Positions 1 to 49,580 of a DNA stretch of 49,580 nucleotides are shown here, in pieces (within the stretch, counting starts at the first letter, position 1; every line of letters starts with the position of its first letter). The stretch spans positions 1-49,580 of the forward strand of contig JALAGF010002067.1 in assembly GCA_030167865.1 (NCBI GenBank), written 5' to 3'. This DNA is from Craspedostauros australis. Lineage: Eukaryota. Under the pieces are notes generated by a model. That model made no database searches. It was not told the DNA's origin and was given only the letters and a program-made list of their open reading frames with translations. Both the position numbers and the translations under genes were made by a program.

Positions 1-2
1 GC

Positions 3-2816
3 AGAGGACCTCCGCAGCAGGTGCAGTATCAAGCTGCTGTTTCGGGACATCAGGCCATGACTCCAACCATGAACATGAACACGAACATGAATCCGAATAC
101 GAGCGCAGGTGCAGATGTAGGCACGCAAATGATGATGAATGAAGTTCGTCGCAGAGATGATGACCGATACGCACCCGCACCGAGGAGAACGCCGCCGGCG
201 ACGGCAACCAACGTCATCCCCAACGAGTTCTTCTCGCCGCTCAGTTACTCCCTCTCTGTCGATTCATCGAAGCATTTCATCGAGCCTCCGAGCGTGCCAA
301 GGCCACCACCTCCGACCCAGCAACTTCATGAGGAACCAAACGTGCAGCAACTTCTGAACCATCACACAGCACCACATACGAGTACTAGCAAAAGCATGGC
401 AGAAAATCTATCTCCCGTGTTCGATTACCATCATCATCCGCAACCACATACGCAGCCAGTCACTCATCGCAAGATCAAGCAACCGCAATCGCAAGCCCAT
501 GATGCCCCCACACCAGCAGATGCCAACTCGCGGGGATCTGCCTGGTCGGCGGATTGGAAGCGATTGATCATGCTCTCCCCAGATGGCAAGCCGGTCGTCC
601 AGATGCCGCAAGTTGCGGAAAAGCAACCAGCTGCATCTGTGTCAGCACGGCGAACTTCGACAGCCGCACAAGGCACGGCAGGCACAGCATTGCAACAAAA
701 CAAGCCAGTTCTGGAGTCACAGGACGTGCACGAATTGCTGTCCTACATAGATGGCCTTGGTTTCGCATCACCACGATTGCATCAGGAGCTTCGCCGGCTT
801 GCATCAACCGATGCGAACGAAGACGAGGAGGTTACAAATGGCGTTGGCGTTGGCGTTGGCGCTGGGTCCATGACTGTGGATGCATCGCAATTGTCCAACC
901 GAAACGCACTCATGACTCCCTCCAGGGGCCGTCGTCACATCAACTCGAAGATCCGTGTGCCTCCCATGACATCTGTTAAGTTTCCGCGTGAGCTCCATCA
1001 ATCACCATCGAGATCAGCGTTGTCTGATAGAACGAATGCCATCTCCAACGTTGCGGGAGCGTCATCACTGAATCAGTCGCAAGGAATGCATCATAAGCAG
1101 CCCTACAAACAAGCTTCTTCCCAGGAGCAGGCGTATCCACAAGCTGTCAAGATGGGAGCACAGCACTCCGCAGTTAAAGTACAAGGCAATCTAGCTGCCT
1201 TTGAATCCAGCACGGCTCATCGCCCTGATCCTCCGATTGTTGATATGTCGACAGAATATCAGGGATCTGTGGGTGTTTCTCGGAGCAATCACGACGCAGT
1301 TGCAGATGAAAGTGGTGGAAACGTCGCCGACCGCAGTTCCTCGCTGCTGGGCACTTCGTACATCTCGATGGCGTCCAGAACCATGTCATCACAGCCAACA
1401 GTTCCAACACCACAGCAGCAACACCAACAGAAGGATGTACACACGCATGAAACTGCATTGCAAGCCAACTATCCAACGTGGGAGAGCCCGCAACACTTTG
1501 CTGACATGTCACGAGACAGATACGAGCCGATGGCACCGCCGAACACGAACAGGACGAATCGGACGAACAGATCTCAGAAGACCCAAAAGTCCACGTCCTA
1601 TGCGGCTAGTCCTTCACCAGCCCAACTGCTCCCACCAACATCCACACCGGCGGCTGCATCTTTTGCAGCCCAAATCGAACAATCACAAGGCACACCTGCA
1701 CCAAACGGCACGCCAGNACATGGAAAAGACTCGAGAATTGTGAAGCAACTGTTGGAAAAGGCCGTCGCAACCTTGAATGATGCTCAGAGAGAACGGGACT
1801 CTGCCAGGGAATGGGCCGAATCTGTGAAGACGTCTGTCGGCCAATGGGCAGCTGAACAGCGCAATCTACTTGACTTCGAAAAGCATCAACAGCAACAGCA
1901 GAAGGAACAAAAGAAGCACCAGGAGGATAGTGAACTTCATCGAAAGGATCAGCTGGATAGGGAGGCTCTCTCGCAACAGCACTTGCAGCAGCAGACCCAT
2001 CTCATCCAGTCACTGGAGGGAGCGGTGCTTGAGCTTCAGAAGCAAGTCACGCATGAACATCAGAAACGCCAGAGCACTGAAGCATCCCTCCAAGACTTGC
2101 TTGTTAATCAGCAATCCAAGATGCAGCAGCTCGGTAATCAACTGAGCTCGGTGGAGCAGCTAGTTGTCAGCGCAACCAGCACCAGCGGCAGAACTTTGGG
2201 ATCGTCGCTCAAATCTGACAGCCCGCAAGATCGCTTCTCAAATCAGCGCTACGGGAACGTGGCCTCCGATGAAATCCCGCGTCACGTTGCTCAAACTCCC
2301 GCGAATCAGCCCATCCGACATGCCGACGATCCAACGACCACTGTGATGGCGCACAAGCGCGCAGCCAACCATTTCATCGACGCTCCGCACCAATCGCAAG
2401 GAGGCAGGCTGTTCCAGGCCGCAGGTGCAGTTGTTGCTGATGGCCCCCAACTGACACATCAGCAAACCGCCACCAATGGCCCAGAGCAAGCAACAGAACG
2501 CAGGCGCCGACGAACCAAAGAGGTCACCGATCGTGGGTACATGATCCGGTACAGCAATGGAGTCCAGAAGGAAGTCCATCACGATGGCACCACAGTAACT
2601 CGGTTTGTGAATGGCGACGTCGAGACCAAGCTTCCCCATTCCGGCAGCGTCGCCTACTTCCACGCCGGTGATCAAGTGCTGCAAATCACATTGCCAGATC
2701 AATCTGTCCTGTACGAGTACTCCAACCAGCAAATGGAACGACATCTGCCGAATGGAGACAAGGTCATCATGTTCCCCAACGGAATGAAGCAGGTGTTGAG
2801 GTGTGGAGCGGTGTGA
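3..2816 (+). CDS. Low-complexity/coiled-coil protein with C-terminal Tcp10_C (SAS-4/CENPJ G-box-like) domain; 5' end probably outside the window
   Basis: Frame is open from base 3 to TGA at 2816. The C-terminal ~90 aa has repeated NG/DG beta-hairpin turns (RYSNGVQKEVHHDGTTVTRFVNGDVE...YEYSNQQMERHLPNGDKVIMFPNG) typical of Tcp10_C. A Q/E-rich coiled-coil region precedes it. One ambiguous base (n) at 1717. Confidence 0.7.
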   Translation, partial: RGPPQQVQYQAAVSGHQAMTPTMNMNTNMNPNTSAGADVGTQMMMNEVRRRDDDRYAPAPRRTPPATATNVIPNEFFSPLSYSLSVDSSKHFIEPPSVPRPPPPTQQLHEEPNVQQLLNHHTAPHTSTSKSMAENLSPVFDYHHHPQPHTQPVTHRKIKQPQSQAHDAPTPADANSRGSAWSADWKRLIMLSPDGKPVVQMPQVAEKQPAASVSARRTSTAAQGTAGTALQQNKPVLESQDVHELLSYIDGLGFASPRLHQELRRLASTDANEDEEVTNGVGVGVGAGSMTVDASQLSNRNALMTPSRGRRHINSKIRVPPMTSVKFPRELHQSPSRSALSDRTNAISNVAGASSLNQSQGMHHKQPYKQASSQEQAYPQAVKMGAQHSAVKVQGNLAAFESSTAHRPDPPIVDMSTEYQGSVGVSRSNHDAVADESGGNVADRSSSLLGTSYISMASRTMSSQPTVPTPQQQHQQKDVHTHETALQANYPTWESPQHFADMSRDRYEPMAPPNTNRTNRTNRSQKTQKSTSYAASPSPAQLLPPTSTPAAASFAAQIEQSQGTPAPNGTPXHGKDSRIVKQLLEKAVATLNDAQRERDSAREWAESVKTSVGQWAAEQRNLLDFEKHQQQQQKEQKKHQEDSELHRKDQLDREALSQQHLQQQTHLIQSLEGAVLELQKQVTHEHQKRQSTEASLQDLLVNQQSKMQQLGNQLSSVEQLVVSATSTSGRTLGSSLKSDSPQDRFSNQRYGNVASDEIPRHVAQTPANQPIRHADDPTTTVMAHKRAANHFIDAPHQSQGGRLFQAAGAVVADGPQLTHQQTATNGPEQATERRRRRTKEVTDRGYMIRYSNGVQKEVHHDGTTVTRFVNGDVETKLPHSGSVAYFHAGDQVLQITLPDQSVLYEYSNQQMERHLPNGDKVIMFPNGMKQVLRCGAV

Positions 2817-3358
2817 CGCAATTTCGGCCTGCATGTTCGTACGCAACGGTAGACACGGGATCATTGCGGATACGACCATGATTTATCATGCTCGCCGAGC
2901 GAGTTGACCAACTGTTGAAATCAACATTCTCACTTTTTTCGCTGATTTTCAAACTAATCACATATTCATAATCTCCGTAGTCTCTTTCGGTATGGTTAAC
3001 CTTTTCAGTTCGTAGCTATTTCCAGTTTAAGTTTTATGAACCGATCAATGTGTTCATTCTCGTCACATGGGTCCATCAGCACAAAACTCGTTGTTGTTGG
3101 CCGAAGGTTCTATGTTCTCGTGGATTTATCGGCAGTGCCGAAGTACATGGATGCCAAGTTTCGCCTTGATCGGAGGTCCAAAATCAAAGTATCACGCGTG
3201 GATCACATCGCTCTTCGCTCGCAAGAGTAGATTCAAATCTACTGCTCGCCAGTTTTCGATGTTTGACCACAGCCACAACCGCAAAGTCAGTTAATAGATC
3301 GTACAGGTACAGGAAGCTACATTCCGCTTTACGTACAGTACAGACTCGGATGCGCAAC

Positions 3359-5203
3359 TCAATCCTCCATCACATACTCCCAACTGGCCATATATTTCCA
3401 GTCGTCTCGGATCGACCAATCTCTCTTTTCCGTTTCGTCACCCTCCCACGTCTGGTTGAGACTTTGTAGAAATCCCTCCCAAGATTCCTCATGGGCAAAA
3501 AGTCGCTTTATGTCGACACTGCACACCTCGCGTTTCGTGATAGTGACTTTACGGAAGGCTGCACGGTGCTCCAGTTCGCCCTGTGGCGACGCATACAGCT
3601 CCGGGAACATCCTCTTTTCGACGCCGAGTGAGAAATTCAGCATCTTTTCCAATTCCGTTTCCTTCGGACATGCCAAGGGGAGGTCTGCCATGGTCTTGTT
3701 GATGACTCGGCTGTGGTACTTTGCCAGGTCATCTGTCATCTCGATTCTGGTCTTGTTGGCCTGCATGCCCTTCGTGATCAACCCGCGATGGGCGGCAGCG
3801 TAGACGATCGCATTGTAATTGTACCATGCCATGCTGCGAGCATTCGTGACTGTGCCCTCTGACTTGCCTCGCAAGAACTGGCACGATGCTGGCGCATCTG
3901 TAATGATGCTACACATCAGCTGCTGGCTGATGTGCTCCTTCCCATGCACATTGAGAAACTCAAAGTTGAACCCAGCTTTCTCCAGCAGGTAGTGGGAAGC
4001 GTCGGAGTAAATGTATTTGTTGGTTTGAGTTGTGCAAAATTCCTCAGTTCTACAGGAGGAGATGCTAGTCCGGACCCACGATGTCAGTAGTGCCCACGTC
4101 TGACTAGCCTTCACGCCACCCTCAGCAGCCCATTTGCCATTCTTACCTGTTCCCGTCAGGTCTTTCGAGTTGGATTCCTTGATGCTACTGAGCATCCATT
4201 CAACGGCCCTGCGGTATGTGGCGAGGATGGTAATATCCCAATCCTTCAGGATGTGTTGGATGTTGGCAAGGTATTCCCGATTTCTATAAATCCCCGATGA
4301 TCCAAAACGCACTCTGTAGGAGTTTGCTTCATCACTCAAAATCAATGAGATCCCATCCTCATGCATGGTGTCCAGCAGATGCTGGATACGTTGGATGCAT
4401 GGCGGAATCTCAATGGATGGCTCCACCGTCAGCTGAGACGATGCCTTCAACGAGCCATCCTCCTGCGGCGTTTCGCGAGTCTGATTGCGATAATCTGCGT
4501 AGCTCCGCATGCAGTCCTCCTCCCACAAACCTTTTAGCACCTTCAATTTTGTGCCTTTGTGCAGATTTCCTGAGTGGCCACGTCCCCAGAACATGTACTT
4601 GTCTTGGATCAGCATCCCATTTTCGCTCAAATCCTTTAGATCGCCCTGGACGGTGGTCGTTGCGGTCTTGGATGGGCCAATGTGATAGATGAACCTCGTC
4701 TTGTTTTTCTTGCCTACAGTTGTTGACTGCGGCTGTTGTTCTTGGGGTTGTTGTTGTGGTTGTTGTTGTTGTGGTTGTTGTTGTTGTTGTTGTTGGTCTA
4801 GTTGTTGGTCTAGTTGTTGGTCTAGTTGTTCTTGCGGTTGTTGCTGGTCTAGTTGCTCTTGCGATTGCTGCTCTTGCGATTGTTGCTCTTGCAACTGCTG
4901 CTCTTGCAACTGTTGCTCTTGCAACTGTTGCTGCCCTGGTTGTTCTTGCGGTTGTTGTTCCTGTGACTGTTCTTGCTGCTCTTCGGGTGGCTGTTCTGGC
5001 CGCGCTTCCGCGTCAGAACTGTATGACTCGACCTCGGCGTCGGCGTGGATGACTTCAGCGTCCTTCAACTTCGGTGCCAAAAACTTCCGCAAATCCGTCT
5101 TGGAGAGGGTCATTGATTGCACCAGCAGACAGATGACGACGACAATCATGAGCCGAGCCATCCGTCGGCAGTGCTGTTTTTTCTTTGGCTGCGCGTCTTC
5201 CAT
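3359..5203 (-). CDS. Type II membrane protein with Gln-rich stalk and sulfotransferase-like domain
   Basis: First ATG at 5203 (MEDAQPKKK). Basic tail, then hydrophobic anchor (LMIVVVICLLV), QEQQ repeats, then FIYHIGPSKTATTTVQ (resembles the 5'-PAPS-binding loop HxxKTxxT) and ILATYRRAVEWMLS (resembles the 3'-PB motif). Confidence 0.6.
   Translation of the reverse strand: MEDAQPKKKQHCRRMARLMIVVVICLLVQSMTLSKTDLRKFLAPKLKDAEVIHADAEVESYSSDAEARPEQPPEEQQEQSQEQQPQEQPGQQQLQEQQLQEQQLQEQQSQEQQSQEQLDQQQPQEQLDQQLDQQLDQQQQQQQPQQQQPQQQPQEQQPQSTTVGKKNKTRFIYHIGPSKTATTTVQGDLKDLSENGMLIQDKYMFWGRGHSGNLHKGTKLKVLKGLWEEDCMRSYADYRNQTRETPQEDGSLKASSQLTVEPSIEIPPCIQRIQHLLDTMHEDGISLILSDEANSYRVRFGSSGIYRNREYLANIQHILKDWDITILATYRRAVEWMLSSIKESNSKDLTGTGKNGKWAAEGGVKASQTWALLTSWVRTSISSCRTEEFCTTQTNKYIYSDASHYLLEKAGFNFEFLNVHGKEHISQQLMCSIITDAPASCQFLRGKSEGTVTNARSMAWYNYNAIVYAAAHRGLITKGMQANKTRIEMTDDLAKYHSRVINKTMADLPLACPKETELEKMLNFSLGVEKRMFPELYASPQGELEHRAAFRKVTITKREVCSVDIKRLFAHEESWEGFLQSLNQTWEGDETEKRDWSIRDDWKYMASWEYVMED
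4730..4990 (-). repeat. Coding tandem repeats (15-nt QEQQL/QEQQS, 12-nt QQLD, CAA runs)
   Basis: Direct repeats such as ttgctcttgcaactg and tctagttgttgg are visible on the + strand. Confidence 0.9.
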
Positions 5204-5458
5204 CGTTGTGCGGTTCAAGTTTGGATTCGAGCCTGATGGCTACCCGAAGCTGCGATGATGCCCCGGCACCGGAGAGAATGCTCTTCCACTTGACCTCAGT
5301 GCTGTTCTCCTCGACTGGAATTGTTCCTGGTGGTGATGGCGATGGCACCGGTGGTGGTGTGGCGGTGATAGAAGTGAAGCGGCCGATGGTGATTGGTGAT
5401 GATGCCATGGGCACGGGACTGTGCCCTGTGAGTGCCCAAGCAAATCCAGAGATGTTTG

Positions 5459-5557
5459 TGTGAGAGGAGACTGTGAATTGGGGAAACACAGAATTTATGA
5501 GGTGTTCCTGTGGTGAGAGGAAGACGAGCACAGTCGGACATAGGCCAGACTGTGACA
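5459..5557 (-). repeat. 3' LTR (99 bp)
   Basis: tgtgagagg...gactgtgaca, base-for-base identical to 11752-11850. Confidence 0.97.
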
Positions 5558-5564
5558 CCCCCCC
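5558..5564 (-). other. Polypurine tract (G7) abutting the 3' LTR
   Basis: ccccccc on + reads GGGGGGG on the element strand, immediately before the LTR's TG. Confidence 0.85.
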
Positions 5565-5628
5565 ACGATCGCGAGGTCCAGAGGACCGCGTGATCGGAAC
5601 GCTAATTAACTAAGGTAATGAATATATA

Positions 5629-8600
5629 TCAAACATGCGCATGTGTAAGAGCCGCCGCCCAGGGAGGAACATTGCGCCCAGATAGGCAGTCCCAATGGCG
5701 AACGAACAGGGGAGGCGTAGTCTGTTTGGTGCCGATGTCACCAGCATTGACCGCTGAATCGATGTCGCGGAACAACACCATGTCGTTCTCAACCCACTGT
5801 TGTATGGCAAAGTGCCGAATCTCAACATGCCGAGTGCGCCTGGAAGGTTGACCGGCATTGGCGATCATGAGCGCCCCTCGATTGTCCTCGTAGAGCACCG
5901 TAGCACGCGATTGAGGTACTCCGAGCTCATCGAGCGTGCTTCGAAGGCATAGCGCCATGCGGCCCGCATCAGAAGCGCACAGAAGCTCCGCTTCAGTGCT
6001 GGACAGCGCGACGGTGGGCTGAACCCGTGCCTTCCAAGCCACGGCGCCACCAGCAAGCTTGAACGCCATGCTGGACACGGAGCGACGATGTCGTGAGTCA
6101 GACGCCCAGTCGCTGTCAGCGTACCCGTAGACCACAGATGGATCGTCATCGGGATGGACGTGACGCACATCATGTGGCTCCGAGACACGCAACGGAACAT
6201 CCACTTGTGGGAGAGCCGGCACCACCTTGGTGCGATGAAACGTGATGCCCTGCGTGCAAGTGGCGAACAGATACCGGAAGACTCGTTTGACGGCAGTGAA
6301 GTGTGCCAGTCCTGGAGCTGCGGAGAATTGCGCAAGCTTTATCACAGGAAACGCGATGTCAGGTCGGCACGTCACCATGGGCCAGATCAGCTCACCGATG
6401 GCGGCACGATAGGACCCAAAAGTAAGTTGAGCATGCTGTAGCCCAGCACCATCCAGAGGCGGCTCATCGTCCAGCATGCGGACATGACTGTTGTCAACCG
6501 CCATGGGCGTGCGAACCCCATGCATATCAGTCCATGCATGTCGCTCAAAGACCTTGTCCAGATACATGCCATTGTGCATCGAGATGTGCGTGCTGGTTTG
6601 AATGAGGTCCGTGCCATTGAAGTGCTTCAGTACGCCAAACCGCTTCATGGGAACGAAGAGGAATGCATCCAGCTCGTCGCAGATCCGTGCGTATGTACTC
6701 TCCGTCGCACACGCGATGGCGAAGTCATCGACCTGTCTCAGAAACAGTACGTCGTGACCATAGTAACGCGCACGGTATAGGCATGGAGCATGTGTCGTAG
6801 GTACGAACCCCATGCGCTGCAGTTGTGCGTCAATGTGCCGCGCCCACTGGCGTGGCGCCTCGGGATGCCCTTGCAGGTTCTTCTGGATGGGTATGACGTG
6901 CCCATAAGGTATGGGAGAGCGACCTTGTGATGCCCACCAGTCCGCGAACGGTTGATCCACGTGCATGTAGTACTTCTGAGCCCCGCATGGCGCCTCTGCA
7001 AATGCGTTGGAGACGTCGGCACCATAGATACATTTGTTCTCCATAGCCGCAACGGCAAGAAACAACCTGAAATCTGTGGCATCCGGAGTGGCTGTGAAAG
7101 TATGCCCAGTATTCACTGCCTTGCCAGCACGCGGTGAACCATCGCAGACTGCTCTGGCCTTGCGCCTCGTTTCGGTGGGGTTCTGTTTGAGGACATACAC
7201 CCACACCCAATGGAACACTTGGTCGCCCGGTCGCATCGCGACAGGCTTGCCAAACATGCCTTGGTCTGCATATTGCTGCAGCTGCTTGTGCTCGGATTGT
7301 TGCCAAAGCTCCCAGTCGTCTTGCTTGCGGAGCGCTCGTCTTGTGAGCTTCATGACGGTGCGCGTGGCAGACGCATCATCACACGCCAGTGCTTGCTTCG
7401 CCCGTTGGCATAGACCGCGTATGTCGCGCCATTGATCGAAGTAGAGTTGTATGAGACCCTTCTCGGACAGCGTGTTACGGACGGCGTCAAACGCAAAGGT
7501 CATGACGACATGCGGATTGCCATCCTCGCGAGCTGCCGACACCGCCTGTTCGAGTTCATGGACGTTGTGTATCTCCACTCCGTCCACAGCAAGAAGATAT
7601 GCGTGTCGTAGCCGATACCGCCACTGAGGAATCCTCCGGGCGCGATGCCCAGACGGGATGTCCAGTAGTCGAAGACGACCGCGCGTGTTATTGTCGTTCC
7701 AGACAATCCCGAGCTGCGGATGTTGCCCGAATAGTGGAATGTCCACGTCGAACGCCGTGTCGAATGGATGACTCGAGAAGTCAAGGAGCATCACGCCGCG
7801 TACCGAAACGTCCGTGGATACAGCAGCAGCCGAGGCCCCAGTGGGCATGACCATGCCTTCTCGAAGTGGCAGCGGCACGAGTGTAGCATCCCCACATGCA
7901 CGAGGAACCTTGTGAAGTACCACTGAGGGTTGACACGCCAGTGGTATGGCCTTGGAGGCGGTGCCGTCGCTGACATCGTCGCCGTCGTCTGGACATTCCA
8001 CGCCAAGGTCGAACAGGAGCTGTGCGGAGGGAGGTCGCTTGTTGCTCATGAAGTGTGCCTCATCAAATACCACAGACCCGCCAATCTTGACAGTGCCGGA
8101 CGTCATGTCGTAGTACCGGATGTTGACGCCATCCCCAAGGAATCCAAGGAAGATCCCGCGGTACGTATGGACGTCAAGCTTGCGCGCCGGCTTATCAGGC
8201 TTGCGCACGGTGACCAGGGCACCAAACACGCGTAGATGTGCAATGTCTGGCTTCACGCCATTAAGCGCCTCGTACGGCGTGCGCCCAATCGCAGAGCTCC
8301 ACATGCGGTTGCGTAGGTATGCGGAGTGAACGATGGCCGCGGACCAGAATTTGGGTTCCAGTCCTGCTCCATACAGCATGGACCTGACCATGACTGCAAG
8401 CACGCGATTGAGTCGCTCGACTTTGCCATTGCGATGGTGCACCCCGGAACCTGTGGGCTCCAGAACGTACCCCATGCCGCGAACCATGCCGGAAAACTCT
8501 TTGGAAGTGAAGAGCTCGCCGCCATGGTCGACGCGAAGCGCGCGGTACCCCGTTTGAAGGCCGAATCTTTGGAGATGCTCTCGCACAAGCTCGATGGGAG

Positions 8601-9681
8601 CACGTTTGCCGTCCGTAGGGAATACCCATGTGTATCGAGACACTGCATCCACAATGATGAGGTACGCGGTGCACCCATCAAAGGACGCCACCACAGGAGG
8701 CATGCCCTTCACCTTGTAATATCGGGCTGAACTGGCGCGCATGTACCCGAAGTCCAGGTGAAAGCGAGATCCATTCATCATATGACCCACTTGGGAGACG
8801 CCACCCCGTGGCTGTCGCTGTGCGTGTGCGTCCAGACACGCGTCACACGAGCGCAACGGATGCCTGTCTAGAGCCACAGAAGACGGTAGCCCAATGGAGT
8901 GCTTGGGGAGCTGTACCATCTGCTGGTGACCTGGATGACCAAGGCGTTGATGCCAAATTTCATACGACAGTGCACCACTGACGGCGTGGGCGACGTGCTT
9001 GTGTGCAGAGTATATGGTGGAGAAGAAGAAGAGATCGTTCGTCCTCACCATGGAGGCACGCTTGAACGTCGCAGCATCCTTTGTGTAGAACCGGACATGC
9101 GGATCATTGCGGTCACGACACACAACGTCGAATGTGTGAAAGACCTGCGAGTGCTCACATATGAGCTGGGGCGACAGCAGGGTGGCTGAGACATGTTCGC
9201 AGAAGAACATGGGAATGGGAATGACGTCGCCATCGTCCAGTCGGAAGGGGAACACTCCCTTGTGTGAGCACATCATGGCCTTGGACCGCGCATCCGCACC
9301 AGAAAGGTTGAGTGGATGTTCGAGCATACGACAGTCGATGAGCATGGCCTTGATACTGGTCACCAATATGTTGGCGCCCAAGTCACACTGCTGTCCCACC
9401 ATGTGATTGAATTGTCCGATGGGGACCACTTGGTGCAGCATCGGTACCGTCGACTCGTCCGCAGATAGCGAATGTGCGTGACACACATCGACTATGCAAG
9501 ACTGATCCACCATTGCCCAGCCACGGACGCGGCGTTGGACTGTACTGCTCTTGTGCGCAGGTTTGGCATCGAGCGCCGGCAGAGTGTCACCAACAGTGAC
9601 AGATCCTGCGCCTGCCGCGCTACCCATGAGAGCAAGCCGTTCACGAGGAGGTGCCTCTCCTCGCCGGCTTAGGGAAAATCC
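5629..9681 (-). CDS. pol: Copia pol polyprotein (protease, integrase, PDZ-like insert, RT, RNase H), probably expressed by -1 frameshift from gag
   Basis: Protease-like CDLGAN; integrase WHQRLGH...CDAC and D-D-E motifs (FHLDF, RVDHGGE, KVERLNR); RT KARAVC, DVSNAF, LQGHPEAPRQW, RQVDDF; RNase H YADSDWA, SSTEAE, YEDN, RHVEIR, NAGDIGTK. First ATG is at 9627, but the frame is open back to a TGA at 9717-9715. Confidence 0.95.
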   Translation of the reverse strand, partial: GFSLSRRGEAPPRERLALMGSAAGAGSVTVGDTLPALDAKPAHKSSTVQRRVRGWAMVDQSCIVDVCHAHSLSADESTVPMLHQVVPIGQFNHMVGQQCDLGANILVTSIKAMLIDCRMLEHPLNLSGADARSKAMMCSHKGVFPFRLDDGDVIPIPMFFCEHVSATLLSPQLICEHSQVFHTFDVVCRDRNDPHVRFYTKDAATFKRASMVRTNDLFFFSTIYSAHKHVAHAVSGALSYEIWHQRLGHPGHQQMVQLPKHSIGLPSSVALDRHPLRSCDACLDAHAQRQPRGGVSQVGHMMNGSRFHLDFGYMRASSARYYKVKGMPPVVASFDGCTAYLIIVDAVSRYTWVFPTDGKRAPIELVREHLQRFGLQTGYRALRVDHGGELFTSKEFSGMVRGMGYVLEPTGSGVHHRNGKVERLNRVLAVMVRSMLYGAGLEPKFWSAAIVHSAYLRNRMWSSAIGRTPYEALNGVKPDIAHLRVFGALVTVRKPDKPARKLDVHTYRGIFLGFLGDGVNIRYYDMTSGTVKIGGSVVFDEAHFMSNKRPPSAQLLFDLGVECPDDGDDVSDGTASKAIPLACQPSVVLHKVPRACGDATLVPLPLREGMVMPTGASAAAVSTDVSVRGVMLLDFSSHPFDTAFDVDIPLFGQHPQLGIVWNDNNTRGRLRLLDIPSGHRARRIPQWRYRLRHAYLLAVDGVEIHNVHELEQAVSAAREDGNPHVVMTFAFDAVRNTLSEKGLIQLYFDQWRDIRGLCQRAKQALACDDASATRTVMKLTRRALRKQDDWELWQQSEHKQLQQYADQGMFGKPVAMRPGDQVFHWVWVYVLKQNPTETRRKARAVCDGSPRAGKAVNTGHTFTATPDATDFRLFLAVAAMENKCIYGADVSNAFAEAPCGAQKYYMHVDQPFADWWASQGRSPIPYGHVIPIQKNLQGHPEAPRQWARHIDAQLQRMGFVPTTHAPCLYRARYYGHDVLFLRQVDDFAIACATESTYARICDELDAFLFVPMKRFGVLKHFNGTDLIQTSTHISMHNGMYLDKVFERHAWTDMHGVRTPMAVDNSHVRMLDDEPPLDGAGLQHAQLTFGSYRAAIGELIWPMVTCRPDIAFPVIKLAQFSAAPGLAHFTAVKRVFRYLFATCTQGITFHRTKVVPALPQVDVPLRVSEPHDVRHVHPDDDPSVVYGYADSDWASDSRHRRSVSSMAFKLAGGAVAWKARVQPTVALSSTEAELLCASDAGRMALCLRSTLDELGVPQSRATVLYEDNRGALMIANAGQPSRRTRHVEIRHFAIQQWVENDMVLFRDIDSAVNAGDIGTKQTTPPLFVRHWDCLSGRNVPPWAAALTHAHV
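9634..9681 (-). promoter_or_regulatory. Putative -1 programmed ribosomal frameshift signal: G_GAU_UUU heptamer plus bulged stem-loop
   Basis: Element strand reads CAG GAT TTT CCC TAA (gag end), and its -1 frame runs into pol. Hairpin at 9670-9634: AAGCCG-GCGAGGAG-[AGGCAC]-CUCCUCGU-(GAA)-CGGCUU. Confidence 0.8.
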
Positions 9682-11570
9682 TGCTCCAAGTGCATCACAG
9701 CCGTGAGGAGCTCCTCATCGGAGGGCTTCACGGAGGTGCCGGCGTCGTTGCCATCGACCTTGAGGAGCCGTGCGATCGCACGTCGAGTATCTGTCTTGCT
9801 GATGCGTCGCAGAGCAGTGCTGAGCTTGTCAGCCAGCTCCGTGTGCTTGTCACAATATTGTGCAAGGTGACGGTGACGTGCGAGGAAGATGCAGCTCTCG
9901 GCATGGTGGCCGCGTCGGCCACAAGCATCGCAGACTGCACCTGGTGCCGGCTGTCGAAAGACATTGCGACCCTCATCGTCATCGCCACGTCGGCCACGGG
10001 ATCGGTCAGGGCTGCGAGATTTGCGGCCATCGGACCTATCATCATCGAACCGCACACCGCGGCGTTGCGACCGGGTGACAGCATGGGCGGTGTGTCCCGA
10101 GTCTGCCATGGCAGCCAACTTGACGGCCAGCTCGCCCACATGTAACCCGGCAGGGAGCGCCTCTTGGTCAGGAACAGCCAAGACCATTTCACGGAACTGC
10201 CGAACGTTGTGACCGGCCCGCCCAACTTCATCAAGGAAGTGAATAGCCGCTCGACGCGGACTGTACTGATGAGCAGTTCCATGTTGGTTGAGGAACGCCA
10301 TCAACGCGGTGGCAAACCCAATGATGCCGTTGGCAGCAACGTAGTTGGGCAGTACGGGGAGACCGGCAGCCGCTGGGGCCGTGACCATGTACTGAAGCAC
10401 ACGATGGAGAAAGTTGAATGCACTCAGCATTTCATGTCCGCGCTCTTGGAGGAACGCCTGGCTATGTAGAGCCAATGGCGTGTCGGGCAAAACCTCAAGA
10501 GTACCTGGAGTGGTTAGCTTGAGGAAGTGAGCATTGTTGATCGCCGCGACCGTCGCACTGGGTAGCGATGACGGAAACACGACACAGTCCATGCGATACA
10601 TGAAAAGCGGAATGACATGCACACCAAACTGCGAGGCCACCTGTTGGTAGTGGTTGTACCACGTGCAGATGGCATGTGGCTCGAGTGAGGACAGCTTGGG
10701 GATGAACGCATCGGAGAAGCCGCGCAAATCAATGCTGACGCGAGAGCTTGCCCACACCTTCCAAGTTGGGTGTGGGCCAAGATCCGCGCCATACAGCATG
10801 GCGTGCTTGTACTTGGCGCGGTTTGCCGCCTCGTCGCGCCGAATGTCCTCGTAAAAGTCAGGACACTCGCTGGCGCGGGTGGGCACAACCGCGCTGGGAG
10901 CAAAGCGCGCTGGGGGCACACGTGGTGTGCGTGTGTCAGGAGTGTCGACACCAGCATTGAACATGGCAGCAAGATCTGGGTCCGCCACAAAGCTGTGGGC
11001 GTCGCCATCGGCATTGCCCGAGTTATCACGAGGGTGATCGTCGTCACGGGCACGGTCTTCATGCAAGTTGGAAGCCGTGCGCGTGGTGTCTTGGGGAGCA
11101 GAGGCTGCCGCAGCCATGGACGCTTCCAGAGGAGTGCCACCACGGTACATGGTAGAGTTGAAGTCGCCCCATTGGAAGGCAGTAGGAAGTGTGGATTTTT
11201 GAAACCAACCGCGAAGTGTCTTGAGCTCGTTGAGGTCAGCGGGATCAATGTCGCCGAAGCGCTGGAGCGCCGTAGACGTGCGACGATCGTCCTCGACTGA
11301 GAGAAGATGTTGCAGGCGCCCCCAGACAGCATCCTCGTCCTCGCAGTACTGGAAGTACTTCGCAACGACCGCAATGCCGCTCGGAGAGAAGAACGCGGTG
11401 CGTAGGACGGGTCGAATCAGAGCGCCAGGTGCGAATGCAACCGCTGCCGGTGGCAGCGTTGCGCCATCAGCAGGAGCACCATTTCGCACGTTGCCGGCAG
11501 GAGGCGCGGCATGAGCAGGGTTGTCATTGCCGGACCCGCCGGTGCTGGGAGAGCTGCTGTTGCGCGTCAT
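9669..11570 (-). CDS. gag: Copia gag (633 aa) with CCHC zinc knuckle
   Basis: First ORF after the 5' LTR. CDACGRRGHHAESC matches Cx2Cx4Hx4C and follows an R/D/S-rich region. Confidence 0.9.
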   Translation of the reverse strand: MTRNSSSPSTGGSGNDNPAHAAPPAGNVRNGAPADGATLPPAAVAFAPGALIRPVLRTAFFSPSGIAVVAKYFQYCEDEDAVWGRLQHLLSVEDDRRTSTALQRFGDIDPADLNELKTLRGWFQKSTLPTAFQWGDFNSTMYRGGTPLEASMAAAASAPQDTTRTASNLHEDRARDDDHPRDNSGNADGDAHSFVADPDLAAMFNAGVDTPDTRTPRVPPARFAPSAVVPTRASECPDFYEDIRRDEAANRAKYKHAMLYGADLGPHPTWKVWASSRVSIDLRGFSDAFIPKLSSLEPHAICTWYNHYQQVASQFGVHVIPLFMYRMDCVVFPSSLPSATVAAINNAHFLKLTTPGTLEVLPDTPLALHSQAFLQERGHEMLSAFNFLHRVLQYMVTAPAAAGLPVLPNYVAANGIIGFATALMAFLNQHGTAHQYSPRRAAIHFLDEVGRAGHNVRQFREMVLAVPDQEALPAGLHVGELAVKLAAMADSGHTAHAVTRSQRRGVRFDDDRSDGRKSRSPDRSRGRRGDDDEGRNVFRQPAPGAVCDACGRRGHHAESCIFLARHRHLAQYCDKHTELADKLSTALRRISKTDTRRAIARLLKVDGNDAGTSVKPSDEELLTAVMHLEQDFP

Positions 11571-11739
11571 GGTGATGATGGCGAAAGAGCCGGAGGTGTT
11601 TGTTGTGTGTGTTCGTTTTTTTTTGAATTGTGGAGTATGCGAAAAACAGCCAGAACACCAACGATCAGACCAATGACGGCGCTGGGTTGGGTGGAACGGC
11701 AGTGAAAACGCGTGTGTAAGACCGTGAGGTCAGAAAGAA

Positions 11740-11751
11740 GGCTCGAAAACC
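11740..11751 (-). other. Putative primer binding site GGTTTTCGAGCC
   Basis: Directly follows the 5' LTR's CA. Resembles the anticodon-arm (half-tRNA iMet) type PBS GGTTATGAGCC, with one mismatch and one extra base. Confidence 0.5.
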
Positions 11752-11850
11752 TGTGAGAGGAGACTGTGAATTGGGGAAACACAGAATTTATGAGGTGTTC
11801 CTGTGGTGAGAGGAAGACGAGCACAGTCGGACATAGGCCAGACTGTGACA
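11752..11850 (-). repeat. 5' LTR (99 bp)
   Basis: Identical to 5459-5557; flanked by TSD GTTTG at 11851-11855. Confidence 0.97.
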
Positions 11851-12211
11851 GTTTGGGTGATTGGTGAGGAGAGTGTGAGCTCAACAACCTGGGAAGGAGA
11901 TGTCGCCAATGACATGTAACTGCCCCCTCGGCCAGAGTCGACGGGGATGACACTACCTGCGGCTCCCAAAAAATGCGAAGCGCGAACACTTGTTGCGTGG
12001 ATTTGGTCCCTTTTGGACGCTGGTTTGGTCCTGTTGGGAGAAACGGCGATTGCGTATTTAGAGCTATTTTGTGTTTTCTCTCTCCGATCCGTCTTCCACG
12101 TCACATGAAACGAATGCCACGCCATGCAAAACCATTCACAACACAACACGATTGTTGGTTTCGCCGCAAACCACAACAACACAATCCCAAAAAACGCCCA
12201 CAACGACGAGG

Positions 12212-14538
12212 ATGGTGATGAGATCGTTGCTCTCCATCGTGGCATTGCACATTGTCGCTGTCCGGAGAGCTGCCGCATTGCACGCAACGGCACGCATGCG
12301 GTTCAACAATCAATTCTTACGTCAAAGCCGAAGATGCTACTGGCACAGCATCCGTCGGAGCAGCCATGATCGATCAATGTTCCATGCTTCGACGTTTCGG
12401 ATGATGCCCGAAGGCCCGGAGGTCCGCAATCTGGCGGATCAGTTCCAGCATGGTGTTGGGAAGCGACTGATTGACATTCAGTTCCTTTCAGGTCGTTACG
12501 TTCGCCATGATAAGCCCGTGGGATTTTACGGTTTTGCTAAGACCATGACGAAGGCCGTCAGCGCGCCGGCGAATAGCAACACCGCTGGCGGCAGCGTTCG
12601 CCACAAAGATGGCGACCATGTTGGAGGTGAGGATCCAGCTGAGAACAATCCACTGCTCCCAACCATCGACACCGTCGTGAAGTGGAGTTGCAAAGGCAAA
12701 TTCATGTACATCATCTTGGATGACGGTGGCAGGAGTCGTACCGAACCTTCGCACGATGAAGATGACTTCCAACGAAGCATCTGGATCACGCTCGGTATGA
12801 CTGGTTGGTTTGTGGGAGAGGCGAAGCATCACGAGGATCCAACCCACGGTAGGTGGTACCTGGATTTGGTGGACACGGAGACGGGGAACAAGTTGCGCAC
12901 GTACTACCACGACCGTCGCAATTTTGGAACGCTCAAGTTTTCTCTTTCCAAGAAGGAGCTCGATGACAAGCTGTCGTCATTGGGGTATGATCTCATGGAC
13001 GCGTCCACCTCTGAGGATTTGTTCTTGACCACAATGGCGAATCAGAATCAGGACATGAACATTTGCAAGTTCCTCATGAATCAATCGGTAAGTGATTGTT
13101 GACTCCGTTGTGCTGGTGTCATGGCCTGCTGCAGTGCTTTCGGAACCTGCTTCATGTATTGAGTGTGGGAAAATCTTTGCTTTCCACCAGCGATATCAAT
13201 GGTGATGGTAAGATCATTGCGTCTACCAATCGTAGCAGGCAACTGTAATGTTGGCCGTGCAACGGCATACGAAAGCAAAGCATCTGACGAGCGATGTTTC
13301 GAACATGCTTATTTTCACGCGTTGATGTGGTACATGTGACACGACATGCCATGGTATTCAACTTGCAGAAGATCGCTGGCGTTGGAAACTACATCCTTGC
13401 GGAGGGTCTCCATAGAAGCCTGATCGATCCTTTCGCATCCCTCGACGAACTTCACGAAAGGCAACGGCGCACTCTCTTCAATGAATTGCGGTTGGTCATG
13501 ATGCAGTCGTATGCAAAGCAACAGCGCAGGTGGCTGAAGGATAGTATCAAAACGCCAGGCACAAAAAGCGGAAACGGTGAGGCAGATGCTGATGCAAATT
13601 CATCAGGCTTGGCAGAGTTCGAGTTGCAATGCTACAACCGAGCAAGGTGTCCACAGGGAGAGGAAGTTATTCGAGATACCGCAGGACCCCACGGGAGAAC
13701 GATATGGTACACGAAGAAGCAACTCTTCAAACCGTTGGATGAACGGTTCGTGTCCCTTTCACACCACCAAGCACAAACTGAGCACCGCAATGGATCAGAT
13801 GATGCTGAAGCAGCTCGATCTCAGAACGCCAACGATTGGAAACACGTTGATCTCGTCCAGCAGCTGTCGGACGAAGGCTGGAAGGGAGCACTGCAACACA
13901 TTCTGGAATCCGAACGCTTTCAAAATCTTCAAGCATTCTTGCAAGATGAGGCTGCCTCGGGCGCCACGATATTTCCCCCGCCTCAGCAAGTCTTCGCTTC
14001 GTTGAATCAATGCCGGTTTGACGACGTGAAGATTGTTATTGTCGGTCAGGATCCGTACCACGGCGCTGGTCAAGGTCATGGCTTGGCATTCTCGGTGCAA
14101 AAGGATGTGCCGCCACCTCCATCATTGAAGAATATCATTCAAGAATTGAAAGATGATGTTGGCATCAAACAGCCGGTGCATGGGAATTTGGAAAGCTGGT
14201 CACGGCAAGGAGTGTTGTTGCTGAACAGCGTGCTGACGGTGCGGCAGGGCGAGGCAAACAGCCACGCAAAGAAAGGGTGGGAGGAAGTTACCGATGCCAT
14301 CATTGAAGCGTTGAATCAGAGGGAGGACGGGTTGGTGTTTCTCCTTTGGGGCAACCCAGCTCAAAAGAAAGCATCGGGCGTGAACACAGAAAAACACGTG
14401 GTGATCAAGACTTCGCATCCATCTCCGCTGGGGGCAAGACGGACGGCATCGCCCTTCCTTGGATCACGATGCTTCAGTGATGCCAACCGTTCTCTTGCTC
14501 TCGTGGACAAAGCTGCTGTCGACTGGAATATCGTCTGA
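12212..14538 (+). CDS. Fpg/Nei DNA glycosylase fused to family-1 uracil-DNA glycosylase; exons 12212-13087 and 13369-14538
   Basis: Fpg/Nei motifs MPEGPEV (12404), KGK, LGMTG, DRRNFG. A GT..AG intron at 13088-13368 joins FLMNQS to KIAGVGNYILAE and restores the H2TH motif. Then RTIWY finger region, a linker, and UNG motifs VGQDPYH, GLAFSV, PPSLKNI, GVLLLNSVLTV, HPSPL, with no stop between the domains. Confidence 0.9.
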
Positions 14539-15033
14539 CGCTGAATTATCGCTGGCAGAACAGCCTTGGGAAGAAAAGGCAAACTCGGAGCCTCTGTAGA
14601 AGATCATCGCACGCACCAAATCAACCAACCGGCCCTCCAACCAGCCACCGAGCAAATTGAAGCATCCTCGGCCGCATGCGCTTCATGGTATTCTCCCACT
14701 TCCTCTTATCTTTGGAGCCGACACATGAAACAGAAAAAAAACACTCGTATGTAGTATAAGAATTGAGGGTAGACTAACATCATCAATCAAAGACGCGTGG
14801 CAGCGAGTTTTCCAGACTCTGTGGGTGTCCATGGAATGGAAGCGAAATGTCAGTGACTTTCAAGAACAGAAGAGAACTCAATCCAGGCTGGGAGATCTTT
14901 CGCAACGCCACGACATCACAACCGGCTGCCTGTTCCGTGCTTCTCCTTCGCTGCTAGCACCACAGCATTGCAACCAAGCACCGATCATCAACACAATACA
15001 AACAAAACCCCAACGCGTTGCAACTGTACGAAA

Positions 15034-16179
15034 ATGACGGAGGAGGCACAGCTGACGTCCGATCAGATAGATGATCTTCGGATCAAGACGGAGGACGCGT
15101 TTAAGGAACTGAAAGAAAAGAGCGAGGCCGCAACGCCATCGACGTCTTGGATACGATCGGGAGACGATGCTGCATCTGATGCCGCGACCACCCGCGAGAG
15201 CACCCAAAACGGAGCGACGGCAACAGCATGGGACAAGGATCGTTCACCGCGATGCCAATTCTTTGATCATTTCGGATTCACTCACGTCGGCAACTTTTGC
15301 GACGAGGATGAAGTGCGCAGGCTGAAGGAGCAGATGGCGGAGCTGGCCAACAATGATTGGCAATGCAACGACAAGGTGGCCTCGTTTGGCACGGACGCGA
15401 AAGCCAACAAGGCCAGGGGCGACTACTTCTTGGATTCCAGCAATCAGATTCACTACTTTGCGGAACCGACCGCGCTCGATGAGGATGGCAACCTGAAGTC
15501 TGACTTTGCAAACGACAAGCTGGCGGCCCTCAACAAGTCTGGCCATGCCATGCACATTCGGGATGGTGCATTCCGGGACTACACATTGTCGCAGAAGGTG
15601 CGGGACTTGGTGACGGATTTGGGTTGGGAGGATCCCGTGGTGCCGCAGTCGATGTACATCTTCAAGCAGCCGCGCATCGGCGGAACCGTGCACTCGCATC
15701 AGGATTCCACGTTCCTGCACACCACCCCGAAGCAATCCTGCTTAGGTCTGTGGCTGGCGCTGGATGATGCGACGTTGGAGAACGGGTGCCTCTGGGTGCG
15801 GCCAGGATCGCACAAGGAGCCGTTGCGACGGCAATTCATTCGCAATCCGGAGTACTTTGAAGAAGGCAAGATGGATGCCTCCAAGCTGACCTTCCTTCAG
15901 CATCACGAGAATGATTCCGTCACCTGGGAGGGTGGTCTCCCCAAGGATCAATCACTGTGGGAGGCCGGATTCATCCCTGTCGAATGCAAGGCCGGAGATC
16001 TGCTCGCCTTCTGCGGCACGTTGGATCATCTGAGCCTGCCGAACTTTTCCGATCGGCAACGCCACACATTCCAGCTACATCTCATTGAAGGTCCCAGGGC
16101 GGGCGTCACGTGGTCACCGCAGAACTGGCTCCAGTACCCGTTGCAGCAACCGTTCATCAGCTTGTTGAGAGATACGTGA
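15034..16179 (+). CDS. Phytanoyl-CoA dioxygenase domain protein (PHYHD1-like 2OG/Fe oxygenase)
   Basis: QSMYIFKQPRIGGTVHSHQDSTFL (HxD), LWLALDDATLENGCL and distal H...NFSDRQRH. ATG at 15034. Confidence 0.9.
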   Translation: MTEEAQLTSDQIDDLRIKTEDAFKELKEKSEAATPSTSWIRSGDDAASDAATTRESTQNGATATAWDKDRSPRCQFFDHFGFTHVGNFCDEDEVRRLKEQMAELANNDWQCNDKVASFGTDAKANKARGDYFLDSSNQIHYFAEPTALDEDGNLKSDFANDKLAALNKSGHAMHIRDGAFRDYTLSQKVRDLVTDLGWEDPVVPQSMYIFKQPRIGGTVHSHQDSTFLHTTPKQSCLGLWLALDDATLENGCLWVRPGSHKEPLRRQFIRNPEYFEEGKMDASKLTFLQHHENDSVTWEGGLPKDQSLWEAGFIPVECKAGDLLAFCGTLDHLSLPNFSDRQRHTFQLHLIEGPRAGVTWSPQNWLQYPLQQPFISLLRDT

Positions 16180-17067
16180 GCGTCTTGGTGAAGGAGGAGC
16201 ACATTGATTCTCTCTTCCATATCTCTCCAGAGACATAGAACTGCATTACTACAGTATGGTGGCATGGTGTGAGTGGAACAATAGCGTGCTCGTAGAGTAG
16301 AATACCATTGTGAAGTATAATATTATATAATATAATAGAATATGCTCCTTTGGTTGCATTGGCCCAGCATCTCATGGACGCCTTCCGATGTCGCCGATGG
16401 TGGCTCACTGCGAATTCCACGTCTGAATCATATGGTCTAGCTTAGTCTAACGGGACACCTTCGAAATCGTGACGCACACGCGAGTTGTCGCGTTCCGGTC
16501 ATTTGTGATGGAGCGCAACACGATTGCGACAACGAGGAGAAGCGCAGACCATGATGACCTTTTTTGCCGCCTTCACGAGCGACGCGAAACTTCATCGGTT
16601 GAGGCGGAAGCTGCGCGCCTTACGAGCTCCTCGACTCTCTTTCATCACCAACCTCATCGTCGTTGTCGTGGTTGTCGACAGCGGCATCAACATCAACATC
16701 AACATCAACGCAATCACGCACATCATCAGCGTGGGCTGGGAACTGCAAGAAGGCAATCCACCAACCAATCACTGCGTCCATCACTCAAGCGATCGATCGA
16801 ACCATCAATCAGTGTGGCATCAATCGGCTCACACGGCCAAACCGAGTCAAACCAAGTCGAGTGCATAGCTCGTGCGCATAGTGGGACGAAAGGAGGAATC
16901 GGAAGACCGCATTGGCGCCGCATCGCAAGGGAAAACGGAGAAACAGAACCAACGGCGCCAACGCCTGTTCTCGACGATACACCCACACGCGCACCCACAC
17001 GGACACGCACATCCAGCCATTGGAGAGACACGATCGCCTTCAGCAATAAAAGCAGAAGGGAGGACCC

Positions 17068-18166
17068 ATGATTCCGTTCAAAAAGAAGGCGTCGATCGCC
17101 TCGAGCGATCTGAGCCAGGCCATCACTCAGGATCAATGGGACGCAGTGCTTGGACTCTGCCAATCCAAGCCGGATTCTGCCAAGGTCTGGACCTTGCGCC
17201 AGGGTCTCTTTGAGGGCATCAAGGACAGCAGCGTGCTGCCGCTGCACGAGGCCTTGGTCGGCGGTGCACCGTTCGCCATCGTCGCGGCCATCCTCAACGC
17301 CTACCCGGATGCCATCAACGCCAAGGAATCTTCTTACAAGCGCCTTCCGCTGCACTGCGCCTGCAGGAAGAATGCCATCCTGCAGGTCGTCGATATCCTC
17401 CTCAAATCCGACAGCGATGCCGCGCTCATTGCGGACAATTTGGGTCGATTACCGAGTAAGTGCATGTCTTGAGGACATCAGGGCCTTGCTCTGCTCTATT
17501 CTGCTCTACTCTACTTTGTGTGATTCTCATTTGGGAGCAATGCCTTTGTGCTTGCATTCGTGTACGCGTGTTGTGTTTCGCATTGTGCTACGAGTATGCC
17601 ATCATTGAATGCATTCCCTTCATGTCGCTGTGCGTAACTTCGGCCGCTTGTGCCACACATGCAAGTTGACCTACTACTGGAGAACTATTTCTCCATCGGC
17701 TCTTGCATTCATCTCAAACCACTCTGCCATGCTACGAGTATGCTGTACTTTGCGAGTGCGCTGATATTCTCACACCACCACAATTCCATCACTTAATTCT
17801 TGCCTTCCAACCAATGACACTGCAGTACATTACGCACTGTCCAACGGTGCCAACGACCAAGTGATAGACGCACTGCTCAAGGCGCAACCCAACAGCGCGA
17901 GAGGATTCGACAAGCGAGGCTGGACGCCATTGCATGTGGCATGCGGCGTGGGTGCGTCCACGCATGTCATCCGATCCATCCTGTCGTGCTACCCGGAGGC
18001 CGTCATCATGAGGACGCAGAAGGGATCCACCGCCATGCAATGTCTCAACCTCACAAAGGCGGCCAACAAGAAGGAGGTCCAATCCATTTTGAAAAAGTAC
18101 CACAAACGGGTCGACGCACAATTCAAGCCGGCAGCCAAGCCAGATTCGGAGCGTGTCATGGTGTGA
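17068..18166 (+). CDS. Ankyrin-repeat protein; exons 17068-17455 and 17826-18166
   Basis: LPLHEA, LPLHCAC and WTPLHVAC repeats. Intron GTAAG...TGCAG (17456-17825) restores GRLP-IHYAL. Confidence 0.85.
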
Positions 18167-18776
18167 GCCATGTCATCCATATGCGTGTGTGCATTTGTGC
18201 GTGCCTGCGTGTTCGACGTATGGTATCATGGCAACAGACTTTCGGTGTCGATGACAGCATTGTGCGATCCCTTCAATTTAATGAAACATCCTGATCACAG
18301 ATCAAACGACCTTTGGCAGAGCATTGCGTTATGGTCCTACTCTGGACAGTATCCGGAGAGTTTGGCTGATTGTGGTGTGCAATGACATGCGCCACGCGCC
18401 GAGAATGGGAGCGCATGCACAAGAACACAGTGCATAGAGTGGAGCATGCACTACAATACCTCTCTACCGATAGAAATACTTCAGCACTCCATCATCGTGT
18501 CCCATTATCGTGGACTGCCCCATCCTGTCCTGTTCCATCATGTTTCTCCTTGCTCCTCCTTGTTCTTGGTCGAGCCATGCTTGGTGTGCAATCCTAGTTT
18601 GTAGTTTGGGATCAAGTCGTGGATCCATGAATTTATTCACGAGTCACATCACCAATGGCGCGTCTCTCTCACCACTCGTCCTTTCGCAAAGATCGAGCAT
18701 AGTCGTACCAGCGCTCGCACTCACGCTCACATTCACACTCATAGTCATACCCCACATATAGCACTAACCGAATGAG

Positions 18777-20411
18777 ATGAACCCAATCCTGCGTTTCATC
18801 CTGGCAATCCTCATCCCTTCGTTGCTGACCAGCAAGCTCCGGGCGTTGGGAAGGGTCAGTGGCACGAAAGATGCCGCGCCAACGTCGCAGAATGTGACGC
18901 AAACCAATGGGACGAGGACGACATCGGATGCAAACGATGGAATGCAGCATCACGATGATGAACACTCACGCATCCTCTACCTGGTCGGAATCCACGACGA
19001 ACGAACGATGGAGGATGCCGAGCAGTTGCTGCCTGCGATTCATCATCCAAGGAACATCATCTTGGTGCATATCGATGCCAAATTCGGGATCGACGACCGC
19101 TACCTCGATTCTTCGTTGCATCGCACCATTCAGCAATACAACAACGACGACGAGAGCGACGGCAGCGGACCATCGCAAATCGAAGTGCACTCCATCTTTG
19201 ATTGCGAATGGGGACAATGGTCGATGCTCGATCCGACGCTCTGGGCGATGGAGGTGGGCGTCACGCGATGGAAGGATCGATGGGATATCTTCATCAATTT
19301 GAGCGGTGATACGTATCCCGTCTACAACGTCGATGCTATGGCCACCATCTTATCATCACCGCCGATTGTCCACACCAACTTCGTCACATCTTCGTCGTGC
19401 GAAACTGGATTGCAGCCCACGCCCGTCGATCTGTTCCCGCCGAGTTGGCACAAGCGTGCTCATTACGATACGAATCCGCCAGTTTTGACATGGGTCGACG
19501 ACGATGGCACGGAGCATGAAGATGAGCATGTCACAATCCACTTTGGTTCACAATGGATGATCCTGCAACCTGAACTTTGTCAGTACGTGTGGGATTCATT
19601 GCAGCGGTCCGACAGCTTTGCATGTCAGCTGCAAGCGTGGTTGGTGGGCACGCAAAAGCTGATGTCCGATGAAACGTTTCTGCCCACCTTGTTGGTGTAC
19701 AGCCCATACGCTGACACGTTGCCGAGAGTGGCCGAGACTACGCAGCACAGCAACGCCAATGACGATGATGAAGGTGTGGAGACATTGGCTGATCCAACCA
19801 ACAGTTTGCCTACACCCGTGACTGCTGTACGATACGAACGAATGGACGAGCATACTCCATCCGCATTCGGAGTATTACCCACTATGCAACGGTACGACGT
19901 CCCGCAATCCTTCGTCACATCCAACTTCGTTGCGCAAGTCAAACCATGGGGCCCGTACTTTCTGGGTGTCTACGACCTCTCTCGCATCAAGTCATCAGGC
20001 GCATTGTTCGTGCGCAAGGTGTCGGCGCGCATGGATCACAATCTGTTGAATTTGCTGCCAGTTGCATCGCATCATGAAATACCGGACATCTCGTGGCCGA
20101 CAGAAGTGCAGATCATCGAAAAGCCGGATTGGGAGACCAAGTTGCGGCAGTGGAGAGAGCGTCTGCGACAGCAGCGACAACAGCAGCAACAACAGCAACA
20201 ACAGCAACAACAGCGACAGAAAACACAAGAAGGAGAGGGTCAGAACAATGGACACGAGGATACGGCGCAAGAGGAAAGCAGTGACGATTCCAGCAGCGGT
20301 GATCACCGTACGTCTGTTGGAGATCCAGTTGATCATGAGAGTACGCCAGAAGCGGCGACGGTCATCACAACAGATGAGATCGAAATAAATTCGGAAGACG
20401 AAGATTTGTAG
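18777..20411 (+). CDS. Glycosyltransferase family 14 (core-2/I-branching, xylosyltransferase-like)
   Basis: N-terminal signal/anchor; ILVHIDAK, WGQWS, FINLSGDTYP, FGSQW, SDETF and LFVRKV motifs; poly-Q and acidic tail. Confidence 0.85.
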   Translation: MNPILRFILAILIPSLLTSKLRALGRVSGTKDAAPTSQNVTQTNGTRTTSDANDGMQHHDDEHSRILYLVGIHDERTMEDAEQLLPAIHHPRNIILVHIDAKFGIDDRYLDSSLHRTIQQYNNDDESDGSGPSQIEVHSIFDCEWGQWSMLDPTLWAMEVGVTRWKDRWDIFINLSGDTYPVYNVDAMATILSSPPIVHTNFVTSSSCETGLQPTPVDLFPPSWHKRAHYDTNPPVLTWVDDDGTEHEDEHVTIHFGSQWMILQPELCQYVWDSLQRSDSFACQLQAWLVGTQKLMSDETFLPTLLVYSPYADTLPRVAETTQHSNANDDDEGVETLADPTNSLPTPVTAVRYERMDEHTPSAFGVLPTMQRYDVPQSFVTSNFVAQVKPWGPYFLGVYDLSRIKSSGALFVRKVSARMDHNLLNLLPVASHHEIPDISWPTEVQIIEKPDWETKLRQWRERLRQQRQQQQQQQQQQQQRQKTQEGEGQNNGHEDTAQEESSDDSSSGDHRTSVGDPVDHESTPEAATVITTDEIEINSEDEDL

Positions 20412-20541
20412 ACGCATGTTCTTATCACTGGCACTCGAGGAAGTGTTCCAAAGCGTCAAGCCATGGTAAGACCCTGCGCAATCAGAATGGACGACTACTG
20501 CACCACACTCTGCTCTATTCGGTAACTTCTTCCATAACGCT

Positions 20542-23500
20542 TCATCCGTCGAACTCATACTCCTCATCGCTGCTTTCCACGTCACCATCATCATCGTTAC
20601 CGTCACTGCCAGCTACGCTCTTCTCACTTTCCTCCTCGTCGCTTTCACGCAGCGAACCAACCGTCTCTTCGTCCGTGGATGCTGTGCCTTCGCCTGCTGC
20701 GACGCCATCTGATGAATGCCCATCGTCATCTTTTGCCATCCGTGATCCTGCTCTTGCTCCTACTTTTGTGTCTGCCTCTTTCTCTGCCATTGTTGACGTT
20801 AAGGACGATGGCGTTGGTAGATTCGCCACCTTGTGCACAAATGTCAACGGCAAATCTGGATTCTTGGCAACCGCCAACAGCGGAGCGTCGTTGAGCTGTT
20901 GCTCCAGCAACGACCCCGCACCGGAATAGTCCGGCCACCGATTGCCCACCTTGCGTTTCGTGTCGCAGGCGCAATCTTCCTTCAGCGTGAAGCAATCCTG
21001 CAGTTCTTCACGCGTGAACAGCCGGGACGATGCCTTGGACGACGAATTCTTGCGCTTCGTCTTCTGATCGACAGTCAACTCCACGAGCTGGCCCTTCTGG
21101 ACTTGACGTTGGTAGATGACTTCTTCTACCGTTCCCGCCGTGAAAAGGCGGTAGATGTAGCACTGCTTGGTCTGACCAGGACGGAAGATTCGCGCCATGG
21201 CCTGCTTGTCGGAGGATGGATTCCAGTCGGGATCCAGCATGATCAATCGGTTGGCGCGGATCAGATTGAGTCCGCACCCACCGGCCTTGCTGCTGAGCAA
21301 GAGCATGAAACTCGTCTTGGGGCTGGTCTTGGAGAACGTCGAGAGGATCTGGCTGCGCTTCACCATCTCTGTGCTACCATCCAGCCGCAATGTCTTCCAA
21401 TCTGGATGCCTGATGCGGCAGACCTTGTCCTCGACGTAGGACAGTGCCATCGTGAAGTTCGACACCAGGACGACCTTGTCATCAGGAGAAGTGGTTCGGA
21501 TCTCGTCCAAGAGACGTTCCAGGATTTGCAGCTTCCCCGATTGACGCAACGCCTCCATGGCATCTTGTACCGCCTTCGTTTGTTCGATAGATGCGGCATC
21601 ATCGTTGGGCATGTATTCGAAATTGCAGTCCTCGCTGGTGACGCGGCTTGATTTGCGTCGCTTTGCTTTGGCGCGTGATTTTGCGGTGTTGCTATCCACT
21701 TGATCTTCCTGAGACTGCTTGGACTGCACGAGGGATGGATGAAGGCAAATCTTGCGCAAGTTCATCAACGTCGTCAATGCGTCTGCTGTCACTCCTTTGG
21801 TGGATTCCGACGACTGCGACATGCCGGCAGCCAGCTGTTTGTACACATCGCACTGTGCTTTGGTCGGTTTGCAAAACAGCAGCAGCTCGTGGCGCGGTGG
21901 TAGAAGATCGTACAGGATGTCTTTCTGCAACCGACGCAGCACGAAGGTGGAGAGGATGCGTTCCAGCAGCTTCGCTTGCTGCGCGCCGTATTGACGCTCG
22001 GCGGGAGTTGCATTCTTCGTTGCAGCGATGGCAATGGGGCGTTCCACGTACTTGCGGAAAGTCGATGTGTAGGCGTTCCCCAAGATGCCAGGGCAGACGA
22101 AGTTGGACAGAGTGTAAAGATCGCACAGAACGTTCTGGATGGGTGTTGCCGTCACGAGAAGCCGGCGCTGGGTTGGTATGGACTCCAACGCCTTGAACGT
22201 CGCCGTTCCCGACTTTTTCTTGAGGACGTGGCCTTCGTCTAGCACCAGCAGGGACAGCGGGAGCTTGGCAAGCGGTTCGAGGAAGGTGCTGATACCGCGA
22301 CGCACCATTTCGTACGATATGATCATGATCTGCACGTTGCGCTGGTTGGAGGCTTGGACGAAGGACTTCATCTGCTGCTGCACCATCTGCGTGCTGCCTG
22401 GCGTGATGGTACATCGCTTGGGAAAAGAAGCCTTGCCGATCCACTTGTCAAACTCGTCCGACCAATTGTGCACCAGGGCGGAGGGGCAGATGATCATGAA
22501 CCTCGAGGTCTTGCGATCCTGACGGAACAATGCGCAGATGAGCGTGATCGTCATGAGGGTCTTGCCAAGGCCCATCTCGTCGGCAAGGATGGCGCCCTGT
22601 ATCTGCTTTGGTATGCTCGTTGAATGATCATTCCTTCCATGGCCATTGCCATTGTCGTCGTTGTCTTCTTCGGCATCGAAGAGCCAGGATGTGCTCATCG
22701 ACGCGCCGGCATCCATGGAGGCCAGAAGTTGCCGAGGAGTCAATCTCGGCTGAGTGAGGCAGTTCCAGAGAAAGTTGACGCCTTGAATCTGGTACGGACG
22801 TAGCGCGCTGTTGATGGACGCTGGAATACTCATGGCGGCGTCCGTAGCTGTATGGGAGACCTTGGATAGTGGCGACATTGGCGACCCTATGACACGTGAT
22901 GGACGCGTTCGTGTTGGCGTGGACATGCCTGATGATGCCATGGCGACAGATTTTGTTGTTGCTGTTGCTGTAGTTGCTGCTGAAGATGATGACGATCTTG
23001 CCAGAATGCCTCGTGGTTTCTTGCGCGGTGGTGTGGAAAGCACGACACTGTCCGTATCCTGCGGCGTGCATGTAGGCGTAACAGTCGGAACGGCACTGGA
23101 TTTGGATGTAGCCGTTGGTGTGAATGTTGCTCCACTCCTGCTCGTGCTTGTCGCTGCGCCCGTTTTCGTGATGATTTGATTGCGCTTGATGGGTGGCACG
23201 AACTTACGGATGGGGGCGCCAGAGAGCGACCGTCTGTTGATCAATCCTTTCGGAACGAAGGAGCTGCTGCTGGATCCCATGAACTTCGGTGTTGGCTGCG
23301 TGACAGTACCATCTTCGTTTTGTTCGTCGCCGTCTTCGCTATCGTCACACCCGTCATCGCCGTTGGGGCTGCCGTCAGAGATGCCTCTCTTACCAGTATT
23401 GATGCTTGTGGTTGCTGTAGGTTTTGGACCGGGTGGTGTGAGCTTGTTGGTGGATATACGAAGAGAGTTGGATGCAAGTTTCCCAACCACCAACTTGCCG

Positions 23501-23982
23501 CCATTTCGGTGACGCAACACCGTGTTCGTTTTCTTCCCCGATGTTGGCTTGAGGCTGCCACCGACGCCGCGCTTCCCTAACACCATCTTCCTCCCCACGA
23601 TGATCCGTTGCTGATGCGTGGTTGGTGTCTTGCTCGCAACGGCCGCAGCTGGCTCTTTCTGGCAAGATGCACTCGCCCTCGATGGCATGCATGACACGAT
23701 CTCCACCTCGTATGGTCCGACCTGAACGATGTCATCATCGCTCAGGGCACCCTGTTTGCACAGCTCCACGGCGCGGCCATGGAACGCGGCGCCATTGGAC
23801 AGGGCCTTGACGGAAGTTCCGCTTGCACCGTTGCCGTCGTCATTGTCGTCCTCGTTGATGATGGCAGTGCTGGTCTTGGGGATGATGAAGAGGTAGCCAT
23901 CCAGCTTGTGCACGCCCTTGGACTTGTGCTTCTTGTTCTTGCGCTTGTAGTACAGAACCTCATACTTTTGGAATGAGCTCAT
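20542..23982 (-). CDS. SNF2-family translocase, RAD54/RAD54B(Rdh54)-like
   Basis: LRPYQ, GAILADEMGLGKT, DEGH, TATPIQN, SGKL, LRLDGST, LLSSKAGGCGLNL, DPDWNP, QAMARIFRPGQ, EEVIYQRQ. N-terminus YEVLYYKRKNKKHK..DGYL resembles the DUF2439-type N-terminus of RAD54B/Rdh54. Confidence 0.9.
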   Translation of the reverse strand: MSSFQKYEVLYYKRKNKKHKSKGVHKLDGYLFIIPKTSTAIINEDDNDDGNGASGTSVKALSNGAAFHGRAVELCKQGALSDDDIVQVGPYEVEIVSCMPSRASASCQKEPAAAVASKTPTTHQQRIIVGRKMVLGKRGVGGSLKPTSGKKTNTVLRHRNGGKLVVGKLASNSLRISTNKLTPPGPKPTATTSINTGKRGISDGSPNGDDGCDDSEDGDEQNEDGTVTQPTPKFMGSSSSSFVPKGLINRRSLSGAPIRKFVPPIKRNQIITKTGAATSTSRSGATFTPTATSKSSAVPTVTPTCTPQDTDSVVLSTPPRKKPRGILARSSSSSAATTATATTKSVAMASSGMSTPTRTRPSRVIGSPMSPLSKVSHTATDAAMSIPASINSALRPYQIQGVNFLWNCLTQPRLTPRQLLASMDAGASMSTSWLFDAEEDNDDNGNGHGRNDHSTSIPKQIQGAILADEMGLGKTLMTITLICALFRQDRKTSRFMIICPSALVHNWSDEFDKWIGKASFPKRCTITPGSTQMVQQQMKSFVQASNQRNVQIMIISYEMVRRGISTFLEPLAKLPLSLLVLDEGHVLKKKSGTATFKALESIPTQRRLLVTATPIQNVLCDLYTLSNFVCPGILGNAYTSTFRKYVERPIAIAATKNATPAERQYGAQQAKLLERILSTFVLRRLQKDILYDLLPPRHELLLFCKPTKAQCDVYKQLAAGMSQSSESTKGVTADALTTLMNLRKICLHPSLVQSKQSQEDQVDSNTAKSRAKAKRRKSSRVTSEDCNFEYMPNDDAASIEQTKAVQDAMEALRQSGKLQILERLLDEIRTTSPDDKVVLVSNFTMALSYVEDKVCRIRHPDWKTLRLDGSTEMVKRSQILSTFSKTSPKTSFMLLLSSKAGGCGLNLIRANRLIMLDPDWNPSSDKQAMARIFRPGQTKQCYIYRLFTAGTVEEVIYQRQVQKGQLVELTVDQKTKRKNSSSKASSRLFTREELQDCFTLKEDCACDTKRKVGNRWPDYSGAGSLLEQQLNDAPLLAVAKNPDLPLTFVHKVANLPTPSSLTSTMAEKEADTKVGARAGSRMAKDDDGHSSDGVAAGEGTASTDEETVGSLRESDEEESEKSVAGSDGNDDDGDVESSDEEYEFDG

Positions 23983-24874
23983 GATAGTGTTGTGTCAAAG
24001 AGAAGAGTATAGTGTTGTTAGCATGCTACTCGTCGCACGAGTTCTCGCACGAATCTGGCGTCTGGTCTCAAGAGGAGAACAAGGACAAGGAGACGTGTTG
24101 TGATTGCTGCGTGTTTCTTGTTTGCTTCTTTGTTTGGTATGCTCTTGGTCCATGCACTCCAGGCAACCTCCTCGTGATTTGTGTGGTGGGTGCACATTGC
24201 GCGCCAAGTGTTGCCAGGGGATCATGTCTTTGTTGGTTGTTTTGCCTGTGATCACCACAGTTTGTTGGTAGTTGTCTCGGAGTGAAGTTTTCGAAATCCG
24301 CCAACAACATCAACACCAGCTGTTTCGTACGATACCAATCTAAGCAATATGTGGTACTTCGATAGACCTCATGTTGAGACAAGATTGTCAAAGAACGGCG
24401 AAGACACGAAAGAGGGAGAAAGATCACGAAAGAAGACAGCGACAACATCAACAACAACAACAACGTTGCCATCAACGCACAAGCCCCGCGAAAAATCATG
24501 GGAGAAGGCGTCCTCCATGTCTCGTGGTTGTTTCTCCTCTCTTTGCCGCACAACACGACCTCGTCTGGCGCCTCCCTCTCCTTCGTCACCTGAGAGAATC
24601 ATAAAACAACACAACAAGTGACGAACAGTGTCGACGATCGACAACAGAGTATTGGTACTCCGTGGACATCAAGCAACCCGCTCCAACCGCAAATCTATCG
24701 CAATCATATTGTTGAGCACCCATTCGGCGAGCCCCGAGGACAGAAACGCTGGAGAAGCAGGTGGGGAAACCGCTCAGCTCTAGTCGTTCACCTCAACTCA
24801 GCTTCACTCAGCTTCACTCAACTTCACTCGACCCAACAACAATCCACGTAACATTACGAGCCTTCGCAGACAGG

Positions 24875-27800
24875 ATGTTCGACGGCAACTTCCGTTCACG
24901 TCGTGAGGTCAACTTCAGCGGCGGGACGAGGCGCAACCGCAATGGCAACAACAGCAGGAATCGAAATGGCCGGCAGGCATCGTCGTCGTCCTCTTCTGCG
25001 GCGACGTCAACTTCCGCAACATCGCGGGGTAACACGCGTGAGAGCACCCTGCGCAATGCAACGGTGCAGCGCAAGCAGCGTCAGGAGCAGCAGCGCAAGG
25101 AACGCGCCTGCAGGCTTATTCAGAAGTCCTTTCGTGGGATGATGGCGCGCAGGAAGCTACTCCAAGCGCTGCAGGATCAGATTGGAACGCAATGCCAGAA
25201 CAACGACGTTCTTGCTGCAACGACCAACATTTCCATTCAGCTAGTGTTGCTGCCTGCGCACCGCAGGCCGAGTGAGCGCACTACAGCTGAGATCGACCAG
25301 AAAAGGAAGGATCTCTTGCTACTGTTTGCGATGCTGGTGGCAAACACCATACCTCCAGCATCAGCTCCCACCGCAGCGGCAATGATGACTGCGACTATTG
25401 CTGCTTCCGCTACTGCCCTATCACCATCAGCCCAGCAATCCCAATGGTTCTCGCAAAAACGCATCGTGCACACCGCCTTGCAGGAATTGCAATCCATGGC
25501 CAGTCCCAACACCTGCAACGCGGCCGGTCAGATCATCGATTCCACCGCACTGGAAAGTGTGCGCCGCGCGCTGTTCACCATCCCGAACTCCTTCTTCCAA
25601 CGATGGTTGGCGGACGGTGCATCAGATATTCCTTCGCAACGAAGCGTCGATGTGCGGCTGTTCGTGGATGTGCTGGAATGCGCAAAGCGTCATTGGGACC
25701 AGGTCATCATTGCCCTGCAAACGGCCAAGAAATCGACTCTGCCCTCGTCGCAGCAACGGCAGATCACCGCGATGTCCAAGCAGCTCTTTCAATGGTGCAA
25801 TAGCATTCGTTGCCGTCTGCAACGAGGCCCGGGTGCCCACGCAACCACAGGCATGGACATATCTCCATCTTCGGTGTCATCGCACACGAACCTCTCAGCG
25901 ATGCTCAGCGCGTGCATCGCCATCGTCTTCCTCACGACGACGTCAGAGGCAGCGTCGTCACCCAAAAGCAAGACCGTCTGGATCAAACCTCTCTTGCTCA
26001 AGACGCTACTGCCGCAGTGTTTGCAGTCGGAGAACTACTACGAGGCCTTCGTGGAGGCCCTCGTCCCCGTCTTGACGCAAGTTGCAGCAGATGCATCCGG
26101 GCAACCAGCATCGTCACTAACACCGTCAACATTAGCAGCAACAAGCACCCCAACTGCAACGACACCCGGGTCAGCGGAATCTCCGCCGGTGTCCAACGAC
26201 CAGCGAGTGCTGCTCACATTCGTCAGCAACCAAATGAGAGGCAACGAATCCAACATGCTCAACTACGCGCTTCATCTCCTTCAATTACAAGGCGATGCGG
26301 TATCAAAGGTGAGCGCCAACGTAAGCGCCAACCCCAATTCCAGCGCAGCAGGTGACAATCAATCGAACATCATGCCAGACGCAGGTATGCTGAAGCCGCA
26401 TGCTCTGATCTACCTCCTCAACCATACCTTTCAGAAGGATCCGCAACTCGCATTCCTCACCTCGTTGGTGGTCCGCGGTCAGGATATTCGCAAGATCCTC
26501 AACATCCCCTCATTGAACGGCTCGTCTTCATCGATGTCCTCCAAGACAGGAGGTGACGCAATGGACACCATGGCAGACCATGACTTTTCGGACTCGGATG
26601 ATGAAGACGATGACGAGGATCACATGAAGGACAGCACGGCGACTCAAGCCAAGAAGACGCGACGCTCGTCGTCTCGATATTCACGAAAGGACCTGTCGAC
26701 TCTTCCCAAACTGGATCGCATGTATCAGAATGAAATCATCCAACTCCGGAATGCCATCAAGGCGGCTGCGGCGTCGAGTGCCATCAATCAACAGTTGCAA
26801 AACACTGTGGACATGGCCTGCGCCATCGGTCAAAACAGCAAGCAGTGGTTGAATTGGGGATTGCTGCTTTTGTCACCGTCATCGCCATCGTCAGTCGCAC
26901 AGTCCATGGGCACAATCGCAAACACAAACGCGAATATGGATGCAAACACAGCGATTCAGGATGCGTACCTCGATCTGATGGCCAAGCTGCTCCAAACCTG
27001 TACGGGTATACGCACCAACTCAAAGATGGCGGTTTCGTCCGCCTTCATGACACAGATAGGATTCTCGCGTCCGTACCTTCATCTTCTCTGGCAGAACGTG
27101 GCATTGCGATTGCAACACGTCGAACATCACGCCACTACCGCCAATCGGGAGCGGCGCGATGATGCGACAGACAAGGCATTTTCGGTGTTCAACGTGTTCT
27201 GCGATCTCTTCACGCATCATTTGATCGGCATCAGCGACGATGAATTCCTGAAGCTCTACACCGACGTCAAGGAGCAGAATGATGCATCAACGACGATCAT
27301 GGCAAAGGACGTCGTCGTCCGACTGCGGGATGCCTTGCACCAGCTCTACTGGACGAAGCCGGTCCTGGTGACGGACGCCAAACTTGCGTGTCCCAACAAC
27401 ACGCGTTTCCGGCTCCTGCTGGCCGGAACCAAATTGTGGAATGCTCTGTACGAACGGTGGAATCGGCTGGTACGCAATTCCTCCTTCTGCGAAGAATCCA
27501 TGTGGTACTTTCCGTATCTGTCATCTCGAGACGGGCATGGCGCGCTGATGGCTTTGGGCATGCCCCCGGCCCCTGGCAGTGGCAACAATGGCGACGACGA
27601 TGATGATGATGGCATGGATGGAATCGTTGGTGGTGGTCGTGGAGGAGGCAGAAACCAAAGTATCGGCAATCATTATGATGATGGCTTCGACGACGCCGAC
27701 GACGACGACGATGATGATGACAGCGACGCCATGGAGGTCGACGAGGATGGTGCACAAATCGAAGCAGCGACTGAGCAGGCAATGGACATTGCTGACAGCC

Positions 27801-29407
27801 AAGCGGATGCACTCGCAGGATCCTTCCGCGACCCAAAGATGGCACGCATCCTCACTTTCATCCCGCAGGCTATTCCATTCGATCGACGCGTCAGGCTATT
27901 CCATTCCCTGCTCACGGCCGACAAGATCCGCACGCAGGATGACTCCGCAGAAGTTCGCGAGGTGATGATGGCCATGATGAGAGGCGAGGAGAACGACGCG
28001 CTTGACGAATTGCGACATCAGGTGGCGATCCATCGCAGCGACCTGTACAAGGATTCGATGGACCAGCTGAATGAGCTTGGTCCCAAATTGAAGCGCAAGA
28101 TCAAGGTGTCCTTCTACAACCAGCACGATCAGCTAGAGGCCGGGATTGACGGTGGCGGAGTGTTCAAGGAATTCCTTGATGATCTGATCAACGAGGCGTT
28201 TTTGGGCCATACTGGCAGCAAGGATCATGGTGAGAGCGCCGCCACGAGCGATCATGGCCAAGCAACAACCATGGATACGAATAGCAAAGATAGAGGATCG
28301 CGCTCGGGAGCATCAACGCGGTTGAGCCCACTCCGGAGACTGTTTTCGAGAGGCAATCGAAGATCAAGCCGTTCCGCGCCGGCCGCAGCTGCCGTAACCG
28401 CGGAGCAGCCCAAAAGCAAGGCACCGAAGCTGTTTGAGGTCACGCCGCTCCAGACGCTGTCCGTCAAGTCGAACACAACGGGCAACCTCCTCGTGCTGCA
28501 GCACTACGAGTTCCTGGGCCGTGTGCTGGGCAAGGCGGTGTACGAATCCATCCTGGTGGAACCGCAGTTCTGTCTGCCGTTCCTAAACCAGCTGCTCGGC
28601 AAGACGAATTCGGTGGAAGATCTGAAGAATTTTGATCCGGAGTACTACGAGAACCTCACGTCCTTGCGGAAGCTATCTGCTGCAGACATCGAGAGTGCAG
28701 GCCTGACCTTCGAACTGACTATTGGTGACAGTGGCGACAACAACATGCCGTCCTCGGGACAAGCTGCGGGTGGATCATCGGGCAGCACTGACCCGTACGC
28801 TTCCCTCACCTCCAAGATGCAGACCATCGAACTGGTGCCCGGCGGGCGTGACAAGGCTGTGACGAAGCAGAATGTCATCCAGTACATCCATCTGGTGGCA
28901 CACTACCGACTGAACATCCAGGCGTACCACCAAACGCGCGCATTCCTGCGAGGATTCCGCGACCTCATCCCCGCCTCCTGGGTTCGATTGTTTTCCGCCA
29001 ACGAGTTGCAAAAGCTGATCGGCGGCGACGATTCCATCCGCGGCATTGACGTTGCCGCGTTGAAACGATCGATGCAGTATGCCGGGGGGTACCATCCATC
29101 TCAACCAGTCGTGCACGACTTTTGGGACCTGCTGCAAAACGACTTCACGCCAGATCAGCAAAAGAAGTTCTTGAAGTTCATGACCTCGTGCTCGCGTCAG
29201 CCTTTGCTTGGATTCGGGTCACTGGAACCGGCACCGTGCATCCAACAGATTCGATTACCGGAAGGGGCGGACAAAGAGCAAAGCCGGTTGCCGACCAGCG
29301 CCACATGTTTCAACCTGCTGAAGTTGCCTAACTATGGGAGCAAGAACCTCCTCCGCAAGAAGTTGCTTGCGGCCATCGAATCGGGAGCGGGCTTTGAGCT
29401 CACGTGA
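24875..29407 (+). CDS. HECT E3 ubiquitin ligase, UBE3B/UBE3C (UPL6/7)-like
   Basis: Start MFDGNFRSRREVNFSG; IQ-like motif LIQKSFRGMMARR; IPFDRRV, EAGIDGGGVFKEF, catalytic LPTSATCFNLLKLPNY, C-terminal GAGFELT. Confidence 0.93.
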   Translation: MFDGNFRSRREVNFSGGTRRNRNGNNSRNRNGRQASSSSSSAATSTSATSRGNTRESTLRNATVQRKQRQEQQRKERACRLIQKSFRGMMARRKLLQALQDQIGTQCQNNDVLAATTNISIQLVLLPAHRRPSERTTAEIDQKRKDLLLLFAMLVANTIPPASAPTAAAMMTATIAASATALSPSAQQSQWFSQKRIVHTALQELQSMASPNTCNAAGQIIDSTALESVRRALFTIPNSFFQRWLADGASDIPSQRSVDVRLFVDVLECAKRHWDQVIIALQTAKKSTLPSSQQRQITAMSKQLFQWCNSIRCRLQRGPGAHATTGMDISPSSVSSHTNLSAMLSACIAIVFLTTTSEAASSPKSKTVWIKPLLLKTLLPQCLQSENYYEAFVEALVPVLTQVAADASGQPASSLTPSTLAATSTPTATTPGSAESPPVSNDQRVLLTFVSNQMRGNESNMLNYALHLLQLQGDAVSKVSANVSANPNSSAAGDNQSNIMPDAGMLKPHALIYLLNHTFQKDPQLAFLTSLVVRGQDIRKILNIPSLNGSSSSMSSKTGGDAMDTMADHDFSDSDDEDDDEDHMKDSTATQAKKTRRSSSRYSRKDLSTLPKLDRMYQNEIIQLRNAIKAAAASSAINQQLQNTVDMACAIGQNSKQWLNWGLLLLSPSSPSSVAQSMGTIANTNANMDANTAIQDAYLDLMAKLLQTCTGIRTNSKMAVSSAFMTQIGFSRPYLHLLWQNVALRLQHVEHHATTANRERRDDATDKAFSVFNVFCDLFTHHLIGISDDEFLKLYTDVKEQNDASTTIMAKDVVVRLRDALHQLYWTKPVLVTDAKLACPNNTRFRLLLAGTKLWNALYERWNRLVRNSSFCEESMWYFPYLSSRDGHGALMALGMPPAPGSGNNGDDDDDDGMDGIVGGGRGGGRNQSIGNHYDDGFDDADDDDDDDDSDAMEVDEDGAQIEAATEQAMDIADSQADALAGSFRDPKMARILTFIPQAIPFDRRVRLFHSLLTADKIRTQDDSAEVREVMMAMMRGEENDALDELRHQVAIHRSDLYKDSMDQLNELGPKLKRKIKVSFYNQHDQLEAGIDGGGVFKEFLDDLINEAFLGHTGSKDHGESAATSDHGQATTMDTNSKDRGSRSGASTRLSPLRRLFSRGNRRSSRSAPAAAAVTAEQPKSKAPKLFEVTPLQTLSVKSNTTGNLLVLQHYEFLGRVLGKAVYESILVEPQFCLPFLNQLLGKTNSVEDLKNFDPEYYENLTSLRKLSAADIESAGLTFELTIGDSGDNNMPSSGQAAGGSSGSTDPYASLTSKMQTIELVPGGRDKAVTKQNVIQYIHLVAHYRLNIQAYHQTRAFLRGFRDLIPASWVRLFSANELQKLIGGDDSIRGIDVAALKRSMQYAGGYHPSQPVVHDFWDLLQNDFTPDQQKKFLKFMTSCSRQPLLGFGSLEPAPCIQQIRLPEGADKEQSRLPTSATCFNLLKLPNYGSKNLLRKKLLAAIESGAGFELT

Positions 29408-29819
29408 GGTAGCAAGCATGTGGTGTGTGGTAGGTGGGTGCGTCCTCGTACCCTCTAGGTTCGAACAACGACACTCGTGCGAAGAACGAACCCCAATCTA
29501 TTAGAACAGAGTTTATCGAGCATCCTCGCACAAGTACGTCTGGTATGGCACATTAGACGAGCGAGAGAGAGGAAATATATCTATCAGAACAGTGGACCTC
29601 ATGACACGTCGAAGATCGTGGAGTGTCTCTTTGCTCACACGAAAAAGAACAGCAAGCAAAGTGCTACGTTGGGGTATTTGTATCCTCCAGACAGGTATGC
29701 GAGAGCCATCCTAACTATTATATATTACTTCGCGGTATGTACAAATGTAAATTCCTTTTTAATATCAGTCATGGCACATCATTACCATGAAAGAGTTACT
29801 CTATGCTATATCGCCGTGC

Positions 29820-30695
29820 TCAATCGTAATGCGGCCGTTGATGCATCCGATTATTCCGACGCTGCTGCTCCAGCCTCGCCCCACGCGCATTCGTTTCTGC
29901 CACCTTGAGCACCCCGTACACACCGCCCGCCGCGGCACCATAAATGCCCAGAAGGTACGTAGCGACGAATGCAAATGCTGCACATGCGGCACACACGAAG
30001 AAGAAGATGGCAACCAAGATGTTGGCCTGGTAGGATCGGATGATGCTCCACAATCCCAACACGAACATGACGAGAGCCATGCATAGACCGGCGCTGAAAT
30101 TCATGAGGACGTTCATGAGGACGCGCATTGCGTACTCCATGTAGCTCTCGTTGCGTCCCATGGCCCGGATCCCCATGAACATGGCATCCCACATGGATTG
30201 GCGCTTGGCGAATCGTTTGCCATTGTTGAAGTATCCCCAGAACGAATCCTGGGCTTCGCCGACGCCGACCTCGCTGAACAATCCGGCGACGCTCTTGGCA
30301 TCGCTCATGCGGGCCTCTCCTTCCTTGCGGATGACGTCGAGTCTGTATTTGGCATCTTCCATGCGGCGCTTGTTGCGCTGGCAGATTCCGTCGCAGGTGA
30401 ACCATCCCTTGGTGGCGCGGTAGGCCTGATTGGCGTTCCAGTACTGCTGCGAGGCGGTGTATTCGGCCTCGATGTCGATCGTGTTCATGATGTGATTGTA
30501 CTGCCGCCGTTGATCCATCGTGAGCTTCGTGCCGGAGCCGACAAAGAGGATGACGAGCAGACCAAAGAGGTAGCTTCCCGTCACGACCTTGTTGCGTCGT
30601 GCAAAGCCTGTGGCACCGCGCACGATGAGCTGTCCCAGATCGGCCGGTTCTGGCAGGACGATCTGCGTTGGATCACCACGGAAATGTCGGTTCAT
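29820..30695 (-). CDS. Multi-pass membrane protein of unknown function (291 aa)
   Basis: Strong coding-like codon usage. One N-terminal TM segment, a soluble loop with CDGIC, then 2-3 C-terminal hydrophobic segments. Confidence 0.75.
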   Translation of the reverse strand: MNRHFRGDPTQIVLPEPADLGQLIVRGATGFARRNKVVTGSYLFGLLVILFVGSGTKLTMDQRRQYNHIMNTIDIEAEYTASQQYWNANQAYRATKGWFTCDGICQRNKRRMEDAKYRLDVIRKEGEARMSDAKSVAGLFSEVGVGEAQDSFWGYFNNGKRFAKRQSMWDAMFMGIRAMGRNESYMEYAMRVLMNVLMNFSAGLCMALVMFVLGLWSIIRSYQANILVAIFFFVCAACAAFAFVATYLLGIYGAAAGGVYGVLKVAETNARGARLEQQRRNNRMHQRPHYD

Positions 30696-31756
30696 TTTAC
30701 TGTCGAATGTGAGTGAGTGTGCGACAGAGAGTGTGAGTGAATGTTGCGCGTGTGCGTGTGTGTGTGAACGTGGTTGCTTTTAGCCTTGCGGTTAGAGTTG
30801 TGAGAATATGTTTGAATGAATGAATGAATGTGTGCGTGTGAGTGAGTGGGTGGGTGCAATAGTGGACGAGGAGGTGCCTTGGACAAATGATGAAGTTGTG
30901 TGTCGCCGTTGTTGGTGATGGTCGTTGTGGTGGCGACGATGGTGTTCGATGTGTCTCTCCTTTGTGTCGTGCGTTGTTGCGTTGGTTCGAGGTGTGCGTG
31001 ACTCAACTCAACGCATCTTCGTTGCGATTCGAACTCGTTCTGTGGCGCCATTTTGCCAACAACAGCAACGTGTCATTTCATGCGCAACTTTGGTGTTGTC
31101 GAGGGTGGGAAGGACAGACGGAAATCCTGTTCCGTGATCAACAACACGGGATTGAAGTTGGTCGAATGGATCGATCGGAGAAAACAACATCTTCGCTTTC
31201 TGCCCACACTCGCAACAGCGAAACAAGCACCACGATCTCCCACCACTGTGCACACGACACGCCAAACAACAAAGAAGACAGAAACAAGACGGAGATGGAG
31301 CAAAGGCCGACGACGACAAGAGAGCGAGAGACATCCAACACGTCCTCGTGAAGCGTTCGGCTCGTCGCGTCTTTCGGGCACTTGCCTCCACCTCTCATCC
31401 CATCCGCACATTGCAACCATTTGGTTTGATCTGTTGGTACCACAGGTCGTACATAAACTTGCCTGAATGAAAGTCTGAAGAGCAACCCAGCATAATCCAC
31501 CCGCATTTGCATCTCCGACAATTGAAAAGCAAAGCAAATCCAAGCAAAACGAATCGAATCGAAACGAAACGAAACCAAAAGATCCAAACATCAGCCGAAG
31601 CGGAAGCACACAAACACACAAATACAACTTCCCCTTCCTCTCCCTTCTCCTCACCTTGTGCCTTTGCGTGTCGTGAGCAACAGTCGCATCCCCCTTTTGC
31701 AGAGGCCCAAAACAACGTTCACCATTCCCAAGGACGCCAAGAAAAAACGCAAAAAC

Positions 31757-32724
31757 ATGTGGAGCTCTTCCGGCCGCAAATCCAAGAAGAAGGGATCCGC
31801 CAGCGATCTGGACACGGACACCATCCGTTCCATGTTCCAGGAGCTGGCCGAAGAGGACGATCCCAGCGTGGCTGGCATGGAGGGGATCTGCAAGCTGTGC
31901 GAAAAGCTCGACCTGGATCCCGTCGACGACATCCGCGTTCTGGTGTTGCTTTGGAAGCTGGGTTCGGAAGAGAAGCCAGGACAGATCACCAGCCAGGAAT
32001 GGGAGGACGGCTGCGAGAAGCTCCGAACGGATTCCATCGAGAAATTCAAGGAGGTTCTGCCGTCGTTGGATCCTGGTTTCATGGATCGGGCCGAATTCAA
32101 GGACTTTTACAAGGTGCGATGCGATGTTTCGAAAGTTCCAAGTGATGCAACTGCAGTTGTGGTTGTTGGCTTTGGATGTGGCTGTGGCTGTGGATCTTGT
32201 GCTTGTCTCCCCTTGCACGAAGACATGGATGATTGCTGGAACAGATTGATGGATGGAATGAAGATCAGTTGATGACGGAATCTCTCCCACGCTGCATCTT
32301 GTTGGCGTCCACGCTCACCTTGCTTCGTTTGTCACAAAACCATTTCAAAACGATTACGACACCAACATTCCACTCCACGATACTTTGGGTTTTGCTGCCC
32401 TACTCTTCGATACGCTATGACGCACAGTTCTGCTTCCAATTCAACCGCCAAGGCACCCACCGAACTCTGGACAAGTCGATGGTGACGGCATTGCTGGAGA
32501 TGGCATTGAAGGACCGCATCCCCTCGGAGCGATTGGAGACGTTCTGCAAATTCTTGGAAGTGCAGAAGTCGTACACCCTCATCACGTTGGATCAATGGAC
32601 GTCGTTTTTGGACTTCTGCTACGAGTGCGAAGATCTCAGCACCTACGATGAATCGACGTCGGCATGGCCAGTCCTGCTGGATGAATACGTGGATTACATG
32701 GAGGAGCAGCAGAAGAAGAAGTAG
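31757..32724 (+). CDS. DCN1-like (DCUN1D) neddylation E3; exons 31757-32113 and 32428-32724
   Basis: MEGICKLCEKLDLDP, VLVLLWKL. Intron 32114-32427 joins FKDFYK to FCFQFNR. Then ITLDQWTSFLDF and YDESTSAWPVLLDEYV (PONY domain). Confidence 0.9.
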
Positions 32725-33215
32725 TGGTCGTGGTCGGGTTGTGCCAGCGGCACGGTTGTCTTGGTGGGAAGTTACGGAAGGTTATACTGCACGATTGATG
32801 CAGCACGACCGTTCCAAGCCGAATCGGCAGCCATTATCACCGTCATCGTCAAGACGGCACTGGGAATGAAGACTTGGGCTGCGCAATTGGCAGTGCAACT
32901 TTCTCACGCACTCGTAAACTCAGACGCATCCGGCAAACCGATCTTCCGCTTCAACTGCAGAACAGAGGAAGACACCAACTAAGCATGGAAAGCGGCAGTT
33001 GTAGAACATAGAATGAATGTTACCAACTTGAAGAACCAATTGGAGTTTATGGATGTGCTGTCGCTGTCGGGTTGTCGTTCTCTCTTTGTGTCTCGGCGTG
33101 CTTTCATTTGCGAATATACCAACATTGTACCACTCTGATCGGATGGCCAGCACTGTCATCACTGTCGTGACCACATCAAATGCATGACGAATGACGAATG
33201 ACGCCACACACCATC

Positions 33216-33779
33216 TCACTGATCCAGCGGAATACCGGACTCCCGGAAGAACGTGCGCAACTGCGCTTCATCCGAACCTGCGTAGGTCGACTTGACTTGC
33301 TGATCGTGCAGAATGATGAAGGTCGGCATCATGGAGACCTTGTACTTGCTGGCCAGCTCGTCAAAGTCATCGACGTCCACCGTGAAGAAGGTGCCCTTGT
33401 GCATGCCCGAGAGCTCCGCGTAGACTGGCTGAATTCTGTGGCAAGGTTTGCACCATGTCGCAGTGAACTTCGCCACGACGTACTGATCCGTACTTGTCGT
33501 AGCGGCTGTTGCCATTGTAAAATCGTCTTCGTCTTCCAACACGTGGATTTTGGACGTCTTCGTTGTGGTTGCGGTTCCTGCGGTTGCCGCTGTCGTTGCA
33601 GCAGCATCCGAGGATTCCACGCTCTTCTTCGAAGCTTTGGCCAGCTGCAGCTTGTCAGCAATCCATTGAGGCAACATGTCGCGATCGGCCAGCTTCTGCG
33701 CCAACCAACGCAATGCCAATGCGGCAATCGCAATCACACCGGTGTACGGGACGCACACGCCTCCAACGCAGATCATCAT
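33216..33779 (-). CDS. Thioredoxin with N-terminal hydrophobic anchor
   Basis: KFTATWCKPC active site, VDVD, MPTF cis-Pro motif. N-terminus ICVGGVCVPY followed by a hydrophobic helix. Confidence 0.9.
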   Translation of the reverse strand: MMICVGGVCVPYTGVIAIAALALRWLAQKLADRDMLPQWIADKLQLAKASKKSVESSDAAATTAATAGTATTTKTSKIHVLEDEDDFTMATAATTSTDQYVVAKFTATWCKPCHRIQPVYAELSGMHKGTFFTVDVDDFDELASKYKVSMMPTFIILHDQQVKSTYAGSDEAQLRTFFRESGIPLDQ

Positions 33780-34552
33780 CTTTGCAGGATGTTATTGTAT
33801 GTTGTATGTTGTATGTTGTGTATTGGTGGTGTGGTATGATAGTATGGTGTTTGGGTTGATGCTGTTGCTTGGGTGCTGATTGAGTACTCGTCCTTATTAT
33901 GCAATTGTTCGGTGCTTGATGACCAAATGGTCGTTTGATGTTCGTCGTTCGATGCGTTGTGGTCAAGTCGCATCCATCTCGTTCCTCTTCTTTGCGCTTC
34001 TTCGCTTTGTTGCGCTTTTTCGCTTCCTCTTCTGTTGTGTTGGTTGGAAATCATGATGGTTTTACCGCATCTCCCACAAATGACTTGTGAGCGACCACTT
34101 CGACCGAGGTTGTATTTGATTCGAACGTGTCAATATAAATAGTTATATGTTATATATTACCGGTAGCCCCAAGGCTGAAACACACACCAGCAACAAGAAC
34201 GGCAACAAGAACGCAGACAAACACCGAAGCAACGCAAAATGGCGCGGCGCACACCACCGCCGGCCTTTTTTAGTCTCCACCATGGACAGGCACAGAGAAC
34301 CCACACACGGCTGTTGCGACAACAATCACTGGAGCATCATCCGAGTTCGAGCAGAGAGTATTGGCACACACGAGGATTTGGATCCACAAGCTTCGCGATA
34401 CACGCACCATTAGCACTGAGACAGACCGTCATCACTCACTCCGTTTCACTTGAAGTTCGTTGAGCCGCAACAACAGCAACAACAGTGATAGCAGATAGAG
34501 ACTGCACTTGCGTTGCATGATATTATACTCGTAAACCAGGGCAAGAACGAAG

Positions 34553-35623
34553 ATGGAAGACAACCCAGATGCCACGTCGACGTCGGCCTCCAGCAACTCG
34601 GAGGAATCCAGCGCCATGGTGACCAGCTCCGTGCCGCCGCCGCCACCTCCGGCCGTGCCATCCTCCGTGGGTCCCAACAACGCAGGCAGCAACATGGATC
34701 CCAAAAAGTCGTACAACGATCTCGAGGCCTGGCTTGCCAAGCTGTCCATGGGAACGCCGCTGGCCGAGAGCGAGGTCAAGATGCTGTGCGAGCTTGCGAG
34801 GGAGACGCTCTTCAACGAATCCAACGTCCAGCCGGTGCCCGCCCCCGTCACGGTGTGCGGCGACATCCACGGCCAGTGGCATGACCTCATGGAGCTCTTC
34901 CGCATCGGCGGCAGCGCGCCGGACACCAACTACCTCTTCATGGGGGATTACGTCGACAGAGGCTACTACTCGGTGGAGACGGTCACCATGCTGGTCTGCC
35001 TCAAGGTCCGCTACCCCGACCGCGTCTTCATCCTGCGCGGCAACCACGAATCGCGCCAGATCACGCAGGTCTACGGCTTCTACGACGAGTGCGTTCGGAA
35101 ATACGGCAGCGCCAATGTATGGAAGATGTTCACGGATCTCTTCGATTACTTCCCCCTCACCGCCCTCGTCGAGCACTCCGTCTTCTGCCTCCACGGCGGC
35201 CTCAGCCCCGCCATCGACACCTTGGATCACGTGCGCCAGCTCGACCGCGTCCAGGAGGTCCCGCACGAGGGACCCATGTGTGATCTGCTCTGGAGCGACC
35301 CCGATGATCGCAGCGGATGGGGCATCTCGCCGCGTGGCGCGGGCTTCACCTTCGGGGTCGACATCTCGCAGCAGTTCAATGAGAAGAACGGTCTTTCGTT
35401 AGTCAGCCGCGCGCATCAGCTCGTCATGGACGGCTACAACTGGAGCCACGACCAGGCCGTCGTCACCATCTTTTCGGCACCCAATTACTGCTATCGGTGC
35501 GGCAACCAAGCCGCCATCATGGAGGTCAGCGAGACGTTGGACAAGACCTTTTTGCAGTTCGATCCAGCGCCGCGACGAGGCGAACCGCATCTTGGAAGGA
35601 AAACGCCAGAGTATTTCCTGTAG
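34553..35623 (+). CDS. Ser/Thr protein phosphatase 2A-type catalytic subunit
   Basis: [28 protein letters not shown] and C-terminal [10 protein letters not shown]...TPEYFL. Confidence 0.95.
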
Positions 35624-36171
35624 AAACTGTGCCATCCCAGACTATCATTTGGTATCATACTAATCCATGTCGCTCTCCACATGTTTTGTCCATGCGCATG
35701 TTTAGTCCGTGAAGATTGCAGTGCGGAGCACGCGTGTGCGAGGAGGTGAAGAGGAGATGCAGGATGTGTGGACTGCTTCCGTCTCCGCGTTGCATGTCTC
35801 AATTTCTGTTCATATGACACAACCTCTTCGCCACCAAGCAGACTAGCATACTACTCGTACACGCGAGTATGTTGTGGCAAGATGGAATAGAGTAAGATCA
35901 ATTACTGTTTTTATGTAGTACATGTGCAAATTACTTGTGACAATCCAACATTCGTCCATTCTTGATGTGTTGGCGTTTGCTTTCAGTTCAGGTTGTTGTG
36001 CTTTGTGTGGTTGTGTCTGATGGTGGTGATGGTGGCGCATCAGGCGTCCCGACGTTGTTTGATGGACTGTCCTCGCCGGCGGCACATTCACATCTCACCA
36101 TCCAATGGTTTCATCCCCAAACCATCCATTCGTCCATCCATTCTCACCCGGAGTGCTCGTAGTTTCATACT

Positions 36172-37378
36172 CTACAATGACGTAGTCTCTTGCATGTCGT
36201 AGAATGGGCTGATGTTCTTGAGGTAACCCGGGAGCTTCAGATCGTTGTAATCCACCACCATACTGTCTGGATCTGGGTCGTTCTTCTTCTTCGACGATGA
36301 TCGACGACGGCGCAGCATGGCGACGATAAGCATCAACGCCATCGACGTGAAGGCCAGCGTCGCGATCAAGTAGAGTCGCGCGTTTTCCATCGATGTCGTT
36401 GACGTTGGTGATGTTGCGGCTGGAGTGTTGGTCGTCTCCACATCTTCACGTGCTGGAGGCTGCAAAGGTTCACCGGTGTAGCTTCCAATGTCGTTGTCGA
36501 TCAACCATTCGCAGTGGGGTCCAGCATACTCTGGTGGGCACACGCAACCGGCGTTACTGTATTGCGTACAGTGGCGTGCGCACATATCATGAGCAGGTGG
36601 GAAAGGGACGGAGGGAGGGAAGTCGAAACGGAACATGACGAATCGGGGTTAGTGGAGGGGTGGCGAGAATGCATGATGGCGAATGAGAGAGAGAGAGAGA
36701 GAGCACAGTTACTTCGCCCATCACGTTTTCTGCGTAGCATGGGCAAGCTGGCCTTGTTGATGCACCCACTGTTGAAAAGCAAGACCTAGCATGCAATAGG
36801 TGGTATGTGCAGCATGTATCGACCAATGCAACAGCAACAATTACAACTTACGCAAAATCCGCAGTGTTCATCGCAGCGATAGCGCTTGCTTTTGCACGGA
36901 GGAAATCGATCTTGCATTTGCCGCCGTTCGTGCAGAACCCCTGCTCTTCCTTGCCTGCAATGAACTGCGCCCCGCAGTACTGCGTGATGGGATCACGGCA
37001 CATCTGACCAGCGAAGACGCTCATTGAGTCGGCCACGGAGCAGTCGCACGACCATCGGTGCTTGCCAGTGTGACGGCAACTCTCGCCGTTGGGACACGTC
37101 ATATCTTCCATGTTGCACACCCCGAGCTTGCTTTCGCATGCCACCCCCGTGTACCCTTCGGGACAGATGCACTTCTCAACGAGATGTCCCTCCATGGAAT
37201 GCGTCTGCAGTTGCTTGGGTGAGCTGAAATCCTTCAACGCACAGTATCCGCCATTCTTGCACTGCAATTGGCACGAGGCGTGGTCAATGGGCGTGGCGGA
37301 ATTGCTCTGGTGCGCTGCGGCATTCGTGAGGGCGACCAGCATCGCAAAAGCGACGATGATGAGTCCGGTGCTTTGCAT
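36172..37378 (-). CDS. Single-pass membrane protein with EGF-like repeats; exons 37378-36852 and 36556-36172
   Basis: Signal peptide (MQSTGLIIVAFAMLVAL); CKNGGYC..CICPEGYTGVACE, CPNGESC..CDC, CTNGGKC. Phase-2 intron GTAAGT..TACAG (36851-36557) restores DFA-NAGCVCPPEYAGPHCE. TM helix followed by RRRR. Confidence 0.85.
36685..36703. repeat. (GA)9 microsatellite inside intron
   Basis: gagagagagagagagagag. Confidence 0.9.
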
Positions 37379-38665
37379 CTTGGTAATGTTATTGTTGCTG
37401 TTGCTGTGGTTGTTCCTGTCGTTGTTGTTGTCGTTGTTGATGTTGATGTTGAGAAGATGAGCCAATGGTGCGGTGCAAGGTCTAGTGATGTGCTTATGGT
37501 CAGATGCAAACTGAAAGGAATGATTGAATGTATGGCTTCGTGGACCTGGCTTCGTCGAAGATGCTTCGAGAATGGGTAGAGCGCAGCGGAGTGCTCTGCT
37601 CTAGTTGCTTCTGCTTTTGTTTCTGTCAAAGAATTGAGATGGAGCAGCGCATGTTGTAACATCTCACTACGAGACGCGGCATCTGATGTGTACATATCAT
37701 AGAAGGTGCTGATGCTGATGCTGATGCCGATGGCACATGTTCTTCATCATTCAGTCCTGTGGTTGGCCATACGCAGTCTCGTGGCCGGCGATGGCTGGGC
37801 ATTCGCTCTTGCGAGCGCTCTTCCTTTTGTGAGGACTTGGCAATTTTCGTCTTCTGGTCTGCTGCAAGTCTTGTGGCGAGACCAAAAATGTGGTCTATTT
37901 TCGGTCGTGGATGAGGAATTGCCCTCGTGGGTTGTTGAACAGACCGTACGCGTGATAGCGAAACATTGAACCGCATACTCTGAACGCAAACGGACATTTG
38001 TCCGAGTGAATGAAACTTCAACGAAGGACAGATTCAGCGGTGTCACAAGACAAGAATGGCGTCAAAGCCTCAGCCAATCATATGCAGTCATCAATGCATA
38101 CAGAACATGTCTCGCTGCTCGCGGCACTTTCCTGCCATCGTATCTTGTTCGTCTGCCTTCCCCACATGCTGCCAGCATCACAAACAGTTTGTTCTTTCTC
38201 AAGAAAGCAGTAGAACCGTGTAGAAATCCTACCAAGGACGACACCGATGGTATCTTTTGGTTCACTTTTCCATTTCTGGTTTCTCGGCAAAAGAGAAGTT
38301 TGGGAGGTTGTAATGATAGGCTTTGTGTGGACCCAGTACGGAATTCCACGAGCGAGAATCGTGATGGGAGGATACCTACGCTCTTTGCGTGTGCGTGCCA
38401 AACAGAATTGATGGGGCGTGGAACGCGAGAGGAGTGTGAAAGGTGAAGCACCCACGCGACGCAAACATCACCTTCGTCTTCGACGTCGATTCCTTCACCT
38501 TTCGCACTCCTCTCGCGTCTCGGCCGTGGATCTTTTTTTTGTTGTGGGCAGATCTTGTCACAAAACACAACACGCTCCGAAGACGATCGCTCGACAAACG
38601 AACTGCTCACAGCACTCTCGCAAACACAACACACCACCACAGAGAAACAACAGAAAACAGCAACA

Positions 38666-39509
38666 ATGGTTCTCGCAACATCAGTCAGAAAGGAAGCCTC
38701 GTCCCAGCAAGCCCGAGGTACGTGGGTGAACGTGCGAGATGGGAATGGATAACACGAGCGCCGCCGTTTGCCTTCTGCCGGCCCTGCCGGCACCGTCCAT
38801 CGCAATGGCCGTTTCTCCTTCGCACCGCAACAATCCCGACGTGCAATGGATCGAATTCAAGCGCGACACTTGCTCTCATCACAAGCCTCTCACCCACACC
38901 TGCAAATACACCTGCAACGCCACCTTCACTTCATTCCATATCCCTTGCTGCGGATGATCACGTTTGCCCAATTCCAAACAATATACCAAATCAACAATGA
39001 ACGGAATGGCTGCACTGTCGTGCTGGGCGTTTGCGTACGACCATCATTGCGCAACGATCAAAATGGAACTTCTCTGCGCTACTCTCCGGTGTGCAATCGA
39101 ATTGCAACTTCGCACGACTTGCCCTCGCGACACAACAAACGGAACAACACAACAACGCAATAACGCGATAACGCGATAACGCAACATGTGGTGCACGGAC
39201 CAACCAACCAACTAACCTACAGGCAACGGAACTATGGATTTGGCATCATGCCAGAACATCTTGGCGTCGCTGAAGGACGTCGGTGAATTGCCCATGCAGT
39301 GCAAGAACTACCCGTCCGTGCTGAAGCAGGTCAAGCAGAAGGAGGATGAAAAAGCAATGGCAATTGCATTCGCAGGGATGAGACCAGGCATGGCAGTCGA
39401 AGCACGACGAAGCCGCACCACCGGATACGAAAGCCACTCCAAGCTGAAGCGCCGCCTCACCAGCTCCGGAGCTCACCACCACACCCACCCACAGAAGACA
39501 GGCAACTAA
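38666..39509 (+). CDS. Small basic protein of unknown function (~112 aa); exons 38666-38717 and 39223-39509
   Basis: caacaATG start after a CA-rich leader; donor G|GTACGT; branch point/acceptor ACTAACCTACAG. The phase-1 join is in frame with the 91-aa ORF at 39234-39509, which has coding-like codon usage. Confidence 0.65.
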
Positions 39510-40813
39510 ATAGCGCCACCGCTTTGAGGCCACCGAGCTGGAGGCATTGCTGGTATCATGAAAGGGCGGTCGTCCGGTACCCAGTCATCCATCGTGCGGA
39601 TGGCTGTTTCTGTCGTCTTCCATGGATCTCTCCATCACAACGATGGCGAGACGCAACCACGAACCGTCAATAGCCAAACCACAACACGTAACTTTAGATT
39701 TTGCACACTACAAAGATCCAAACCAAAGTGGACCAAGCCAATGCCAGAGCCAGCGACTCTATGGCCGCTCACCTTAGCGCCAGCGGCGGTATCTTTGCCT
39801 TCCGATGGGGACGGGCTGCGTTGTTCATCCGAACCATGTGTGCTTGCAGACGCGATCGCGGAAGAGGAACGATCAAGGGGCGGCATGGATCTTTTCATCC
39901 TCTGGTTGGTTGTTGGGCAGTGCCCATGGATCTGCCTTGGCTCCCTGTCGGCACTACCGTTGTTGCTGCGATACTCTTTCTACCGCGCCTTGGGCACCAC
40001 AGAAGCCAACGCACGCCGCATGCCTGAGCAAGGGAGAGCGACAGTACAATCCGCCGGGAGCGCCGATGAGAACCATCTGCGTGCTTTCGCTCAATGCAGA
40101 AAGGAATCCAACACAAGAGCCACAAGAGAAACCAAAAGCGAGGAAGTTGTGTTTGCCTTCCTGGCTCTCCAATTTCCTTCGTTTTCGTGCCAGAACAACA
40201 GCCAGCCGGAGGCAGTTGGCGCCATCATTGCAGAAAACGTGTTCACCAACTTCATGTGACATCCCCCTGAATCCGGAAGTCCGTGCACGCACGAGCTGCG
40301 GTACACAACAAGAAAGAACAAGGAGGGAAAACATGGAACATGCCACAAAATTCCTCCTTCTCCGGCCCCAAACATGACAGATGGATCATGAAGAACATCG
40401 TAAAGAACAAAGAACAAAGAACAAACCACAGCAAGGCACCGACGCGAGGTACTCACCACATAGCATGCCGCGCGCGATTGGCGAAAGGGACGGTCCTCAC
40501 TGCTACGAGCTAGACCGCGACGCGATCTGCTCAGCGTTTGCATCCACGCCCCCACAGCGACGCGGAAAGGAGTCTGCTCCTCAGCCACTCCATCAACGAA
40601 ATGCGACAACAACTAAAATGTAGCAGCGGAGTCCGCGGCTAGTTTAGGGTGGGCTTTGTGCGCCTTGGGCCTGGCTGGGCCCCTTGTGAGGTTCATGGCA
40701 ACGCATCTCTCCGTTCATGTACTGTCGCTGCTTGTGTCACCATGATTGACACTAAGGCATGAGTTGATGAATACGCGCTTGTTTATTATGATACCTGACG
40801 TCTCAAGGTTTTG

Positions 40814-42871
40814 CTATGGATCGTAGCATTTGATCATGAAAGTGAATTGGACAGTCGGATAGTTCATGCCGTGAGGCTTGTAGCAGTAGTCTGGAACCAC
40901 CGCATTGTCGAGGTCCTGATCGAAGGAGGGATCGGAGACGAATATGTCGATAATCGCTATGTTGGCGTTCGGCATGCATGATGTGACGACAGTGTGACTT
41001 TCGCCTTGCGCCATATCATTAGAAAGTGTACAATGGTTGTCGAACCAGGTTGGGAAGTTTGTGTAGAAGTAGGCAACGGATTGGGGCCATGTTTGTGTGG
41101 GCGCGAACGCGACGGTGCTGTGTGCCATCGAAGGATGCAGCCTGGACTGGATTCGTCAAAAATAAGGTACAATTGGGAGGACGCCAGGAGAGGAAAGGCG
41201 TTCGAAGGTAGGTGACATCCCCTCGCGTTGATCAGGCCCCTCACCGGAAGATTCCCTCGGCAAAAGGGTTAGAACCGCAATTGAAGGCGCAATCGAAGGT
41301 CCGGTAAGGTTAAAAGTCAGTGTCGGAGGTGCGGGTGGAGTTCGGCGGAAGCGGAGTCGGTGCAGGAGATAATGTTGGTTTGCTGGTTGGTCCAGAAGTA
41401 GGCCCGCTGGTCGGTCCACTTGTGGTGCCGCTTGTTGGTCCAGATGTAGGTCCAGAAGTTGGCCCGGAAGTAGGTCCCGAGGTTGGTCCAGATGTTGGTC
41501 CGCTTGTGGGTCCAGACGTAGGTCCGCTGGTTGGTCCTGAGGTTGGTCCAGTGGTTGGTCGGGTCGTTGGGCCAAACGTAGGCCCAGAAGTAGGTGCCGA
41601 GGTTGGTCCAGATGTTGGTCCAGATGTTGGTCCAGCGGTTGGACCGCTAGTTGGTCCGGATGTTGGTCCACTTGTCGGTACGTCAGTCGGTTTTTCGCTT
41701 GGGGCCAGAGTTGTTGGCATTGGAGATGTTGGCGTTACCGTTGTTGTTGGAGCGGGTGTTGGCGTTGCTGTCATTGTTGGCGTTGGGAGCAAGGCTGGAC
41801 GTGGTTTGTTGTTGGTTGGATTTATTGTGAGGACTGGGCGACCGAAGTGACTCGGCATGGTACTCGGGATACCGGTCTGTAAATCACTTGGGAGCAAGCT
41901 GGGTTGGCTCGATGGAAGCTTAGTGGGTATCATCGTATGCAACGGCGGCTGGAGGAGCTGTCTCGTGCGAGGCGAATTGCCTACTATTGTTTTGGTCGCA
42001 AGGGAAGGGAAGGAACAATTTGTTGGGTCTGAATGAGTCCCCTGATCTGACACGATGTTTGTATTGTGCGTACTCGGCAATGTCCCTCCCCATGTGGTCA
42101 AGGTATGATGCCAACCGAAAGGACTTATCCAGGTTCATTGCTCAGCCTTCCACGCTTCGTTCACTTCATTACACTGATTCACTTACTCGTTCTGAGCTGC
42201 ATTTCCCCCTTGTCTGTGAGATGGTGCGATTCCCATGCGTCTTTATCGTCGTCACCGTCATCTCCATTGCCATCGACGGCTTCCATTCTGCTGATTTCCT
42301 CCAAATCTGTATGCTCGAAACACCTGCATCCAACTTCATAAATTACGGTGCAGATCTGCGCCGGCACGAAATCGTCAAAGCCACATTCATCAGAAAGTGC
42401 GTCATCCAGTTCTTCGCCCAAACCTTCACTTACGTCTCCATCAAAGTCCTGATGAGAAATGTAAATTGTAACCTTCGCCGTATCGGTAACGGGATCGCAC
42501 ACGACTGGGATTGGGCGATTTAGAGCTTCAAGGTTGGATCCTGGCTCGACAGACTCGAAATCTTCAATGCACAAGGCTTCACCATCGTGGTAGACGGAGA
42601 GGATTGCCAATCCTGCGAAGCCATAGCCTCGATCCTCGAAGAAGCTCTGATTGAGAATGATTCTGGCGGAGTCTGAATCCATGGGCGGATCGATCGCGAG
42701 CGAGATTGCTCCATCGTTTTCACGGAGAAGATCTGTTGCGACACAGGTGCTTCTTTCAGTTGTTGTGATGCAAGGAGGGTCAGAGCGTTGCAAGGTTGGA
42801 TGCTCAAAATCGACACCAGCTGCCGCGGTGGTGCCAGAGACGACGAGCAGGAGCGCGAGGAAGCACTTCAT
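40814..42871 (-). pseudogene. Secreted mucin-like protein: Cys domain, PTSG repeats, second Cys domain; 3' part broken by frameshifts (pseudogene or assembly error)
   Basis: Signal peptide MKCFLALLLVVSGTTAAA. Intron 42186 to 41984/41981. The P/T-rich exon stops at 41310. The C-terminal domain ORF (41128-40814) is in another frame and I could not find a splice solution. Confidence 0.55.
41379..41678 (-). repeat. 25 x 12-nt tandem repeat encoding PTSG
   Basis: (PTSG)n with variants PTAG, PTSA, PTFG, PTTR, PTTG, TTSG, PTSK and synonymous variation between units. Confidence 0.95.
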
Positions 42872-44691
42872 GCTTGCGATGTCTTGTTGTTGGTGGTGGT
42901 GTTGTGCAAAGACGCTGTCGTTTGAATGAGTTGATGGGAAGCTGTTGTCTTGTGTGCGTTGTCCGTGCGAGCAGCGCGACTCATAAAGTGTTGTTGATTT
43001 GGTGGATAGGATCAACCGCTTTATGAGTCATGTTTCTCATTCATCTTCAATTGCCGATCTGTGGTGGTGAGGGTTATGGTCGTGGCAATGGCAACGGTGA
43101 TGGCAAGTTGTTTGGGAGTTTTCGCTGTGAACATCAATGCAGACAGTGCGTCATGATCTCGATGCTCGTCTGGAGACAGGAATACCGTACCTACTGGAAG
43201 ACGACGAGGCACTTCCATGCGTGAATTCTCTCTTACCACCGACGATAATGGTATTCTGTTTCCGATGAGATTGTAGCGCTTGGAGCCTCGCTGACGCGAG
43301 CAAGGGTCGATCTTGGTTCAAGAAACTTGATGCATCTGGAGATTCTTCACCAAACGGAGGCGCGACAAACGAATGCAATAAATTCCACAGATGAAGGAAT
43401 GCCGCAAGGAGTGACGGAAATTTATCTCACCCATCATCAACAGAATGAAGAGCAGCTGCCTCTTGTGGTGTTGCCCATCCCATCCGTCAAGTTCGCCCAG
43501 CCGTCTGAGTACTCGTCCAATGGTGATACCAACGCGTCAAGTGGAGGAAGGATGGGTGGGTAGAGACCCATGACGCTCACATTTACAAATCTGTAGCCTC
43601 CGGCAGTCGCATGCACACATGGAAGCAGAGGCTTGCAGAAGATGATGTTTCCCGGTATGCTTTCCGGTTGTGTTCCTTGCGAAGATAATGCCGCTGCTTC
43701 TATTCAACGTAGGAATCCATCATCCGACGAGGCACCCATCACAAAAGTCCTTGGAAGTTCCTTTTCAGTCGCACATTTTGACGTGACAGAAAGATCGTCG
43801 TGGAATTGACGAAGAGAAAATGCCAGGGCTTGCATCCACGCTGTATATATGCAAAAGTGGAGTGCGATGACCCGTTCATCGTCCATGCCCGCGTTCCCCG
43901 AGGCTTTCCGGGGGCTCAGAAGTTGTGAGAACTTCGGAGCAGTGCCCTATTTGGAGTGTTTCGTTGCCGCGTTCCATTGGAGTCTTTGTTGTTCAGCTGA
44001 CGGAGCACTCTGCACTTTGGTGTGATACTCCGCTCCTCGCGTGTATTCCTTCGATCCCATCCCGCTTCTGTCGTGTTTTTCGAAGGTCGCCCAAAGCGCG
44101 TCATGGTCGGAAGGTTGAATTCGGCCATCCCACCCTTGGCCGTTTCCGAAACAGGATTGTCTGCCACGAAGTTCAACGACGCAGCATAGCTCGTTGTGAC
44201 ATCCGCTCCCTGCGATGGCGCATCATGGAAGATACTAGAGGATGGTCACGGATTCGGCAACGGAAACCACAGGAATGTTCTGTGGTCCCGAAGGAATTCT
44301 TTTGTGTGCTGGTGTTGGTGTTGGCGTTGGCGTTGGCGTTGGTGTTGGCGACTGGTGCGTCTTCGCAACAAAGACACGAAACGATTTGTTGTGGGCGTGC
44401 CGACCAATTCGACTCAATACCAACGCAACGATTCCGATCTTTTTCCGAAGATTTTGGCGCCAAAAATCTCATGGTCCAAGAGATCTGTCTACCACCAGAT
44501 AGTGGGGAAGACGGCATTCCCTCGGGTTTTTGTTCAGCTCCACTCGGACGAGCTGCAGTTATTCATCATCATCAGGGAATGCAACACAGTTGGCTCTACT
44601 CGTTCTCTGGTTACATGAGTTCGATCTTCCTCAAGGTTATTGTGCAACCTAATCGATTTCATTTTATGCCTGTTTTAGTGGGACGCAACAG

Positions 44692-46122
44692 TTACGCCTC
44701 TTCTACCTGCTCGCTCTCATCCACAATGATGAAGTCGACGCCGCCGAGCTTTTCGGATTCCTCCCAAAGCTGCTTCGCAGATTCTTGGTTGGTGGCGAAG
44801 TCCAGCAGCGGTCGTGCCTTGCAGTCGACAAAGTATTGGCCCTTCGCGTCTTCCGTCTCGGCCCGTGATGCGAGGAAGATCTGTGTCGACGCGCCCTCTT
44901 CCGGCGTCTTCAAGAAGCTGATGGATTCTGTGGCATTCTTGATGAAATCCGGCAGGTTGGACTGCACCTGCTCCAGAATGCTGTTCGCGTCACCGGCCGT
45001 ATACCGGCCCAGCTCGGAGTTGACAAGGCCGGGATGCAGCGTGACTGCCGTCCACTCCTTTCCGGCGGCGGCGGCACGGCGTTGCAACTCTTGCGTGAAG
45101 TAGATGTTGGCCAACTTGGATTGCGCGTACGATTTCCACGCATCGTATCCGGATTCTGCCTTCCACATGTAGTCGAACTCCATGCCGTTGGACATCGCGC
45201 CCCGATGGGCGAGGGAGCTGACGCTGATGATGCGCGCGTCGTCGGAGAATTTGGAAGACAGCAGGCCAGTGAGCACGAAGTGTCCCAAGTGGTTGGACTG
45301 CATCTGGCGTTCAATGCCGTCGACGGTCACCTCGCGCTTCGGCGGTGCCATGATGCCGGCGTTGTTGAGGAGGACATCGATCTTGCCGTTGGGGAATTCC
45401 CATTCGTTTGCTGTTCGGACGGATTCCAAGCTGTCCAGATCGAGAATGCGGAAGGAGATGTCCTGCCCATCGTAGTTGTATCCGTTGCTGACGAGGAAGT
45501 CACGCACGGTTTTTACGGCGCCTTCGCCCTTGGTTCGCGTGCGCGCGGTGAGGACCAGATTGGCACCAGCGCTTGCCAATCGCTGGGCCGATTCCAATCC
45601 CAGACCCGTCGAAGCACCAGTGATGACGATCGTCTGATCGACGAGGCTGGCGAATTCTGGCATGAACGGCGTGCTGGATTGCGCATCGTTCACCTGCTTC
45701 AAGGCCGCGGATGCCAACCCAATGCCTCCAAGGAGAGCCGTAGTACCGAGCGTGCCGAATGCGAGCGGCGCTGGTGGTGGTGGTGGCAGCCTCATCATGC
45801 GTCGCTCTCGTTGCTGGATCAGCTTCTTTCGCAATGCGATCTTCTTGCACGTTGCGATCAACTTCTTCTGCTTGCGCTTCTTGGCGATCAGCGCCAGCTT
45901 TCTTGTTTTGCACAGCTTGCTCTTGCTGTTGTTTTTGCATATCGCAGCAGCCTTGTTGCAACGTGCCGTCTTGCATTTCTTGGCGACCACAGCAGCAGCG
46001 AAGGCGGCTGGTTTGATGGGAAGCGGCAGAAGAAAGGCCGCTGATGGTGTTGCCATCAACATCGCCGATGCTGCGATGAGCAGCAGGATCGAGGTGATAC
46101 TCAGACGAGTAGGGGCCTTCAT
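44692..46122 (-). CDS. Short-chain dehydrogenase/reductase (retinol dehydrogenase/Tic32-like) with bipartite presequence
   Basis: ITGASTGLG, LDLDSLESV, NNAG, NHLGHF, YAQSK, HPG, PEEGA motifs. Signal peptide ends SAA-F (ASAFAP-like). Confidence 0.9.
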   Translation of the reverse strand: MKAPTRLSITSILLLIAASAMLMATPSAAFLLPLPIKPAAFAAAVVAKKCKTARCNKAAAICKNNSKSKLCKTRKLALIAKKRKQKKLIATCKKIALRKKLIQQRERRMMRLPPPPPAPLAFGTLGTTALLGGIGLASAALKQVNDAQSSTPFMPEFASLVDQTIVITGASTGLGLESAQRLASAGANLVLTARTRTKGEGAVKTVRDFLVSNGYNYDGQDISFRILDLDSLESVRTANEWEFPNGKIDVLLNNAGIMAPPKREVTVDGIERQMQSNHLGHFVLTGLLSSKFSDDARIISVSSLAHRGAMSNGMEFDYMWKAESGYDAWKSYAQSKLANIYFTQELQRRAAAAGKEWTAVTLHPGLVNSELGRYTAGDANSILEQVQSNLPDFIKNATESISFLKTPEEGASTQIFLASRAETEDAKGQYFVDCKARPLLDFATNQESAKQLWEESEKLGGVDFIIVDESEQVEEA

Positions 46123-46839
46123 GGTTGCTGGCTTTGCTTCACGTTCTGCTCCTACTTGCGCCTTTGCTTTCGCTACGTCCTGTGTCTCACGAACAGGCTG
46201 AGTTCTTGCGGTCGTTCAAGATATGTACGATACTTCTCTATGCGCAGCTGCAGATGCCACAGCCATTGTGGATGGTCGCCATGGTCCCCACCATCTCGAT
46301 TCTTCTCGTTGTTGTCCTTCTTTGATTCTTCGCTGTTGCGTTGGTGGTGGTGGTGGAATGGCCACATGAGAAGGAGTCGTACTGATGTGGGCGGAGCCCT
46401 CTCATGCCGTTCTGCCTGAGTCAGTTTGTTCGAAGACCGTGCAAAGAACCCAAAAAGATACCTTTCGTTTGCAAGTCTGACCTTTGTTCGTCAGCGGTGT
46501 TTTTCGTTTTCGCGATGTTCGGCATCTCACGTGTGAATGCGTTCTGTGACCGAGTTTCGGCACACTGGTTGCCACAAGAGGCGAACTTTGTGTCGAAGAA
46601 CACAGACGGAGCGAGAGACATGGACGACCAACGTGATGACAACCGACTGTCCAAAGCATCGTTCGAAAGTATAATAGAGTATTCCACTCGAACCCAGTCC
46701 ACGGTGATCTACTCTAATCTAGTCTATGTTCGAGTGTTATGCATCATCCACCCCGTTCGATGCTCTTCTACTCCGTCTATGCAGAACTGTACAAGCCGAG
46801 ATGCTTGTGCTTCTCTTGGTCGTCTTCTTGCTCGCAGTT

Positions 46840-48612
46840 TCAGCCAACAGTGGCATCCTTGTGGCTGAAATGAGAATGCAGGCCGCAAGGGACGGCGTGC
46901 GGCAATTCGATGGCCGTGATCGGCCCTTGCTCCATGCGGTCGCCATCCAGCACCAGCAGCTGCGACCGTGATGGGTTGGCATCTTCGTCCGCCGCCTTGG
47001 TGATGATCACAGTGACGTACTCCCTTCCATCCGCGCCATTCACGACGGAAGGTTCGGAGACCGCGTACCAATCCTTGGGTGCGACGAACCTGCCAATCAC
47101 ACCGCCCTTCGATGCGGACTCGGTGTCTTTCAGTGTCATCTTCACGATGCCTTTGAGCAAGATGCCTTCACCCGGGGTTTTCACGCTCGTCATCGGACCA
47201 CCGATCGACATGACGTCGGCGCAGTACGCGTGGTCGCACGCACGGCCCTTGAAGTCATCGTTGATGGCAGGAAATTCAATGAGCTGCTTCGCATTCAACC
47301 AGCCTTCCTCGACGCTGCCGTCCATCGCATCCATCGTCCATTCGTACAGGAATGCGGTCGAATAGTCTGTGAGGAAGCTGCGGTCGGTGCGGGGTTCGCT
47401 GCGTTGCGCATGCAGCACGACCTTGCCATCATCCGTTTCGAACGCATTGACGGTATGCAGCACAACGCCCGGTTCTACTTCAAACCAGCGCGTTGGCTCA
47501 TTGCCGTACCGTGAGACGAGGCCGATGCGCGCTCCATGCTCCGGCTCGTACTCGACGGGAAACTTGTTCTGCAACAGCATGCGCTCTGGGCGCACGGTCA
47601 GCGGAAAGTCCAGCACCAGCACGTAGTTCTCCGTGATCGCGCTGTCGTGCAACATGACGTTGCATTTCAGATCAGTCAATGGAATGCTGCGCTTCAACTG
47701 CCAGTCTTTTTCGAAGATATCCACGCGACCGAACGAAGAATCGGCGAAGGAATAGCTCACGTGGATGCGCTCGCCGGTGGTTGAACATGTATGACCGTGC
47801 GCGCTCAAGGCACCGCCTGTGATCAGGCTGTCATTCGGGATGGCACCGTCCAGGTCGACTCCTGCTTTGATGGTGGTGATGGATCCGTCGTCGTTGATGC
47901 AGAACCCGGTCGATTTGCACTGCTCCATCATGGCCAGCAACCGACCGCCCATCTCACCAATCCCAGTGTTGCACGTGTCCTTCTGACATGGCAGCGTCTT
48001 CAGGTTGATGACGTTCTGCGCCAGCGACTTCAGCATTGGAATTCCTTGAGGGGCCGCTCCCAGCGTCCCGGCGTACGTCTTGCCGGTCAAGGCTTCCCTC
48101 TGCCGTCCCTGCGTATCCACGTACGTCGCCGAATACGTGCTGGGCTTGCCTGGCTGCAATCCAACGCAATGGATCATGCCATCTCCGTCCAAAAATCCGT
48201 CGTTTGGGCCGGCGCCGTTAGGACCAATGCGGAGCTGATGCCCGACCGGAAAGTCCTTTGGGAGATCGCTCGTGCACGCGGATCCGTACAGCTGCTTCAT
48301 GTCGCTTGGTTCGGTGCACAGTTCTGCGACGGGGGACTCCTCCACTGGAAGGAATAGCTTGTTCAGGGCGTAGTTGTTGTGTCGACTTCTGGCCTCCACC
48401 TCGGCATCCTGTCGCAGGTACCGGGTCCTTTCCTCTGTTGGGTACAAGGTATGGTGCGGCACGAAGGTCCTGCGCATCGCGGGGTCGGTCATTCTGCCAA
48501 TCGATGGAAGGGTGATGGTTGATAGCGATTCTGCGGTTTTGCACCAATATGCCATCGCCACGAAAGCAAAATGGGTGGCAACTGCCTTGTTGCGTTTGGT
48601 GGAAGGATTCAT
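46840..48612 (-). CDS. Carotenoid cleavage oxygenase family (CCD/NCED/RPE65/LSD)
   Basis: RIGPN, DGDGMIH, NT; four iron-binding His (SAH, LHD, LHTVN, GLH); EFP and SEP motifs. Signal-like N-terminus ending AES-L. Confidence 0.92.
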   Translation of the reverse strand: MNPSTKRNKAVATHFAFVAMAYWCKTAESLSTITLPSIGRMTDPAMRRTFVPHHTLYPTEERTRYLRQDAEVEARSRHNNYALNKLFLPVEESPVAELCTEPSDMKQLYGSACTSDLPKDFPVGHQLRIGPNGAGPNDGFLDGDGMIHCVGLQPGKPSTYSATYVDTQGRQREALTGKTYAGTLGAAPQGIPMLKSLAQNVINLKTLPCQKDTCNTGIGEMGGRLLAMMEQCKSTGFCINDDGSITTIKAGVDLDGAIPNDSLITGGALSAHGHTCSTTGERIHVSYSFADSSFGRVDIFEKDWQLKRSIPLTDLKCNVMLHDSAITENYVLVLDFPLTVRPERMLLQNKFPVEYEPEHGARIGLVSRYGNEPTRWFEVEPGVVLHTVNAFETDDGKVVLHAQRSEPRTDRSFLTDYSTAFLYEWTMDAMDGSVEEGWLNAKQLIEFPAINDDFKGRACDHAYCADVMSIGGPMTSVKTPGEGILLKGIVKMTLKDTESASKGGVIGRFVAPKDWYAVSEPSVVNGADGREYVTVIITKAADEDANPSRSQLLVLDGDRMEQGPITAIELPHAVPCGLHSHFSHKDATVG

Positions 48613-48871
48613 GTCGATGGACGTGTTGTAGCCGTGCTGTGATGCAGTATGCTCTGCAGGCGAGTAGAATAATATAATGTGAGTATAGGACGATTTACGA
48701 GTAGATTGTATTCCTGTGCTTCAGATTATGACTCCTGACACGACTATCGTATCGCGGAGTGTCTAAGCGAGCAGTTTCTGCGCACATGGGCACATAGTAT
48801 GGTATGCGGTCCTGGTTCGTGACCGCTTCTGCATTTTGTCTTGGTTGGGTTCCGTCAAGTTACGACACACG

Positions 48872-49580
48872 TGAAACCGATTTAGAGTGAAAAAGAGTAA
48901 AGATGCAGATTATGAGTCTTGTCGATGTCGTATGCGTCAGTGCAGTTGTCTGATTGCTGTGTTGTGCATGATTGGTAGTGGCGGCTATCGTGTAACGCCG
49001 TTTCAACGGTTTCATACATATCCCGGTTTGGTCCCCTCGATGCGCGGTGGCTGTGCTAGCCGTCGTATCGTCACATTTTGGTTGCATTCGGGATGTACCT
49101 GCTGCATGCCCCACATGTGGACACCACAGGGCGCTCATCCCACCAGTCATAGGCAGAGCCCATGACCGACCACCCATGGGTACTGTCGCGCAGCGCCGAG
49201 GTCAGAAGAGGACCCGTTGTGCTTGTTCTTTTCGTCTCGGTCCTTGTTGTTGTTTCGTGAGCATGTCGGACAGATTGGTATCCGATGGTTCATGTTGGAC
49301 CACCAGGATGCCCGCGGCGATGCTTTCTCGGACGAAATGGTATGCGATGGCATTGGCTTTCTTCCGCAATTGTGATTCTGGTAGTGAGGAATTGTATACC
49401 ACACTCTGATTGTCGACCCGTACGTCCGCCGGGCCATCCAGTGGAATGCCCATCATGCGAAGCTTGTATCTCATGCCGATGATGATTTCGGTTGCGACCT
49501 TGAGTGCTGTGAACTCGCTGCCGAATGTGGATGTCTCAATGCTGTTCTGTTTCTTGCTGTACCACAGTATCGGTGATGTA
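48872..49580 (-). mobile_element. 3' end of a second, distinct Ty1/copia element (truncated by the window edge)
   Basis: Copia RNase H, then 3' UTR, purine tract GAGGGGA (49038-49032) and candidate LTR TGAAACCG...CGGTTTCA (49014-48872). The LTR boundary cannot be confirmed without the 5' LTR. Confidence 0.8.
49202..49579 (-). CDS. pol: Copia pol C-terminus (RNase H), partial
   Basis: PILWYSKKQNSIETSTFGSEFTAL...MRYKLRMMGIP...DNQSVV...IAYHFVRE...NLSDMLTK. Confidence 0.93.
   Translation of the reverse strand, partial: TSPILWYSKKQNSIETSTFGSEFTALKVATEIIIGMRYKLRMMGIPLDGPADVRVDNQSVVYNSSLPESQLRKKANAIAYHFVRESIAAGILVVQHEPSDTNLSDMLTKQQQGPRRKEQAQRVLF

Follow-up and report, generated by a model that had tools for sequence, protein, structure and literature searches.

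The window analyzed here, the whole 49,580-nt stretch of Craspedostauros australis DNA, is a gene-dense eukaryotic region. Its minus strand carries a complete LTR retrotransposon, whose features are collected in Table 1. The TG...CA ends of the LTRs, the 5-bp target-site duplication, and a pol domain order of protease, integrase and reverse transcriptase, as in Ty1/copia elements, assign it to the Ty1/copia type. When the element was compared with the window by blastn and tblastn only the self match was returned, and it is therefore present there in one copy. The element is intact and young. The gag product contains a CA-like helical region (approximately residues 284-493) and a CCHC knuckle (residues 547-560; 9891-9932). 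It matched no Pfam family, and a Foldseek search with the gag fold returned nothing at E <= 0.001. In fold comparisons with VIA-align, the Ty1, copia, Arc, PNMA2 and retroviral CA chains topped the list at Z 5.6-7.2; these values lie below the program's caution level, and the likeness to retroelement capsid chains is suggestive only.

Table 1. Features of the retrotransposon and its gag/pol junction, in window coordinates.
Feature	Position	Strand	Basis
Ty1/copia-type LTR retrotransposon, complete, 6392 bp	5459-11850	minus	direct repeats and flanks
Target-site duplication CAAAC, 5 bp	11851-11855; second copy 5454-5458	minus	flanks read
5' LTR, 99 nt, TG...CA ends, 100% identical to 3' LTR	11752-11850	minus	direct repeats
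Putative primer-binding site GGTTTTCGAGCC, adjoining 5' LTR	11740-11751	minus	position only (inference)
gag ORF, 633 aa, ATG 11570 to UAA 9671-9669	9669-11570	minus	ORF and 32 homologs
TGA closing pol frame upstream	9715-9717	minus	reading frames
pol ORF, 1361 aa and stop, -1 frame relative to gag	5629-9714	minus	ORF and domain matches
Slippery heptamer G_GAU_UUU, gag-frame codons Asp-Phe	9675-9681	minus	sequence
Spacer CCCU, 4 nt	9671-9674	minus	sequence and fold
Putative stimulatory hairpin, 14 bp, bulged, gag stop at its base	9634-9670	minus	RNAfold
First pol-frame AUG, pol residue 30, 16 codons past heptamer	9625-9627	minus	ORF reading
CDLGAN motif (protease-like), pol residues 110-115	9370-9387	minus	motif
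gag_pre-integrs, pol residues 240-294	8833-8997	minus	domain match
Integrase SH3-like domain (SH3_retrovirus), pol residues 486-555	8050-8259	minus	domain match
RVT_2 (copia-type RT family), pol residues 837-1071	6502-7206	minus	domain match
Polypurine tract (G-run), immediately preceding 3' LTR	5558-5566	minus	by position
3' LTR, 99 nt	5459-5557	minus	direct repeats

The open stretch of the pol frame runs from 9714 to 5632, and gag and pol are open together over 43 nt only (9714-9672). Because the TGA at 9717-9715 closes the pol frame, any change of frame is confined to this interval. The 3' end of gag reads CAG GAT TTT CCC TAA, and the gag end, the -1 pol frame, the TGA, the overlap and the heptamer all lie where the original prediction had placed them. 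The break between the frames could in principle be an accident, either a 1-nt indel in a dead single-ORF copy or an assembly error, with the heptamer and hairpin there by coincidence. Two distant relatives (P0105 and P0101) do have a single continuous gag-pol ORF, degenerate frame-broken copies occur among the compared loci (L030, broken inside integrase, and L047), and the element is a single copy in the window. Nonetheless, identical LTRs, an intact target duplication and two long ORFs that are otherwise free of defects argue that the frame break is not decay. Moreover, the gags of 18 lineages stop 0-7 codons from the same Asp-Phe, the closer pol relatives are separate ORFs, and in one relative, P0121, an open pol frame crosses this site and encodes the same residues. 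We consider an accidental origin very unlikely.

G_GAU_UUU is the sole A- or U-run heptamer within the overlap. Following a -1 shift, re-pairing would be perfect in the A site (UUU to UUU) and would be retained at two of three positions in the P site (GAU to GGA). The heptamer is non-canonical with respect to X_XXY_YYZ, with GGA in place of XXX, and this counts against it. For the region downstream, RNAfold returned exactly the hairpin that had been described beforehand, with a 6-bp lower stem (9670-9665/9639-9634), a 3-nt GAA bulge (9642-9640), an 8-bp upper stem that includes one G-U pair (9664-9657/9650-9643) and a 6-nt loop (9656-9651). The nominal 4-nt spacer is on the short side, the usual range being approximately 5-9 nt, and this is a second point against the site. 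Since the first two stem pairs are A-U, the effective spacer is 4-6 nt: counted to the first A-U pair it measures 4 nt, and to the first G-C pair 6 nt.

The combination is rare. The hairpin has a calculated energy of -21.9 kcal/mol, compared with a shuffle mean of -11.9 (sd 2.5; z = -4.0), and 0 of 200 shuffles were as good. When folded in a 301-nt context, 13 of its 14 pairs had probabilities of 0.96-1.0, and the outermost A-U pair 0.71. Folds of -21.9 or lower were found in 6 of 19,800 40-nt segments (whole window, both strands, step 5), and within the element -20 is reached at two places only, this hairpin and 10823-10821. On both strands of the window there are 87 slippery-type heptamers, three of which are followed 3-9 nt downstream by a hairpin of -15 or better; the strongest of the three, at -22.7, is G_GAU_UUU at 9681-9675. 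In contrast, a 76-nt stretch in which the flanks are included shows no unusual stability given its composition (z -0.71; 38 of 200 shuffles did as well), which counts against the signal, and no match to an Rfam family passed the family's threshold. The U4 run invites a further explanation, a change at the RNA level in which polymerase stutter would give transcripts one base longer or shorter. The run is at the right place, but it is short: known transcriptional slippage sites need longer homopolymers, generally of 6 or more. Furthermore, a hairpin on the 3' side and a neighboring stop codon mark ribosomal signals and not transcriptional ones, and we regard stuttering as hardly credible.

The best explanation is that Gag-Pol is made by programmed -1 frameshifting at G_GAU_UUU, and on the sequence evidence we think this probable. 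The element's genomic RNA would be translated from the gag AUG, and the majority of ribosomes would stop at the UAA at 9671-9669 to yield Gag. For a minority, the 14-bp bulged hairpin that starts 4-6 nt downstream would hold out against unwinding and cause a pause while GAU occupies the P site and UUU the A site. The two tRNAs would then move back one base, onto GGA and UUU, and decoding would resume in the pol frame to give the Gag-Pol junction ...Glu-Gln-Asp-Phe / Ser-Leu-Ser-Arg.... The fusion would deliver protease, integrase and reverse transcriptase/RNase H to the particle, at a low and constant proportion relative to Gag. Efficiency may be raised further by the gag stop, 3 nt past the heptamer and at the hairpin's base, as is the case in pea enation mosaic virus 2 (PEMV2), a plant umbravirus. 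That ribosomes actually shift at this heptamer, and the rate at which they would do so, are matters that we infer.

Conservation was tested via the protein sequences of relatives; the heptamer itself was read as nucleotides in one element only. Footprints of the junction are observed at this level. The closest proteins derive from metagenome assemblies and one MMETSP transcript, and the closer pol relatives (44-56% identical) are stand-alone ORFs of 902-1387 aa that lack a gag domain. The gag homologs (n = 32) are also stand-alone ORFs. Twenty-three of them extend to the C-terminal region, and in 18 of these 23 the protein ends with Asp-Phe plus 0-7 residues. The residue that precedes Asp (Q, A, E, S, T or P) is compatible with an NNG codon, as the heptamer requires, in 18/18 Asp-Phe-ending gags. 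Ala-Gly occurs at +3/+4 in five of the eight tails with at least 4 residues past Asp-Phe, and the window has the beginning of its stem, GCC GGC, at an equal distance. Phe632 is invariant in an alignment (A2) whose rows were hand-picked for complete C-termini and all end in DF; the unbiased figure for Asp-Phe is the 18/23 count and not this alignment.

The pol side of the junction was compared in P0121, a member of the closest pol relative's cluster that is 54% identical in pol. Its pol frame reads ...GGFSLSR...NDERL, as opposed to ...GAGFSLSR...PRERL in the window. GFSLSR is the -1 reading of the heptamer, spacer, stop and 5' lower stem, ERL corresponds to the bulge and 3' lower stem, and around these islands the linker is otherwise barely alignable. 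In the window these conserved residues precede the first pol-frame AUG, and this bears on the proposal that Pol is made apart from Gag, either from AUG 9627 (by reinitiation, or on a spliced or subgenomic RNA) or through a frame-joining splice, with no role for the heptamer and hairpin. A pol-frame AUG is indeed available 16 codons past the heptamer and 44 nt past the gag stop, gene callers set the pol starts of relatives near the junction, and spliced RNAs express Pol or Gag in some retroelements, including foamy viruses and Drosophila copia. The first pol-frame AUG, however, is differently placed in each of the four lineages where it is visible: ahead of the heptamer in P0121, at the heptamer in P0003, immediately ahead of ERL in P0005 and past the hairpin in the element described here. 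No conserved pol start codon is apparent across them. In addition, AUG 9627 has C at -3, reinitiation after an ORF as long as gag (633 codons) is normally negligible, and separate expression of Pol leaves unexplained both the rare pairing of heptamer with hairpin and the Asp-Phe ends of the gags. We judge it unlikely. Slippage just before the gag stop, as originally proposed, draws support from the intact element, the separate ORFs of closer relatives, the Asp-Phe ends in 18 of 23 gags, P0121 and the unconserved AUG, and none of the tests applied here that were able to refute it did so.

More distant relatives differ at the gag/pol boundary. Eight loci have an in-frame UGA there, and P0105 and P0101 have the continuous ORF noted above. 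The in-frame-UGA relatives carry a [D/E/Q]-F-D motif 6-7 codons before the stop, at which GAU UUU codons occur in 0 of the 8 loci; one of them (L045) has a single in-frame GAT TTT approximately 15 codons upstream of the motif. By comparison with these relatives Asp-Phe may be a peptide motif as well, and this counts against its reading as a slip site. Similarly, in P0105 and P0101 an acidic ..LF or ..YF stretch is followed by GFGLSIR, and GFSLSR may therefore be kept as peptide and not as RNA. Many related elements appear to share the signal, but the suggestion in the original prediction that the trait may be shared by diatom copia lineages is borne out only in part, given the eight in-frame-UGA loci and the two single-ORF relatives. 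We can propose only tentatively, and with somewhat more doubt than belief, that a module made up of xxG_GAU_UUU, a stop close by and a bulged, GC-rich hairpin is fixed clade-wide in marine-protist copia-type elements, where it would have converged on the layout of plant tombusvirid frameshift signals while sister sub-lineages use UGA readthrough or a single ORF. In that event the slip site would derive from an older peptide motif, Asp-Phe, whose codon pair was co-opted, and the clade would offer a natural series for studying switches between recoding strategies.

Frameshifting in the -1 direction at gag-pol is textbook for retroviruses and many gypsy and BEL elements but unusual in Ty1/copia elements, which mostly have one ORF. 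The strategies known in the latter class are a single gag-pol ORF, the +1 frameshift of Ty1 and in-frame stop readthrough (Tca2). These elements share with the one described here both their class and the need for less Pol than Gag; the present element differs in having a -1 pol with a viral-type slip site. Retroviral and Ty3/gypsy/BEL sites, such as HIV-1 U_UUU_UUA with its stem-loop, follow the same logic, in which a -1 pol overlaps gag briefly and, beyond a heptamer, a 3' structure fixes the Gag:Gag-Pol ratio. The elements concerned are mostly Ty3/gypsy, BEL and retroviruses with canonical X_XXY_YYZ sites, whereas our element is of the Ty1/copia type, its heptamer is non-canonical and the stop lies inside the signal. 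A 2003 survey, as summarized in PMC5009743, counted a -1 pol in 28 of 51 animal retroelements. The CoDi elements (copia of diatoms; Maumus et al. 2009, PMC2806351) belong to Ty1/copia, occur in marine protists and have LTRs with TG/CA ends, as here, and neither a slip site nor a structure is named in the main text of that study. More generally, literature searches, with term searches of the main texts of PMC2806351, PMC2774666 and PMC8147415, turned up neither a slip site nor a stimulatory structure described for marine-protist copia elements. Should the signal work, it would supply an annotation rule for the clade, with gag and pol joined at ...Asp-Phe, and would account for the odd, invariant Asp-Phe terminus of otherwise fast-evolving Gags.

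The proposed frameshift signal is of a known type of mechanism, not a new one, and the closest known system is that of PEMV2, along with the related signals of RCNMV (a dianthovirus) and BYDV (a luteovirus). The statement that GGAUUUU plus a bulged hairpin drives -1 shifting in plant viruses is confirmed for PEMV2 by PMC4737148 and PMC5009743, which describe a site where the stop lies 3 nt beyond G_GAU_UUU, at the foot of a bulged hairpin, with a spacer of 5 nt. According to the same sources, mutation of the U-run abolishes shifting and conversion of the stop to a sense codon cuts it by 72%; with a 2-nt spacer, shifting falls 11-fold (PMC4737148). For the long-distance pairing with a 3'-terminal element that is expected of Tombusviridae-type signals (umbra-, diantho- and luteoviruses), we found no partner for our element's loop or bulge in a search limited to exact complements of the 6-nt loop, which occur once in the element (at 9059, versus 1.6 expected by chance) and not in its 3' region. 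The PEMV2 hairpin, as described in these sources, is large with two internal bulges, as compared with 14 bp and one 3-nt bulge here, and it serves a plus-strand RNA virus making RdRp as opposed to a nuclear LTR retrotransposon RNA making Gag-Pol. The heptamers, however, are identical, the zero-frame stop lies 3 nt on (UGG UAG in PEMV2, CCC UAA in the element) at the base of a bulged stem-loop in both, and the spacers are 5 nt and 4-6 nt, respectively. The two are without sequence relationship, and the resemblance is therefore one of mechanism and not of membership. If the signal works, the design of GGAUUUU, adjacent stop and bulged hairpin would not be peculiar to plant RNA viruses.

The gag frame ends CAG GAT TTT CCC TAA, exactly as first described, and the pol frame lies at -1 relative to it. 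Since a TGA at 9717-9715 closes the pol frame upstream, the stretch open in both frames is limited to 9714-9672. The heptamer G_GAU_UUU (9681-9675) is in the gag frame, and 4 nt past it begins a hairpin (9670-9634): its lower stem has 6 bp, a GAA bulge separates this from an 8-bp upper stem, and the loop is 6 nt long. Counted to the first A-U pair (probability 0.71) the spacer is 4 nt, and counted to the first G-C pair it is 6 nt. In the RNA folding check the hairpin reached -21.9 kcal/mol, compared with -11.9 +/- 2.5 for shuffled sequences (z -4.0; 0/200 shuffles as good), and 13 of its 14 pairs had probabilities of at least 0.96 in a 301-nt context. A 76-nt stretch including the flanks was no more stable than its shuffles (z -0.71). 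Rfam gave no family at threshold and only sub-threshold chance matches (sR10, scoring 17.9 bits where 45 is the threshold), and complements to the loop that might act as a long-distance partner occurred at chance level.

Across both strands of the window, 6 of 19,800 40-nt segments are equally stable. Within the element, -20 kcal/mol is reached by such segments only at the hairpin and at 10823-10821 inside gag, where a second very stable hairpin (10775-10830, minus strand) folds at -25.4 kcal/mol over 56 nt. GGATTTT occurs three times on the minus strand in 49.6 kb. When all 87 slippery-type heptamers in the window were considered, 3 were followed 3-9 nt downstream by the start of a hairpin of -15 kcal/mol or better, and the junction site was the strongest (-22.7). 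The best heptamer-hairpin pair of the window is in the correct frame and within the sole 43 nt able to join gag to pol, and we judge its placement there by chance to be most unlikely.

The junction belongs to a complete LTR retrotransposon at 5459-11850 on the minus strand, present as one copy in the window. Pfam finds gag_pre-integrs, an integrase SH3-like domain and RVT_2 in pol, in copia order, and a protease-like CDLGAN occupies pol residues 110-115. Directly 3′ of the 5′ LTR (11740-11751, minus strand) is GGTTTTCGAGCC, a putative primer-binding site that does not have the usual TGG start. The remainder of the window is gene-dense and eukaryotic, with long unbroken ORFs (SNF2 helicase, HECT ligase, RPE65, PhyH and others), and contains a single N, at position 1717. 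About 220 bp past the 3′ LTR starts an open frame of 626 aa (3359-5239, minus strand) to which Pfam assigns no family; the insertion therefore sits between this frame and Fpg/UDG-like ORFs at 12062-14538.

Features of the element and in-frame TGA codons of related metagenome loci (L-numbers; locus coordinates)
Feature	Position	Strand	Description
LTRs	11752-11850 and 5459-5557	-	99-nt direct repeats, 100% identical, TG start, CA end
Target-site flanks	both sides of LTR pair		CAAAC, 5 bp; sequence reading
G-run	directly 5′ of 3′ LTR	-	sequence reading
gag ORF	ATG 11570 to UAA 9671-9669	-	633 aa
Zinc knuckle	gag residues 547-560		C-X2-C-X4-H-X4-C
pol ORF	9714-5632	-	1361 aa
In-frame TGA, L001	2088-2090		
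In-frame TGA, L003	5805-5807		
In-frame TGA, L004	500-502		
In-frame TGA, L005	3194-3196		
In-frame TGA, L008	3515-3517		
In-frame TGA, L022	982-984		
In-frame TGA, L025	2949-2951		
In-frame TGA, L045	3470-3472		

The original prediction was that Gag-Pol is made by -1 slippage just before the gag stop. The observation itself is confirmed and the reading is supported, though not proven: programmed -1 ribosomal frameshifting is the best explanation of the junction, and we regard it as likely. In the proposed mechanism, tRNA-Asp and tRNA-Phe would slip in tandem by -1, from GAU to GGA and from UUU to UUU, and the hairpin would stimulate this slippage.

An alternative is that a separate Pol is translated from a dedicated start codon. 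Among relatives of pol, the closest (P0002-P0012) lack a gag domain and are encoded as separate ORFs of 902-1387 aa; they are 44-56% identical to the window element over the first 560 residues. P0121, a longer cluster member of the closest of them, starts MATTDADGGFSLSRSLHSDTNDERL..., to be compared with ...DALGAGFSLSRRGEAPPRERL... in the window pol frame. Read in the -1 frame, the heptamer, the spacer, the stop and the 5′ side of the lower stem of the window (GGA UUU UCC CUA AGC CGG) give GFSLSR, and the bulge with the 3′ side of the lower stem (GAA CGG CUU) gives ERL. (N/D)ERL is found near the starts of P0003 and P0005 as well, and the rest of the ~110-residue linker preceding the protease is barely alignable. 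The two islands, whether retained for their RNA or for their peptide, lie upstream of the first pol-frame AUG of the window (9627), and their translation would require ribosomes to have crossed from gag into the pol frame by the heptamer at the latest; their retention in P0121 argues against a start at this AUG. Moreover, the first pol-frame AUG precedes the heptamer in P0121, coincides with it in P0003, falls just before ERL in P0005 and follows the hairpin in the window, and this variation argues against any dedicated pol start codon.

Evidence for a -1 shift was also sought at the ends of gag proteins. Neither gag residues 330-633 nor A2, an alignment of gag homologs, returned a match in word-index protein searches; a full HMMER search with Gag gave 32 homologs at E <= 0.001. 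The C-terminal region is reached by 23 of these, and in 18 of the 23 (P0076, P0077, P0080-P0087, P0089, P0091-P0093, P0096, P0102, P0103 and P0106) only 0-7 residues separate an Asp-Phe from the stop, as in QDFC, ADF, SDFP, ADFP, TDFR, PDFQSPG and QDFINAGQM. Of the other five, P0088 is a fragment, P0090 and P0095 have divergent tails, and P0101 and P0105 are single-ORF forms. The sequence xxG_GAU_UUU requires a G-ending codon before Asp, and in 18/18 the preceding residue is Q, A, E, S, T or P, each of which has codons that can end in G; Asp and Asn never precede the terminal Asp-Phe in these 18 homologs, though they are common in the same acidic tails. Eight tails have at least 4 residues after Asp-Phe, and 5 of these carry Ala-Gly at +3/+4; the window has GCC GGC, the start of the stem, at precisely this distance, just past the gag stop. 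In A2, Phe632 is among 8 invariant columns, together with the knuckle cysteines, at a mean column identity of 24%; its rows were picked for complete C-termini and all end in Asp-Phe, so only the 18/23 count is unbiased.

At the DNA level, relatives came from one metagenome scan, with 80 loci kept of the 97 relatives found. Viral contigs held no relative of the element, and genome contigs yielded only 4 integrase-like loci, weakly matching and unrelated. Among the 80 of 97, none of the closer loci (42-55% identity; L006 54%, L050 55%, L002 42%) reaches the gag-pol junction. Nine loci cover the protease and upstream DNA, and in 7 of them, again among the 80 of 97, gag and pol are in one frame with a single TGA between, 150-530 nt upstream of the protease match; a second element in L003 has the same arrangement, for a total of 8 loci. 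The final 60 nt of gag are identical between L003 and L004, so the TGA is inherited and not damage. The flanking ORFs in the 8 loci run from several hundred to more than 1,700 codons with no other TGA, and thus TGA is a stop in these elements. Their pol is 33-39% identical to that of the window element and their GC content is about 0.4. They probably use programmed UGA readthrough, judging from this arrangement; no motif or structure downstream of the TGA is obviously shared among the 8.

These relatives also provide a counterweight to the Asp-Phe ends. They carry [D/E/Q]-[F/I]-D-[S/P] 6-7 codons ahead of the stop, encoded by GAC TTC, GAT TTC, CAA TTT, GAC TTT, GAA TTT or GAA ATC, and thus an acidic motif with a Phe existed before the frameshift arrangement; protein-level constraint may account for some of the conservation of Asp-Phe. 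An in-frame GAT TTT is found at the motif in 0/8 loci, with one ~15 codons further upstream in L045. Distinctive of the Asp-Phe-ending group are the invariant Asp, as opposed to D, E or Q, and a stop within 0-7 codons.

In the distant proteins P0105 and P0101, gag and protease/pol form one continuous ORF. Both have GFGLSIR after an acidic ...EDLF or ...EDYF, resembling GFSLSR of the window pol frame; its comparable place argues for some peptide constraint on GFSLSR, and the two may represent a conserved Gag/Pol boundary peptide, such as a protease cleavage site. Two loci were rejected as further -1 cases. In L030 the gag frame stops at 633 but is open again from 652, and a frame break within the integrase N-terminal region (1659-1932) marks a degenerate copy; L067 is a broken copy as well. 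L047 is a plant-like copia element whose gag tail is out of frame and has no heptamer, probably through an indel. The suggestion of a trait shared among lineages is borne out only in part: at the protein level, Asp-Phe gag ends and the GFSLSR/ERL islands of P0121 speak for it, whereas the more distant loci have an in-frame UGA and the two distant proteins a single ORF. The wider clade therefore has three solutions at the homologous gag/pol boundary.

Pfam found no family in Gag. An AlphaFold2 model built from A2 (mean pLDDT 68.7) is confident over residues 40-140 and 235-490; Foldseek against the PDB gave no match at E <= 0.001, and ESM Atlas, at 0.92, only zf-CCHC-bearing clusters. With VIA-align, the top rows for residues 284-493 are mostly retroelement capsid chains (Z: Ty1 CA-CTD 7.2, PNMA2 7.2, MLV CA-CTD 7.1, Drosophila copia capsid 6.3 and 5.7), RSV, Arc and HERV-K capsids also among them. 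These values fall under the tool's own caution level, so the capsid likeness of the model is suggestive only. Residues 46-131 (~11178-11435, minus strand) form a confidently folded N-terminal helical domain whose best VIA-align matches are weak (LEAFY oligomerisation domain, Z 5.8; SAM domain, 5.7; Sla1 homology domain 2, 5.4), and its modeled likeness to small oligomerisation-type helical domains is only a lead.

In a 2003 survey by Gao and colleagues, summarized in PMC5009743, -1 sites are reportedly common in animal gypsy/BEL elements and copia elements mostly have one ORF. The main text of Maumus et al. (PMC2806351) names no frameshift signal, the word 'frameshift' is absent from PMC2774666 and PMC8147415, and a full-text literature search for copia with frameshift or slippery yielded nothing relevant by title and abstract. 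Frameshifting by -1 at gag-pol is already known as a kind, and the copia element described here would be an added instance.

The closest comparison is with pea enation mosaic virus 2 (PEMV2), an umbravirus. Excerpts of PMC4737148 and PMC5009743 describe its signal as G_GAU_UUU_UGG_UAG, with a 5-nt spacer and a bulged hairpin whose base holds the stop, a layout which that of the window signal matches. According to the same excerpts, mutation of the U-run abolishes shifting and GGGUUUU gives 112% of wild type; spacers of 9 nt and 2 nt lower shifting 7-fold and 11-fold, respectively, and turning the stop into a sense codon reduces it by 72%. In contrast to PEMV2, the window hairpin is smaller, has no detected long-distance partner and resides in a wholly different host molecule. 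By analogy, the signal would work like those of tombusvirids, but it is not a member of their family.
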